Positions 1 to 64,000 are shown, counted from the first letter of the stretch. The stretch is DNA of 64,000 nt from Longimicrobiales bacterium (GCA_965249725.1 CBDFMQ010000002.1:576001-640000); one strand, 5' to 3'. Program-made: numbers and translations. Notes: generated by a model from the letters alone, not told the origin.

Positions 1-129
1 GTAGACGCCCGCGTCCGTGTAGCCTTGGGCATGGTAGACGTCCCAGAGGAGGCCGAGGATGCAGCAGCGTCCGATGACGCGTCGGAAGAGACGGCTCCCA
101 AGGCGGCGGCCGTGAACGGCGAGGGTTGA
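1..129 (+). CDS. 3' end of upstream gene (partial), possibly the RecA C-terminus
   Basis: Frame 1 is open from base 1 (VDARVRVALGMVDVPEEAEDAAASDD...) to TGA 127-129 and is followed by a terminator. An acidic tail upstream of alaS fits recA (inference only). Confidence 0.4.
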   Translation, partial: VDARVRVALGMVDVPEEAEDAAASDDASEETAPKAAAVNGEG

Positions 130-158
130 CGAGCCGGCGATTCTCTCGAACCATCGTG

Positions 159-188
159 AAAAGCCCGGTCCTTCGACCGGGCTTTTTT
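159..188 (+). terminator. Intrinsic terminator, probably bidirectional
   Basis: AAAAGCCCGGTC-CTTC-GACCGGGCTTTTTT: perfect stem with A-run before and T-run after. Confidence 0.9.
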
Positions 189-318
189 CGTTGAGCGCCG
201 GCTCGATCTAGTCCGGTTTCAGGGCTCTACGCGTTGTTGGGTCGGGACTGTTAAGTCATTATAATTGGCGCCCGTGGACCGCGACCCGCTGCACTGATTC
301 AGCCAGCTTCTACTCATC

Positions 319-2985
319 ATGACCACAGCCGAAATCCGCTCGAGGTTCCTCGAGTTCTTCCGTGCCCGAGGGCACGAAATCCGGCCGAGCTCGCCGCTCG
401 TCCCGGCCGACGACCCGACGTTGCTGTTCACCAACTCCGGCATGGTGCAATTCAAGGATGAGTTGCTGGGCGTCGTCGACGTTCCGATCAAGCGGGCGGT
501 GACGTCTCAGAAATGCGTGAGAGCTGGCGGAAAACACAACGACCTCGAGGAGGTCGGAAAGACCACCCGGCATCACACGTTCTTCGAGATGTTAGGGAAT
601 TTCTCGTTCGGGGACTACTTCAAGCGGGACGCCATCGCGTATGCCTGGGAGTTCTTGACCGAGGACCTCGGATTGGATCCGGACCGACTATACGTCTCGA
701 TCCATGACTCCGACGACGAGGCCGACGACCTCTGGCAGGAGGTCACTCCGGTGCCCGCTGACCGGATCTTCCGGTTGGGCGACAAGGACAACTTCTGGCA
801 GATGGCCGACACGGGTCCCTGTGGCCCGTGTTCGGAGCTGCACTACGATCTGCGGCCCGAGGGCAGCAGGGAAGCGGTGACCAAGGAGGAGTTCGAGGAC
901 CTCTCGGATCAGGGGGTGTTCATCGAGCTCTGGAACCTGGTCTTCATGCAGTACAACAGGGACGAATCAGGGACGCTGAACCCTCTTCCCGCCCCATCGA
1001 TCGATACCGGAGCGGGCTTGGAGAGAATCGCCACGGTTCTTCAGGGCGTCGATTCCAACTACCACATCGACGCGTTCGCGCCCCTGCTGGAGGCCGTTGC
1101 GAGCGTCATCGGGCGCCCCTACGAGGCCGACGGGGACCAGGGAGTTTCCTACCGGGTGCTGGCGGATCACGCCCGCGCGGTGGCGTTCTTACTAGCCGAT
1201 GGCGTGTTTCCGTCGAGCGACGGCCGTGGATACGTGCTGCGCCGGATCCTTCGCCGTGCCGTACGCCACGCGTGGCTCTTGGGCCGTCGCGATCCGACCC
1301 TGGTCGCGGTGGTGGAGGCCGTGATCGACAGCATGTCCGATGTATACCCCCAACTCGAAGAGCAGCGCGATCATCTTCTCGGTACCACACGGTCCGAAGA
1401 GGAGCGCTTCCTGGCGACGATCGAGGGCGGCATGGATCGCTTCGATCAAGTGGCCCCTCGGGGAGCCGAGGCCGACGGCGGGCATGCGGTGGTGTCCGGC
1501 GCCGACGCGTTCAAACTCTACGACACGTTCGGCTTTCCCCTCGACTTGACCCAACTCATGGCCGAGGAACGGGGCTACACGGTGGACGTCGAGGCCTTCG
1601 AGACCGCCTTGGAGGAGCAGAGGCAGAGGAGCCGGGCGGATCGGGCCCAATCCGATAGCCGCCTCGCCGAGGGCGATCTTACGGAGGGTTGGCGAACCCT
1701 GTCGGAGGATGGACAGCGCTTCCTAGGCTACGACGAGTTGGATGTCGAAACCCAGGTTGTGGCCATCAGGACCACGGAGGACGGTGTAGCCCTTCAGTTG
1801 GCCGACAACCCGTTCTACGCCGAGGGCGGTGGTCAGGTATCCGACGTCGGCCGGGTGGATGGCGAGGGGTGGTCTCTGGAGGTGCGGGATGTCGCCCGTG
1901 TGGGAGATAGGGTGGCGGTCCTAGGCGAGCTGTCCCAGGGAGCTCTCGACGACGACAGCAAGGGCCCGTTGAAGGTCCGGGCCCAGGTCGGTGCGTCCTC
2001 TCGCCGGGACACTCAACGCAACCACACTGCCACTCATCTGCTCCATGCGGCCCTACGCGGCACGCTGGGCACGCACGTGGTCCAGCGCGGGTCTCTGGTC
2101 GCTCCCGACCGACTCCGGTTCGACTTCGCACACACGGCGCCCATGACGCAGGACGAGCGCGACCGGGTCGAGCGCATCGTGAACGACGGCGTGTGGACGG
2201 ATCACGACGTGACCACCGGCGATCGTCCCTACGAGGAGGCAGTGGCCGACGGGGCGATGGCACTGTTCGGTGAGAAGTACGCGGACGTCGTGCGGGTCGT
2301 CGAGATTCCAGGCGTCAGCATGGAATTGTGTGGCGGGACACACGTCCGTCACACCGGTGAGATCGGGCTCTTTAAGATCACGAGCGAGAGCGGTGTCGCG
2401 GCGGGTGTGAGGCGCATCGAGGCCGTGACGGGTCCCGGCGCCTTCGGTCACCTCGAAGAACGGGGTGAACGGCTTGACGAAGTTGCGGAGATTCTTGGGA
2501 GTCCGACCGGCAGCGTCGCGGCCAAGGCTCGGCAGCTGCTACAGGAGAAGCGGGAACTCGAGACGCTCCTAGACGAGCTCAGGAGCTCCGGCGGGGCGGG
2601 TGAGACGGTGGTCGTGGAGGAGGATGTTGCGGTCGACGGGTCGACCACGGCGTACAAGGCCGTACGACTCAGGGCGAGGAATGCCGACGACGTGAGGAAA
2701 TGGGGGGACGCATTCCTCACGGGAGCAGGGAGCGGTGTGGCGGTAGTGGCTGCCGAGCTGCCAGGGGACAAGTACACCCTATTCGCTTTCGCGACCGACG
2801 ACGTCATCGGCAAGGGCGTGCGGGCCGACGCCGTCGTCCGTGAGGTGGCCGTGGTCGTAGGGGGCAAGGGAGGCGGACGGCCGCACATGGCCCAGGCCGG
2901 AGTCGAAGACTCGGAGCGGATCGACGAGGCTCTCCGGATCGGCCGTGACGTAGTGGAGAAGCTTGGACGGGACTCCGGCGGTTGA
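319..2985 (+). CDS. alaS: Alanine--tRNA ligase
   Basis: DPTLLFTNSGMVQFK, HHTFFEMLGNFSFGDYFK, editing-domain HTATH and ELCGGTHV, C-terminal GGKGGG. TATAAT at 260-265 upstream. Confidence 0.99.
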   Translation: MTTAEIRSRFLEFFRARGHEIRPSSPLVPADDPTLLFTNSGMVQFKDELLGVVDVPIKRAVTSQKCVRAGGKHNDLEEVGKTTRHHTFFEMLGNFSFGDYFKRDAIAYAWEFLTEDLGLDPDRLYVSIHDSDDEADDLWQEVTPVPADRIFRLGDKDNFWQMADTGPCGPCSELHYDLRPEGSREAVTKEEFEDLSDQGVFIELWNLVFMQYNRDESGTLNPLPAPSIDTGAGLERIATVLQGVDSNYHIDAFAPLLEAVASVIGRPYEADGDQGVSYRVLADHARAVAFLLADGVFPSSDGRGYVLRRILRRAVRHAWLLGRRDPTLVAVVEAVIDSMSDVYPQLEEQRDHLLGTTRSEEERFLATIEGGMDRFDQVAPRGAEADGGHAVVSGADAFKLYDTFGFPLDLTQLMAEERGYTVDVEAFETALEEQRQRSRADRAQSDSRLAEGDLTEGWRTLSEDGQRFLGYDELDVETQVVAIRTTEDGVALQLADNPFYAEGGGQVSDVGRVDGEGWSLEVRDVARVGDRVAVLGELSQGALDDDSKGPLKVRAQVGASSRRDTQRNHTATHLLHAALRGTLGTHVVQRGSLVAPDRLRFDFAHTAPMTQDERDRVERIVNDGVWTDHDVTTGDRPYEEAVADGAMALFGEKYADVVRVVEIPGVSMELCGGTHVRHTGEIGLFKITSESGVAAGVRRIEAVTGPGAFGHLEERGERLDEVAEILGSPTGSVAAKARQLLQEKRELETLLDELRSSGGAGETVVVEEDVAVDGSTTAYKAVRLRARNADDVRKWGDAFLTGAGSGVAVVAAELPGDKYTLFAFATDDVIGKGVRADAVVREVAVVVGGKGGGRPHMAQAGVEDSERIDEALRIGRDVVEKLGRDSGG

Positions 2986-3305
2986 TGCCCGATCCGGAGG
3001 CTTGGCTGGCCCGGCGGGAGCCCGCGCCGCCTCGAGAACTGGAACGCCGACTCGGTGTCGTCCTCCTAGAGGGGGAATCGGTCAGCGCGGCGTTGGGACA
3101 AGCCGCCATGGATCAGGTGAGTGAGGTCCTCGCTCGGCCTGGCCCGGAGCGCGAGGCGGCCTTTCATCTTCTGGCGGCGGATGCGTTGATCACCTATGCC
3201 TGCGAAGCCGCAGCCGACGAAGACGACGTGGAGGTGAGTCTCTCCGGCCTTCTCGGACGGCTCGGTCCAGACACAGCAAGCCTGCCGATTCCCAGGGGAT
3301 CGTGA
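2985..3305 (+). CDS. Hypothetical protein (~106 aa)
   Basis: ATG overlaps the alaS TGA (TGATG) and the ORF fills the gap to the next gene. Helical motif LLAADALITYACEAAA. Confidence 0.7.
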   Translation: MPDPEAWLARREPAPPRELERRLGVVLLEGESVSAALGQAAMDQVSEVLARPGPEREAAFHLLAADALITYACEAAADEDDVEVSLSGLLGRLGPDTASLPIPRGS

Positions 3306-3306
3306 G

Positions 3307-4125
3307 ATGGTTTCGCGCGAGGCGGTAAACACGACCGATTTCCACAGTCATCTCGTGCCGGGCGTGGACGACGGTGCACGCACCCTCGAGGAGTCGATGG
3401 AGGCGGTGGAGCGAATGGTGGGTGCGGGCATCGGTCGGATTTGCACCACGCCTCACCTGAACGCCAGCCTGACGCACGACGCGGTGAAGCTGGAGCGACA
3501 TCTCGAGCAGGTCGATGCCGCGTGGGACGAGGTCTCCGGCGCGGTGAGGCAGCGCTATCCCGCACTCGAGTTCCACCGAGGCTTCGAGGTCATGCTGGAC
3601 GTACCGGACCCGGACTTATCCGATCCGCGCCTCCGCTTGGCCGGCACCGCCTTCGTCCTGGTGGAGTGGCCTCGGCTGCAGATTCCTCCTCGGACCGAAC
3701 ACGTCATTCAGAGGATCTGCTCTGACGGATACCGACCGATCATTGCCCATCCGGAGCGATATCAGGGTATGGAGAACGATTTAGATCTCGCCGGTGCTTG
3801 GCGAATGGCCGGAGCGTACCTCCAGGTCAACCACGGCTCGTTCGCCGGACGTTATGGGCCTGAGGCCGGGGACGTAGCTCGCGCGTTGCTTTCCCGCGGA
3901 TGGGTGGACTACCTATCGAGTGACTTTCATGCCCGGCGTCATCTCGGCATCTACCTTAGAGATGCCTCGGCCTTCCTCCGGGAACACGGTGGTGCAGAAC
4001 AGCTCCAGTTGCTCACCTCGACCAACCCGGCGCGGGTGTTCCAGGACGAGGCACCGCTACCCGTAGCGGGGCTCAGGATCGAGCAACCGTTGTGGAGTCG
4101 CTTCAAGAGCATGTTCAAGGGGTGA
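3307..4125 (+). CDS. CpsB/CapC-family PHP-domain tyrosine-protein phosphatase
   Basis: DFHSHLVPGVDDGA, TPH, AHPERY and SDFH metal-binding motifs. Confidence 0.9.
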   Translation: MVSREAVNTTDFHSHLVPGVDDGARTLEESMEAVERMVGAGIGRICTTPHLNASLTHDAVKLERHLEQVDAAWDEVSGAVRQRYPALEFHRGFEVMLDVPDPDLSDPRLRLAGTAFVLVEWPRLQIPPRTEHVIQRICSDGYRPIIAHPERYQGMENDLDLAGAWRMAGAYLQVNHGSFAGRYGPEAGDVARALLSRGWVDYLSSDFHARRHLGIYLRDASAFLREHGGAEQLQLLTSTNPARVFQDEAPLPVAGLRIEQPLWSRFKSMFKG

Positions 4126-4130
4126 GTCAC

Positions 4131-4715
4131 ATGTCGGACGAAACGCACGGATCAGGGGAGCTGCTCGAGCTCGCAGAGTTGGCCTATGTGTGCGCTCGCG
4201 AGTTGGCGGCAGAGATCGATGCGATGACATCCATGGTCGTAGAGACCCTGGCCGCCGACGGTGCGTTGTTCTTCTGCGGAAACGGCGGATCCGCCGCCGA
4301 CGCTCAGCATTTGGCGGCAGAGTATGTGATTCGGTTTCGCCGCGAACGGGGTCCGCTACGGGCCATGGCGCTGACGACCGACAGTTCGGTTCTCACTGCG
4401 GGTGGGAATGATCTCGGCTTCGAGGAAGTCTTCGCGCGGCAGGTGGAGGCCTTGGGGCGAACCGGAGACCTCCTCTTCGTTCACTCTACCAGCGGCGATT
4501 CTGAGAATCTGGTGCGGGCGGTGGCAGCGGCCCGCCGCGGAGGACTCAGGACGGTAGCGCTGCTCGCAAAGGGGGGAGGGCGCCTCAAGGAGGCTGTCGA
4601 CCTCGCAGTCATCGTACCCACCGACAGTACCGAGCGAGCCCAGGAACTCCACCTCGCGATTGGGCACGCGATCTGTGACCGGGTGGACCTGATCCTCGCC
4701 GGTGAAACCCGATGA
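4131..4715 (+). CDS. gmhA: D-sedoheptulose-7-phosphate isomerase (SIS domain)
   Basis: CGNGGSAADAQHLAAE, ALTTDSS, STSG and QELH motifs. Confidence 0.9.
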   Translation: MSDETHGSGELLELAELAYVCARELAAEIDAMTSMVVETLAADGALFFCGNGGSAADAQHLAAEYVIRFRRERGPLRAMALTTDSSVLTAGGNDLGFEEVFARQVEALGRTGDLLFVHSTSGDSENLVRAVAAARRGGLRTVALLAKGGGRLKEAVDLAVIVPTDSTERAQELHLAIGHAICDRVDLILAGETR

Positions 4716-4764
4716 TCAGCCAGACGCGCCGGCCATCGACAACGTATACGCGGAGGGGATCCAC

Positions 4765-5526
4765 GTGTCACTCATCGATCTAACGGGGCGGACCGCCGTA
4801 GTAACAGGCGGTTCCCGTGGAGTTGGCGGCGCCACGGCTCGCCTGCTGGCCAAGGCGGGTGTCGATGTCGGTATCGCCTTTCGCTCGCGTGAAGAGGACG
4901 CTCGGGAAGTGGTGGACGAGCTTACCGGGCTGGGCGTGAAGGCCTGGGCGGAATCAGGGGACCTTTCCCGAGCGGAGGATGCGGCGCGGCTCTTCGAACG
5001 CGCCGACCGCGAGTTCGACGGCCTCGATTTCTTTGTCGGGAATGCCGGAATCTGGATCGCGGAGGACGTTGCGCTTGCCGACATGGACGAAGGTCAGTGG
5101 CGGAAGACTCTCGCGTGCAATCTCGATTCGATCTTCTATACCACCCGTGAAGCGGCTCAAAGGCTGAGGCCGGGCGGAGCCATCGTCTTGGTGAGTTCGA
5201 CCGCCGGGCAGCGAGGAGAGGCCTATCACGGAGACTATGCCGCCTCCAAGGGCCGCATGATCTCGCTCGTCAAGGGTCTCTGCGTCGAGATGGCCCCCAA
5301 GGGGGTCACGGTCAATGCGGTGGCGCCCGGTTGGATCGACACCGAGATGGTGCATCCTGTCATGGAGGCGGATGACCGAGCTGGGATCGAGAGCACCATC
5401 CCGCTGGGTCGGATCGCAACCGCCGAAGACATCGCCGGACCCATCGTCTTCTTATGCTCACCCTTGGCGCGCCACATCACCGGCGAGATTCTCAACGTCA
5501 ATGGGGGTGCGGTGTTGGTGGGATAG
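4765..5526 (+). CDS. Short-chain dehydrogenase/reductase (FabG-like)
   Basis: TGGSRGVG, NAG, YAASK, VAPGWIDT. GTG start preceded by GGAGGG. Confidence 0.9.
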   Translation: MSLIDLTGRTAVVTGGSRGVGGATARLLAKAGVDVGIAFRSREEDAREVVDELTGLGVKAWAESGDLSRAEDAARLFERADREFDGLDFFVGNAGIWIAEDVALADMDEGQWRKTLACNLDSIFYTTREAAQRLRPGGAIVLVSSTAGQRGEAYHGDYAASKGRMISLVKGLCVEMAPKGVTVNAVAPGWIDTEMVHPVMEADDRAGIESTIPLGRIATAEDIAGPIVFLCSPLARHITGEILNVNGGAVLVG

Positions 5527-6878
5527 TGGACTTCTCCCCTACCGCTCCTGAGGCGGTCCTCTGGGTCGCCTCGACGTTGGAGGACGCCGGTTTCGAGACC
5601 TGGGTGGTGGGAGGCGCCATCCGTGATCTTCTCCTCGGGCATCCCGCCGGGGATTGGGACCTGGCGACCAGGGCGACACCCCAGGAGATCATGGCGACGT
5701 TCTCCCGCACCGTACCGATCGGGGTCGATCACGGTACGGTGGGAGTGCTCTCCAGCGCGGGGACGATGTACGAGGTCACGACCTTCCGGCGGGACATCGA
5801 GACGTCCGGTCGTCACGCCGTGGTGGAGTTCGCCGACAGCATCGAAGAGGACCTCGCGCGCCGGGACTTCACGGTCAACGCCATTGCGTGGCATCCGCTT
5901 CGCGGAGTGCTTCTGGATCCTGCAGACGGGGTCCAGGACCTTGAAGCCGGACTCCTCCGCACGGTGGGCGATCCGGCCCAACGGTTCGCCGAGGACTTTC
6001 TGCGCGTCTTGAGGGCTTTCCGCTTCTCGGGTCAGTTCGGGCTCTCCATCGAGGATGCCACGTGGCAGGCCTTATGCGATGCGGTTCCGCAGCTGCACGT
6101 GCTGTCCGCGGAAAGGGTGCTGGATGAGCTGCAGAAGGTGCTGTCGCAGGCCGATGAGCCCTCGATCGCCCTGGGGCTTTACGCCGAGTCGGGCGCCCTT
6201 GAGAAGCTGTACCCGGAGTTGGTCGAGGCTACGGTCGTCGGTGGGGCGTCGCTCGAGGACGCGCTCAGGGCGTGTGACCTTGTAGGCCGTAGCCGGTGGG
6301 TGGTGCGGCTCGTGACGCTCCTGTCACCGCTGGCATCAGGAGATGGGAGGGACACTCGTACGGTGCACTCTACGGTGGAGGGCCTCCTGGGCCGGCTCAG
6401 GTGCTCGAACGCAGACGCAAAGCGCGTGTCCCAGCTCGTCAGCAACAGAACGTTGGGGGTGCCGTCCAACGCACCAGCGGACATCCGGCGCTGGCTCCAT
6501 CGCACCAACCCGTTGCTCTTCCCGGATCTCGCCCGGATCTGGGTGGCCGAGGCGCGTGTGGGCATCGACCCGGGGGGTGACTCCGACGTCGAGCTTGCCA
6601 CGGCGGTCGCGGAGAGAATCGCCGAAAGGATGGCTGAGCGAATCGCCGAGATTCGAGCGGTCTTGCAGGCCAAGCCGCCGCTGTCTGTCGCGGATCTGGC
6701 GTTGAACGGTGAGCATCTCCAGGCCATGGGGCTCACTCCGGGTCCGTTCTTCGGCGAGGTGCTCCGGCGCTTACTGGATCACGTGCTGGAGTCCCCCGAG
6801 GCGAATACGCGCCCCGAGCTCGAAGCGCTCGTGCGTGAGATGGAGCATGCAGGACCGGCGATGGACCCCGATCGATGA
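5526..6878 (+). CDS. cca: CCA tRNA nucleotidyltransferase / poly(A) polymerase family
   Basis: VGGAIRD, DWDLAT, EVTTFR, DLARRDFTVNA, RFAEDFLRVLR. Confidence 0.9.
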   Translation: MDFSPTAPEAVLWVASTLEDAGFETWVVGGAIRDLLLGHPAGDWDLATRATPQEIMATFSRTVPIGVDHGTVGVLSSAGTMYEVTTFRRDIETSGRHAVVEFADSIEEDLARRDFTVNAIAWHPLRGVLLDPADGVQDLEAGLLRTVGDPAQRFAEDFLRVLRAFRFSGQFGLSIEDATWQALCDAVPQLHVLSAERVLDELQKVLSQADEPSIALGLYAESGALEKLYPELVEATVVGGASLEDALRACDLVGRSRWVVRLVTLLSPLASGDGRDTRTVHSTVEGLLGRLRCSNADAKRVSQLVSNRTLGVPSNAPADIRRWLHRTNPLLFPDLARIWVAEARVGIDPGGDSDVELATAVAERIAERMAERIAEIRAVLQAKPPLSVADLALNGEHLQAMGLTPGPFFGEVLRRLLDHVLESPEANTRPELEALVREMEHAGPAMDPDR

Positions 6879-8278
6879 GTGATCTCGACCTGTTTCCCCA
6901 GGGTGAGCCTTCCCGGGATTCGTCAGCCGACGGCGCCGAAACGACGGCGAGCCCGGATTCGCCTTTGGCAGCCCGCATGCGTCCGCGGACGCTGGATGAG
7001 TTCAGGGGCCAGGAGCACGTGCTGGGACCCGGTAAGGCCCTGCACTCCCAGATCGAGCAGGGTGACCCTGGGAGCATGATCCTGTGGGGTCCGCCCGGGA
7101 GCGGTAAAACGACTCTGGCTCGCTTGGTCGCTGACGGGACGGACGCCAAATTCGTGGCCTTCTCGGCCGTGACCGAGGGGGTGGCCCGGGTCCGTGAGGT
7201 GATCAAGGAGGCGAAGGAGCGGAGGAGGGCCACCAACCGCAGTACCATTCTCTTCTGCGACGAGATTCATCGGTTCAACAAAGCTCAGCAGGACGCGTTT
7301 CTGCCCCACGTGGAAAGCGGCACGATCGTACTGATCGGGGCCACGACCGAGAATCCGAGCTTCGAGATCGTGCGACCGCTGCTCTCTCGTGCTCCCGTGT
7401 TCGCTCTCAAGCCGCTCTCTCCCGAGGACGTTGCCGACATCATCCGTGCCGCCCTCGAGGATCAGGACCGAGGTCTGGGCCCGCTGGAGCTCGAGGTCGG
7501 TCAGGATGCAACAGACGCCATGGCACGCGCCGCCGATGGGGATGCCCGGAGGGGGCTCGGCATCCTGGAGACGGCAGCCAAACTCGCGGGGCCCCGAGGG
7601 GTAGTCGACCTGCCGACCGCCGAGGAGGCCGTACAGCACCGGTTCGCCGTGTACGACAAGTCGGGGGAGGAACACTTCAATCTCATCTCAGCGCTGCACA
7701 AGGCCGTGCGTGGAGGAAGCCCCGACGGCGCCCTCTACTGGCTGGCCCGCATGATCGAAGGCGGGGAGGACCCTCTCTACCTCGCGCGCCGGCTCGTCCG
7801 CATGGCGAGCGAAGACATCGGGCTGGCCGACCCCAAAGCTCTGGGCGTCGCCATTGCCGCCCGCGACGCATATCACTTCCTGGGCCCTCCCGAAGGAGAA
7901 CTCGCGCTGGCCGAGGCCGCGGTCTACCTGGCGTGCGCCCCGAAGTCCAATCGGACCTACATCGCCTGGAAGTCGGCGCGGAGGAGTGCTCAGGAGACTC
8001 CCTCCGCCCCGGTACCACTTCACATCCGGAACGCTCCGACCGACCTCATGAAGGAACTGGGGTACGGCGAGGGGTATCGGTACGACCCCGATGAACCGGA
8101 TGGCGTTGCTCCGCGGGAGTACCTTCCCGACGAGGTGGCCGGACAGAGCTTCTATTGGCCGGGATCGGCGGGCTTCGAGGAGAGTATCAAGGATCGGCTC
8201 GACCGCTGGAAGGCCCTCAAGGACGGGGCCGGCCGGCAGGATTCCGACACTCAGGAGTCATCATTCCCACCCAGTTGA
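6875..8278 (+). CDS. rarA: Replication-associated recombination protein A (MgsA/RarA AAA+)
   Basis: [45 protein letters not shown]. Confidence 0.96.
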
Positions 8279-9576
8279 TAGATAACCAGACACCGGTCGA
8301 TCGGACCGTCCTGGTGGGAGCTCCTCTCAAGACAGTCGACGAGCGTGTCGTGCTGGAGCATCTCGAGGAACTGACGCGGCTCACCGACACGGCAGGTGGG
8401 GAAGTGGTCGACGTGGTGCGGCAGTGGATCGACGCTCCCCATCCGCGTTTCTTCATCGGCCGGGGCAAGGTGGACGAGCTGCGTGACCGTGTGAAGGCGG
8501 AGTCCGCGGACCTCGTGATCTTCGACGAAGAGTTGACTCCGGCCCAAGGCAAGGCGCTCGAGGACCGAGTGGGAGTTCGGGTGATGGATCGTTCCGAACT
8601 CATCCTCGACATCTTCGCGACGCGCGCTCGCACCAGCGAGTCCAAGATGCAGGTCGAGCTGGCGCAGCTTCAGTACCTGCTTCCAAGACTGAAGCGGATG
8701 TGGACCCACCTCTCCCGAATTCGAGGTGGCGTGGGGCTGCGAGGGCCAGGTGAGACACAGCTCGAATCCGACCGGCGCCTGATCGGCCGCAGAATCGCGG
8801 ACCTGGGGAAGAAGCTGGAGGGTGTGGCGTGGGCGCGTGAGATTCAGCGCCGTTCCCGAGACGGCCATTTTCGGGTGGCGCTCGTGGGCTACACCAATGC
8901 GGGCAAGTCGTCGCTTCTCCGTGCGCTGTCCGGGTCGGAACTCTTCGTGGAGGACCGGCTCTTTGCGACCCTGGATTCGACGACCCGGTCGGTGTCTCTG
9001 GGGGATGGCTTCGACGTGTTGGTGACCGACACCGTCGGGTTCATCCGCAAGCTGCCTCATCACCTGGTCGCCTCTTTCCGATCGACGCTGGAAGAGGCTC
9101 GGGAGGCGAACCTTCTCCTGCACGTCATCGACGCCTCCCATCCAGACTGGGAGGAGCAGAAGGAGGTCGTCGAGGAGGTCCTGGAAGCGCTCGATCTGAC
9201 CGGCCGACCCCAAGTGTTGGCGTTCAACAAGGTCGATCGTCTTACGCATGGGGAAGAAGAGGCGCTGACGAAGAGGATGCGTGCGCTCGAGCCGACGCCT
9301 TCCGTGTTCGTGTCCGCTCTGGATACCGAGACGTTGGAGCGACTCGGGTCCGTGCTGAAGGCGCGCATCCGAGGTGGCTTGCAGCATCTGTTCGTGCGGG
9401 TTTCCGCCGGGGACGGCCAGACGTTGGCGCTGCTCCATCGGGAGGGAGAAGTGCTCGGTCAGTCGCACGACGGGACGACCCTAGAGCTCGAGATCAGGGT
9501 CGCTCCGGCGGTTTGGGGTCGACTCGCTCAGATCGAGGGGCTCGAACTGGTCCGGGAGCACCACTCCGCTCTATGA
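8275..9576 (+). CDS. hflX: Ribosome-splitting GTPase HflX
   Basis: GPGETQLE, GYTNAGKS, LFATLD, DTVGF, NKVD. TTG start overlapping the rarA stop is inferred. Confidence 0.95.
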   Translation: MIDNQTPVDRTVLVGAPLKTVDERVVLEHLEELTRLTDTAGGEVVDVVRQWIDAPHPRFFIGRGKVDELRDRVKAESADLVIFDEELTPAQGKALEDRVGVRVMDRSELILDIFATRARTSESKMQVELAQLQYLLPRLKRMWTHLSRIRGGVGLRGPGETQLESDRRLIGRRIADLGKKLEGVAWAREIQRRSRDGHFRVALVGYTNAGKSSLLRALSGSELFVEDRLFATLDSTTRSVSLGDGFDVLVTDTVGFIRKLPHHLVASFRSTLEEAREANLLLHVIDASHPDWEEQKEVVEEVLEALDLTGRPQVLAFNKVDRLTHGEEEALTKRMRALEPTPSVFVSALDTETLERLGSVLKARIRGGLQHLFVRVSAGDGQTLALLHREGEVLGQSHDGTTLELEIRVAPAVWGRLAQIEGLELVREHHSAL

Positions 9577-10442
9577 CCGATAAGCTGATGATCGTGGGCC
9601 CCGGAAGGCTCGGACTCGCGCTCGGGTCCGCCCTGTGGCAGGCCGATGGAGTCGAGAGTCTCGTCTACCAGGGACGTCGGCCCGAGCCCCCGTCACACCC
9701 TCTGTTCACGCAGGGCGTGGCGCGGTATGTGTTCGGATTGGAGAGACCCGCTCCGGGCACGACGGGTGTCTTCCTAGCCGTGCCGGACGATCGAGTTCCC
9801 GAGCTGGCTCGGGCCCTCTCCGCACTAGGAGATGCACCGGAGCGTTGCGCGGCGTTTCATATGTCCGGTGCGCTGAGCACGGACGCGCTGAGCCCGCTGC
9901 ACGCCGTTGGATATCAGGTCGGCTCGTTCTATCCCCTCCAGACCGTGGCACATCCGGTAACCGGAGCCGATCGACTTCCCGGGTCCTCCGTCTCCGTCGC
10001 CGGGGAGCCCCAGGCATTGCAGGTCGCGCACCGACTTCTCGGGGTCTTGGGATGTAGGGCGATTTCAGTCTCCACGCGACTGCGTCCGACCCAGCATGCG
10101 GCGGCCGTCCTGGGATCGAATTATCTTGCTGTGGTGCTGGCGTCGGCCTTCCGGATGCTCGGCACTGCCGGGCTCTCCGGCGAAGAGTCCATGGAGGCCC
10201 TGCTCGCGCTGGCGCGCGGTACGCTCGACAACATCGAGGAGATGGGCCTGGAACGCGCTTTGGTGGGGCCTGTGACCCGGGGCGAAATCGAGACACTGAG
10301 CCTTCATCTGAGAAACGCCGATCCACGGTCGCGGGAATTGTACAAGGTACTCGGCCGGGAGCTGATCGAGCTTCTGGGACCCGGGAACCTCGACGAGGAG
10401 ACTATGCACTCGGTTTGGAAGCTGTTCGAGGTCGAACGATGA
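9573..10442 (+). CDS. Rossmann-like + DUF2520 protein (PanG-like ketopantoate reductase candidate)
   Basis: [37 protein letters not shown]. Confidence 0.8.
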
Positions 10443-11182
10443 GGTTCTACGTCAACATCGACCACGTCGCCACGGTCCGTGAGGCCCGTGGCACGGATGA
10501 GCCCGATCCTGTCCGCGCCGCTGTGCTGGTGGAGTTGGCGGGTGCCCACGGGATCACGGTCCATCTGCGCGAGGATCGTCGCCACGTCAACGAGAGGGAC
10601 GTACGGCTCCTCATGGAAACCGTGCGGACCGGTGTGAACTTCGAGCTGGCGGCGGCAACGGACGTTCTCGCTATCGCGTGTGAGCTTCGGCCCATGCAGG
10701 CCACCCTGGTGCCGGAGAAGCGTGAGGAAGTCACCACGGAAGGTGGCCTGGCCTTGGGCGAGGCCGCCGTCCGTTCGTCCACCGGCGAGGCCCTGCAGCG
10801 GCTGAAGGCGGCCGGCATCCGCACGGCACTGTTCGTCGATCCCGACGAGGATGTGATCCGGGCGACCGCGGAGCTGGGGGCCGACGCCGTCGAGCTGCAC
10901 ACGGGTGAGTATGCCAACGCCTGGGCGACCCCGGAGGGTGATGTTCAACTCACACGGCTGGCCGACGCGGCGACACTAGCGGCGAGCCTCGGCTTGGCGG
11001 TCCACGCCGGACATGGGCTGACATATGAAAACGTCACGCCGGTGGCGGCGATCCCGCTGATCGAGGAGCTGAACATCGGGCATTCCATCGTCTCGCGTGC
11101 GGTGCTGGTCGGGATGGAGCGGGCCGTGCGCGAGATGGGCGAATTGATCGTGGCTGCCAGGGGTGGAGCGACCGGCGCTTGA
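10439..11182 (+). CDS. pdxJ: Pyridoxine 5'-phosphate synthase
   Basis: [36 protein letters not shown]. Confidence 0.97.
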
Positions 11183-12309
11183 GGCTGAACTGGAAGACCA
11201 TCGTCGGTGTCGGAATCAGTGCCTTCTTCATTTGGTGGGTGCTCCGCGGGGAGGATCTGGGGCAGATTCTCGAGCAGTTATCCCAAGCCAACATCTGGTA
11301 TTTTCTGGCCTCGATTCTGGTCGGTACAGCGGGCTACTTCATCCGCGCCCTACGCTGGAATATGCTGCTCCAGCCGGTCTGCCCCGACTCGAAGCTGCGA
11401 TCCCGATTTGCCGCCATCTGCATCGGTTTCGCAGTCAACAACGTCTTCCCGGCCCGGCTGGGCGAGCTTGCTCGACCGTTCGCGCTGAGTCGCTCCGAGA
11501 AGGTCACCGTGTCCGGGGCCTTTGGCAGTCTGGTCGTCGAACGCTTCCTGGACTCTCTGGTCTTGGTCACGCTGTTTCTGGTACCGATGGCGCTGCCGTC
11601 GTTTCCCGGCACGGACGACTTTCTGGCGGGCGCGGGCGGGACGATTCTCAAAGCCACCTTCGTGATGCTGGCGGTCTTCTTGGTCGGCCTGGTCGCACTC
11701 CTGATCTTCCCCGAGCCGCTCATACGTCTTGCGGAGAGAATCTGTGGACGTCTGCCCCACCCTCTGGGGGACAGGCTCGTGGGTGCGCTCGAGTCCTTTC
11801 TGCACGCCTTGAAGGTGCTGAGGCAGCCGAGGCTGCTTTCGGAGGCCATCCTGTGGAGCTACGGCTTCTGGATCTGGCACGGCTGGTCGTTCTGGCTCGG
11901 CATGAAGGCGTTCGGCATCGATCTTGGCTTCGACGCTGCGCTCTTCACGGCGGCCGTCGTGGGATTTGCCGTAGCGATACCTGCGTCTCCCGGGTTCTTC
12001 GGGACCTTCCAACTGGGGGCGGACCTCGCGCTGAACGGGGTCTATGGGGCGGCGGCCCCGGCTACCCTGGCGTTCGCCTTCGGCTACCATCTCGGCGGCT
12101 TCTTCCCGGTCACGATCATCGGCTTCTACTATGCGTGGCGCATGGGATTTTCGGTGGCGGAGATGCGAGGGAGCGAGGCCACGGTCCAGCGTGCGATGGA
12201 GTCCGAGGTGCCGTCAGCGCACGACGGCATTACCGATGACGATGGCGGACATGCCGACCGCGACACCGATCCCTCCGATGACGCACCCGGGACCTCGGAC
12301 CGTGGCTGA
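11179..12309 (+). CDS. Lysylphosphatidylglycerol synthase TM-domain / UPF0104 flippase-like membrane protein
   Basis: [28 protein letters not shown]; multiple TM helices. Confidence 0.85.
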
Positions 12310-13189
12310 GTTGGACGCAGTGCAAGTGATGGCCCCGGCCAAGATCAATCTCTTCCTGCGAGTTCTGGCGCGGGAAGTCTCGGGGTATCATCAAATCGAG
12401 ACTCTCTTCGCCGCCATCGACTTCTGCGATGACCTGCGTGTTGAACGGGCCGAAGAGGGGATCTCACTCGAGGTGGTCGGCGCCGATGTCGGACCCGAAA
12501 AGCTGAACCTGGCCTATCGGGCAGCCGTCAGCTTCCTCGAGGCCGCCTCGTTGAGCGCCGGTGTCCGGATGCGATTGACCAAGAACGTCCCGGCCGAAGC
12601 GGGCCTCGGTGGTGGTTCTTCGGATGCGGGGGCCACGTTGCGGGCGCTGAACATGCTCTTCGGCAATCCCGTCTCAAAGCTCGCGCTGTTGCGGTGTGCG
12701 GCGGATCTCGGGTCGGATGTTCCTTTCTTCGCTTCCGGCGCCGGCAGGGCGTTGGCATGGGGTCGAGGGGAACAGCTCCTGCCCCTCCCAGCCGACCGCG
12801 AGGTGGCGGTGTTGCTCGCTCTCCCGTCGGTGAAGGTGTCCACCGCCGCCGCCTACGAGGAACTCGGTCCGGATGTGCGCGCCGCACCGTCGGCACACGA
12901 TCTCGCCGCGCTCGAACGGTCCGAGAGGCTCGCCGAGGTCTGCATGAACGACTTCGAACCCTCGGTCTTCTCTCGTCACCCGCAGCTCGGAGAGCTTAGG
13001 AAAGCGATCGACGGTACAGGGGCCCTGACGACACGGCTGTCGGGAAGCGGTGCGGCCCTCTTCGCACTCTTCGACGACCAGGCGTCTGCGGAATCGGGGA
13101 AGGAGTCTTTGTCGTCTTCCTGGTCCGATGTCAGATTCGTCGTCACACGGACCTTGGCGGCTCAACCGACCCCGACGACCACGGCCTAG
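12302..13189 (+). CDS. ispE: 4-diphosphocytidyl-2C-methyl-D-erythritol kinase
   Basis: APAKINLFL, GLGGGSSDA, LGSDVPFF, NDFE, LSGSG. Confidence 0.96.
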   Translation: MAELDAVQVMAPAKINLFLRVLAREVSGYHQIETLFAAIDFCDDLRVERAEEGISLEVVGADVGPEKLNLAYRAAVSFLEAASLSAGVRMRLTKNVPAEAGLGGGSSDAGATLRALNMLFGNPVSKLALLRCAADLGSDVPFFASGAGRALAWGRGEQLLPLPADREVAVLLALPSVKVSTAAAYEELGPDVRAAPSAHDLAALERSERLAEVCMNDFEPSVFSRHPQLGELRKAIDGTGALTTRLSGSGAALFALFDDQASAESGKESLSSSWSDVRFVVTRTLAAQPTPTTTA

Positions 13190-13205
13190 GTGCTCGTGGC
13201 ACGGG

Positions 13206-13234
13206 TTGAACCCAGTGATGCCCTCGGGTAGGAT
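13206..13234 (+). promoter_or_regulatory. Putative sigma70 promoter for tRNA-Gln
   Basis: TTGAAC-N17-TAGGAT. Confidence 0.45.
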
Positions 13235-13282
13235 TGTGCACCGGCCATACGACCCTCTTGTCGAGCCGGATGAGTAGGTATG

Positions 13283-13353
13283 TGGCCCGTCGTCTAATGG
13301 CAGGACACCGGTCTTTGGCACCGGCGGTGATGGTTCGAATCCATCCGGGCCAA
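13283..13353 (+). tRNA. tRNA-Gln (anticodon TTG); CCA not encoded
   Basis: Acceptor stem TGGCCCG/CGGGCCA, anticodon arm CCGGT-CTTTGGC-ACCGG, T-arm GGTTCGAATCC. Lies after ispE as is common. Confidence 0.97.
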
Positions 13354-13361
13354 CTTGCGGC

Positions 13362-13399
13362 ACCCCTGTGATCGTGGGCCGTCACAGGGGTTTCTTCTT
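13362..13399 (+). terminator. Intrinsic terminator after tRNA-Gln
   Basis: ACCCCTGTGA-N10-TCACAGGGGT followed by TTCTTCTT. Confidence 0.75.
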
Positions 13400-13470
13400 G
13401 CCCGGCCAACGAGCCTGGGCAACCTTTGCTTCGAATCTTCGGAAGGACTCGATCCGTCACCGGTGCACAC

Positions 13471-15939
13471 ATGCTAGTGGACTTTGACCGTCTGCAAGAA
13501 GCTCTCGCGGGGCGCTACACGCTCGAGCGGGAGTTGGGTCAGGGTGGGATGGCCGTGGTGTATCTGGCTGTGGACCCGAAGCACAACCGTCAGGTCGCGC
13601 TCAAAGTGCTGCTTCCTGAGCTGGCGGCGACGGTTGGACCGAAACGGTTCTTGCGTGAGATCGAGATCGCCGCTGGGTTGAACCATCCTCACGTCCTTCC
13701 TCTCCATGACTCCGGAGAGGCGGACGGATTCCTCTACTACGTGATGCCCTACGTGGAGGGGGAGTCGCTCGGAGACCGCCTCGTCCGTGACGGCCCGTTG
13801 CCGCTGGATGAGGCCCTGCGCTATGCTCGCGACGTTGCGGAGGGACTCGATTATGCGCACAGCCGCGGCGTCGTACATCGAGACATCAAGCCGGCCAACA
13901 TTCTGCTTTCTGAGGGCCATGCCCTCATCGCGGATTTCGGGGTGGCAAGGGCCCTCAGTGATGCCAACGAGGACCGGATGACATCGACGGGGCTCACGGT
14001 GGGGTCGATCGCATACATGAGCCCCGAGCAGGCGGCGGGCGAACGGGACTTCGACGGTAGGAGCGATCTCTACTCTCTGGGATGTGTTCTTTATGAGATG
14101 CTCTGCGGCGAGCAGCCGTTCACGGGGGAAACATCCAGAGCGGTACTGCTGAGCCACCTGAACAAGTCGCCCGATTCGCTCGCGAGTAGGGGCGTCAACG
14201 TGCCCGCCCCGGTCGAAGACGCACTTCTGGGGCTCATGGCGAAGGACCCGCAAGATCGTTGGTCGGCAGGGAACGTGTTCGTCGATGCGCTTGCCGGCGG
14301 TCTAGTGGGCGGGGCCCCCGGATCTGGACTTAGCGGGTCGGGGCTCGGCTCCAGGCTGGCTGGATGGAACCGTCCACTCTCGTTCGGCGTTGCGGCAGCC
14401 GTCGTAGCGCTGCTCGCGATGTCGCTTCGCTCCTAGGCGCCCTGGACCCAACGTGGACCCGCTCTCGATCCCACGAGAATTGCCGTTCTCTACTTCGACG
14501 ATCTCAGCCTAGAGCAGGACCTGGCCTATCTGGCGGACGGGCTCACGGAGTCACTCATCAATGCGCTAGGGCAGATTCAGCCGCTCCAGGTGGTGTCCCG
14601 AAACGGCGTGAAGCCCTACCGAGACAACCCCATCCCCATCGACAGCCTCGCGCGGATTCTTGCAGTGGGGAGCCTGGTCGAGGGGAGTGTCGAACGCTCA
14701 GAGGGCCAACTGATCGCCACGGTCCAACTGGTCGATGGTACGACGCAAACGCAGTCGTTCAGTGAGAGGATCGTGCGGGGTGGGAACGACATCTTGGCGC
14801 TTCGTGACGACATCGTAAAAGAGGCGACACGTCTATTGGGACAACAGCTCGGCCGGGAGCTTCAACTCAGGGAGGTCCGTGAGGGCACCGCCAGCAGTGA
14901 GGCCTGGCAGGCTTTTCGGCGGGCGACACGACTGTTGGAGGATGCGGACACGCTGAGGTGGGGGTTGGGCGACAACGAGTCGGCCAGTCGTGTGTTGGGT
15001 CAGGCCGACTCGATCCTGGCGCTCGCCGAGTCGCTCGACTCCGATTGGATGGAGCCGGTGGTCGAGAGAGGGTGGGTGGCCTGGACGTTGGCGAGTTTTA
15101 CCGGGTCTCGAGCCCGTCGGGACGAGGCGACGATACGCCGCGGGATCTCGCATGCCGATCGGGTGCTCGACAGGAATCCGGATGACGCCACGGCCGTCGA
15201 ACTCCGTGGTGTCCTCAGGAACGAACTGAGTTGGCTGAACTCGATCGCGGCCGACTCGACGGCGGTAAGGGCGCTGCGCCAGGGAGCCGAGGCGGATCTC
15301 AGGGCGGCTGTCGCCGCGGATCCCTCGAGGGCCCGGGCCTGGGTAGCGCTCGCCGACCTGTTGCGCGTTGGCGGAGACTTCGGCGAGGCATCGCTCGTGG
15401 CTCAGCGGGCCGTGGATGCGGACCCGTTCCTGATCAATGCCGAGAAGGAGATCCTGGTCACTCTGGGCCAGGTGTGGCTCGACCTCGGGGACCTGGATCG
15501 TGCCGAATCTTGGACCGAAGCCGGCCGGCGCCGGTACCCGGCGGAACTGGCATTTCCCGCGACTGCGTTGGTCATCTTGTCCGGGTGGGACGGAGCTGAA
15601 CCCGACGTCGAGATGGCGTGGGACCTGTCGGCGACGCTTCGTGGGTGGCTCAACGGAGAACTGCTGGTCGCCGGAGTGCTGGCTCGGGCTGGTCTGGCGG
15701 ATAGCGCAAGGGCCGTCGTCGACCGCGTCCGTCCGCAAGTCGGCGACGACCCTTGGGCCCGCTATTATGAGGCCAACACCCGGATCCAGCTCGGGGAACC
15801 GGCGCGCGCGGTCGTCCTCCTCGACGAGTTCCTCGAGCTAATGCCTGACCGGAAGGCCTACATCGCGAACGACTGGTGGTGGAAGGCCTTGGCCGAAAAC
15901 GAGGATTTCAGAGCTCTCATTGCGACCGAGTCGCAGTGA
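13471..15939 (+). pseudogene. Hanks-type Ser/Thr kinase - TM - TolB-N/adenylate-cyclase-sensor-like - TPR protein, interrupted by one in-frame TAG (14434-14436)
   Basis: Kinase motifs GQGGMAVVY, VALK, HRDIKPAN, DFG. The same frame continues after TAG as APWTQRGPALDPTRIAVLYFDDLS...LADGLTESLINAL and joins ORF 14590..15939 (TPR-like helices). Confidence 0.8.
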
Positions 15940-15948
15940 CTCCGCCAG

Positions 15949-16401
15949 CTACGGCTGGCTGTGATCCTGACCGCCTGAACCGATCTCTACTTCAGGGTCG
16001 AGGAACAGCGGTCGGCCTGGTCCCCGCCAGACCCGAATGTCGTACTTGTAGCGCACGCCGACCTCTGCGTCGCCGGCCACGACCGCACGGGCCCGGTGGT
16101 TCGCGTTTTGGTTGGGCCCCCTGTTGCTGTCGAGCCCTCGCTGTGATGCGCCGGCGCCGAACGGCCGTCCGGACTGGAATCGCACCTGGAACCGCTCGAT
16201 GCCCGACCCTGCCGCCAGTTGCCATTCGATGGGCTGTCCACGATTCACCACGATCACATCGGGACTCGCCGTGACGTTGTCACCGGAAACCCCGATGACC
16301 ACGACGGCGGCTTCCTGGATCAGGGGCTCGAGAGTCTCCACGGGCTGTGCGGCGACAAGACAGATCGCTAGCAGGGCGGGAACGCCGAACGTGACTTTCA
16401 T
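15949..16401 (-). CDS. Small secreted beta-rich protein (cupredoxin/Ig-like fold candidate)
   Basis: Strong SD AGGAGGT, signal peptide MKVTFGVPALLAICLVAA, alternating beta-strand pattern, C-terminal YKYDIRV...LDPEVEI. Confidence 0.75.
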   Translation of the reverse strand: MKVTFGVPALLAICLVAAQPVETLEPLIQEAAVVVIGVSGDNVTASPDVIVVNRGQPIEWQLAAGSGIERFQVRFQSGRPFGAGASQRGLDSNRGPNQNANHRARAVVAGDAEVGVRYKYDIRVWRGPGRPLFLDPEVEIGSGGQDHSQP

Positions 16402-16498
16402 TTACCACCTCCTGAAGGGGACATCGACCGGTTTGGTCGCGATGATCCGTGCACTTAGGTATGAAGAGTGGGCCCATCGAGCAATGCTTTCCTGGATC

Positions 16499-18388
16499 AT
16501 GAACCGGAATTTCCTCGGAATCACGCTGGCCTTGGCCGTTGGCATGACGCTTGGCCCGGGACGGATGGAGATCTCCGGGAGCACAGTGCCGGGGGTCCCC
16601 ATGTCCTGGGCCCAACGGGAACCCATTCGATCTCAAGCCCCCGATTCCTCAGATGTACTCGGCAGCGCCCGAAGCGCTCAGGCTCGATTCGAACGTCAGC
16701 GCCGGCGCTTGCTCCCCCTGGCCCTGGCCGCTAGCGGCGGGCCCTGCGAGGAACGGGTCGGGCGCTTCTGCATGTGGCACTCCGGAGAGGACGATTGGGC
16801 ACCCGTCCCCGACCCGCCGGAGTTGATGGCCTTGCGGAAGAGCCTACTCGACGAGTTAGCCGAGCTCACCGGCGAAATCCCGAGTGACGGGTGGATCCTC
16901 GGCCAAAGGATTTTCTATCTGGCTGAAGCGGGCCGGTGGTCGGAGGCTCAGGAATTGGCCGGGGCCTGCGAGGTCCAGGCCGGATGGTGGTGCGATGTGC
17001 TCCTGGGATTCGCCCAACATGGTGGGGGCGACTACCCAGGGGCTCTGGTCGCCTTCGAGCGGGGACTCTCCACGATGGATCCGGAACGGATCCAGGATTG
17101 GCGCAACCCGGAGTTTCTTCTGGACGGTCGGGCCCGCGACCTCTTGAACGAAGCCGACGACGAGGAGTGGGAGTCTCTTACTGCTTGGTTCTGGATGCTC
17201 GCGGACCCGCTGTACCTCATGGCCGGGAATGACCGGGAGACGGAGCACTATGCCCGCTGGACCTTCTCCGAGATGAGTGACCGAGCTCGCAACCCGCACG
17301 CGATGGCATGGGGACCCGATCTGGAGGAACTGACGGTACGGTATGGTTGGGAGAGGGGTTGGGAGAAGCGACCTCCCGCCGTCGGGTTGGGCCGTCGCGA
17401 TGGTGGCGCGATCGGGCACGTGCTTCCCGAGTCACGAGAGTTCGTGGCGCCCGGATTCGTGCTCGAGCGACCGTGGGAGACTGAGCCCGGCGAATGGGCG
17501 GCGGACGAGCACCCCCGGAGTTCTCACGTGGCGGCGTACGCGCCGGACCTGGTGGCGGGTGTCGGGCAGGTGGCGGTCCTCCACAGGGGGGACAGCGTGC
17601 TCGTCGCTGCCGCCACGCGGTTGCCCGAGCCCGCCGATTCCTCGACTGCAGGGTCGTTTCCGGGCGCGACCCGACCCGACCCGCCGGACGGCCCGTTCCC
17701 GTGGGCTCAGCCGGCGTTGCTCGACGAACCCGATCGCGTCGGGCTATTCCTGATCGATCGAGAGAGGACGGTCAGCGGGGTCCGCAGTGTGGGAGCAAGT
17801 GCGGATGTGCTGACACTGTCGGTGCCCGCCGGCGACTACCTCATGAGCCTCGAGGCCTGGTCGCCCTCCGACGGGCGTGGCTGGCGCATCCGTCACGGTA
17901 TCGTCACCGACACGATTGCGGAGGACCTGGCCACGCTGTCGGATCTGATCGTTCTCGATGCCACCGATCCACCCTGGCAGCGGCTCGACGCGGCGTTGCC
18001 GTACATGCGACCCTCGCTGGAATTGATCCCGGGCCAGCGGATCTCTGTGGGGTGGGAGATCTTTGGATTAGGGTGGCGCCCGGAGGTGATCGATTTCGAG
18101 TTGAGCCTCTCCGGCAGAGGGGAGGGGTTCTTTGGGAAGGTGGGGCGGTGGTTGGGGTTCGGCGCAGCCGACGAGCCCCTTCGGGTCGGTTGGAGGGAAC
18201 CCGGTCCCGGGGAGACGGGGCCTTGGTTCCGTTCCGTAAATATGGACATTCCCGAGCTCGAGGCAGGGGAGTATCTGCTCCGTTTGGAGCTATCGGTACC
18301 GGGTCGGGAACCGCTGGTCGGGACGCGGACCGTCGAGATCCTCGGAGCAGTCACGAAAGTCGCTCAACCACAAGACGTTCGGCGTTGA
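16499..18388 (+). CDS. Secreted hypothetical protein with TPR-like and GWxTD-domain-like region
   Basis: Signal-like N-terminus MNRNFLGITLALAVG. FWMLADPLYL..NDRETEHYAR and ELTVRYGW resemble GWxTD-domain motifs. Cys pairs present. Confidence 0.7.
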   Translation: MNRNFLGITLALAVGMTLGPGRMEISGSTVPGVPMSWAQREPIRSQAPDSSDVLGSARSAQARFERQRRRLLPLALAASGGPCEERVGRFCMWHSGEDDWAPVPDPPELMALRKSLLDELAELTGEIPSDGWILGQRIFYLAEAGRWSEAQELAGACEVQAGWWCDVLLGFAQHGGGDYPGALVAFERGLSTMDPERIQDWRNPEFLLDGRARDLLNEADDEEWESLTAWFWMLADPLYLMAGNDRETEHYARWTFSEMSDRARNPHAMAWGPDLEELTVRYGWERGWEKRPPAVGLGRRDGGAIGHVLPESREFVAPGFVLERPWETEPGEWAADEHPRSSHVAAYAPDLVAGVGQVAVLHRGDSVLVAAATRLPEPADSSTAGSFPGATRPDPPDGPFPWAQPALLDEPDRVGLFLIDRERTVSGVRSVGASADVLTLSVPAGDYLMSLEAWSPSDGRGWRIRHGIVTDTIAEDLATLSDLIVLDATDPPWQRLDAALPYMRPSLELIPGQRISVGWEIFGLGWRPEVIDFELSLSGRGEGFFGKVGRWLGFGAADEPLRVGWREPGPGETGPWFRSVNMDIPELEAGEYLLRLELSVPGREPLVGTRTVEILGAVTKVAQPQDVRR

Positions 18389-18413
18389 CGACCCTTCCAG
18401 GAAGATCTAACTT
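18385..18413 (+). promoter_or_regulatory. Putative sigma70 promoter of prs-rplY-pth
   Basis: TTGACG-N17-TAACTT; identical hexamers to the SRP RNA promoter at 36412-36440. Confidence 0.65.
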
Positions 18414-18455
18414 TTCAGGCTGTTGCCACCTGGTGCTACACTCGGTCTGAGGTCC

Positions 18456-19421
18456 ATGGACGACACATTTCGCAGAGGACCGCTCCTCGTGCTTTCGGGC
18501 AGGGCAAACCGCCCTCTTGGAGCCGAGATCGGAGACATCCTCGGGGAAGATCCCGAATCTGCCACCATTCGCGATTTTGCGGATGGTGAAATCTTCGTCC
18601 GTATAGATAAGAATGCTCGTGGGCGGGACGTCTTCATCATCCAGCCGACCGTCGCGCCTGCCGACAGCATCATGGAGCTGCTCTTGCTGATCGACGCCGC
18701 GACGCGAGCCTCGGCGGCCCGGGTGACAGCGGTGGTTCCGTATTTCGGGTACGGACGTCAGGACCGTAAAGACCAACCTCGTGTGGCGATCGGCGCCAAG
18801 TTGGTGGCCAATCTCATGGTCGCTGCGGGGGCGGACCGCCTGATCGGTATGGACTTCCATCAGCACCAGATCCAGGGCTTCTTCGACATTCCTGTGGACC
18901 ACCTTTACGCTGCGCCCGTTCTGACTCAGTACTTCCTGGACAAGGACCTGCCGGATCTGGTCGTGGTGGCGCCTGATGTCGGTTCAGCCAAGATGGCCAG
19001 AGGCTTCGCCAAACGACTGGGCGGCACCTTCGCCATCATCGACAAGCGGCGACCGGCGGCCAATGAGGCCGAGGTGCTCAACGTGGTCGGTGAGGTCGAG
19101 GGTAGAACCTGCTTGTTGGTCGACGACATGGTCGATACAGGCGGCACACTGGCCAACGCTGTGCAGGCACTCGTTGATCGAGGAGCCCGACAGGTGTATG
19201 CGGGTGCCACGCATGCCCTGCTTTCTGGCAGTGCGGTAGAAAAGCTCGCGGCGGCACCCCTCGAAGAATTCGTTGTGACCAACACCATCCATGTGCCGGA
19301 GGAGCGTCGCTTCGACGGGCTGAAGATACTCTCTGTGGCTAACCTCTTCGCGAGGGCCATCGAGTGCGTTCACGAGAACGAATCCGTGACCCAACTGTTC
19401 GAGTTGGCCAGCGAGACTTAG
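18456..19421 (+). CDS. prs: Ribose-phosphate pyrophosphokinase
   Basis: FADGE, PYFGYGRQDRK, VVAPDVG, VDDMVDTGGT. Confidence 0.98.
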   Translation: MDDTFRRGPLLVLSGRANRPLGAEIGDILGEDPESATIRDFADGEIFVRIDKNARGRDVFIIQPTVAPADSIMELLLLIDAATRASAARVTAVVPYFGYGRQDRKDQPRVAIGAKLVANLMVAAGADRLIGMDFHQHQIQGFFDIPVDHLYAAPVLTQYFLDKDLPDLVVVAPDVGSAKMARGFAKRLGGTFAIIDKRRPAANEAEVLNVVGEVEGRTCLLVDDMVDTGGTLANAVQALVDRGARQVYAGATHALLSGSAVEKLAAAPLEEFVVTNTIHVPEERRFDGLKILSVANLFARAIECVHENESVTQLFELASET

Positions 19422-19473
19422 CCGAGATCAGTAGTGATCTCCGGCGGAACTACAACAAAGTGGAAGCAAGAAG

Positions 19474-20178
19474 ATGAGTGTTAAAACGGGACTTACGGCG
19501 AAGCGACGCAGTGTGACCGGCAAAGGTGCGGCTCGGAAGATCCGTGCACTGGGTCAGGTACCGGCCGTGATCTACGGCAAGGACCAGGAGCCTATTTCAC
19601 TGACTCTCGATGCCCGAGAAGCCAGCCAGCTCTTCCACTCCATCTCAGTGGATAACACCATCGTCAACGTTCAGGTCGACGACGATGCCGAGGAGTTGGA
19701 AACGCTCGTGCGTGAGATCCAAATGCATCCGTTCCGGCCGGACATCGTGCACGTCGATTTCTACTGCATCCAGAGGGGTGTGGCCATGGAAATCGACGTT
19801 CCGGTCAACTACTCGGGGACTCCCGAGGGTGCGAAGCAAGGTGGTGTTCTGGAAGTGATCCTGCACGAGCTTCGGGTGAAGTGCATTCCGTCCAAGTTCC
19901 CCGAGAGCTTTGAGGTCGACGTCTCCGGGCTGGACGTGGGCGACTCGATCCACGCCAGGGAGATCGAGGTCGACGAAGATGTCGAGCTCTTGACCGACCC
20001 CGTCCGGACACTATGCCTCGTCGCCATTCCGAAGGAAGAGGTTGTCGAGGAAGAGGAAGAGGATCTGGAGTTGGCCGAGGGCGAAGTGGCAGAAGGGGAA
20101 GAGGGAGAAGAGGGAGAAGAGGGTGCCCCCGCTGCCGAGGGCGATGCCCCGGATGGAGACGAGGACTCCGACGGCTGA
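19474..20178 (+). CDS. rplY: 50S ribosomal protein L25 / CTC
   Basis: GKGAARKIR, VPAVIYG, HVDFY, CTC C-domain and acidic tail. Confidence 0.96.
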   Translation: MSVKTGLTAKRRSVTGKGAARKIRALGQVPAVIYGKDQEPISLTLDAREASQLFHSISVDNTIVNVQVDDDAEELETLVREIQMHPFRPDIVHVDFYCIQRGVAMEIDVPVNYSGTPEGAKQGGVLEVILHELRVKCIPSKFPESFEVDVSGLDVGDSIHAREIEVDEDVELLTDPVRTLCLVAIPKEEVVEEEEEDLELAEGEVAEGEEGEEGEEGAPAAEGDAPDGDEDSDG

Positions 20179-20201
20179 TCTCGCTCCTCGGATCTCGGGT
20201 C

Positions 20202-20765
20202 GTGAAAGTGATCGTGGGGCTCGGGAACCCCGGGGCCGAATACGACGACACCCGTCACAATGTGGGCTGGTGGGTCGTGGACCGGCTGGCCTACGACTGG
20301 GGATTCGAGTCCTTCGAGAAGCAAGGCCGAAGTCTGCAGGTAGACGGAGTGGTGGGTGATATCGAGACCCGCTTGATGAAGCCTACCACGTATATGAACA
20401 AGAGCGGCGCCGCTCTGATCTCTCTCGCCACGATTCCCGATTTCGACGTGACAGAGGACCTGCTGGTGGTCTCGGACGACGCCGCACTGGATGTGGGTCG
20501 GGTCCGCTTGCGGCCTCGCGGAGGTTCGGGCGGGCACAACGGCCTGAAGTCGATCACGGGTGCCTTGGGCACCGAGGAATACGGACGGCTCCGCGTCGGA
20601 GTCGGGCAGGCCCCGGGGAATATGGACCTCTCCGACTGGGTGCTGTCCCCGATGGACGGAGATGATGAGGATGTGGTCGTGACTCTTCTTCCGGGGCTCA
20701 CAAAGGCCGTCGAGGCCTGGATGAGCGTGGGTATGGAAGAGGCAATGAACGAGTTCAACCAATGA
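20202..20765 (+). CDS. pth: Peptidyl-tRNA hydrolase
   Basis: GLGNPG, TRHNVG, KPTTYMN, GGHNGL, RLRVGVG. Confidence 0.97.
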   Translation: MKVIVGLGNPGAEYDDTRHNVGWWVVDRLAYDWGFESFEKQGRSLQVDGVVGDIETRLMKPTTYMNKSGAALISLATIPDFDVTEDLLVVSDDAALDVGRVRLRPRGGSGGHNGLKSITGALGTEEYGRLRVGVGQAPGNMDLSDWVLSPMDGDDEDVVVTLLPGLTKAVEAWMSVGMEEAMNEFNQ

Positions 20766-20818
20766 AGCACCAACAATGAAGCACCAACAGTGAAGCACCA
20801 ACAGTGAAGCACGAACCG
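20763..20818 (+). repeat. Tandem 14-bp repeat TGAAGCACCAACA(A/G), ~4 copies
   Basis: Units at 20763, 20777, 20791 and a degenerate unit at 20805. The first unit begins with the pth stop codon. Confidence 0.9.
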
Positions 20819-20856
20819 ATGCTGTCGAAGACAATGTCCACCGCACGAGGAACCTG

Positions 20857-22974
20857 ATGAGCCAATTGGTGACGTTTGCAAGCTGGTCCTGGGCGCTCGG
20901 CCTGACGGCGTTGGTCGTAGCCGGGATCATCTACCGCTACATGAAGGGGCAGCCCGTGGGGAGCCAGGCGATGGACGACCTGGCCGACCAGATCTATCAG
21001 GGGGCCATGGCCTTTCTACGACGCGAGTACACGATGCTCGCCGTCTTCGTGGTGGTTGTTGCCGCGCTGTTGGCGTGGGCGGTCTCGGGCCAGACGGCGC
21101 TTGCCTACCTGGTGGGGGCGTTGTGTTCGGTGCTGGCGGGCTTCTTCGGGATGACGGCCGCGACGCGTGCGAACGTGCGCACGTCCGCCGCGGCCAACGA
21201 CGAGGGCCAAGGAAAGGCACTCAGAGTCGCATTCTTCGGCGGAGCCGTCATGGGACTCTCCGTGGCGGCACTGGGTTTGGCCGGAATCGGTGCCCTCTAT
21301 TGGGTCTTCGGCGCGCCTGCGATCGGCGCGGCTGAACATCTCCGCTTCGCCGAGATCATCTCCGGCTTCGCCATGGGAGCGAGTTCCATCGCACTCTTCG
21401 CCCGTGTGGGGGGTGGCATCTACACCAAGGCCGCCGATGTAGGGGCAGACCTGGTCGGCAAGGTGGAGGCCGGTATCCCCGAGGACGATCCACGTAACCC
21501 CGCGACTATCGCGGACAACGTGGGCGACAACGTCGGCGACGTGGCGGGCATGGGGGCGGACATCTTCGAGTCCTACGTCGGCTCGGTTATCGCCACGATC
21601 GCCATCGCCGCCAGTTCGGCTGCCTTGGCCGGCAACGTCGGGAACGCGGTCGCACTCCCGATCGTGACCATCATGGTCGGTCTGGTCGCTTCTCTGGTGG
21701 GCATCGGCATGATGAAGGCTCTCGAGCGCACGGACCCGGCCGCGGCTCTGCGCAACGTGACGTTCATCGCCGCCATACTGTTTATCGCCGCCATGTTCTT
21801 CATCGTGCGTGCGCTGGACTTCCAGATGGTGGAGGGTGCGCGGACCTATCCGGCTCTGGGCCCGTGGTTCGCCATCGTCGCCGGTACCGTGGTGGGTGTC
21901 GCGATCGGTCTCGTCACGGAGTACTACACGTCCTCTAGGCCCGTCCGGAAGATCGCCGAGGCCAGCAACACCGGTGCGGCCACCAACCTCATCACCGGGC
22001 TTGCGGTGGGAATGGAATCGACCGCAATCCCGATGCTCCTGATATGTGTCGCGATCTTCACGTCCCACTGGTCTGCCGGCCTCTACGGGATCGGTATCGC
22101 TGCGGTGGGCATGTTGGCCACGGTGGGCGTAACAATGTCCGTCGACGCGTACGGACCCATCGCCGACAACGCGGGGGGGATCAGCGAAATGAGCGGATTG
22201 GGACCGGAGACGCGCGCCATCACCGATTCGCTCGACGCTATCGGTAACACGACGGCCGCACAGGGTAAGGGCTTCGCCATCGGCTCCGCCGCGCTCACGG
22301 CGCTGGCGCTGTTCTCGGCGTATGCCTCGAAGGTCGGGCTGGCAGAGACGGGGATCAACCTCGTGGACCCGATCGTTGTGATCGGTCTCTTCATCGGTGG
22401 CATGCTCCCGTTCTTCATCGCTGCCCTGACCATGACGGCGGTCGGAAAAGCCGCCCAGGGTATGGTCGAGGAGGTCAGGCGACAGTTCCGCGAGAATCCG
22501 GGAATCATGGATGGGACGTCCAAGCCGGATTCGGCGCGGTGCGTGGCGATCTCGACCGACGCCGCGCTCCGTGAGATGATCCTCCCCGGCGTCGCGGCGA
22601 TCGTCTCGCCGGTGCTGGTCGGTTACTTCTTGGGTGTCGAAGCTCTCGGCGGGTTCTTGGCTGGGGCCACCGTCACGGGCGTGCTCATGGCCCTCTTCAT
22701 GGCCAACGCCGGAGGTGCCTGGGACAACGCCAAGAAGCTCATCGAGGGTGGGGCACACGGCGGAAAGGGCTCCGAGCCTCACAAGGCTGCCGTGGTCGGT
22801 GATACGGTCGGAGACCCGTTCAAGGATACATCGGGGCCCTCTCTGAACATCCTTATCAAGTTGATGAGTGTCGTCTCTCTGGTGCTCGCGCCGTGGTTCG
22901 TACGGGTGCACGAGATCGATGTGGATGGGCAGATCTCCGGACTCATCGGCTGGGTAGCCCGCCTCTTGGGGTAG
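20857..22974 (+). CDS. hppA: Membrane-bound ion-translocating pyrophosphatase (K+-dependent type, likely Na+-pumping)
   Basis: [53 protein letters not shown] (Ala, not Lys) indicates K+ dependence. Confidence 0.95.
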
Positions 22975-23008
22975 GGGTGCCGACCCTCGGTGGAGGAGGT
23001 CGGCCGCG

Positions 23009-24232
23009 ATGCGGCCGACCTCGAGCGCCATGACCAAGGATCCGAACTTCGAGAACGCCGTGGCGTTCGCTCAGGACCTCATCCGCATTCCCTCGCCCTC
23101 CGGGCAGGAAGCTGAGGTGGCCGAGCGCGTCAGGCGCGAGATGCAGGACCTCGGACTCGACGACATCCGTATCGACGAGGTGGGCAATGTCGTCGGAGTC
23201 GTTCGGGGAGATGGGACGGCCCCACCCGTTCTTCTCAACTGCCACACCGATGTCGTAGCCGAAGGAGATCACGCCGAGTGGGAGTATCCGCCCTTCGGGG
23301 GGGACATCGCAGGCGGCTGCCTCCACGGTCGGGGAGCCATGGACATCAAGGGGCCCCTGGCGCTTCAGACCTACGCCGCTGCCGCCCTGGCCGGGCGTGC
23401 CGCGGGGGACGTCATCGTCGCCCACACCGTCTTCGAGGAGCGCGGCGGCCTCGGTATGAAGCACCTTCTCGAATCGGGTAGTGTGGAGCCGGGTGTGGTC
23501 GTGATCGGGGAGTCGACCCACGGTGACGTCTGTATCGGACACCGAGGCCGTGGAGAGGTCGAGGTCGTACTGCAGGGCCTCGCGGGCCACGCCTCGGCTC
23601 CGGATCGAGCCCACAACGCTCTGGACATGGTGCCCGACGTTCTGGGAGCCGTCCAGGAGTTGGCAGGACACCAGCCGGAGGATCCGGTTCTCGGAGCCTC
23701 GAGCCTGGTGGCCACGGGAGTGGACGTCCTGCCGGAGAGCCGCAACGTCATTCCGGACCGTGTCACGGTCGTCTTGGACTGGCGCGTGCTGCCCGGCACC
23801 GACGCCGAGAGCATGATCTCACAGGTGCGTGAGGCGGTAGCTCGTCGGCTCGGCGCGCTCCCGAAGGGCTTTGAGGTGACCGTGTCGATGGCGCGTGAGC
23901 GACAGGCGGCCTACACCGGGGTGGCACACGAGCGGAGTCTCTTCACTCCGGGATTCCTCATGAATCCGCTGGACCCGGTTGTGGTGGCCGCCGCTGCTGC
24001 CGTTGGACGACGGGAAGCGCCGGATGAGCCAGCCGCCGTGCGTCCCTGGACGTTCGCGACCGATGGGGGATGGAGTCGCGGCATTTTCGGCATCCCCACG
24101 GTGGGCTTCGCGCCGGGGGAAGAACGCTTTGCCCACACGAATAGAGAGCGACTGGACGTGGAGGAGGCGGAGTGGGCCTTCGCCCGATATCCCGACCTCA
24201 TTCTCGCTCTCCAGGACGCGCTCTCCGAGTAG
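23009..24232 (+). CDS. M20/M25/M40 metallohydrolase (ArgE/DapE/YgeY-like)
   Basis: [32 protein letters not shown]. Confidence 0.88.
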
Positions 24233-24314
24233 CATCAGGGGTTGATTCCACGAGTCTCCGTGCGGGGGTGCAAGCGGGGGTACAAAACCCCCCGGCATGG
24301 CCTATATTTACGGG

Positions 24315-24374
24315 CTCATCCCGCTCCGCCTCTGTGGCGGGGCCCGTGCACTTACGGACCGTGGGAGAAACACT
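24315..24374 (+). promoter_or_regulatory. Candidate S6:S18-binding ribosomal protein leader
   Basis: TCCC can pair with the SD GGGA; inner hairpin GCTCCGCC/GGCGGGGC; CCG directly before the SD (GACCGTGGGAG), as in known rpsF leaders. TATATT -10 at 24303-24308. Confidence 0.6.
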
Positions 24375-25028
24375 ATGCGGCTGTATGAGATCGTCTACAT
24401 CTTCGATGCGACCCTCGACGAAGATGCGATCAACAAGAAGTTAGAGAAGTTCCACCCCCTCGTGACCGGGAGCGACGGAGAGGTCATGTCCGTCGATCAT
24501 TGGGGTGTCCGCCAGATGGCCTACCCCGTGAAGAAGCAGAAGGCGGGGTACTACGTCGTCGCTCAGGTTCGCTCCACTCCCGATGGACTGCCGGAGTTCG
24601 ATCGGATCCTCAAACTCGATCCCGAACTGATGCGGCACCTCGTGGTGGTGAACGAAGGCGAGCCGACTACAGGAAGGTCGATCCTCGGGGAGCGCCCGGT
24701 CCAGGCCCGCGACGACGACGACGAGGATGATCGACCGGTGCCGGATGAAGCGGCGTCCGAAGAGGGAGATGAGGACACGGTCAGGCGGCAAGGACCTCCG
24801 GAGTTCTCAGGGGGCCGTGGACGTCGGCGTCGGATGGAGGGGCCGGTCATCGAGCTCCTCAACTATAAGGACGTCTCGACGCTGTCTCAGTTCATGACCG
24901 AGCAAGGCAAGATTCTGCCGAAACGAACGACTAAGGTCACGGCTCGCTTCCAACGGCAGCTCGGTACGGCCATCAAGCGAGCCCGCTACCTTGCGCTGAT
25001 TCCGTATTTGAGGGACCACGAGGTCTAG
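24375..25028 (+). CDS. rpsF-rpsR: Fused 30S ribosomal proteins bS6 (N-terminal) and bS18 (C-terminal)
   Basis: S6: MRLYEIVYIFD..DHWGVRQMAYPVKK..GYY..LMRHLVV. S18: NYKDVSTLSQFMTEQGKILPKRTTKV..QRQLGTAIKRARYLALIPY. One frame, no stop between them. Confidence 0.9.
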   Translation: MRLYEIVYIFDATLDEDAINKKLEKFHPLVTGSDGEVMSVDHWGVRQMAYPVKKQKAGYYVVAQVRSTPDGLPEFDRILKLDPELMRHLVVVNEGEPTTGRSILGERPVQARDDDDEDDRPVPDEAASEEGDEDTVRRQGPPEFSGGRGRRRRMEGPVIELLNYKDVSTLSQFMTEQGKILPKRTTKVTARFQRQLGTAIKRARYLALIPYLRDHEV

Positions 25029-25048
25029 GCCTCCTCGGAGCGGATTTC

Positions 25049-25993
25049 TTGGATTCCACCACGCGGCCGGAGCGCACTTGGCTACGTGCCGCCGCGCTGA
25101 TGCTCATCACGCTGGGGCTCGCTGTCGTCAGCTCCGGCGTGTTGGTGGCCGTGCCGTTTCTGGTTCTCGCCGCCGTGCTCGGTGCTCGCAGGTTTCCGAC
25201 GGTAATGGCCGCGGTACTGGCGGTGGTGGTTACGCTGGGAGCTACGGCCCGCGGCGGCATCTGGTATCTGGAACGGGGATGGACAGTCATCCTGGCCGGT
25301 TTCTTCGTGGTTCTCACGATGCGGTCGCCGGGAAGCAGGTTCTTGCCGCGAGCCCTCGGGGCGGTGGTCGGTACCTTCGGGTTGGTGGCGCTCCTCATGG
25401 TGGTCCGACCGGGGTCGTGGGCCATGGTGGATTGGTTCGTCACCGAGGGGATTATGAGGAGCGTGAGCCTCGCCATGAATCTGGTGAGTGCCTGGGATCC
25501 CGACATGGTGATCCCGACCACCATGGTCAACACGGCGTTCGAAACCGCGGCCCTTCAGGGGCGGCTGTTTCCGGCACTGCTCGGCCTCTCGTCCGTCGCG
25601 GGACTCGGCGTGGCGTGGTGGGGGTATGTTCGACTCGCCACGGAGAGTGATCAGGGACTGGGTCCACTCAAGGACTTTCGGTTCAACGACCACTTTGTGT
25701 GGCTGTTGGTCCTGGGCCTGACTCTGATCGTGTTGGGGCTGGGGGATGCATGGACACGGGCGGGCACGAACGCCGTCGTGTTCATGGGTGGGCTTTACGC
25801 AGTGCGAGGTGTCGCTGTGGTCTTGTTCTTTAATGGTGGCATTTCGCTATTAGGGTTTTTCGCGATGGCGCTCGGCATGTTGGTCTTTGCGCCTTTATTG
25901 ACGATGGGTGCCCTGGTCATCGGCGTCGGCGATACCTGGCTCGATCTGCGAGCCAAAGCCGAAGCGTTGTCCAGCGGCACCACAGACACGTAG
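25049..25993 (+). CDS. DUF2232/YybS-family membrane protein
   Basis: Multi-TM protein ending GVGDTWLDLR, between rpsR and rplI. Start uncertain. Confidence 0.8.
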   Translation: MDSTTRPERTWLRAAALMLITLGLAVVSSGVLVAVPFLVLAAVLGARRFPTVMAAVLAVVVTLGATARGGIWYLERGWTVILAGFFVVLTMRSPGSRFLPRALGAVVGTFGLVALLMVVRPGSWAMVDWFVTEGIMRSVSLAMNLVSAWDPDMVIPTTMVNTAFETAALQGRLFPALLGLSSVAGLGVAWWGYVRLATESDQGLGPLKDFRFNDHFVWLLVLGLTLIVLGLGDAWTRAGTNAVVFMGGLYAVRGVAVVLFFNGGISLLGFFAMALGMLVFAPLLTMGALVIGVGDTWLDLRAKAEALSSGTTDT

Positions 25994-26006
25994 ACGGAGA
26001 CGGTCC

Positions 26007-26465
26007 ATGAAGCTCATTCTGAGGAAGACGGTTGAGACGCTCGGAGGTCAGGGCGACATCATCGACGTAAAGCCCGGTTACGCGCGTAACTACTTGATTC
26101 CCCAAGGCCTCGCCTATCAGGCGAGTGACGTCAACCTGAAGAGGTTGGAGGAAGAGCACGCGCGGGCCGAGGAGAAGGCCAAGCACGACTACCTCGAGGC
26201 ACGCCGACGGGCGGTGCAGCTCGACGGGAAGTCGCTCGTCTTCCACGTCAGGGCGGGGGAGGACGGCAAGCTGTTCGGGTCGGTCACGAACGCCGACGTC
26301 GCCGATCAGCTGAATCAGTTGGAGCTGGATTTCGAGGTGGATCGCCGCACGGTCATACTCGAGGAACCGCTGAAGACGCTCGGCGACTTCGGCGTGCCGG
26401 TTCGCCTGCACAGCCAGGTCGAGGTCGAGGTCCGGGTGCAAGTGGAGCGCGGCGAGGAAGAGTAG
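26007..26465 (+). CDS. rplI: 50S ribosomal protein L9
   Basis: MKLIL..LG..G..VKPGYARNYLIP, GKLFGSVT. Confidence 0.98.
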   Translation: MKLILRKTVETLGGQGDIIDVKPGYARNYLIPQGLAYQASDVNLKRLEEEHARAEEKAKHDYLEARRRAVQLDGKSLVFHVRAGEDGKLFGSVTNADVADQLNQLELDFEVDRRTVILEEPLKTLGDFGVPVRLHSQVEVEVRVQVERGEEE

Positions 26466-26484
26466 GCTGCTACTCGAGGGCGGC

Positions 26485-26853
26485 ATGGGAGAACAGGCGA
26501 GCACCGACGTGTCCGAAATCGGCCAAGACGTAGAGCGAGCTGCTGAGCTTGCCCTTGAGCTCAAGGCTGCCGACGTGGTCGTACTCGATCTGCGCGGTAT
26601 TTCGAGCGCGACCGACTACTTCCTGCTGGCCACCGGACAGTCCGACGTCCAGGTGAAGGCGATCGGTGATCACATCATCGGGGAACTCAAGAACCAGGGT
26701 GTCCGGCCCGCCCACGTGGAAGGGTTGGAGGGAGGGCGCTGGGTGCTCATCGACTACATTGACTTCGTGGTGCACGTGTTTCATCCCGGAGCTCGGGAGT
26801 TCTACCAGCTGGAGCTTCTTTGGGGAGACGCCCCCAGACACGAGTTCGAATGA
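26485..26853 (+). CDS. rsfS: Ribosome silencing factor
   Basis: KAADVVVLDL, DYFLLATG, WVLIDY, REFYQLELLW. Confidence 0.96.
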   Translation: MGEQASTDVSEIGQDVERAAELALELKAADVVVLDLRGISSATDYFLLATGQSDVQVKAIGDHIIGELKNQGVRPAHVEGLEGGRWVLIDYIDFVVHVFHPGAREFYQLELLWGDAPRHEFE

Positions 26854-26997
26854 CCTGCACCAATACCACATACAGGGGCCAAGCCTGTTTACAACACTGC
26901 CGGTCGTCGTGTAGCTTGTCATGTCAGCCCATACGGACTGCATCACGGACGTACGACGGAGGCCGTAATCCAATCCACATCAGGAGCGTAGGGCCCG

Positions 26998-28506
26998 TTG
27001 GATCAGGGCCACTCGCGACTATACCCGTTTGACCCCGGCTCCGGCGATCTGCCGGAGATCGCGGCACCCGGCGTACTTTTTTCCGGCGCCGGGGGAGGTG
27101 TCGTCACCCTCATTGTCGTCCCCGACGTCATCCAATCGTCCTGGAGTCCGGCCGCAGCAGTAGCCGTGGCTCGGGCTTGGTCCGATCAGGGCCACCGTGT
27201 CGTTCTGTTCGATTTGTCGCTGACGAACCCGGTGCTTCACGACGCGTTGGGGCTGCCGAACGCCGTTGGCATTGTCAACCTCGTCCTGCGGGGGGCCTCC
27301 ATACCCGCGGTTGCACAGCAGGCCGGGAGTGCTGGATTCCAGTTCGTGGCCGTGGGCACGCCGGTTGACGATCCCACTGAAGTCACACTGACCGAAGGAT
27401 GGTCGACGTTCGTCGACGAGGTGGGACATGCTCAGGCTACCGTCCTCTTCTATGTACCTGCAGACCTCCCCGGAGTGGATGCCCTGGTGGCCCGGAGCTC
27501 TGCCACCCTTCTCTTGGCGGGCGATCCCACTGAGGCAGAGTGGGTGGCACAATCCTTCGCTCTCGATGAAGTCTCGGGTCTCGTGGCGGAGCGGGGTGAG
27601 GCACCCTCCCCGGCGGCAGAGCCGCCCGATACGTCCGAGGCGGACAGCAACGAGCTCGCTTTTCTGGCCGCCACGCCCGGAGGTGATGGTGAGCGAGAGG
27701 CCGAGGCCACGGTCGTGCACGAGCCGGTAGAGAAGTTCGAGCCCGAAGCCCGGCGCGAAGCCCAGCGCGAGGCCCAGCCCGAGGCCCAGCCCGAGCCGGA
27801 CACACGGGTCGCGCCTGAACCCCTTGAGGAGCCTGAGCCGAGGGTCATCCCGTGGCGGCCCGCCGCTGTGGGGACCATGGTCGGGGTCGGAGCCCTGGTT
27901 CTGTGGAAGATGATGTTCGCCCCAGACGACGCGCTTTCGCCGCCGGTGCCGGTTGAGACGCCCCAGACGACGACAACGTCCGAGGCCTCGTCTGAGCCAT
28001 CGGAGCCGGACCCGCAGCAAGCGTATTCGTTGACGCTGGCTGCCTACGGGTCGGGCGATGCAGCCGGAAGACAGGCTCAGGGGCTGGCGCAGCGACGTCC
28101 GGATCTGCTCTTCATCGTGGCACCGGTGCGGGTGGCCGATCGCGTATACCATCGGGTCCTGGTCGGGCCTGCTGCGGATTCTCTAGGTGCAGAGCGTCTG
28201 CGTGCCTCCCTAGCAGAGACTCTGGGCGGCGATGGCGCGAGTTGGATCGTGCGACCGACTCCGCTCGCGTTCGACTTCGGCGAATTCGATTCGACCCAGG
28301 CGGCGGCGGAGCGCGTCGCCGAGATCGGCAGCGCCGGCATCGGAGCGTATTACTTCGAGGTCTCCCGTTCGGCTGCCCCGATGTTCCGGGTCTACGCAGG
28401 GGCCTACGAGAGTCCTGCAGAGGCCGAGGTCATGAGGGGGGCGTTGGACGCTGCATTGGGAGACGTTCCGACGCTGGGGCCAAGGATCGGGCGATATGCT
28501 CGCTGA
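26998..28506 (+). CDS. Membrane protein: degenerate MinD/BY-kinase-like domain, linker, TM, two SPOR-like domains
   Basis: RVVLFDLSLTNPVLH..G.VNL without Walker A; TM near 27860-27920; YHRVLVGP and FRVYAGAYES SPOR-like repeats. Start uncertain. Confidence 0.7.
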   Translation: MDQGHSRLYPFDPGSGDLPEIAAPGVLFSGAGGGVVTLIVVPDVIQSSWSPAAAVAVARAWSDQGHRVVLFDLSLTNPVLHDALGLPNAVGIVNLVLRGASIPAVAQQAGSAGFQFVAVGTPVDDPTEVTLTEGWSTFVDEVGHAQATVLFYVPADLPGVDALVARSSATLLLAGDPTEAEWVAQSFALDEVSGLVAERGEAPSPAAEPPDTSEADSNELAFLAATPGGDGEREAEATVVHEPVEKFEPEARREAQREAQPEAQPEPDTRVAPEPLEEPEPRVIPWRPAAVGTMVGVGALVLWKMMFAPDDALSPPVPVETPQTTTTSEASSEPSEPDPQQAYSLTLAAYGSGDAAGRQAQGLAQRRPDLLFIVAPVRVADRVYHRVLVGPAADSLGAERLRASLAETLGGDGASWIVRPTPLAFDFGEFDSTQAAAERVAEIGSAGIGAYYFEVSRSAAPMFRVYAGAYESPAEAEVMRGALDAALGDVPTLGPRIGRYAR

Positions 28507-28653
28507 GGGCCGGAATACGCCGGCTTCATGTGGACCTCATCTAGAGGGTGGGTTACCTTTGCGGCCGTCCAAGCGGGGAGTACGACGGCCCCGTGCTTCG
28601 GGCGCATCGTGCCCGTCGCGGCGCGGAGTTTTGACCATGCGAAGGGTGCACGG

Positions 28654-31113
28654 ATGAGTCCGGATATTCCAGACTGGGAGTCCATTGATCCGACCGGCGA
28701 GGCCCTCTCCGAACCTGTCGGAGCGGCCCTCGACTCTGCACACTCGGTTGCCGGGTGTGTGGTCGTCTTGGTCGCATCGGACATCGACCGACAGTGGGGG
28801 GCCAATACGAGCCTGCTCATCGCCCGCGAGTGGGCTTCAAAGGGCCGCAGCGTGCTGCTTGCGGACGCGTCCCTTGATGACCCGGTCCTCCACGAAATCG
28901 TCGACGGAGGCGGGAGTGAGGGACTGTCCGACGTCATGCTCTACGGAGCTTCGGTCAAGCAGGTAGCTCGCCCGGTGGAGGGCGGTATTCTCCTGTGCAC
29001 AGCGGGCACACCCGTCGGTGACACCGAGGAGGTGTTGGCCCACCCCAAGTGGGATATGGTGATTCAGGGCTTCCAGGAGGCCGGGGCTCTGCTGCTCTTG
29101 CACCTGTCCGCTGGCACTCCGGGAGCCGGGACCCTGCTCGACAGGGCTTCGAGAGTCATCCTTATTTCAGAATCGGACGGAGATACAGCCGCAATCGTCG
29201 GTGCCGCGTCGGACCGGCTCCTCACCGTGGTCGGTCCTGCCGTCGCAGAGGAGGTGGAGTCCCCGTCCGAGCCCGCCACCGTCGTCGAGGAGGTGGAGTC
29301 CACGGGCGAGGCTGCGACCGTGCTCGAGGAAATGGAGCCCGCGACCGAAGCGTTCGCCGTTGAGGATGACGGCGAGGAGGAGGCGACATCCGAACCGGAG
29401 CTCGAGTCCGCTCCGACGATGGAAGTTGAGCCGGAGCCCGCAGAGGTGCTCGAGGAGGAGCCGGAACCGGAGGTTGAGATGGTCTCTGAAAACGATGGCG
29501 AACTAGAACCCGACCTCGAGTCGGAGCCGAGTCCCGAGTCGGAATCGGAGCCAACGGACGGCGAGCTCTTCTCGATGGACGAGCTTCCCGAGTCCACCGG
29601 CAACGCGGCGGAGCAGGTCGACGAGTCCGGCGCCTTCAGTTTCGACTCAATGTCGGGTTCGCAGTACGACGCGGACGATGACACCCAAGCGGAGGCATCT
29701 ATGGATGAGCCGGCTGCCCCGGTCGAGCAGACCCCTTCGCCCGGTGGTGAGGCTGAGGAAGAGGCCGAGCCCTCCTCAGAGGCGGATGAGGCGACTCCGT
29801 CCGTTCCGGAGGAGGCTGCCCCGGCGACGACGGAGGCGGTGGAAGACTCGGGCATGGTAGAAGGCGTGACCCGATCCTCATTGGAGATGGATGAGGAGGC
29901 CGTGGCGGCGGCGGCGGAGGAGGCCCATCTCGATATGGACGGCTTCGAGACCGGCGCAGGCTTCGATCTTGAGGATGCCCCGCAAGATGACGATGGCGGG
30001 GTCGCGGAAGAGCCGGCGTGGGGAGGTGAGGCCGAGGACGAAGAGGCGGCCTCTGATGATTTCGGCTTCGGTGGCGGCGGTCTCGAGGTTGAGGCCAGCC
30101 CCTTCGCTGAAGAGGACGCACCGGTCGATGAACATGAGGGCGAGGGTGTGGATGTGGGTGAGGAAGCCGCCGGCCTTGCGGGTGCTGCCGGTGACGAGGC
30201 TTTCGGCGATCGCGGTCCCCCGCCGGCGGAGCCCGATGCGCTCGACGCCGGCGATGACGGACAGCCTGCCGATACGGATGGTGGCTCCATTGCCGTAGAT
30301 CCGGCCGCCGAGGCGATGGGTGGCGGCCCGGAGACCGCTTCCGCCGAGGACGAGGCCCCGGATGTAGAGATCGAGTTCGACGATGCGCCCCCGGCCAAGA
30401 TGTCGGGGTTGGAGGAGTTGGAGCGTAGGCGGAAGAGAGGCGCGAGAGTTCGGCAACTGCTCGTGGCAGCTGCTACGGCGCTCGTCGTCGGGGGTGGAGG
30501 CGTCGGCATCGCGTACTTCGGTTTCGTCAACATTCCCGGCATTACGCCGCCGGATCGTGTGCGGTCTGGGGTGCCCGCCCCGGTGGAGCTCCCCGGGCCG
30601 ACGCCGGTGACACCTGTGATCAGCCATGTGCTCGCGGTCGATGCGTGGCGGAGCCTGGAAACGGCTTTGAGCACCGTGGATGCTCTTCGGGAAAGGCTTC
30701 CCGAGTACCTGTTCTTCATCACGGTCACCGAGGTGGACGGGGGTGACCAATACGTGTTGCTCGCGGGCCCGGCGTTCAGTGCGGTGGAGGCCAATGCGCT
30801 GAAGGAGCCGCTGGCCGAGGTCCTTGACCGATTGGATCCGGCCACGTGGACAGTTCAAGAAGCGAGGTATTCCTTCTTCTTCGGGGAGTATTCGGATGCC
30901 GCCGACGCGGCGGGCAGAGTGCAGTCTCTGAACGCAACAGCGATTCCGGCTCACGCTCTCGAGGTCAGCTATCCGGATGAGACCACGGCGATGCGCGTGT
31001 ATGGCGGCGCCTTCGTGGACGAGTTTCAGGCGGCTGCGATGGGACGACTCCTCCGCTCCAACGACCTGGATGACGTACGTCTGACTGAACGAAGAGGTCG
31101 ACTGCCCGAATGA
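28654..31113 (+). CDS. Paralog of the preceding gene with a very long acidic linker
   Basis: SVLLADASLDDPVLH..EGLSDVM; roughly 400-aa D/E-rich linker; TM near 30455-30530; YVLLAGPAFS and MRVYGGAF SPOR-like repeats. Confidence 0.75.
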   Translation: MSPDIPDWESIDPTGEALSEPVGAALDSAHSVAGCVVVLVASDIDRQWGANTSLLIAREWASKGRSVLLADASLDDPVLHEIVDGGGSEGLSDVMLYGASVKQVARPVEGGILLCTAGTPVGDTEEVLAHPKWDMVIQGFQEAGALLLLHLSAGTPGAGTLLDRASRVILISESDGDTAAIVGAASDRLLTVVGPAVAEEVESPSEPATVVEEVESTGEAATVLEEMEPATEAFAVEDDGEEEATSEPELESAPTMEVEPEPAEVLEEEPEPEVEMVSENDGELEPDLESEPSPESESEPTDGELFSMDELPESTGNAAEQVDESGAFSFDSMSGSQYDADDDTQAEASMDEPAAPVEQTPSPGGEAEEEAEPSSEADEATPSVPEEAAPATTEAVEDSGMVEGVTRSSLEMDEEAVAAAAEEAHLDMDGFETGAGFDLEDAPQDDDGGVAEEPAWGGEAEDEEAASDDFGFGGGGLEVEASPFAEEDAPVDEHEGEGVDVGEEAAGLAGAAGDEAFGDRGPPPAEPDALDAGDDGQPADTDGGSIAVDPAAEAMGGGPETASAEDEAPDVEIEFDDAPPAKMSGLEELERRRKRGARVRQLLVAAATALVVGGGGVGIAYFGFVNIPGITPPDRVRSGVPAPVELPGPTPVTPVISHVLAVDAWRSLETALSTVDALRERLPEYLFFITVTEVDGGDQYVLLAGPAFSAVEANALKEPLAEVLDRLDPATWTVQEARYSFFFGEYSDAADAAGRVQSLNATAIPAHALEVSYPDETTAMRVYGGAFVDEFQAAAMGRLLRSNDLDDVRLTERRGRLPE

Positions 31114-34100
31114 AACTGAGATCCCTGCGCGTTCATGGGTTCAAGTCCTTTGCCGACTCCACCGTCATCGACTTCCACGAGGGCATTACGGCCATTGTCG
31201 GCCCCAACGGATGTGGGAAGTCCAACATCAGCGATGCGGTTCGCTGGGTACTAGGCGAGCAACGTCCTTCCGCGATCCGCGGGGGGAAGATGGAGGAGGC
31301 AATCTTCCAGGGTTCGCTGAATCGTCGCCCCGTGAATCGGGGTGCGGTCACCATGGTGGTGAGCAACGAGGACGGCCTTCTTCCGGTCGCGTACGACGAG
31401 GTTGAAATCGGCCGTACCGTATACCGCGATGGGGGAAGCGACTACTCGCTGAACCGGTCGACCTGCCGTCTTCGGGACGTCGTCGACCTCTGCAGGGACA
31501 CCGGACTCGGGGCGAACGCCTATTCGGTGATCGAAAACCGGATGATCGACGCGATTCTCTCCGATCGGGCCGAGGAGAGGCGGCAGCTCTTCGAAGAGGC
31601 CTCCGGGATCGGCAAGTACAAAGATCGCCGCAAGGCAGCACTGCGGCGATTGGAGCATGCCGAGAACGACCTAACGCGACTGGAGGACGTCATCGCGGAA
31701 GTCGAGACCAAAGTGCGCTCGTTGGCTAGGCAGAAGGGCAAAGCCGAGCGGTACAAGTCTCTTCGGGAGCGGCGGTTGTCCGTAGAGGTCGCGGTGGTTC
31801 GCAACGACCTGGCGGATCTCGGTACCCGCCTGAAGGAGTTGGACCAGATCCTGGAGGGAGATCGCAAGACGGGTCAGGGCATGGTCGCCGAGCTTCGGGC
31901 GGCCGAGGCGACGTACGAGACGCTACGGCTCGAGGAAGTGACGGCGGAACGCGGCAGGGGTGAGGCGGCAGCGGCCTTGGACCAGGTGAAGAGCCAGCTG
32001 GTGGAGTGGGAGCGTGATCTGGCGGTAGCCGAGGAGCGCAGAGGCTACGCTGAGCGCCGCTTGAGTCAAATCGGTAGTGACCGCGAGGCCTGGTCGAAGC
32101 GCCTGGACGACGTCCGTGTCGAAACAACCGAACTGCAGGCAACGCACGACGGGCAGGAAGGAAACCTGCAGCGGGTACGGGACGATGCGAACCGACAAGC
32201 GGAGGTTTCCGCGGCGGTTAAGGGTCGCCTGAAGGAAGCCCGCGAACAAATGGAGGAGGCGGAACACCGCGAGCGGGATCTGGTCCGCAAGGGCGCGCAA
32301 CTGGAGGGTGACGCCGAAGCCGCCAAGGGTCAGGCGGCCGAGTTGGAGCGTCGAATTGAGCGCATTGCCGCGGAGCTGAGTGACGCGTCGAACGTGCTGA
32401 CGGATCTGGAGTCGCAGGGCGATCTGTTCACGACCCGGCTGGATGGACTGGAGGCCTCGGTGGAGGCGGCCAGCGGGCGCCTCGTTGCGGCTCAAGAGGA
32501 CTTGGGTGCTCACCGCAAAGCCCTCGAAGAGGCGAGGCGGCGCGAACTCGATGCCGCGCGCATCGTCCAGGGAGTGGAAGCCGAGATCGCTGCCTTAGAG
32601 GCTATGGGCCTAAGGCATGAAGGGGTCGATCCCGCCATACAGGGCGTGCTCGCCCTGGAGGATTCGGGCGTCGTGGGATCCCTCCTGGACTTCATCGAGG
32701 CTTCCAGCGAGGTCGCCGCCGCGGTGGAGACCTATCTGGGCCCGATCGCACAGGCTCTCGTGCTGAGGGACGGGGCCGCCGTAGACCGGATCGTCAACTG
32801 GTTTGCCGACGAGTGGACGGAAGAGGGTGGTTTGGTGCTGCTTCCGCTCGATCGGGTACCTGGATCGTCAGGCGGGTCGCTCCTCAACGCCGTGAGTGCC
32901 AAGGGAGAAGGCGCTCCGTGGGTCGAGGCGCTCCTCGGCGAAGTAGACCTGGTGGACACTCATGAGTCGGGGGGCACGAGTCCTGAGCGCCCGCGGCTTT
33001 CGGTTTCCGGCACGGTCAGCGATCCCCGCGGCTTCATCAAGGTCGGCCGACCGTCGGGTACCTCGGGTGTGCTCGAGCGAAGAGCTCGTGTGGAAGGGCT
33101 GCGCCAGACCCTGGACCAAACGGCTGCCAAGGCGGCCGGCGCGAAGCAGGTCGTGGCTAACGAAGAAGACGCCACGGAGTCGGCCGAGGGTGCCGTCGAG
33201 GCTGCTCGCGCGGTCTTCCTCGAAGCCGAGGATGAGCTGAGACAGACGAGCGCCGACATGGCGGCTCAAGTGGACCGCCGTGCGCGAGTCGACACCCACC
33301 GGGACGAGTTGGCCCGTCAGCTCGAGGGAGCCAAGGCGGCGGTGACCCGGGCTCAGGAGCGGGCCCAGACGGCGGGTGAGGACCGAGAAGGCCTCCTGGG
33401 CCAAGAGGGTGCCATTCGGGCCGAGCGAGAAACGGCGCGGACGGCCCTGGTGGGCGTGCAGGATGAATGGGAAGAGGCTCGTGGCGAAGAGTCCCGGCTT
33501 TCCGTCACACTGGCCCGCATGGAGGCGGAGGCCGAGCGAGTAGCTGAGCGCCTCGGGGATTTGGCTCGCGAGACCAAGACCGGCGAAGAGCGGCTCGGCG
33601 AGCTGGATGCTGAGGAAAAGGTCCTCAAAGAAGAGGTAGACACCGTCCAGAAGCTACAAGCGGATGGCAGCGTCGCAACCGAGCGCCTGTTCGCCGAGCG
33701 TGACGAAGCGGAGAAGCTGCTCGGAGAGCGGGCCAAGGTGCTGTCTGAGGTGGCCGAGGCTCTGGCCGAGGCGGACAAGGCGGCACGGTTGGCCCGGAGC
33801 GCCGAGCGCGAAGCGGTCGATCGGCGGCACCAGTTCGAGTTGGAGCGACAGGAGGTTTCGGGTCGCATCGGTCTCATTCAGGAGCGCCTCGAGGGAGAGT
33901 GGGGGCGTCCGCTTGAGCGCCTTCTCGAGGACGCCGAGCCGGTGGAGGGTGAGCCCGAGGCACTCAAGGAAGAACTCGAAGACATCGTGATCAAGCTCGA
34001 GCGCATTGGGTTCGTCAACATGCTCGCCGTCGAGGAACACGCCGAGGAGAGCAGCAGGCTCGAGTTCCTCAGCGAGCAGCGCGACGATCTCGTGGCGGCA

Positions 34101-34631
34101 CGGAACGATCTCAAGTCGGCCATACGGCAGATCAACGAAACCGCCATCGATCTCTTCGAGGGCACGTTCGAGAAGATCCGGGAGAACTTCCGCTCCACGT
34201 TCCAAAGGCTGTTCGAGGGCGGTGAGGCCGACATCTGGCTTGCCGACCCTGAAGACCCGCTGGAGTCGCCGATCGAGGTTCACGCCTCTCCGCGAGGGAA
34301 GAAGACCCAGAGAATCGACCTGCTGTCGGGTGGGGAGCGGGCTCTGACGGCGTTGTCTCTCCTCTTCGGGATCTACTTGGTCAAGCCGAGTCCGTTCTGC
34401 GTCCTCGACGAGGTCGATGCCCCGCTCGACGAGAACAACATCGGTCGCTTCATTCGCCTGCTCCAGGAGTTCAAGGAGCAGACGCAGTTCGTGATCATCA
34501 CGCACAATCCGCGGTCCATCGAGGCCGCTGATTGGATCTACGGAGTGACCATGGAGGAGCCCGGCGTCAGTACGGTCGTCGGTGTGCAACTCCAGGACGC
34601 CGTGCAGGTGGTGGGCGGCTCGGCGGCCTAG
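31110..34631 (+). CDS. smc: Chromosome segregation protein SMC
   Basis: GFKSF, GPNGCGKSN, coiled coils with hinge, LSGGE, LDEVDAPLD, ITH. Confidence 0.98.
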   Translation: MKLRSLRVHGFKSFADSTVIDFHEGITAIVGPNGCGKSNISDAVRWVLGEQRPSAIRGGKMEEAIFQGSLNRRPVNRGAVTMVVSNEDGLLPVAYDEVEIGRTVYRDGGSDYSLNRSTCRLRDVVDLCRDTGLGANAYSVIENRMIDAILSDRAEERRQLFEEASGIGKYKDRRKAALRRLEHAENDLTRLEDVIAEVETKVRSLARQKGKAERYKSLRERRLSVEVAVVRNDLADLGTRLKELDQILEGDRKTGQGMVAELRAAEATYETLRLEEVTAERGRGEAAAALDQVKSQLVEWERDLAVAEERRGYAERRLSQIGSDREAWSKRLDDVRVETTELQATHDGQEGNLQRVRDDANRQAEVSAAVKGRLKEAREQMEEAEHRERDLVRKGAQLEGDAEAAKGQAAELERRIERIAAELSDASNVLTDLESQGDLFTTRLDGLEASVEAASGRLVAAQEDLGAHRKALEEARRRELDAARIVQGVEAEIAALEAMGLRHEGVDPAIQGVLALEDSGVVGSLLDFIEASSEVAAAVETYLGPIAQALVLRDGAAVDRIVNWFADEWTEEGGLVLLPLDRVPGSSGGSLLNAVSAKGEGAPWVEALLGEVDLVDTHESGGTSPERPRLSVSGTVSDPRGFIKVGRPSGTSGVLERRARVEGLRQTLDQTAAKAAGAKQVVANEEDATESAEGAVEAARAVFLEAEDELRQTSADMAAQVDRRARVDTHRDELARQLEGAKAAVTRAQERAQTAGEDREGLLGQEGAIRAERETARTALVGVQDEWEEARGEESRLSVTLARMEAEAERVAERLGDLARETKTGEERLGELDAEEKVLKEEVDTVQKLQADGSVATERLFAERDEAEKLLGERAKVLSEVAEALAEADKAARLARSAEREAVDRRHQFELERQEVSGRIGLIQERLEGEWGRPLERLLEDAEPVEGEPEALKEELEDIVIKLERIGFVNMLAVEEHAEESSRLEFLSEQRDDLVAARNDLKSAIRQINETAIDLFEGTFEKIRENFRSTFQRLFEGGEADIWLADPEDPLESPIEVHASPRGKKTQRIDLLSGGERALTALSLLFGIYLVKPSPFCVLDEVDAPLDENNIGRFIRLLQEFKEQTQFVIITHNPRSIEAADWIYGVTMEEPGVSTVVGVQLQDAVQVVGGSAA

Positions 34632-34655
34632 GCCGGCTCTTCAGCGAAAGCGGCC

Positions 34656-34747
34656 GAAGCACCCCGTCGAAGCACCCCCGTCGAAGCACCCCCGTTGGAG
34701 CACCCCCGTTGGAGCACCCTCGGTGAAGCGCCTCGGTTGGAGCACTA
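34656..34747 (+). repeat. Tandem ~14-bp repeat G(A/G)AGCACCCCCGT(C/T), ~6.5 copies
   Basis: Units at 34656, 34669, 34683, 34697, 34711, 34725, 34739, drifting gradually in sequence. Confidence 0.9.
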
Positions 34748-34844
34748 GCAGTCATCCCGTAGACTCCATCTGTTCCCTCCGGTAGACTTCTGTGCGTCGC
34801 ATAGCACCGTCTAACCCGTTGCACGCCAGAGATTTGAGAATCAC

Positions 34845-35873
34845 ATGCTCGTAGTGATGAAGCACAGCGCCTCCGCGACCGAGGTCGAGTGCGTTGTCGA
34901 AAAGATCGAAGCGATGGGGTACGAGGCGCGGTCCATGCCGGGTAAGCAGCGGACGACGGTCGGCCTCATGGGCAACGACGGGAGGGTCGACGCTGCGCGG
35001 ATCCAAGGACTGCCAGGAGTCTTGGAGATCATCCCCGTCACCAAGCCCTACAAGCAGGTCTCCCGAGAATGGCGTGACGCCGACACCATCGTCGAGGTCG
35101 CCGACGGCATCCGTTTCGGAGGGCCCGAGGTGCCGATCATCGCCGGTCCGTGTGCCGTAGAGAGCGAGGAGCAGATTCTCGGCATCGCCCGAGAGCTGAA
35201 GTGCATGGGGGCCAGCCTCCTACGCGGTGGTGCGTTCAAGCCGAGGACGTCTCCGTACTCTTGGCAAGGGTTGGGCGAGGACGGACTCAAGATGTTGGCT
35301 GGGGCTAAAGAGGCGACTGGACTAGCCATTGTCACCGAGGCTCTGGACCCGGACAGCGTCGATCTGGTGGCGGAGTATGCCGACGTCCTACAGATCGGGG
35401 CTCGCAACATGCAGAACTACCCGCTGCTGAGGCGGGCAGGGAAGTGCGGCAAGCCGGTCCTGCTGAAGCGGGGCATGTCCGCGACCATCAATGAACTGCT
35501 GCTTGCTGCCGAGTACCTTCTCGCGGAAGGAAACGAGGACGTCATCCTCTGTGAACGAGGGGTGCGGAGCTTCGACACTCAGACTCGCAACCTCCTCGAC
35601 CTCACCGCCGTCCCCGTCGTGAAGGCCCTCTCGCATCTGCCCATCATCGCTGACCCCAGCCATGGGACGGGGATCCGAGACAAGGTGATTCCGATGGCCC
35701 GGGCGTCGGTGGCCGCGGGTGCCGACGGCCTCATGGTCGAGGTGCATCCGGATCCTCCGGCAGCCTTGTCGGACGGAGCCCAGTCGCTGTATCCGAATCA
35801 GTTCGGCGAGCTCATGGAGCAGATTCGCGTCATCGCGAAGGCTATCGGCCGCTCGGTACGAGAGGCTTCCTGA
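34845..35873 (+). CDS. aroF: DAHP synthase, class I-beta, with N-terminal regulatory domain
   Basis: [40 protein letters not shown]. Confidence 0.96.
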
Positions 35874-35999
35874 CCATGGGTACGCCCGACTCCGGGCGCC
35901 ATCGTAGGCATCGGGACTCCTCGCCCGGCAGTGGGCATGCGGCCTCCCTGCTCAACAGGAGACATCCGGATCCTCGGCCTTTCAACCCTGTTGCGAACG

Positions 36000-36359
36000 A
36001 TGAATACGGTGGATCGTGGGCGCCACTTCGAGGATCTCGCCGAGGCCCATCTAGTGGATCGCGGTTGGAGGGTCCTGGATCGGAATATCCGCTTCATGCG
36101 CAAGGAGATCGACCTCGTCGTGATCAAGGACGGGGTCGTGGCGTTCGTGGAGGTGAAGGGACGGGGTGGCTTACAGTTCGGCCATCCCCTCGAGGCCATC
36201 CCCTGGCGTAAGCGTCGGGCCATCTCGGTGGCGGCGCGAATGTGGATGGCGCGCAGTCGGATTCGGGCGTGCTCCTACCGTTTCGACGCCGTTTGGGTGT
36301 GCTCGAAGGAATCCGGCACCGTCGAGATCGAGCACGTCGAGGGTGCTTGGACAGAATGA
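36000..36359 (+). CDS. yraN: YraN/UPF0102 family endonuclease-like protein
   Basis: G..FEDLA, EIDLV, FVEVKGR, RFD. Confidence 0.9.
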   Translation: MNTVDRGRHFEDLAEAHLVDRGWRVLDRNIRFMRKEIDLVVIKDGVVAFVEVKGRGGLQFGHPLEAIPWRKRRAISVAARMWMARSRIRACSYRFDAVWVCSKESGTVEIEHVEGAWTE

Positions 36360-36411
36360 GCTGAAAGCGGCGAAAACCCGCGTGTTTCCTGCTTTCTCGC
36401 TCTGCCCGCCG

Positions 36412-36440
36412 TTGACGCTCCCTTCGGCGCGGTCTAACTT
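36412..36440 (+). promoter_or_regulatory. sigma70 promoter of SRP RNA
   Basis: TTGACG-N17-TAACTT directly before the RNA 5' end. Confidence 0.7.
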
Positions 36441-36444
36441 TCGC

Positions 36445-36544
36445 ATGTCCCAGGTCCGTAGGGCGAAAGCCCACGAACTCCGTCAGGACCTTGCCGGTAG
36501 CAGCGGTAAGTGTGGTGATCGTTGCTGCGGGTCGCCTGGGGCAC
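36445..36544 (+). ncRNA. ffs: Small bacterial SRP RNA (4.5S)
   Basis: Core GAACTCCGTCAGG-ACC-loop-GGT-AGCAGCGGTAAG; outer stem TGTCCCAGGT/GCCTGGGGCA; T8 run after; usual position upstream of dnaX-ybaB-recR. Confidence 0.88.
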
Positions 36545-36615
36545 TTTTTTTTCTAGTGCGGCCCCTCTGCTGCACCAGCTCGGCTCTCGAAGCGTACTCC
36601 TGAAGCGTACTGCTT

Positions 36616-38454
36616 GTGTCCCACACAGCTCTGGCCAGAAAGTATCGCCCACGGCGATTCGCCGAAGTGACGACTCAGGAGCACGTCTCTGAGACCCTGT
36701 GTCGCGCAGTCGCGGACGCCAGAGTCGGCCACGCCTACCTTTTCTGTGGCCCGCGCGGTGTGGGCAAGACGACCCTGGCTCGGGTTCTCGCGATGGCTCT
36801 CAACTGTGCCGACCGAGACGACTCGGGTGAGCCATGCGGCGACTGTGACAGCTGCTCGCGGATTTGGGGTGGTCAGACCGCCCTCGACGTGGTCGAAATC
36901 GACGCCGCGTCCAACCGAGGAGTAGACGATGCCCGTTCACTGAGAGAGCGGGCCATGTACGCTCCCTCACAAGAGGGTCGATACAAGGTCTACATCGTGG
37001 ACGAGGCGCACATGCTCACACGAGAAGCATGGAACGCCTTGCTGAAGATCCTGGAAGAGCCGCCCCCGCGGGTGATCTTCGTCTTCGCCACGACCGAGCC
37101 GCAGAAGATCCAACAGACGGCGGCGCCAATCCTGTCGCGGTGCCAGCGGTTCGACTTCCGGCGTATTGGCGTGGCGGACATCATGGCGCGCCTCTCGATC
37201 GTACTCGCAGGTGAGGGATCCACGGCTCCGGATGACGCTCTCCGGACGATCGCGCGTAAGGCAGACGGAGGCATGCGAGACGCGCTGTCGCTCCTCGATC
37301 AGGTCATCGCGCTGACGGGAGGAGAGGTCACTCAGGAGTCGGTCAGGCGGGTGCTCGGGCTGGTCGAGACGGAGCGCTACCTCGAGTTCATGGATATCCT
37401 GGCCAGCCGGCAGCACGGCGAGGTCTTCGCGTTCGTGGAGCGCCTGCTCGACGAGGGCTACGACCTGGTCGAGTTCTACCATGGCCTCGTAGATGCGCTG
37501 AGGTCCCTTCTCAGGCTCTCCCTCGGGGGCGATCCGCCCGACTTGGTCGGGGAGATCCGAAAGGCCTTCGAGGCACGGCTCGCACCGTTCCAGGCCGCCG
37601 ATCTCGTTCGCATGCTTTCGCTGGCGTCGGAGCTCGAGAGTTCCGGCAGCCTCAGGCGAAGCGCGAATCCACAGGTCTTGCTGGAGATGCTTCTCCTGAG
37701 GCTCAGCTATGTCGATCGCACGGTCTCGCTCGAGGAGTTGCTGAACAGTCTCGGTGGTACGTCGCCCAGCTCCGACTCGGATGTCGAAGTGCCGGCCGGC
37801 GGCGAGGGTGGCGCACCGGGTGGGTCCGCATCAACACCTTCGGACCCCGCATCGGCGGGAGCATCCACCCTCGAGCTCGACGTTCAGGAGTCAACCACGG
37901 AAAGCGGGGGCGCCCCTGACGCCTCAACGGCGCCGGATCTCGACAGCGAGGAGGCGGGGCCCACGGAGGATGACGTGGCCGGCACGGACGATCGCTCCGA
38001 CCCCGGCACAGCGGCCACCCGAGATGACTCGGATGCCATCGAGCAGGTACCGCTCGTGAAGGACCCGATCGATGACCCGATCGATGACCCGACGGATGCC
38101 TGGGCCCAACTGATGCAGGAGGGACGAGGGCTCCCTCCCGGCATGGGGCCCTTCCTGAAGGCGGCCGTCGTGGAGCTGGGCGAAGACGGGGCACTAGTCG
38201 TGGGTCTACCGGAGGGGCCGGGGCTGGAGCGCTTGAGGGAGGCGACGGAGTTGAGGATGATTCAGAACGCTCTGGAGACCCTCATGGGTGGGCGCCCTGA
38301 GATCGTCGTACGCGCGACGGGTGGCACGTCCTCAGAGAAAATGGAGCGCATCACACCCGAGACGGTGCGTGGTGACCGGCTCCGCGAGCTCATCCAGCGG
38401 GAACCGCTTCTCCAGCACGCGGTAGAAGAACTCGACCTGGAGTTACTGGATTGA
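36616..38454 (+). CDS. dnaX: DNA polymerase III gamma/tau
   Basis: LARKYRP, GPRGVGKTT, Zn Cys cluster, EIDAASN, DEAHML, SRCQ. Confidence 0.98.
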   Translation: MSHTALARKYRPRRFAEVTTQEHVSETLCRAVADARVGHAYLFCGPRGVGKTTLARVLAMALNCADRDDSGEPCGDCDSCSRIWGGQTALDVVEIDAASNRGVDDARSLRERAMYAPSQEGRYKVYIVDEAHMLTREAWNALLKILEEPPPRVIFVFATTEPQKIQQTAAPILSRCQRFDFRRIGVADIMARLSIVLAGEGSTAPDDALRTIARKADGGMRDALSLLDQVIALTGGEVTQESVRRVLGLVETERYLEFMDILASRQHGEVFAFVERLLDEGYDLVEFYHGLVDALRSLLRLSLGGDPPDLVGEIRKAFEARLAPFQAADLVRMLSLASELESSGSLRRSANPQVLLEMLLLRLSYVDRTVSLEELLNSLGGTSPSSDSDVEVPAGGEGGAPGGSASTPSDPASAGASTLELDVQESTTESGGAPDASTAPDLDSEEAGPTEDDVAGTDDRSDPGTAATRDDSDAIEQVPLVKDPIDDPIDDPTDAWAQLMQEGRGLPPGMGPFLKAAVVELGEDGALVVGLPEGPGLERLREATELRMIQNALETLMGGRPEIVVRATGGTSSEKMERITPETVRGDRLRELIQREPLLQHAVEELDLELLD

Positions 38455-38485
38455 TGGCAACGTGTTGCAGGGCAAGGACTTGACG

Positions 38486-38803
38486 ATGACGGATCTTCAG
38501 AAGCTCATGCAGATGGGCCAGCAACTCCAGGAACGGATGACCAAGCTGCAGGCGGAGCTGTCGGCGCGGGAGATCTCCGCTTCGTCCGGAGGGGGAATGG
38601 TGACGGCCACGGTGGACGGCAAGGGTACGGTTTCTCGGATTGCCATCGATCCCACGGTCGTGGACCCTGGGGACGTCGAGATGTTAGAGGATCTGGTCCT
38701 CGCGGCCGTAGCCGAAGCCCAGAGCAAGGCGCAGAGCGAGTACGAAGAAGAGATGCGTAAGGCGGCGGGGGGTATGCCCATCCAGCTTCCGGGCCTGTTC
38801 TAA
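38486..38803 (+). CDS. ybaB: YbaB/EbfC nucleoid-associated protein
   Basis: SGGGMV, DVEMLEDLVLAA; located between dnaX and recR. Confidence 0.95.
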   Translation: MTDLQKLMQMGQQLQERMTKLQAELSAREISASSGGGMVTATVDGKGTVSRIAIDPTVVDPGDVEMLEDLVLAAVAEAQSKAQSEYEEEMRKAAGGMPIQLPGLF

Positions 38804-38894
38804 CCACTGTGGCTTTTGTTCGACCTGTCCGGCCTCCCGAAGGGACAGCCGGCGCTCCCATCGCGACCTCCGATACTTCTTCGTCAGGCTTCTA

Positions 38895-39488
38895 GTGTCG
38901 GTCATACAGCAGCTCACCTCCGAGTTCTCACGACTCCCGGGCGTCGGCCCGAAAACGGCGCAGCGACTCGTATACCATCTCCTGAAACGTCCTCGCGAAG
39001 AGGCGATCAGGCTCGCCGCCGCGATTCGCGAGGTAGCCGAGCGCGTGCGTCCGTGCGTTATGTGTGGGAATTTCAGTGAACGTGAACTGTGCGAGATTTG
39101 CAGCGACCCGAGACGGGACGGCACGGTGCTCTGTGTTGTCGAGGAGGCCTTCGAGGCCGGGGCCATCGAGCGTGCGGGCGAGTACAAGGGCCTGTATCAC
39201 GTGCTCGGTGGACGGCTGTCGCCCCTGGACGGGATCGGACCCGAGGAACTGTCGCTGGCACCGCTCCTGGATCGAATCAAGGGCTCGGATGGTACGGTCG
39301 AGGAGGTTATCGTAGCGACGAATTCGAGTGTCGAGGGCGAGGCTACCGCGGTCTACCTCGAAGGTCTGATTCGAACGATGGGGCCGCGTGTGACGCGCTT
39401 GGCGAGGGGCATTCCGGTCGGGAGTGACTTGGAGTATGTCGATGGCTCGACCATCGTTGAGGCTCTGACCGGTCGACGGGAGATGTAA
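38895..39488 (+). CDS. recR: Recombination mediator RecR
   Basis: LPGVGPKTAQR, C4 zinc finger, YHVLGG, EGEATA. Confidence 0.98.
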   Translation: MSVIQQLTSEFSRLPGVGPKTAQRLVYHLLKRPREEAIRLAAAIREVAERVRPCVMCGNFSERELCEICSDPRRDGTVLCVVEEAFEAGAIERAGEYKGLYHVLGGRLSPLDGIGPEELSLAPLLDRIKGSDGTVEEVIVATNSSVEGEATAVYLEGLIRTMGPRVTRLARGIPVGSDLEYVDGSTIVEALTGRREM

Positions 39489-39492
39489 GGGG

Positions 39493-39795
39493 ATGGACAA
39501 ACGCCTCAAGAACACGGGATTCGCGGTGCTTGCCGCAGCGGCGGCAGGTGCCGTGGCTGCTCTAGTGATCCGCGATCAGATCCAACGGCACAGCCGGGAC
39601 CTCTTCAGTCCTTCCTTTCTCCGTCGTCTGGCCGCTCTCGGGTTCATGGCGAAGGCGGAGGCGTCCGTCGATCACATCAACCTCTTGAAGGACTTCGTAG
39701 CGTGGGAGCCCAGGCTTACCCTACGGCGTAGGGCGGAGGCGATCATCGGACGAATGGAGGAGGATGCCATGCGTGGCGTTCTCCCGGCCGGGTAG
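39493..39795 (+). CDS. Hypothetical protein with N-terminal TM anchor
   Basis: 100 aa, hydrophobic N-terminus, SD AAGGGG; operonic with recR. Confidence 0.7.
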   Translation: MDKRLKNTGFAVLAAAAAGAVAALVIRDQIQRHSRDLFSPSFLRRLAALGFMAKAEASVDHINLLKDFVAWEPRLTLRRRAEAIIGRMEEDAMRGVLPAG

Positions 39796-39981
39796 TTGCT
39801 CATCCTGTCCACGTACCCGACCTTTACGCGTCCCTTTCCTCGAAAGGGTGAATGCCTCATCTTCGTCGCCGTCCTGGACGATATCACATCCCATCTGGCT
39901 CCCTGTGCGGGGGCCGAGACCACGGGGGACCGCTTGGCGGGATTGATCGATTCACACCACCGGAAACGAGCGTAGCCGATC

Positions 39982-40560
39982 ATGTCGATGATCAACTACG
40001 CGAGCCGGGAGATCAATTGCAAGATTGTCTATTACGGCACCGGACTCGGTGGAAAGACGACGAATCTCGAGTATGTGTACTCCCGGGTGAATCCGGACGC
40101 GAAGGGAAAGATGATCTCCCTCGCCACCGAGACGGAGCGGACACTCTTCTTCGACTTTCTCCCGATCGACTTGGGAGAGGTGAAGGGCTTCAAGACTCGC
40201 TTCCACCTGTACACGGTGCCCGGTCAGGTCTACTACAACGCCAGCCGCAAGCTCATTCTCAAGGGAGTGGACGGCGTCATCTTCGTCGCGGACTCGCAGC
40301 GGGAACGCATGGAGGCCAACATCGAGGCCATGCACAACCTCTACGAGAACCTCGAGTCGTACGGGTACGATCTCACCAAGATCCCGTTCGCTGTTCAATA
40401 CAACAAACGGGACCTTTCCAACGCCATGGAAGTGGAGGAGCTACGCTCCCAACTCAACCCTGGAAACGTTTCAGATTTCGAGGGCGTGGCTATTGAGGGT
40501 AAGGGAGTCTTCGAGACTCTAGGTGCCGTCAGCAAACTGGTGGTTCAGACCCTGAGCTGA
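39982..40560 (+). CDS. mglA: MglA-family small Ras-like GTPase
   Basis: [44 protein letters not shown]. Confidence 0.95.
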
Positions 40561-40567
40561 GGCGACC

Positions 40568-41209
40568 ATGGCCCGGAGTCGCAACCTTCCCAACCTCATC
40601 ACGATCGGAAGGATTCTGGCGTGCCCCGCGATATTCGCGATGGCCATGTCGTCGTCCGTGGGTGCGCGTTACGGCGCGTTCGTCCTCTTCCTGATCGCTG
40701 CACTCTCCGATCTGTGGGATGGCTACCTGGCGCGCAAGCACGGTTGGATTACCGATGTCGGCAAGCTCCTGGATCCGCTCGCGGACAAGCTGTTGCTCCT
40801 CTCCACCTTCGTGCCGTTCTATCTGATTTCTCACCGGGGTGGCGAGGAGTGGTTCGTTCCGTGGTGGGGCATGCTCCCGATGTGGGTCATGATCGTCATC
40901 TTGGGCCGCGAGCTTCTGGTGACGGTCTTCCGCCAGTGGGCTGCTCGGCGGGATGTCGTCATCGCTGCCGGCCGGTCGGGCAAGTACAAGGCGTTCATTC
41001 AGAACCTCTTCTCCGGCGGTCTCCTGCTGTGGTATCCGCTGCGGGAGAGCGCGCAGGGCTGGGGGTGGGACGGTCTTCCGTGGGGGATCTGGACGTGGCT
41101 CCACTCGGCCTGGATCGGTGTCACACTCGGCTTTGCCCTGCTGCTCACCGTCTATTCCATGTTCGACTATTTCTGGAGCTATCGGTCGCTGATCGGGGTG
41201 CGGAGCTGA
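40568..41209 (+). CDS. pgsA: CDP-diacylglycerol--glycerol-3-phosphate phosphatidyltransferase
   Basis: NLPNLIT, DLWDGYLAR..G..LDPLADK. Confidence 0.88.
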   Translation: MARSRNLPNLITIGRILACPAIFAMAMSSSVGARYGAFVLFLIAALSDLWDGYLARKHGWITDVGKLLDPLADKLLLLSTFVPFYLISHRGGEEWFVPWWGMLPMWVMIVILGRELLVTVFRQWAARRDVVIAAGRSGKYKAFIQNLFSGGLLLWYPLRESAQGWGWDGLPWGIWTWLHSAWIGVTLGFALLLTVYSMFDYFWSYRSLIGVRS

Positions 41210-41215
41210 CCACCG

Positions 41216-42487
41216 GTGAGTGACGGGAGTGCGCTTCACGCCGTCGTTGTCACGGTCGGCGAGGAACTGCTCTCGGGTGAAACGGTCGAGACCAACGGTT
41301 CATGGCTCAGCCAGCAGCTGGCCGCCTTGGGAGTGCCGGTCACCAAGAGGCTCGTTGTTGGTGACGACCCGGATGCCATTCAGGCTGCCGTTTCCGCAGG
41401 ACTCCGGCTGGCGCAGCTGGTCATCGTCACGGGCGGGCTCGGCCCGACGAACGACGATCTCACCCGGCCGGCAGTAGCGGACCTCTTGGGGCTCGAGCTC
41501 GAACTGGATCAGGGAATTTTGGACGACCTGCGGGAGCGGTTTCGCAGTCGCGGCCTCACAGATCTCCCCCCGAGCAACATCGTGCAGGCTCAGGTGCCCC
41601 ACGGCGCGACCGCGCTTACCAACACCCGGGGGAGTGCACCGGGCCTGTGGATCGAGAGTGATCAACGGGTGGTCGTGCTCACGCCGGGTGTTCCACGCGA
41701 GATTTACGAGATGTACGAGGGGGAGATCGTGGGTCGGCTGAGGGACCACTTCGGATCACGCCTCACGCCCCTCGCCCATCGGATGTTCCACACCACCGGC
41801 ATCTCGGAGTCCCTCCTGGGGGAGCGTCTGGATGAGGTCGGCTCTGACCTACCGGGTGAGGTCACGCTGGCCTCCCTCCCGTATCTGGGAGGGGTTTCGA
41901 TACGAATCTCCACGGCGTCGGGCGACGCCGAGGAGGCCCAGATGCGCCTCGATGAGGCGGAACGGACCCTGAGTCCGATTCTGGCGCCCTACCGGTTCGA
42001 GGCGGAGTCAGGGGACCTGGTCGAGGCGGTCGCGGAGGAACTTAGTCGACGCGGTTTGACGCTGTCGGTGGCCGAGAGTTGTACGGGTGGTCTGATGGCC
42101 AAGCGGCTCACGGACCGCCCCGGATCGTCCACGTACCTGCGTGGAGGGGTTGTAGCATACGACAACGAGATCAAGAGCGAGGTGCTGGGGCTGGACGAAT
42201 CGGTCTTCGAGAGTGAGGGAGCTGTTTCGGAGGCCGTAGCAGGCGCTATGGCGCGGGGTGTGGCCGAGCGGATGAGAGCCGATGTCGGCGTGGGGATCAC
42301 GGGGGTTGCGGGGCCCGAAGGGGGCACGGACAAGACGCCCGTGGGAACGGTATGGTACGCCGTCTTCTTCGAGGATCGGGTCGTGGCGTCTCACAGGGTG
42401 TTTCCTGGGGATCGGGAAGCCGTCCGAGAACGAGCGGCTCAGGCCACCCTTCACCTGCTTCTCAAGACGATAACGGGCGTCCGTTGA
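41216..42487 (+). CDS. cinA: CinA (MoCF-like domain + NMN deamidase)
   Basis: GEELLSG, TGGLGPT.DDLT, AESCTGG, ITGVAGP. Confidence 0.95.
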   Translation: MSDGSALHAVVVTVGEELLSGETVETNGSWLSQQLAALGVPVTKRLVVGDDPDAIQAAVSAGLRLAQLVIVTGGLGPTNDDLTRPAVADLLGLELELDQGILDDLRERFRSRGLTDLPPSNIVQAQVPHGATALTNTRGSAPGLWIESDQRVVVLTPGVPREIYEMYEGEIVGRLRDHFGSRLTPLAHRMFHTTGISESLLGERLDEVGSDLPGEVTLASLPYLGGVSIRISTASGDAEEAQMRLDEAERTLSPILAPYRFEAESGDLVEAVAEELSRRGLTLSVAESCTGGLMAKRLTDRPGSSTYLRGGVVAYDNEIKSEVLGLDESVFESEGAVSEAVAGAMARGVAERMRADVGVGITGVAGPEGGTDKTPVGTVWYAVFFEDRVVASHRVFPGDREAVRERAAQATLHLLLKTITGVR

Positions 42488-43353
42488 AGCCCTGCGAGGA
42501 CGGCGTGCTCGAGGCTCCGGACGGAATCGACCTGCGCTGGGGCCGCTGGCTGCCCGAGGCGACCGAGCGCCGGGTCGTACGCGGAGTCGTGGTGCTGGTT
42601 CATGGCTACGGAGAGCACAGCGGGCGCTACGACTTGGTCACCGACTTCCTGGTTGGAGCCGGATTCTGCGTCGTCGCGTTCGACCAACGCGGTCATGGAC
42701 GGTCCGGCGGACGACCGGGCTTCGTCGCCGACTTCGACGAATTCCTGACGGACCTGGACGTCGTAATCGCCAAGGTGACTGGCGAGGACGGGTCTCGGGG
42801 GCCGGTCATTCTCTGGGGTCAGTCCATGGGAGGGCTCATCGTGCTGCGGTATCTGCAGACGCGTCCCGGGTCCGTGGCAGGGGCGGTGATCTCGGCCCCC
42901 TGGCTGGAGACGAAGATGAAGACTCCTTGGTGGAAGGTCACGCTCGGGCGTGTACTGAACTGGATCGCCGGTGCCGCGCGGCTGCCCCAGGCCCTCGCTC
43001 CGGAGACCCTGATGCGTGACCCGGAGCGGCAGCGAGCCTACCTCGACGACCCGTTGGTGCACCGCTTCATGACGCCGGGCCTCTATTGGGCGGTTCTCGA
43101 CGCACAGAGACTCGCGCTCGCCGATCCGGAGGGCCTAGAGGGGCCGGCCCTCTTCCTCGTGCCTCGGGCCGACGAAGTCGTTGATTCGGACACCACGATG
43201 CGCTTCTTGGAGCAGGCCGTGAGTCCGGACATTCAGACGTCCCTACTCGATGGATTGCGCCACGAACCTCACAACGAACCAGAGAGAGGGGAGGTCTTTG
43301 CCCTGGCGGGGACCTGGCTCGACAGCAACTTCCCCGGGGTGGACGCGACCTGA
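42484..43353 (+). CDS. Alpha/beta hydrolase, lysophospholipase (PldB-like)
   Basis: HGYGEHSGRY, DQRGHGRS, GQSMGG, catalytic D and H. Confidence 0.9.
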   Translation: MKPCEDGVLEAPDGIDLRWGRWLPEATERRVVRGVVVLVHGYGEHSGRYDLVTDFLVGAGFCVVAFDQRGHGRSGGRPGFVADFDEFLTDLDVVIAKVTGEDGSRGPVILWGQSMGGLIVLRYLQTRPGSVAGAVISAPWLETKMKTPWWKVTLGRVLNWIAGAARLPQALAPETLMRDPERQRAYLDDPLVHRFMTPGLYWAVLDAQRLALADPEGLEGPALFLVPRADEVVDSDTTMRFLEQAVSPDIQTSLLDGLRHEPHNEPERGEVFALAGTWLDSNFPGVDAT

Positions 43354-43460
43354 TCGGACGGTGGTTTGATGCCCGGGGCCTCCCACATACAGTCAGAAGA
43401 AGTAAATTCACCAACACGTAAGAAGAAGCGTGGTCCGTAGGACCCAGCATCGAGACGAGA

Positions 43461-44093
43461 ATGAGCGACAACGAAGCCGAGACTCCAGAAGAGATGGTCG
43501 ATCCGACTCCGACCGAGGCCGCCATGGAGGCCGGGCAGAGTGATGCCGTCGATCCCGAGGTGGAACAGACCGGTGGAATTGAGCCGCCGGTCTCGCCCGA
43601 GGCCTTGGAGGAGCTAGAGGTCGAGGAGGAGCTGGTACGGGACTTGGACCACATGCAGGCCGAGTTGACCACCCTGAACGATCGGCATCTACGTCTTGCG
43701 GCCGAGTTCACGAATTACCGCCGGAGGGCGGAGACGGAACTCTCGGAGGCTTGGGCCCGGGGTCAGGCGGACTTGCTGCGCACGTTTCTCGATGGCTTGG
43801 ACGATCTCCAGCGGGTCGGAGCGTGGCAACCCGAGTCGACCACGGTTGAGGCCCTGGTCGAGGGAGTGGATCTCGTCGAGCGGAAGTTCCGACAGGCCCT
43901 AGAGTTGGCTGGCGTGGAGGTGCTCGAGCCCCTCGGTGAGAAGTTCGATCCCAACCTCATGGAGGCCATGGTCACTGTCCCGACCGAATCACCGGTCGAG
44001 GACCACACGGTGCAGGACGTGTTCCAGAAGGGGTACCGCTTCAAGGGACACCTGGTGCGTCCCGCACGGGTCACCGTGTTCAAGCACGAGTAG
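43461..44093 (+). CDS. grpE: Nucleotide exchange factor GrpE
   Basis: [30 protein letters not shown]. Confidence 0.96.
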
Positions 44094-44113
44094 CTGAGGC
44101 GATCGGAGAATAC

Positions 44114-45235
44114 GTGTCGACTGCGCCCAAGGACTACTACAAGACTCTCGGGGTCTCTGATAAGGCTAGCCAACCCGACATCAAGAAGACCTATCGGAAG
44201 CTGGCGAAGAAGTACCATCCCGACGCGAACCCGGGGGATGGGAAGGCGGACGATCGCTTCAAGGAGGTCGGAGAGGCATACAGCGTCTTGTCGGATCCCG
44301 AGAAGCGGAAGCAGTACGACAACATGCGGCGCTTGTCGAGCTTTGGATTCGGCCGGGGACGGGACGCGCCGAGGGGTGGTGCCCCCGGGGCTCCGCCGGG
44401 AGGCAGTTTTTCCTTCGAGGACCTCCAGGGCTTTGGAGGCCTAGGGGACATCTTCAGCTCGATCTTCGATCGTGGAGGCAAGGGCGCCAACGAGCCCAGG
44501 CCGAAGGGCCCCCGGAAGGGACACAACGTCGAGTACGTCGTGGAGATTTCATTCAAAACGGCCGTCCAGGGCGGCAAGATCTCCATCGATGTCCCCATCA
44601 CCGAGGGGTGTGCAACGTGCGGGGGCTCGGGCGCGAGTCCGGGAACCGAGACGAAGCGCTGCTCCGAATGTTCGGGGAGTGGGGCCATTTCGTTCGGTCA
44701 GGGTGGATTCGCGATCGACCGACCCTGTCCGGCCTGCTTCGGAAGAGGAAGCATTCCTGAGAGCCCCTGTAAGTCCTGTGCGGGTAGCGGGTCGGTCCGC
44801 CAGGACCGGAGAATGCAGATCACGGTGCCGAAGGGTGTCGAGTCGGGGGCGAAGATCCGAGCCACGGGGCAGGGTGAGCGGGGCAGTCAGGGCGGGAAAC
44901 CCGGAGACCTCATCATTACGTTCAAGATCAAGCCCCACGCCTTCTTCCGCAGGGAGGGCTTGGACATCCATGTGAAGGTGCCGATCAATCTCGTCCAGGC
45001 CACTCTGGGCTCGAAGATGGCGGTGAAGACCGTGGACGGTAAGAAGGTCCATCTTCGCATCCCACCGGGCACCCAAAGCGGGACCAAGTTCCGCATTCGT
45101 GGGCAGGGAGTGGAGAGGGGCGGCCGTGTCGGCGACCAGTACGTCGAGGTGGCGGTCGACATTCCCGAGGAGCTCAGCGATGAGCAGAAACAGGCGATGG
45201 AAGAGTTCGCATCCTCGTCGGGTCTCAAGCACTGA
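44114..45235 (+). CDS. dnaJ: Molecular chaperone DnaJ
   Basis: HPD J-domain, G/F region, four CxxCxGxG motifs. Confidence 0.97.
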
Positions 45236-45238
45236 GGA

Positions 45239-46357
45239 CTATCCCGCCGGTGCTCCCAGTTCGACTTCCGCGCCCTTCACCGCTCGTACGATGCGACCAC
45301 CGCCAAGGACTCGCTCCCCGTCGAAGAAGACGGCGGACTGTCCAGGGGTCACGGCGTGCTGAGGTTCGTCGAAGGCGAGTGACACGCTGTCCCCGACCGT
45401 GACGACGCGCGCCGGCACGTCCGCGGCGCGATATCGGATCTGCACGCGAAGGTGTGACTCTGGGGCAGGTACGGTGCCCACCCAGTTGATCTCGCCGATC
45501 TCGACTCCGGGCGATTCACACTCCTCTCGTGTACCGATGACGACCTCGCGGGAGTCCGCGCGGATCTCGACGACGAAGAAGGGTTCCTCGAACCCCCCTC
45601 CGAGACCCTTGCGCTGCCCGACCGTGAAGTTGGCGTATCCGGTATGCTCTCCGAGCACCTCTCCATCGACAGACACGAGAAGGCCCGGCTCTAGGGCCGG
45701 ATGTCGCGACTCGAGCCGCTTGCTCAAGAGGTCCCTGTAGTCTCCGGTCGGCACAAAGCAGATCTCCTGAGACTCGGGCTTGTCGGCGGTGGTGAGGGTG
45801 AGTTCCCGCGCCATCTCCCTCACCTGCGGCTTCGTGAGTTCTCCTAGCGGAAAGTGGAGCAGGGGGAGCATCTCCTTGGGCAGTCCCCACAGGAAGTAGG
45901 ACTGATCCTTGCCGCGATCGATCCCCCTCAGGAGAGTGGACTCTCCTGAGGCCGAGTGCTCGATACGGACGTAGTGTCCCGAGGCGATGCCGTCGCACCC
46001 CAGCGCCCGGCCCCGTTCCATCAAGCCCTGGAACTTCGTGTTCGAATTGCATCGTACACACGGATTAGGAGTGCGCCCCCGGGCATATTCCGAAACGAAA
46101 TCGTCGATCACATCTCGGGTGAAATCCTCTTCGACGTCGAAGACGTAGTGTGGGATGCCGAGGGTGTCGGCGACCCGGCGGGCATCCTGGATGCCGTCCA
46201 ACCCGCAGCACGTCTTCGATGGGGCAGCATCGTCCGAATAGCAGAAGGTCTTCATGGTGGCACCCACCACCTGGTACCCCGCCTCGACTAGCAGCGCCGC
46301 CGCAAGCGAGGAGTCCACGCCGCCCGACATGGCCACGAGGATGCGCTTGTTCTTCAT
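45239..46357 (-). CDS. mnmA: tRNA 2-thiouridine(34) synthase
   Basis: AMSGGVDSS, TPNPCVRCN, KDQSYFL, SQEICF, PGQSAVF. Confidence 0.97.
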   Translation of the reverse strand: MKNKRILVAMSGGVDSSLAAALLVEAGYQVVGATMKTFCYSDDAAPSKTCCGLDGIQDARRVADTLGIPHYVFDVEEDFTRDVIDDFVSEYARGRTPNPCVRCNSNTKFQGLMERGRALGCDGIASGHYVRIEHSASGESTLLRGIDRGKDQSYFLWGLPKEMLPLLHFPLGELTKPQVREMARELTLTTADKPESQEICFVPTGDYRDLLSKRLESRHPALEPGLLVSVDGEVLGEHTGYANFTVGQRKGLGGGFEEPFFVVEIRADSREVVIGTREECESPGVEIGEINWVGTVPAPESHLRVQIRYRAADVPARVVTVGDSVSLAFDEPQHAVTPGQSAVFFDGERVLGGGRIVRAVKGAEVELGAPAG

Positions 46358-47511
46358 GCCGGTACGTTGCGATTCAGGATGCCGGCTACCACCGACAGGG
46401 TCGCCTCTGCGACGCGCAGGACGTCGTCTTCCGCGGTCGATCGACCCACGCTGAAGCGGAGGGCCGCAACGCCGTCCACGGCACCGTAGAGGGCCTCGAG
46501 CACGTGACTACCTCCCTTGCCTCCACTCTCGCACGCCGAACCGGCCGAAGCGGCGATTCCCTCCATGTCCAAACCGGCCAGCAGCAGCTGCGGATCCACT
46601 CCTGGGATTCCCACGTTGAGAATGTGGGGTGCACGCCGTGCCGTCTCACCGTGCACCCTGAGGCCATCGAGGCCGTTGCTCAGATGCTCCTCCAGCGTGT
46701 CGCGGAGTGCACCCAGCCGCGGAGCCTCGAGTTCCCGCTCGCGTACAGCGAGATCGACGGCGACGGACATGCCGACCGCTCCGGCCACATCCTCGGTACC
46801 GGGTCGCAAGGCACGTTCCTGTCCACCACCGAAGATGAGGGGTGACACCTCCACTCCCTCGCGCACGAAGAGTACGCCAGTGCCTTTGGCTCCGTAGATC
46901 TTGTGTCCGGTCAGCGAGAGGAGGTCCACGGGAAGGGTGTCCACTCGCACCGGGACCTTGCCGATGGCCTGGACCGCGTCTGTGTGGAGCGCCACCCCTC
47001 GTGCGCTCGTGCGTGCGGCGATCTCCTCCAGGGGCAGGTGGATACCTACCTCGTTGTTCACCGTCATCACCGAGACCACTGCCGGCCGATCTTCGAGAGC
47101 CTCGTCGAGAGCGTCCAGATCGACCGCGCCGTCGGGAGAGACCGCGAGCACGGAGCAGCGTCCACCTTGCTCCGCCACCTTGGCGGCCGCTTCGAGCACG
47201 GCGCGATGCTCGATGGCACTGACGACGGCATGGTCGGAGCCGCCGGTGGCCCGTACGGCCGCCGCTCGGCCAAGAATCGCCAGATTGTCCGATTCGGTTC
47301 CGCCGCGGACGAAGTAGATCTCACTTCGGCGAGCCCCCAATGCATCGGCGAGCCGTTCGCGCGCTTCCTCCAACCGAGCCGACGCACGCCTTCCCCACGT
47401 GTGTACGCTGGATGGATTGCCGAAATCCTCTTGAAGAATCGGCAGCATCGCATCCCGCACCTCGTCACGGAGAGGGGTCGTGGCCGCGTTGTCCAGATAG
47501 ATAGGTCGCAT
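46354..47511 (-). CDS. iscS: Cysteine desulfurase (IscS/NifS type)
   Basis: YLDNAATT, GNPSSVH, HTDAVQA, GHKIYG, SAGSAC. Confidence 0.93.
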   Translation of the reverse strand: MRPIYLDNAATTPLRDEVRDAMLPILQEDFGNPSSVHTWGRRASARLEEARERLADALGARRSEIYFVRGGTESDNLAILGRAAAVRATGGSDHAVVSAIEHRAVLEAAAKVAEQGGRCSVLAVSPDGAVDLDALDEALEDRPAVVSVMTVNNEVGIHLPLEEIAARTSARGVALHTDAVQAIGKVPVRVDTLPVDLLSLTGHKIYGAKGTGVLFVREGVEVSPLIFGGGQERALRPGTEDVAGAVGMSVAVDLAVRERELEAPRLGALRDTLEEHLSNGLDGLRVHGETARRAPHILNVGIPGVDPQLLLAGLDMEGIAASAGSACESGGKGGSHVLEALYGAVDGVAALRFSVGRSTAEDDVLRVAEATLSVVAGILNRNVPA

Positions 47512-47569
47512 ACGTTCCTGAGGGGCGGTAGCGGGGGAGGGCCGTTTCGGCCGACCAGGGTCTCCCCGT

Positions 47570-47971
47570 ATGTTCGACAACATACCGAATGACTTCAGGG
47601 TGGTGAACCTTGATCCCAACGCTGGAGCGTGGATGACCGGTACTCCGCCGCCGTTTCCGAGAGGACGGCCGCCGCAGTTCAGATCCACCGTGCACGGATT
47701 GGTGTTCGCGGGCCGTGATCGACATCTACAAGGTCTGGAAACCGGTGCAGCCCTCTATCTGATCCCCGATCCTCCCGACCAGGAGGCGCCCGAGGTGTGG
47801 GTGCACCGGGAAGGCGGAGACCTGTTGGGGCATCTTCCCCCTGAGATCAGCGCCTGGCTGGCACCCTGGCTGCTCGAGGGTGGCGGGGCGAACGCCAGGA
47901 CCATCAAGGTCCACGGCTCGGACGTGCCGAGCTGGAAGAGGTTGCTCCTCGAGGTTCGCTGCGCGGTCTAG
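47570..47971 (+). CDS. Stand-alone HIRAN-like domain protein
   Basis: TVHGLVF, L.LIPDP, VWVH, LLGHLP pattern; divergent from iscS. Confidence 0.65.
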   Translation: MFDNIPNDFRVVNLDPNAGAWMTGTPPPFPRGRPPQFRSTVHGLVFAGRDRHLQGLETGAALYLIPDPPDQEAPEVWVHREGGDLLGHLPPEISAWLAPWLLEGGGANARTIKVHGSDVPSWKRLLLEVRCAV

Positions 47972-48011
47972 CCGAAGATCATCCCACCGCCAGAAGGCGT
48001 CCGGCGGACGG

Positions 48012-49271
48012 TTATTCGAATCGCAGGGCGTGGACGGGGTCCAGGCGAGAAGCCCGATAGGCCGGAACGATACCGAAGAGCACACCCGTCACCAGGGCCA
48101 TGAGTAGGGCCGCCACTACGGCCCAGATGGGCACTGCGGCCGGGATGGGCGTCATGGCCGCGACCGCCTTCGCCGCCCCCGCACCCATAGCCATCCCCGT
48201 CGCTCCTCCGAGAAGAGTGAGCACCGCGGATTCGACCAGGAACTGCCAGAGGATTTCCCGTCGTGTGGCGCCCACCGCCTTTCGCACCCCGATCTCGCGG
48301 GTCCGCTCCGTCACGGAGATCATCATAATGCCGATCACTCCGATACCGCCTACGAGCAAGCCGACGGAGGAGAGTGCGAGCATCACGAGAAAGAAGACTC
48401 CGGTGAACTTGTTGAACGCCTCGATGATCTGGTCGGAGCGTAAGAGGGCGAAGTCGTTCTCTTCTCGTGGCCGCAGCCCACGCATAGAGCGCATGGTGCC
48501 GATCACCTGATCCATCACGTCCGATTGGACGGTCGAGTCACGGGGTACGACCCACACCCCCGCCTGCCAGTTGGAGGCCTTCAGCCTCTTCATCGCCGAG
48601 CTGTAGGGAAGGATGGCCCAATGCTTGATGGCAGCGGCGAAAATGTTGTCCTCGGTCTGGAACACGCCCACCACCCTGAAGGCCTCACTGACTCCCCGGT
48701 TACCCGCGCTGACGCGGATCTTCCGACCGATCGGGTCGAGCTCCCCGAAGAGCTCTTGGGCCAAAGGCACGGACAAGATGACCAGCGGGCGAGACTGGCG
48801 GACCTCCGCGGGTGTGAAGTCCCGACCCGACACGAACCGCCCTGGAGTGTAGGCCGGCCATCCAGCGTCATAGGCGGTGGACTGAATGTTCCTCACGCTG
48901 CGAGCGTCCACGGCCATGTTCGTTGTGAGACTGAAGTTGTACAAAGCCACTGCGACGTCGGGAAGCCGAGCGAGACGCACCGCCTCTTCGGGCTCGATGC
49001 GTGGTTTGTTCCACCAGGGGGGGCGGGAATTGCCCTGAACGAGCCGCACGCTCGTGAAGTCGAATCTCATCACGGAGAAGTTGTCCGGGCCTGCGGCCTC
49101 GAAGCCCACCATGATGGACTCGCGAATCCCCGTGACCATCGCCGCGATCATCATCACCACGCCCACACCGATCGCCACACCCAGGATGGTCAGACCGGAG
49201 CGGACCTTGTTGGCCCGAATGGAGTCGAGTGCAATGGAGACTCCTTCGTCGAGCGTGTTCAGGCGGCTCAT
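48012..49271 (-). CDS. MacB/FtsX-type ABC permease
   Basis: RSGLTILGVAIGV, VTERTREIGVRKAVGA, LDPV.ALRFE; no NBD. Confidence 0.93.
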   Translation of the reverse strand: MSRLNTLDEGVSIALDSIRANKVRSGLTILGVAIGVGVVMMIAAMVTGIRESIMVGFEAAGPDNFSVMRFDFTSVRLVQGNSRPPWWNKPRIEPEEAVRLARLPDVAVALYNFSLTTNMAVDARSVRNIQSTAYDAGWPAYTPGRFVSGRDFTPAEVRQSRPLVILSVPLAQELFGELDPIGRKIRVSAGNRGVSEAFRVVGVFQTEDNIFAAAIKHWAILPYSSAMKRLKASNWQAGVWVVPRDSTVQSDVMDQVIGTMRSMRGLRPREENDFALLRSDQIIEAFNKFTGVFFLVMLALSSVGLLVGGIGVIGIMMISVTERTREIGVRKAVGATRREILWQFLVESAVLTLLGGATGMAMGAGAAKAVAAMTPIPAAVPIWAVVAALLMALVTGVLFGIVPAYRASRLDPVHALRFE

Positions 49272-49272
49272 G

Positions 49273-50511
49273 TCACTCCTGCCTGAGCGCGTCGACGGGG
49301 TCGAGCTTGGATGCCTGCGAGGCCGGATAGACCCCGGAAGCGATCCCCACGGCAACGCCAAGAAACACGCCGAGGGTGATCCACTTGATGTCCACGGCCG
49401 CCGGTAGCGGTGAGAACGTGGCCACGAGGTAGGTGAGTCCGACCCCCACCGCGACCCCTAGAGCGGCTCCCACCCCCGACAGTGTGATGGACTCGATCAG
49501 CACCTGACTGAGGATATCACGACGACGCGCGCCGATTGCCTTTCTGACACCGATCTCCCGGGTCCGCTCCATGACGGAGACCAACATGATGTTCATGATT
49601 ACTACTCCGCCGACGACGAGCGAGATTGCTACCAGGCCGGGTAGAGCCAGGAAGAGGATCTGCGAGATCCGGTCCCAGAAGCTCAGCGTCTCGTCGGCCG
49701 TCTCCACAGAGAAGTTGTTTTCTTCCGCGGGCCGAAGGCGTCGCCGGGCCCGCATGACACCCTCCATCTCGCGCTGGAGCTCGCGTGTGTCGGCAGGATC
49801 CAGGGATTGGGCGACGACCTGATCGACGATGCCGCGAGGATTGGTGACCGCTTGGATGGGCGAGCGAGCCGGCGCGATGACCCGATTGTCCAGTGAGATT
49901 CCGAACAGGCTGCCCTGTTCCTGGAGTACGCCGACGACTCGGTAGGGAAAGCCACGTATCCGCACGCGGCGCCCTATGGGGTCCCGCGACTCGAACAGAA
50001 GATCTGCGGTATCGATCCCCAGAATCACGACCGCGGTGCCACGTTCGGCTTCCTGCGGAGAAAACGGGCGCCCCTTTTCGACGGCCAGGTCCCGAATCCT
50101 CAGGATCTCGGGCGACACCGCGGAGATGTTGACGTTTCCGGCCTTCCGGCCGTTGTCCGCCACCACTTCGCCACCGGTCTCACTCTCCGCTCCCACACGT
50201 GCCGGCACCGTGATCTGATTCTGGACGGCCTGCCAGTCCTCGTACGTGATGCGAGGCCGACGGGCCCGATCTCGGGCACTGAGTCCATCGCCGTTCGGTC
50301 CGTCCGACCATCTCCGCAGGGTGACGGTATTCACGCCGAAGATCACCGAGGAGAGATCGTCTCGGATGTACCGGTCCATACCTTCGACGACACTGACGAC
50401 CACGATGAGGAACATCACGCTCACGATGACGCCCAGAAGACTGAAGAAGCTCTTCAGCTTTTCAGTGCGTATCTGATAGAGGGCGAGTCGGACGCCTTCA
50501 GCGAACTGCAT
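49273..50511 (-). CDS. MacB/FtsX-type ABC permease (paralog)
   Basis: ERTREIGVRKAIGA, LDPVDALR; no NBD. Confidence 0.93.
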   Translation of the reverse strand: MQFAEGVRLALYQIRTEKLKSFFSLLGVIVSVMFLIVVVSVVEGMDRYIRDDLSSVIFGVNTVTLRRWSDGPNGDGLSARDRARRPRITYEDWQAVQNQITVPARVGAESETGGEVVADNGRKAGNVNISAVSPEILRIRDLAVEKGRPFSPQEAERGTAVVILGIDTADLLFESRDPIGRRVRIRGFPYRVVGVLQEQGSLFGISLDNRVIAPARSPIQAVTNPRGIVDQVVAQSLDPADTRELQREMEGVMRARRRLRPAEENNFSVETADETLSFWDRISQILFLALPGLVAISLVVGGVVIMNIMLVSVMERTREIGVRKAIGARRRDILSQVLIESITLSGVGAALGVAVGVGLTYLVATFSPLPAAVDIKWITLGVFLGVAVGIASGVYPASQASKLDPVDALRQE

Positions 50512-50525
50512 GGTTCGTCTCGGAG

Positions 50526-51821
50526 CTAGTTGGAGCCGTCGTCGCCCGAATCCTCCAGGGCTCGGACCGGGTCACCATCGGACAACTGCCGAATCTGTTG
50601 GTACGGACCCGCGACGATCGTATCACCCGCGTTGACTCCGCTGAGCACCTCGAAGTGCTCCTGGCCGGTGACCCCGATCTCGACCGGTGTGAAAGTGACC
50701 TCTCCGTCCACGACGACGAAGACTCCCTCTACATCAGTGTCCTGGGGTCGGCCTGCCGGGCCGAGTTCCCGAGCTTCCTGATCGTCATCATCGTCTGCCG
50801 CGGCTGCTTCCTCGTCGTCCTCGTTCTTGGCTCTCACGGTCAGAGCGATGATGGGAACGGAGAGAGCGTTCTTCCGGGTGGCGGTAACGATGTCCGCTGT
50901 TGCTGAGAGATCGGGCCGCACACCTCCCGGAGGGTCGTCCATGGTGATGACGACCTCGAAGTCGATGGCGGCCGTCTGGCCGCTGCCTGCGGTCGAAGCG
51001 GGTGGGCGAATGGCGCTGTTGCCGATCTCCGTCACCAGACCGCTGAAGAGAAGGTCGGGAAAGGCGTCGAGTTCCAGCACGGTGCTGTCGCCTACCCGGA
51101 TGTAGGGAATGTCCGTCTCATCGACCTCCAGGACGGCCTCGACACGCGAAAGCTCACTGATGGTCAGGACCAGGCTGCCCGGGTTGTTCATGGTGCCGAC
51201 GATGACCGTCTCGCCTTCTTCCACGTTCAATCGAGTCACTTTGCCGGAGATGGGGGCGGTGAACACCGTCTTACTCAGTAGTTCCTGAGCCTCCTCTAGC
51301 GCAGCCGCACTCTGCGCGACACCGAACTGGTTGGACTCGAGCTGGCGAGTAGCCAGCTCCACCTCGGTCTCGGCATCGTCCAGCAGTTGTCGGGCGATCA
51401 GGTCGGAATCGGTTTCGAACAGACTCCTGAAGCGTTCATAGTCCCGTCTGACACGCTCGAGACTGGCCTCCTGTTGTCGCTCCATTGCGACCGCCTGGTT
51501 CAGGGCGGCCTCAGAACGTGCGACGGTGGCGTCGAATTGGGTCGGATCGAGGCGGAGCAGCAGCTGACCGGCTTCCACGTCGTCGCCTTCGTCCACCCGA
51601 AGATCCACCACCTTGGCGGATACGTCCGAGCTGATATCCACGACTCGGCCTGCACGGATGTTGCCGCTTGCGGTGACCGTCTCAACGAGGTCCCTACGGG
51701 CCACCTCTTCGAGTCGGACTTCGAGGCCGCGGTTCCTTTGGCGCTTGACGCTCAGGGTGGCAGCGGTCCCCAGCACGGCGACCACCACCAGGCCGATGAG
51801 GAATTTGCGATTAGCAGTCAT
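50526..51821 (-). CDS. MacA-like efflux membrane fusion protein
   Basis: TASG, VDEGD.V..GQLL, APISG, VEEGE, VDETDI. Confidence 0.93.
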   Translation of the reverse strand: MTANRKFLIGLVVVAVLGTAATLSVKRQRNRGLEVRLEEVARRDLVETVTASGNIRAGRVVDISSDVSAKVVDLRVDEGDDVEAGQLLLRLDPTQFDATVARSEAALNQAVAMERQQEASLERVRRDYERFRSLFETDSDLIARQLLDDAETEVELATRQLESNQFGVAQSAAALEEAQELLSKTVFTAPISGKVTRLNVEEGETVIVGTMNNPGSLVLTISELSRVEAVLEVDETDIPYIRVGDSTVLELDAFPDLLFSGLVTEIGNSAIRPPASTAGSGQTAAIDFEVVITMDDPPGGVRPDLSATADIVTATRKNALSVPIIALTVRAKNEDDEEAAAADDDDDQEARELGPAGRPQDTDVEGVFVVVDGEVTFTPVEIGVTGQEHFEVLSGVNAGDTIVAGPYQQIRQLSDGDPVRALEDSGDDGSN

Positions 51822-51836
51822 GGGCGGTTCAATGCC

Positions 51837-53372
51837 TCACTGTATGCGCAGAGTCGTCCCTACGACCTTTTCGAGAATGGCCAGGGCGTCGTGGTATGCG
51901 AAGATGGCTGCGATTTGCTCGCGGTCCGCCTCGACCTTGAGAGTCTCGGCTTCGAGCAGTTCCAGAAAGTCCGCCAGCCCGACACTGAAGCGCTCCCGAG
52001 CGAGTCGGAGTTGCTCGTCGGCGACGATCTGGTTCTGCTCCTCGATCAGGGCCGCGCGATAGGCGGCACGAACGGTGGCCAGCGTGGCGGCGATATCTGC
52101 CCGCAGGGCCAACTCCTGCTCCCGGAGGTTGTAGTCCAGGTCCTCTAGCTGCACCTGGGCTTCGGTCACCTGACGTTGACGGTCGAGGCCCTGAAACAGC
52201 GGGAGGCTGATCGTCAGTCCGGCGTTCGCGGGTTGGTTGGTGAAACTGAACGGAAAGGCGATGTTCCCGTCCTCGATGTTCTGTGCGGCGGCGTCCGTGA
52301 AGGCCAAGGTCGAGCAGTCCTGTGCCGGTAGCGGGTCGGCCAGCCGCGCGAAAAGATCGTTGGTGAACAGGCAATTTTGCACCGAGCCTTGAGCCTGAGC
52401 CTCGGCCTGTTGGATCTGGAGTGCAGTACTCGAGGCTTGGCGCGTGAAGCCGCTGAGACCGGCGCTGAAGCTCAGCGTCGGCAGGTACGAACTCTTGGCC
52501 ATCTTCACCCCGTAGCTGCTCGCCGATCGACTTGCTCTGAGCGCCCGCAGATTCGGATTGCCCTCGAGGCCGAGGCTGTACAGCTCATCTCGGCTCCAGG
52601 GTGGTTCCGTGAGAAGGAAGGGGGTTGTCGGCACGAAGGGGCTGTCCAGGTCGACGCCCATCTGCTGGAGCAGACGAATGCGACCCGTTTCCAGGGCATT
52701 CGTGGTCTGGAGGATGGTGACTTCGGCACGCCCGAGCGCCACCTCGGCCTGGGCCACATCGACGGCCGTGGCGGTTCCGACCTGCAACTGAGCCTGCGCC
52801 AGTCGGAGATTGAAGGCTGCTCGTTCTCGCTGCTGCTCGGAGACGCGTACCTGCTCGATCTGGCGGAGCACCTCAATGTAGTTCTGCGTGACCACGGAGA
52901 CGAGTTCGGCCGCGAGCCACGCCACACCGGCCCGCGTCGCCGTCCGGTCCGCCTTGGCCTGTCCGGGTGCGAGCAGCGTGGTCCCGCTGATGCTGTAGTT
53001 GAGGCCCAGTCCGTAGCTCGAAAACATGAACGACGGCTGATCTGCGAAACCCAACTGCCCCAACGTCAGGCTCCCGAAACGTTGTTCGCCCGCACCCTGC
53101 CAAGAGACCCCGAAGTTCGTCGAGGCTGACGGGAAAAGGGCGCCATACGCGGACTTCACGTTCCAGTCCGCGACGGTTTCGTCGTTGCGTGAGGCCTGGA
53201 AGCCTGGATTGTTCGTCCGGGCGATCTCGATCGCCTCTTCCAGGCTGAGCGTTACGGGCACGATCTCCTGGGTGGTCGCACGACCGGGGACGAGCAATAT
53301 CGCAGCCAGGGTCATCCGGCTCAGGAACGATCCGGTCAACACGGGAAGCCTCCGTATGGATGGATGGCGCAT
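51837..53372 (-). CDS. TolC-family outer membrane efflux protein
   Basis: LSLEEAIEIA..NNP, two OEP repeats, RFSVG..FLELLEAE. Start approximate. Confidence 0.9.
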   Translation of the reverse strand: MRHPSIRRLPVLTGSFLSRMTLAAILLVPGRATTQEIVPVTLSLEEAIEIARTNNPGFQASRNDETVADWNVKSAYGALFPSASTNFGVSWQGAGEQRFGSLTLGQLGFADQPSFMFSSYGLGLNYSISGTTLLAPGQAKADRTATRAGVAWLAAELVSVVTQNYIEVLRQIEQVRVSEQQRERAAFNLRLAQAQLQVGTATAVDVAQAEVALGRAEVTILQTTNALETGRIRLLQQMGVDLDSPFVPTTPFLLTEPPWSRDELYSLGLEGNPNLRALRASRSASSYGVKMAKSSYLPTLSFSAGLSGFTRQASSTALQIQQAEAQAQGSVQNCLFTNDLFARLADPLPAQDCSTLAFTDAAAQNIEDGNIAFPFSFTNQPANAGLTISLPLFQGLDRQRQVTEAQVQLEDLDYNLREQELALRADIAATLATVRAAYRAALIEEQNQIVADEQLRLARERFSVGLADFLELLEAETLKVEADREQIAAIFAYHDALAILEKVVGTTLRIQ

Positions 53373-53552
53373 AGGATGAGCAAGGTTGATTGGGGCGGTC
53401 TCAGACCGGCTGGCGAGGCGACGCTGGGTCGCACCTGACCTACGCCTGCTGGACCGTACCGGTTTCAAAGGGTCATGATGGCCGAAACGTCCGCGCCAAG
53501 ACATGTAGTATCGGGTCGACACCAAGGGGTACGGGTCGACGAGTTCTGATCT

Positions 53553-54260
53553 TCACGACGGCGGATCGCGCCGCACGGCGACATAGCCCTCTCCGGGGAT
53601 CTCCACCCTCAAGACACGGTTCTGGCCGTCGAGCCAGAGTTCATGGACGGCTCCGGCCAGGACCAACTGCAGGTGCTGGGCCTGGACCGTCCGTTCTCCG
53701 AGCGAAATGGGCTCCACCGAGGCCATACGCAGGACGCCCTCGGCCTGTCCGCCTGGCCGCGGGTGAATAATCGAAATGCGCGTCTCCCCGGGGTTCTGAT
53801 AAGGCCCGAGGAAGAAGTAGTGGTGCGCCAAGAAGCGGTCGAGCAGCACCGTAGGTGTGCGTGCAGAAGGCCGTCGGTACTGCCGTTCCTCGACTCCGGC
53901 GTCGGAGGTCGTTTCCGCTACGAGGCGATCCCCTCGGCGCTGAAGCAGAACCTGCAGCTCTCCCGGGCCGGCCACCTTGACCTGATAGGCGTCGAGCGAC
54001 ATCCCGACCCCGACCGTTCCGAGGGCGGATTGCACCGTCTGGTCGCCGCCCTCGACGGTGAGCTCGAGCGTACCTTGAGCGATGACCTGCGCGTTCTCGC
54101 CGAAGCCGGAGCGCCGGATACGGAAGCTCTCCGTTCCGACCGCCCGACCGCCGATCTCCACCGCAAAGGATCCCTCGTCCAGTACCACCGCCTGGGCCGA
54201 GAGAGGGGCGGATACGGTAGAGAAACCCGTGATCATCAGGAACGCTGATAGAATACGCAT
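53553..54260 (-). CDS. Secreted beta-rich hypothetical protein
   Basis: Signal peptide ending LSA-Q; VGTESF, LWLD..NRVLRVEIP. Confidence 0.7.
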   Translation of the reverse strand: MRILSAFLMITGFSTVSAPLSAQAVVLDEGSFAVEIGGRAVGTESFRIRRSGFGENAQVIAQGTLELTVEGGDQTVQSALGTVGVGMSLDAYQVKVAGPGELQVLLQRRGDRLVAETTSDAGVEERQYRRPSARTPTVLLDRFLAHHYFFLGPYQNPGETRISIIHPRPGGQAEGVLRMASVEPISLGERTVQAQHLQLVLAGAVHELWLDGQNRVLRVEIPGEGYVAVRRDPPS

Positions 54261-54268
54261 GGTTGCCA

Positions 54269-54379
54269 CTACACCGGATCCCCGCACACGGTTCGGAAGA
54301 GGCGACTCAGGAATCGGGTTCCGCTACACCGGGATCCCGGTGCACGGTTCGGAGGAGGCGGATCACGAATCGGGCTCCG
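54269..54379. repeat. Imperfect tandem duplication, 55/56 bp
   Basis: 54269-54323 and 54324-54379 share CTACACCGG..CACGGTTCGGA.GAGGCG..TCA.GAATCGGG.TCCG. Confidence 0.85.
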
Positions 54380-55111
54380 CGGGGTGCGGGTGCGACAGCG
54401 CGGTCTCCAGACGCTGATATAGCGCTCGAAGATCATTCGACCCTTTTCCTCGGTGGCCAAGGTCGGGCGTCCGACCACACCCTGGAAATCGGGATGGGGT
54501 GATGAGACCCGGCCTTGCACGTACTTTCCAGAAGGACCTGGATGATCGGTGTAGTCCACGGCCTGGTCCATGCGTACGAGTTCGGGCGCCAGGTGCAGGA
54601 GCAAAGACGTCTCCAGCTCACCGCCACGCTCGTGTTCAGGACGGCCTTCGACCAGGTCGCCGACGTCGATCGTCATGAGGTCCACGACTTTGGTCGTCGA
54701 GGTGCTCGTCAAGGCGGTCAGGAGAGCCTCGACATGCGGTTCATGACGCTGTGCGGTGATGACGACCACCTCTTCGATGCCGTGGTCGTCCCAGCTTGCC
54801 AGGAGTTCGTTGATGGCACGATGGAAGGTCTTACGACGAAGCGTACCGGTGCCCGGATACGGGGTCCAGTCCGGCTTCGTCAGGCCATAGTGAAAAGTCG
54901 GTGCGACGACGACGCGCAGGCGCGCGGACAACGTCCGGGCTACCCACTCCGAGATGAGCGTATTGGCACCGAGCGGCAGGTGAGGTCCGTGATGGTCGAG
55001 AGCCCCTACGGGAAGGATGAGCCGGGGATCGCGCTCGAGGTGCAAACGAACTTCGGGCCAAGACAGGTGGTTCAACTCGTATGAGCGCCCCTGATCAGCC
55101 GTCTGCTCCAT
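54269..55111 (-). CDS. Creatininase/MftE-family protein; 3' end probably frameshifted
   Basis: LSWPEV, LPVG..HHGPHLPLG, GELETS, GVVG.P..AT.EKG; strong SD GGAGGAG. Confidence 0.85.
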   Translation of the reverse strand: MEQTADQGRSYELNHLSWPEVRLHLERDPRLILPVGALDHHGPHLPLGANTLISEWVARTLSARLRVVVAPTFHYGLTKPDWTPYPGTGTLRRKTFHRAINELLASWDDHGIEEVVVITAQRHEPHVEALLTALTSTSTTKVVDLMTIDVGDLVEGRPEHERGGELETSLLLHLAPELVRMDQAVDYTDHPGPSGKYVQGRVSSPHPDFQGVVGRPTLATEEKGRMIFERYISVWRPRCRTRTPRSPIRDPPPPNRAPGSRCSGTRFLSRLFRTVCGDPV

Positions 55112-58100
55112 TCTTCTCCTCCGGTCCTTGGCTCGCGTTTACCCGCGTCGGTCCTTGGCTGGGCGTCCTCGGGTTGGCCGCGTGGACCCGATGGCCCCTG
55201 GTCGGCTGGCTGGGGTTCTCCAGCGTAGCGTCCCTTTCCGTCTTCTCAGTCCGGCCTCGGCGTGGAATAGCCCATGCGATAGCCGGCATCGTCGTACTGG
55301 CGGGCGTCGTGGCCGGCTTCGTCGGTCACGAGGTGAGCCGCCGGGTATCGCAGGACTTCGATCGGTACTGGGAGGCCCGCAACGCCCGCGCTGAGATCGC
55401 GCTCGATAACAGGATCGAACGGCTTTTGACAACCGGTGAGGCCGCGGTCGCACGCATCGGAAATCTCGCGGTCGAGGGCGACGGCACAAGCCTCCTCGAG
55501 GATCTGCAAGCGATCCGACGACGCACAGGGATGACCGCGGCGGCGATCTATGGCCCGACCGGCGACTTCGTTGTGTGGGATGGCACACACCGTGGCGTGG
55601 TCCCACCCGAACTCCAGTCCGGTGAAGTTCGGTATCTGTACCGAGATCGACCCCTGTTCAGCTATCTGTATTTCACGGCTCCGATTCCGGGGGGCGGGAC
55701 CGCGATGGCTGCGGCGTTGATCAAGGCGAACCTCCCCCGGAATCTCGAATCGGACCCCGGCGACTTCGTCAGTTCGTTCCGCGATGCTGTTGGAGAGGAT
55801 CTACGGATCCTGCGTGCTGAGCGCGCCAGCGGGGACGACGTTCTCGACCTGCGCTGGGAGGACGAACCGCTCTTCAGCGTCTCGGTGATCAGGCCAACGC
55901 AGGAGCAGAGACTTCGCGACGTGCGGCTCTTCTGGTCGAGAGTGGTCGGGGCCCTGGCTGTGATCGCCTGGCTACTCCTCGCCATCACGGCCGGGGTGGA
56001 GGAGGGCGATCGCAAGGCGGCGGCTCTGACCCCGTTGGGTCTAGCCTTCCTGATCCCGGTGGGTGCGGCCATGGGGTCGCTGCCCATCTTCACCGCCGCC
56101 GACTTCGTCCTGCCCGGTCCGGTACCCGTGACGTTCGAGCGAGTCCTGTTGGTGTCGCTGGCCGCCGCTGTCGTGACGGCCGCTCACCTGCCTCCGGCTG
56201 CGCGTCTCGGGCCTATCGCCTCCGGCCTGGGAGTGCTCGTCACGTTCCCGCTGGCCGCCATCCTCCTCGTGGGTGGGGCGGGTCCGGCCCTCCTGTCCGG
56301 TGGGGAGGGCAAGTGGGTGGCGTACCAAATCGGGGTGGCTTTGGTACTCACCCTGCTGTGCCTGGCCTCCTTCCGGCTGGGCGAGCGGGCTCGGCGGCAG
56401 CCGCACCCCGAGATACCTCTACTCGTCGCCGTGGCGCTGGTTGTGGCCCTTGCGGGTATGGGCGCGCTGATGGTGCGGGTCGGAGGCACGCTCCCGGCCT
56501 GGAGCACCGCCGCCTGGTTCCTTCCGGCGGGACTGGCTGCGCTGGGCCTGTCGGGTCTCCGTGGATGGCCCCGCGTTTGGGTGACGTGGGGGTTCGCCGC
56601 GCTCCTGGGGGCCTCTTCGGCTCTGGTGGTATCGTGGGCTGCCCGGGTAGAGGCACGCATGGATACGGCCGAGCTTCAGCTGGCCCGTCTCGGCACTCCG
56701 GCCGATCCGTATCTGGAATACGTCCTCCACCGGTTCTTGGAGTCGGCCGATTCCCTGGACGCGGGAGGCGCCGATCCTCCCGAACTGCTCTACGAGAGTT
56801 GGGTCGACAGCGGTTTGGCCGAAGAGGGTTCCGGCGTATGGCTGACGCTGTGGAGTCCCGGCGACCTGCCGGAGTTCGAGATTGCCATCGGTGTAGACGG
56901 CGGTCGGCCGGGCCGGGCGGACGACTTTCTCGAGCAAGCGAGGCAGGGAGAGCCCGCGTTTGTTCGTCGCCTCGCATCAGGGGACGCCAACTACATGCTG
57001 CAGGTCCCTCTCAGAGGGGGCCGGGTGCTCACCGGGGTGCTACCGGCCAGACGGGAACTTCCCGACGCGTCGCCGTTCGGTCCGGTCTTCGGGGGCCTGA
57101 CGGCGTCGACCGAGAGCCCCTTGACCCTCGTCCCAATTCTCGAGGGTGATCAGGCACGCCAGACCGAGGGGGTAGCGTGGGTACGGACGGCCGACGGATG
57201 GGAGGGCCGCCAGAGTTTTCCTTATCCGGGTGGAGGCTTCGACGCCCAGTACGTGGTCGATCTGCCACGTCCGTGGCTGGTGGCGGCGAGGGGAACGCTC
57301 CTCGTCCTGGGCGACGTGGCCCTCATTCTACTCCTGTGGACCCTAGGTCAGTTCGTTCTGGTTGGTCGTCGGCCGGCGGTGAGGAGCTGGACGAATCCGT
57401 TCGCCTCCTTCCGCGCGAAAGTGACCTGGGCGCTCTTTGCGTTCTTCGTTCTTTCAGCTGCCGTGTTCGGGAGCCTCGCGTTTCGCACGCTGTCCCAGGC
57501 CACGGTGCGTACTGCTGCGGCCATCGCCGCACGCATCGCCGACGACGCCGCGGCCTTCTACTACGAGGCCGGCCGCTCCATGACCCTGCTGTCGAGTCGG
57601 GTGGGGGCCGATCTGCTCGAGTATCGCGCGGGAGAGCTCCGCGGCGGGTCGGTCGATGACCTCGTCGAGATGGGCCTCTACGACGGCTGGATTCCCTTCG
57701 ACGTGAACCAACAGCTCGAGAGTCGTGAGGAACTCCTGGAGACGGCGCTGGGGAGTCTTGGTCGACGACAGTACCTCATGGCGTTCCGGCGGCTGCCGGA
57801 CGGGGACGTCGTGGCCACGCGGGTGCCTCTGCAGGCAGGCGCCACGGCACTGCGAGAACGAGAGGTGGCCGAATTGGTCGCCTTCGTTGTGCTGCTCGGG
57901 GCCGCCCTGTCCCTGGGCCTCGCTCTTCTCGTGGGACGGACACTCACCCGTCCGATTCGCACGCTACAGGTGGCGTCGGAGAGGGTCGGTGGCGGGAACC
58001 TGGCCGTGCAGCTGCCCGACGACCGCGCCGACGAGTTCGGCTCCGTCTTCCGAGCCTTCAATCGGATGGTGCTCCGCATCAGCCGAGCCCGTCGGGATCT

Positions 58101-59151
58101 GGTTCGTACGACGCGACGCACACAGGCCATCGTCGATGAGGCTGCTACCGGCGTCGTGGCGCTGGATCGGGAGGGCAACGTCACGCTGGTCAACCCGCGG
58201 GCCCAGGACGTGTTGGGAGGCAAGGTCGAGGTGGGTGAGCCGCTTCCCCAGCTCGAGGGCACCCTCGCCGAGCTGGTCGAGTGGATGGAGATGGGGCTGC
58301 GCGACGGTCTGCGTGAGTCGACGTCGGAATTTCAGGTCGGTGAGCGCCGGATTCGAGTCCGGTCGAGGGAAATCTCGAGGCAGGGGCCCGGTGGTGTCGT
58401 GCTCTCGATAGAGGATGTGACCGACGAGCTCCGTACTGAGCGCATCCTGGCGTGGGGTGAGATGGCCCGTCAGGTTGCGCATGAGGTTAAGAACCCGCTG
58501 ACACCCATCAAGTTGAGCGTCCAGCACATCCGTCGGGCTTGGCAGGACAAGAGCGAGGACTTCGAGCCTATCCTGGACCGAAACGTAGGGGCGATCCTGA
58601 GCGAGATCGACCGCCTCGCCGAGATTGCCAGTGGATTCTCGCGGTTTGGTGCCCCCGCCGCGGCTGGAGAGATTCCCCTGGAGCCCGTGGACGTGGCGGC
58701 CTTGGCTCAGGAGGTGCTTACTCTGTACCAGACCGGAGAAGAGGGACCACTGCAGTTCGAGGCTCAGGTACCAGAGGACCTGCCCTCCGTCAGTGCACGT
58801 GAGACCGAGTTCAAGGAAGTGCTCCTGAACCTGCTCGAGAACGCGCGTATCGCCGTGGAGGGCACCGGCACGGTCACCATCGAGGCCGTGCATGTTCCCA
58901 CGGCGGTTGAGGTACGGGTCCACGACGACGGGACGGGCATTCCGCCGGAGTTGCTGGGTCGGATTTTCGAGCCGCAGTTCAGCACCCGTTCGGCCGGTAC
59001 GGGCCTGGGACTCGCGATCGTGCGGAAGCTGGTCGAGTCCTGGGGCGGCACCGTAACGGCGGAGAGTGGACGCGGAGAGGGCACCGTGATTCGGATGCAG
59101 CTGAGGCCGTGGGGTGAGGCTGGCGACGGACCTCAGGATTCGGCACCTTAG
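55081..59151 (+). CDS. Large multi-TM sensor histidine kinase (NtrY-like; HAMP-PAS-HisKA-HATPase)
   Basis: WGEMARQVAHEVKNPLTPI, NLLENA, DDGTGI, FST, GTGLGL. True start probably downstream of 55111. Confidence 0.92.
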   Translation: MSAPDQPSAPFFSSGPWLAFTRVGPWLGVLGLAAWTRWPLVGWLGFSSVASLSVFSVRPRRGIAHAIAGIVVLAGVVAGFVGHEVSRRVSQDFDRYWEARNARAEIALDNRIERLLTTGEAAVARIGNLAVEGDGTSLLEDLQAIRRRTGMTAAAIYGPTGDFVVWDGTHRGVVPPELQSGEVRYLYRDRPLFSYLYFTAPIPGGGTAMAAALIKANLPRNLESDPGDFVSSFRDAVGEDLRILRAERASGDDVLDLRWEDEPLFSVSVIRPTQEQRLRDVRLFWSRVVGALAVIAWLLLAITAGVEEGDRKAAALTPLGLAFLIPVGAAMGSLPIFTAADFVLPGPVPVTFERVLLVSLAAAVVTAAHLPPAARLGPIASGLGVLVTFPLAAILLVGGAGPALLSGGEGKWVAYQIGVALVLTLLCLASFRLGERARRQPHPEIPLLVAVALVVALAGMGALMVRVGGTLPAWSTAAWFLPAGLAALGLSGLRGWPRVWVTWGFAALLGASSALVVSWAARVEARMDTAELQLARLGTPADPYLEYVLHRFLESADSLDAGGADPPELLYESWVDSGLAEEGSGVWLTLWSPGDLPEFEIAIGVDGGRPGRADDFLEQARQGEPAFVRRLASGDANYMLQVPLRGGRVLTGVLPARRELPDASPFGPVFGGLTASTESPLTLVPILEGDQARQTEGVAWVRTADGWEGRQSFPYPGGGFDAQYVVDLPRPWLVAARGTLLVLGDVALILLLWTLGQFVLVGRRPAVRSWTNPFASFRAKVTWALFAFFVLSAAVFGSLAFRTLSQATVRTAAAIAARIADDAAAFYYEAGRSMTLLSSRVGADLLEYRAGELRGGSVDDLVEMGLYDGWIPFDVNQQLESREELLETALGSLGRRQYLMAFRRLPDGDVVATRVPLQAGATALREREVAELVAFVVLLGAALSLGLALLVGRTLTRPIRTLQVASERVGGGNLAVQLPDDRADEFGSVFRAFNRMVLRISRARRDLVRTTRRTQAIVDEAATGVVALDREGNVTLVNPRAQDVLGGKVEVGEPLPQLEGTLAELVEWMEMGLRDGLRESTSEFQVGERRIRVRSREISRQGPGGVVLSIEDVTDELRTERILAWGEMARQVAHEVKNPLTPIKLSVQHIRRAWQDKSEDFEPILDRNVGAILSEIDRLAEIASGFSRFGAPAAAGEIPLEPVDVAALAQEVLTLYQTGEEGPLQFEAQVPEDLPSVSARETEFKEVLLNLLENARIAVEGTGTVTIEAVHVPTAVEVRVHDDGTGIPPELLGRIFEPQFSTRSAGTGLGLAIVRKLVESWGGTVTAESGRGEGTVIRMQLRPWGEAGDGPQDSAP

Positions 59152-59192
59152 AGTATAGGTTTCCAGCCCGTTTCTGCCTCGTCTGGAGCACC

Positions 59193-59801
59193 ATGAGGGA
59201 TTCCGTCGCCGAGCCGACCGACCTCCAATCGACACCGTCCTCCTCAAGCTCGCCTGCGGTACCATCAAACTCCCACCGATTGAGGGAGTGGCTCCAACAG
59301 CACGTCGAGTTCCTGTCGCACCACTGGGTCGATGAAGTGCGTCGACGGGCGAACCCGGATGGGGACCTGGACGACCTCCTCGTACGGTTTCTCCGGCTCC
59401 TCACGACGTTCACTCCCCAAGCCGTCGGGCAGCATCGCGCTCGGGTGGCGCCGCTCTGGATCAAGGCTGCGGAGCTCTACGGATCGCTGGGAGCCCAGCG
59501 CGGTCTGGCGGCCGGGGAAATCGTCGAGGAGTTCCAGATTCTGCGCGAGGCTCTCCTCCGGCTTCTCTTCGAGGCGCCGCCGGCAAGTGTCGGCGCGGCC
59601 TTCTCGATGGGTGATGCGCTGCGGCTCAACCGCTTTCTCGACAGTGGCGTCACCCATGCGAGCATCGGGCATACGGACGCCCTGTTCTTCGCCCTCTTCC
59701 AGGGCAACGGCGTTCCGAGGGTACCGACGGACCAATTGGTCGCGGAAGTGGAGGAACAGCTCCAGGCCCTCGAGGAGGAACTGTCCGCCACGGCCCACTG
59801 A
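59193..59801 (+). CDS. RsbRD-N-like all-helical hypothetical protein
   Basis: LSHHWVDEV, YG.L.AQRGLAAGEIVEEFQILRE pattern resembles RsbRD-N domains. Confidence 0.55.
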   Translation: MRDSVAEPTDLQSTPSSSSSPAVPSNSHRLREWLQQHVEFLSHHWVDEVRRRANPDGDLDDLLVRFLRLLTTFTPQAVGQHRARVAPLWIKAAELYGSLGAQRGLAAGEIVEEFQILREALLRLLFEAPPASVGAAFSMGDALRLNRFLDSGVTHASIGHTDALFFALFQGNGVPRVPTDQLVAEVEEQLQALEEELSATAH

Positions 59802-59815
59802 AGCCACGGCTGACC

Positions 59816-61291
59816 ATGTCTGACCCGCACCATCCCGGCGACGCCCCGTCAGAGGGTACCGAGATGGGCGACATGACGCCGGAGGAGTTCCGGCGTCATG
59901 GGTACGCGGTAGTGGATTGGATCGCCGGGTACCTCGCAGGGGTGGGGGAGTATCCCGTGCTCCCTTCGGTGGTCCCAGGGCAGGTGCGTGGGAGCCTCCC
60001 GACCTCCGCGCCTTCGGAGGGTGAGCCCTTCGAGGACATCCTCCGCGACTTCGACACCAAGATCGTTCCGGGCATCACCCACTGGAATCACCCCGGTTTC
60101 TTCGCCTACTTCGCCGTGACGGGATCGGCCCCCGGCATCCTGGGCGAAATGCTCTCGGCGGCCCTCAACGTCAATGCCATGATGTGGAAGAGCTCTCCGG
60201 CCGGTACCGAGCTCGAGGAACTGACGCTCGACTGGCTGCGAGAGCTCGTTGGACTTCCACCAGAGTTCCTGGGTGCGATCAACGATACGGCCTCTTCGAG
60301 TTCTCTCTACGCGCTCTCGGCGGCCCGTGAGGCCTGCTTCTCCGACGCGAGAGAGAAGGGGCTCTTCGGAGGTCCGGTCGGTCGCATCTACGTTTCGGAG
60401 GAGGCGCATTCCTCGATCGACAAGGCCGGCATCACGCTGGGCTTCGGACTCGATGGTGTTCGGCGTATCGAGACCGATGCCGATTTTCGCTTGGACACCT
60501 CAGCACTCCGAGACGCCTTGGCGGAAGACGTGGCGGATGGAGTGCGTCCCGTAGCCCTCGTGGCCACGCTGGGAACCACGTCGACCAGCAGCATGGACCC
60601 GGTCGAGGAGTTGGCAGACATCGCGGAGGAGTACGGCGCGTGGCTGCACGTGGACGCGGCGTATGCGGGCCCGGCGGCGATCGTGCCCGAACTCCGCGAT
60701 CTCTTCCGTGGCTGGGAGCGGGCAGACTCCGTCGTGCTGAATCCGCACAAGTGGCTCTTCACTCCCATCGATTGCTCGATTCTCTACTGCCGGCGTCCCG
60801 ATCAACTGCGGAGGGCCTTCAGCTTGACGCCGGAATACCTGACCACGGACGAGAGCGCGACCAATCTCATGGACTACGGACTATCGCTCGGACGCCGTCT
60901 GAGGGCTCTCAAGCTGTGGTTCGTGCTGCGCTACTTCGGAAGCGAGGGACTCGCGGCTCGCATCCGGGAGCACTGCCGACTCGGCTCCGTGTTCGCGGAC
61001 CTCGTAGACGAAGCGTCTGGGTGGGAGCGTGTGGCACCGGTGCCCTTCAGCACCGTCGTGTTCCGGTACCTACCCGCGGGGTCCCGCGGGGTCGAGGGCG
61101 GCGAGCTGCAGGATCGACTCAATACGGCGATCCTCGATGCCGTCAACGCGAGCGGGGAGGTGTTTCTGTCCCACACTCGACTGGACGGCCGGGTGGCGCT
61201 TCGGCTGTCCGTGGGCAACCTGCGTTCCACCGAGGTGCATGTCCGGCGGGCCTGGGATCTCCTGCAGGCGGCCGCCATCCAAATCAGGTAG
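59816..61291 (+). CDS. Aromatic L-amino-acid decarboxylase (group II PLP)
   Basis: EEFRRHG, PGITHWNHP.FFAYF, SPAGTELE, LHVDAAYAG, NPHKW, RALKLWFV. Confidence 0.92.
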   Translation: MSDPHHPGDAPSEGTEMGDMTPEEFRRHGYAVVDWIAGYLAGVGEYPVLPSVVPGQVRGSLPTSAPSEGEPFEDILRDFDTKIVPGITHWNHPGFFAYFAVTGSAPGILGEMLSAALNVNAMMWKSSPAGTELEELTLDWLRELVGLPPEFLGAINDTASSSSLYALSAAREACFSDAREKGLFGGPVGRIYVSEEAHSSIDKAGITLGFGLDGVRRIETDADFRLDTSALRDALAEDVADGVRPVALVATLGTTSTSSMDPVEELADIAEEYGAWLHVDAAYAGPAAIVPELRDLFRGWERADSVVLNPHKWLFTPIDCSILYCRRPDQLRRAFSLTPEYLTTDESATNLMDYGLSLGRRLRALKLWFVLRYFGSEGLAARIREHCRLGSVFADLVDEASGWERVAPVPFSTVVFRYLPAGSRGVEGGELQDRLNTAILDAVNASGEVFLSHTRLDGRVALRLSVGNLRSTEVHVRRAWDLLQAAAIQIR

Positions 61292-61300
61292 GACCGAACA

Positions 61301-61765
61301 TCAGGTTCTTGAGGGCGGCCTTCTCTTCAGCTGCGACTCGAGATCTCCCGAGCGGGGAAAGGCCATCGCCTGGCTCCCCACCGACGCGGCGGCGAAGATC
61401 AGTATCCAGATGGGAGATCCGGCCATCAACCCGGTGATGACTCCCACCATCCCCACGCCCTCCCGAATCGCCTGGGGCACGATGATCGAAGCGGCATACC
61501 TCTGCACGACCTCGTCTTCGGAGAGACGGCTGAGGGAGTCCCTGAGCCGCGCACCGAGTACCGGGGCGCCGAGCAGGCCGATCGCCATGACCCCCATACC
61601 TGCGTAGAGCACGATCCGACCGGTAGCCGGATCCATCGGCGACCATCTGCCTGCCTGCGACAGGAAATAGGCCAGCCCTCCAAGGACCGCGACCCCTCCG
61701 ATGAGGGTTGCGGCCACCACTTGGACGATCCGTTCCTGCTGACGGATACGTTCGCTTCGTTCCAT
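61301..61765 (-). CDS. Hypothetical 4-TM membrane protein
   Basis: Hydrophobic helices; SD GGAGG; directly downstream of pntB. Confidence 0.7.
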   Translation of the reverse strand: MERSERIRQQERIVQVVAATLIGGVAVLGGLAYFLSQAGRWSPMDPATGRIVLYAGMGVMAIGLLGAPVLGARLRDSLSRLSEDEVVQRYAASIIVPQAIREGVGMVGVITGLMAGSPIWILIFAAASVGSQAMAFPRSGDLESQLKRRPPSRT

Positions 61766-61791
61766 CTGACTCGCCTCCGGCAGCTACGAGA

Positions 61792-63195
61792 TCAGGCTTC
61801 GCGAACCTCTTTGACGAGCTCGCCCATGGATCCCTTCGCGTCTCCGAAGAACATCCTCGTGTGATCCATATAGAACAGCGGATTGTCGATCCCGGCGAAG
61901 CCCGGTGACAGGCTGCGCTTCATGATGATCACGCTCTTGGCGTTCTCGACATCGAGAATCGGCATCCCTGCGATGACGCTGTTGGGATCGTGTGCGTCCG
62001 GGTTGACCACGTCGTTGGCGCCCACCACCAGTACCACGTCCGTCCGATCGAAATCGTCATTGATCTCGTCGAGGTCGAAGAGCTTGTCGTAGGGGACGTC
62101 CGCTTCGGCGAGCAGCACGTTCATGTGTCCCGGCATCCGGCCGGCAACAGGGTGCACGGCGTACTTCACGTCGACACCGCGCTCCTCCAGGTTGTCCATC
62201 ACCTTCCGAAGGTCGTGCTGGGCCTGGGCGACAGCGAGACCGTAGCCCGGTACCACGATGACCGACTGGGCGTAAGCGAGCATCATCGCAGCCCCCTCGG
62301 CGTCCGTGGAACGCGCCGTCTTGTCACCGGCTCCGACCTGTGCGGCTGTCGCACCCTCGGAACCGAACGCTCCGAACGCCACGTTGGCCAGCGAGCGATT
62401 CATGGCCTTGCACATGATCATCGTGAGGATGAGTCCGGCGGCTCCGACGAGCGCACCACTGATGATGAGCACGTTGTTGCCGATGACGAATCCGACAGCC
62501 GACGCGGCCAGCCCCGAATACGAGTTCAGGAGCGAGACCACGACCGGCATGTCTGCGCCCCCGATCGGGATGACCAACAGGATGCCGAGTAAGAGTGCAA
62601 TGACCGTGAAGATCACGAACACGGTGAGCGTCGGCAGCGCACCGACCTGGAACAGACCCATGATCGACGCACCCAACGCCAGCACACCCACGAACAGGAT
62701 GGCGTTGAGGGTCTTCTGCAACGGGAAGGTGATCGGATTCCCGGACACGAGACCCTTGAGCTTACCGAACGCTACGAAGCTGCCGGAGAACGTCACGGTT
62801 CCGATCAGGCAGGAGAGGGCGATGGTGAGTCCGTCACCCAGTGCGAGGGCAGATGCGGTCGTCTGTACTCGAACCAATTCGGCCGCGGCCACGAGAGCCG
62901 AAGCTCCTCCACCGAACCCGTTGAACGCCCCCACCAATTCCGGCATGGACGTCATCTTCACCGTTCGGGCCAGGACGCCCCCGATGAGACCGCCCAGGAC
63001 CATGCCCCCTACGATGCCGGTCCAGCTCACGGCCTGGTTGTCCACCACGGTAGCCACGATGGCGATGAGCATGGCCAGAGCGGCCAGCTGGTTGCCGGCT
63101 CGAGCCGTAGCGGGAGACTGCAGCCGCTTGAGTCCGACCACGAATAGGACGGACGAGAAGAGATATGAAAGCTCCACCCAAAGGGAGAGATCCAT
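61792..63195 (-). CDS. pntB: NAD(P) transhydrogenase beta subunit
   Basis: IGGADMPVVVSLLNSYSG, PGYGLAVAQAQ, HPVAGRMPGHMNVLLAEA. Confidence 0.98.
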   Translation of the reverse strand: MDLSLWVELSYLFSSVLFVVGLKRLQSPATARAGNQLAALAMLIAIVATVVDNQAVSWTGIVGGMVLGGLIGGVLARTVKMTSMPELVGAFNGFGGGASALVAAAELVRVQTTASALALGDGLTIALSCLIGTVTFSGSFVAFGKLKGLVSGNPITFPLQKTLNAILFVGVLALGASIMGLFQVGALPTLTVFVIFTVIALLLGILLVIPIGGADMPVVVSLLNSYSGLAASAVGFVIGNNVLIISGALVGAAGLILTMIMCKAMNRSLANVAFGAFGSEGATAAQVGAGDKTARSTDAEGAAMMLAYAQSVIVVPGYGLAVAQAQHDLRKVMDNLEERGVDVKYAVHPVAGRMPGHMNVLLAEADVPYDKLFDLDEINDDFDRTDVVLVVGANDVVNPDAHDPNSVIAGMPILDVENAKSVIIMKRSLSPGFAGIDNPLFYMDHTRMFFGDAKGSMGELVKEVREA

Positions 63196-63219
63196 TGGTT
63201 TACTCCTTTGAGTGCTTGT

Positions 63220-63495
63220 CTATTTCTTGAACATCTCGAGCATGCGATCGGTGACCATAAAGCCACCCACCACATTGATCATGGCCAAAACGATGGCCGC
63301 GATCCCGAGAACCTCGGACAACCCCGAGTCGACCTGCGCCGAAACGACCAAGGCTCCCACGATGGCGATGCCCGAAATAGCGTTGGCTCCCGACATCAGG
63401 GGAGTGTGCAGGGTGGGGGGCACCTTGGTGATCAGCTCCCGACCGGCCACGGTAGCCAGGACGAAGACGTAGAGTCCTACGACCATCTCGCCCAT
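63220..63495 (-). CDS. pntAB: NAD(P) transhydrogenase alpha subunit part 2
   Basis: VPPTLHTPLMSGANAISG, INVVGGF.VT.RML.MF. Confidence 0.96.
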   Translation of the reverse strand: MGEMVVGLYVFVLATVAGRELITKVPPTLHTPLMSGANAISGIAIVGALVVSAQVDSGLSEVLGIAAIVLAMINVVGGFMVTDRMLEMFKK

Positions 63496-63583
63496 CAAGT
63501 CCTCCTTCTATTGGTCATGCTGTATGTGGGACGTGGACCGAGAACTGTACGGCCCATCAGAGTCACTGTCTGTCGGCTCCTCG

Positions 63584-64000
63584 TCATGCGAGCCCGAGCC
63601 GCTCCTTGGTGGGCCCGTGCCGCACCTCACCGCCATGCGTCACGCACGTGCCGGTGACGACCTCGTCTTCGAAGTCGAGAGTGAGCTCACCTTCGTTGAC
63701 CAGTTCCTTGAGGAGCGTGGCCACGTTCTTGGCGAACATTTGGCTGGCATGCACCGGGATTCCGGCGGGAAGATTGGAGGGCCCGATGATCTTGACGCCG
63801 TTGCGGACCACTGTCTCTCCATCGACCGCCCCGGCGCAGTTGCCACCGGAGGCGGCGGCGAGATCGACGATGACCGACCCGGGTCGCATCGAATCCACCA
63901 TCTCTTCGGTGATGAGCCTCGGCGCCGGACGCCCGGGAATCTGAGCGGTCGTCACGACGAGGTCCGTGTCGGAAATGTGGGCTGCGATGAGCTCCAATTC
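63584..64000 (-). CDS. pntAA: NAD(P) transhydrogenase alpha subunit part 1 (5' truncated by window edge)
   Basis: VVTTAQIPGRPAP, SVIVDLAAASGGNC, HASQMFAKN. Confidence 0.95.
   Translation of the reverse strand, partial: ELELIAAHISDTDLVVTTAQIPGRPAPRLITEEMVDSMRPGSVIVDLAAASGGNCAGAVDGETVVRNGVKIIGPSNLPAGIPVHASQMFAKNVATLLKELVNEGELTLDFEDEVVTGTCVTHGGEVRHGPTKERLGLA

Follow-up and report, generated by a model that had tools for sequence, protein, structure and literature searches.

A fused rpsF-rpsR gene fixed in one family of the Longimicrobiales

Background

Ribosomal proteins S6 and S18 are commonly used to illustrate cooperative 30S assembly in which a heterodimer forms first and then binds. In their canonical arrangement, known from E. 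coli and T. thermophilus, bS6 and bS18 are separate chains with an acidic S6 tail and a basic S18 tail, and their genes follow the order rpsF-rpsR ... rplI. The two proteins heterodimerise before binding the rRNA-S15 complex, as stated in the passages of PMC4647458 that cite Held 1974, Agalarov & Williamson 2000 and Recht & Williamson 2001; the passages of that paper on S18 contacts place the interface of E. coli S18 with S6 at Y23 and K24, and its RNA contacts at K60, R61 and R63. The same source describes the rpsF_leader, a 5' UTR that binds S6:S18. In Bacteroidia, the groove of bS6/bS18 holds the 3' tail of the 16S rRNA (PMC7797042). Many bacterial bS18 proteins outside Pseudomonadota carry a CX2CXnCX2H motif, according to the part of PMC11791143 that cites mycobacterial ribosome structures, and the Zn-free 'C-' bS18 proteins treated there, including the mycobacterial alternative S18 that it cites, are free-standing paralogues beside a C+ copy. 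For a fusion of ribosomal proteins, the nearest precedent found is that of L10 and L12 in Candidatus Sulcia muelleri DMIN, which the relevant section of PMC2859065 gives as absent from a sister strain.

We analysed a window of 64,000 nucleotides from a Longimicrobiales genome, in which an earlier note had proposed that rpsF and rpsR form a natural in-frame fusion. We compared this locus with the systems above, with its relatives in the Longimicrobiales and Gemmatimonadota, and with two-domain proteins from other lineages.

Results

Domains and neighbourhood of the fused gene

We confirmed a single open reading frame (ORF) of 217 aa that contains a complete S6 and a complete S18 without an internal stop, as the earlier note had described, since both Pfam domains lie in one frame (Table 1). 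Ribosomal_S6 (PF01250) was matched over profile positions 2-89 of 90 with an E-value of 1.2e-24 and 86.7 bits against a cut-off of 27, and Ribosomal_S18 (PF01084) over profile positions 5-52 of 52, in the S6 frame, with an E-value of 3.8e-21 and 75.4 bits against a cut-off of 21, which places the two halves in bS6 and bS18, respectively. In a sequence search of solved chains, S6 chains align to residues 1-94 of the fused protein and residues 12-74 of E. coli S18 to its residues 153-215, while no solved chain among the best 60 of 94 matches covers both halves. The full-length chain would be about 24.6 kDa by a rough hand estimate. The mostly acidic stretch quoted in the earlier note corresponds to residues 113-135 and the Arg-rich stretch to residues 148-153, and ssb/priB is indeed absent between the two halves. 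A Pfam search of the whole genome (4.16 Mb, 3 contigs, 95.76% complete) returned one S6 hit and one S18 hit, both in the fused ORF; hence, the search for a further rpsR or rpsF that the note had advised found none.

Table 1. Features of the fused rpsF-rpsR locus, in window coordinates
Feature	Position	Strand	Basis
Structured 5' leader of the fused gene	24320..24367	+	RNAalifold covariation, 37 upstream regions
Leader outer helix, CCC with GGG of the SD	24320-24322 with 24363-24365		
Leader hairpin P1, GCTCCGCC with GGCGGGGC	24323-24330 with 24337-24344		
Leader hairpin P2, CCGT with ACGG	24344-24347 with 24354-24357		
SD, GGGAG	24363-24367		
Fused rpsF-rpsR ORF, bS6-linker-bS18	24375..25028	+	217 aa + stop
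bS6 domain, residues 1-94	24375..24656	+	Pfam PF01250 at residues 4-91; solved S6 chains; AF2
Acidic linker, predicted disordered, residues 95-140	24657..24794	+	AF2; E. coli S6 alignment; split-sister tails
Junction motif PPEFSGGRGRRRR, residues 141-153	24795..24833	+	Near-invariant in 124 fused proteins
bS18 core, Cys-free type, residues 154-217	24834..25025	+	Pfam PF01084 at residues 162-209; E. coli S18 alignment

We built an AF2 model on an alignment of 124 fused proteins. The S6 domain is modelled confidently (pLDDT 83-91) and the S18 core moderately so (73-77), and residues 95-162, which include the linker and the junction motif, fall below 50 and are predicted to be disordered; for the model as a whole, mean pLDDT is 66.5 and pTM 0.58. 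The equivalents of the E. coli S18 residues that contact S6 and RNA, placed with an offset of 141 taken from the solved-chain alignment, are Y164, K165, K201, R202 and R204, all of which are invariant in the 124 fused proteins. The fused protein therefore resembles the canonical heterodimer in its complete domains, its invariant interface and RNA-contact residues and its acidic S6 and basic S18 tails, and the canonical gene order is also kept; however, it has neither a free S6 C-terminus nor a free S18 N-terminus, and the PPEF element at the junction is new.

Upstream of the fused gene lies an M20 peptidase gene (23009-24232), with a membrane H+-pyrophosphatase gene at 20857-22974 (PF03030, E-value 2.3e-265). 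Downstream, a 314-aa ORF (25049-25993), which encodes a multi-pass membrane protein without a Pfam match at E-value ≤1, separates the fused gene from rplI (26007-26465), and rsfS follows (26485-26853); a membrane-like frame is also found 3' of the fused gene in one relative (L066). Two large proteins encoded at 26998-28506 and 28528-31113 combine a long, acidic central part of low complexity with a SPOR domain at the C-terminus, the former with an E-value of 8.3e-13 and the latter with 0.005, below the cut-off.

Distribution of the fusion

The relatives that we surveyed were metagenome-assembled genomes (MAGs) labelled Longimicrobiales or Gemmatimonadota, and we denote three GTDB families of Longimicrobiales as f1, f2 and f3. 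In a first sample of 40 relatives, the fused frame was present in all 24 f1 genomes, and S6 and S18 were matched separately in all 16 f2/f3 genomes. The order-wide sample contained 401 genomes, 257 of which belong to f1, including the source genome (G000). A single match was returned by 202 of the 257 f1 genomes. The 150 single-match rows listed are all from f1, full-length (query 1-2 to 207-217) and stop-free, and eight more single-match f1 genomes were full-length and stop-free in the phylum sample described below, bringing those seen directly to 158; the remaining 44 were judged by their E-values, about 1e-63 to 1e-82, versus 1e-45 at best for either half. Two or more matches were returned by 50 f1 genomes, all of which we re-examined. 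Both halves lie in one open frame with long linkers in 39 of them (251-345 aa in the eight fusions translated), the gene is cut by contig ends in six, often inside the repetitive linker, an N run interrupts it in one, and the frame is broken in four. Among the other f1 genomes, one has a partial match at a contig end and four have no match. We found no clean rpsF/rpsR split among the 257 f1 genomes, of which 241 are fused or consistent with being fused.

The phylum sample consisted of 151 Gemmatimonadota genomes with a completeness of at least 85%. All 17 f1 genomes in it are fused, and a full-length match free of stops is absent from the 134 others, which represent 11 further families; seven of these 134 gave single matches, all of which contain stops. 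Seven unpublished genomes (G025, G052, G103, G116, G166, G175 and G458) are included in the tallies of split genomes, and the conclusion is independent of them. Among protein clusters made at 90% identity, 1665 match at E-value ≤1e-3, and the best 120 of them all contain both Pfam domains in 214-227 aa. The search of related genomes for two-domain proteins, which the earlier note had advised, thus shows that the fusion is a fixed trait of family f1, sampled in at least 80 genera, and not sporadic, with split genes in the outgroups; the note had allowed that close relatives might all be split, and the f1 relatives are fused instead. The natural in-frame fusion that it proposed is accordingly supported, as the sole source of S6 and S18 in this genome and throughout the family.

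Independent contigs and frame-broken relatives

Independent support for the sequence comes from contigs, not raw reads, of four other public runs from four studies, which cover 24200-24863 and 24834-25200; no piece spans the whole ORF, and neighbouring pieces share 24834-24865. No indel or stop was found in the fused ORF in these contigs, including the linker, where the earlier note had considered that one might appear. Differences occur at three places: at 24470, a G>C falls on the third position of a Gly codon and is synonymous; at 24866, one run alone has T>C; and at 24271, 5' of the gene, the four other runs have a 13-nt insertion. This insertion repeats the adjoining 13 bases in tandem, within a G-rich stretch that resembles a hairpin and separates the M20 peptidase gene from the rpsF promoter region.

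The four f1 genomes with a broken frame have the break between or inside the halves. In G326, a 1-nt shift lies inside the PPEF motif, and the S6 frame then continues for 535 aa; G385 lacks one base in a C run; G363 is shifted within a very short linker; and G314 has a deletion within S18. We read these breaks as probable assembly errors. In several loci, namely, L066 (G326), L068/L040 (G385), L070 (G363), L054 (G314) and L076 (G272), frameshifts, N runs or contig ends coincide with the repetitive acidic linker, whose GAn repeats seem to make it difficult to assemble.

Linker, junction motif and the start of the S18 half

E. coli S6 (135 aa, with an acidic tail) aligns to residues 1-132 of the fused protein, and the acidic linker corresponds to what was once the acidic C-terminal tail of S6. 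Between a conserved 'NEG' and PPEF, the 32 fused ORFs measured have a segment of 35-118 aa that shows little sequence conservation but is D/E-rich in every ORF except one; the longest fused ORF has 345 aa. Despite these large changes in length, the frame of the linker is kept in all 73 intact fused ORFs seen.

By contrast with the linker, the junction motif P-P-E-F-S-G-x-R-G-R-R-R-R-x-E-G-P is conserved at the amino acid level in 34 distinct fused ORFs, with synonymous sites left free: Pro is encoded by CCG, CCT, CCC or CCA, Gly by all four of its codons, and Ser by AGC as well as TCN. Since the amino acids are fixed while the synonymous sites are free, the junction must be translated in the S6 frame and be under selection at the protein level. 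Its SGGRGRRRR part occupies the place of the basic N-terminal tail of S18, and Firmicute S18 chains align from query residue 145/146, at chain residue 7. We found no counterpart of PPEF in the split sisters, which is why we consider this element to be new at the junction.

The earlier note had pointed out that no clear Shine-Dalgarno (SD) sequence precedes the only candidate internal Met, the ATG at 24834, which encodes Met154. Reading the sequence directly, we likewise found no GGAGG-type SD at a working distance before it. At this position, the codons of 33 of the 34 ORFs are ATG (15), CAC (9), GTC (4), GTG (3), ATC (1) and GTT (1), so at least 15 of the 34 ORFs lack a usable start there. 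Therefore, the S18 half has no conserved start of its own. The note had also suggested that GTC-AGG-CGG-CAA (24780-24791), encoding VRRQ at residues 136-139, might be a relic of the old S18 start. This idea did not hold up: among 24 listed fused relatives, only L004 ('FRRQ') and L005 ('VRRQ'), both of the same genus as the source genome, share it, and the 34 distinct fused ORFs vary at positions -26 to -24 relative to the motif.

Split sisters and the origin of the fusion

In f2/f3 genomes with a single match, exactly one in-frame stop was present in all 10 checked. We read through seven of these, in which both genes share one frame, and the rpsF stop abuts the rpsR start with 0-3 nt between them, in the form of either DEDEDEDEEEEE, stop, MARGRSKPCPLCESG or EEGEEE, stop, TMRPQRKAC; the S6 of a split sister ends in DEDEDEEEEE followed by the stop. 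The split genes of f2/f3 resemble the fused one in a 48-56% identity across the S6 part, an acidic S6 tail, the absence of ssb/priB between the genes and a related SD-pairing leader, but they differ in that a stop separates the genes, the S18 is of the Zn type, and the leader lacks the CCGT/ACGG hairpin.

Since the outgroups are split, the fusion is the derived state. To judge from these sisters, it could have originated by the loss of one stop codon: starting from an rpsF directly adjoining rpsR, in some cases in the same frame with the stop touching the start, such a loss would have joined the acidic C-tail of S6 to the basic N-tail of S18, and the short new junction motif PPEF would then have been fixed. 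Because the fusion is confined to one family, its taxonomic distribution suggests that it arose once, at the base of f1 or earlier. Fission would be hard to regain, since the stop, the start and the SD are all gone. Neutral fixation would account for the fusion as well as a putative adaptive advantage does.

A structured 5' leader

We aligned 37 upstream regions of fused relatives (alignment A2, range L004-L080) and obtained with RNAalifold a consensus of 15 pairs, six of which show compensatory changes. In this alignment, 96.2% of cells are paired, versus 31-50% when the partners are slid, and the covariation score was reached by none of 500 shuffles. A looser form of the pattern was found at 41 of 49 fused loci, at 13 of 17 split Longimicrobiales loci and in 14 of 5118 background windows. 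We had considered the leader to be specific to the fused family, but rejected this, since the strict pattern had missed the split sisters and the looser one found a related leader in them. This shorter leader precedes their rpsF and lacks the second hairpin (CCGT/ACGG); as a related form stands before rpsF in the split sisters, the leader is older than the fusion.

A scan of 23900-26600 against Rfam returned no family at E-value ≤1. The layout nonetheless resembles that of the rpsF_leader, as outlined in the part of PMC4647458 that deals with it: a conserved structure of three helices adjoins rpsF, its outer stem contains the SD, its inner stem is conserved, and cytosines next to it are invariant. 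Besides the missing Rfam match, the difference from that account is that the putative effector would here be one chain and not a dimer. A TATATT-like box at 24300-24312, about 10-15 nt before the leader and common to many A2 relatives ('CTA..TATTT'), may, by eye, be the -10 element of the rpsF promoter.

Loss of the S18 Zn motif

We compared the S18 motif region (24834-25025) with those of L027-L032, L041 and L056-L065. All 14 split Longimicrobiales S18 proteins have a CX2C...CX2H motif ('KPCPLCESG...GMCARHQRQ'). In every fused S18 examined, all four ligand residues are absent ('RRMEGPVIE...KVTARFQRQ'), and neither the two Cys before the YKD motif nor the Cys-x2-His about 30 residues later, by which a Zn-type S18 is recognized, is found. 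Gemmatimonadales-like outgroups (L042-L047) keep three of the four positions. The fused S18 thus resembles the 'C-' bS18 proteins in lacking the four ligands, but unlike those that PMC11791143 cites in the section at hand, it is the only copy and is tethered. As the loss of the Zn motif is one evolutionary event, its coinciding with the fusion proves nothing.

Other S6-S18 fusions

Searching clusters at 50% identity, we found about 30 proteins of 149-266 aa that match both halves among the best 150 of 10,566 hits at E-value ≤1e-3, with 25-36% identity to the fused protein. Both Pfam domains were present in 32 of 33 candidate fusions scanned, and a profile made of 31 such proteins, run with at most 8000 candidates, retrieved at least 29 two-domain proteins among its best 120 matches; one of these is an NCBI record of a MAG labelled Gammaproteobacteria, and one UniRef entry is filed under tsetse fly. 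Ten candidates that we looked up belong to clusters of 1-3 members, mostly on short contigs. Further fusions include P0173, P0193, P0183, P0255, P0275, P0295 and others, some of which look proteobacterial. Those compared (P0173, P0193, P0183 and P0275) have the identical domain order, but their linkers are short and non-acidic or mixed, and they lack PPEF. From their sequences, these fusions look like independent, much rarer events, and some may be errors.

The S6-S18 fusion is therefore recurrent, and f1 is by far the largest fixed case in the searches made. The fused proteins are already in the databases, where most named JGI records say 'S6' only, and one is named 'ribosomal protein S6/ribosomal protein S18'. 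The earlier note knew of no such fusion as a standard feature of bacteria. We found no description of an S6-S18 fusion in the full-text literature covered, which leaves aside most subscription journals, but in the sequence record the fusion is not unique, given the rarer fusions in other lineages and the JGI record that names both proteins. The Sulcia fusion, as the pertinent section of PMC2859065 presents it, likewise joins adjacent genes for ribosomal proteins that bind each other, but it concerns one strain, whereas the S6-S18 fusion is fixed over a family.

Discussion

We consider it likely that the locus is a genuine, fixed gene fusion whose one ORF, beginning at the rpsF start codon, yields a single bS6-linker-bS18 chain. 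Three other explanations bear on this. Two ordinary genes might appear joined through a sequencing or assembly error that erased the stop between them or altered the frame; the assembly is of the metagenome type, and a few relatives do have frame errors within the low-complexity linker region. However, such an error would have to recur in the 241 f1 genomes that share the fused frame and in the matching protein clusters, the best of which are all two-domain, and the contigs of four other runs and studies agree with the frame, so we regard an artefact as refuted, with a probability that is practically nil. It might also be that two proteins arise from one ORF, with S18 initiated also, or only, at Met154 or nearby, in which case the fusion would be a matter of annotation. 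An in-frame ATG is indeed found here and in 15 of the 34 distinct relatives, and GTG in three more, but the position holds CAC, GTC, ATC or GTT in at least 15 others, and no SD-like sequence stands at a working distance from it. Moreover, keeping the frame over 73 intact ORFs would be needless if S18 started by itself, and the pattern at synonymous sites is that of a translated junction. Internal initiation is thus largely refuted already, and we judge it very improbable.

The remaining alternative agrees with the single translated chain and has it cut afterwards at or near the PPEF/SGG junction, which would release an ordinary acidic-tailed S6 and an S18. The most conserved element outside the domains lies exactly at the would-be N-terminus of S18, as would fit a processing site, and the junction is disordered, hence accessible, in the AF2 model. 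There is also a precedent in the processing of the N-terminal extension of L27, which in Firmicutes is cut by the Prp protease after a Phe. On the other hand, no Prp-type processing protease (PF04327) was found in the genome searched, at its 95.76% completeness, and the motif region also matches the basic tail that S18 normally has at its N-terminus, whose conservation RNA binding would explain in any case. Nor is cleavage required, as both domains stay free with a linker of this length. We therefore hold processing of the chain to be unlikely, though clearly less so than internal initiation, and prefer the uncut fusion; that the chain stays uncut in the mature ribosome is something we infer from sequence, as would be any selective advantage.

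If the single chain is the functional form, it would deliver the S6:S18 dimer pre-formed and at a fixed 1:1 ratio to the central domain of 16S rRNA, and a fixed stoichiometry, which the earlier note had also proposed, is a reasonable consequence to expect of such a gene. On the platform, the acidic linker, being disordered, would form an outward loop close to the 16S rRNA 3' end, and the fused protein probably represses its own synthesis through the conserved SD-pairing leader. A more far-reaching combination of these features is doubtful in our estimate: the acidic S6 tail, turned into a loop of 35 to more than 100 residues anchored at both ends over the bS6/bS18 groove, might act as an electrostatic gate on SD-anti-SD pairing or mRNA loading, with the tether and PPEF replacing the lost zinc knuckle of S18. 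If this were true, the f1 ribosome would be zinc-independent at the S18 site and its initiation would be tuned differently.

Conclusions

The fusion is real, clade-wide and useful for work on ribosome assembly, and is of the type expected between obligate partners. The rpsF-rpsR pair seems predisposed to fuse, to judge from the coinciding Zn-motif loss and from the rarer fusions that recur in other lineages. For surveys of uncultured bacteria, products mislabelled 'S6' mean that S18 could be scored as missing in naive marker-gene screens, while the fusion itself clearly marks out this uncultured family of Gemmatimonadota as a clade. As a fixed single chain that is the sole copy of both proteins, the fused S6-S18 is a ready-made construct for studying assembly and regulation, and family f1 of the Longimicrobiales (Gemmatimonadota), whose members live in soil and sediment, offers a natural test of the roles of free termini, separate synthesis and 1:1 balance.
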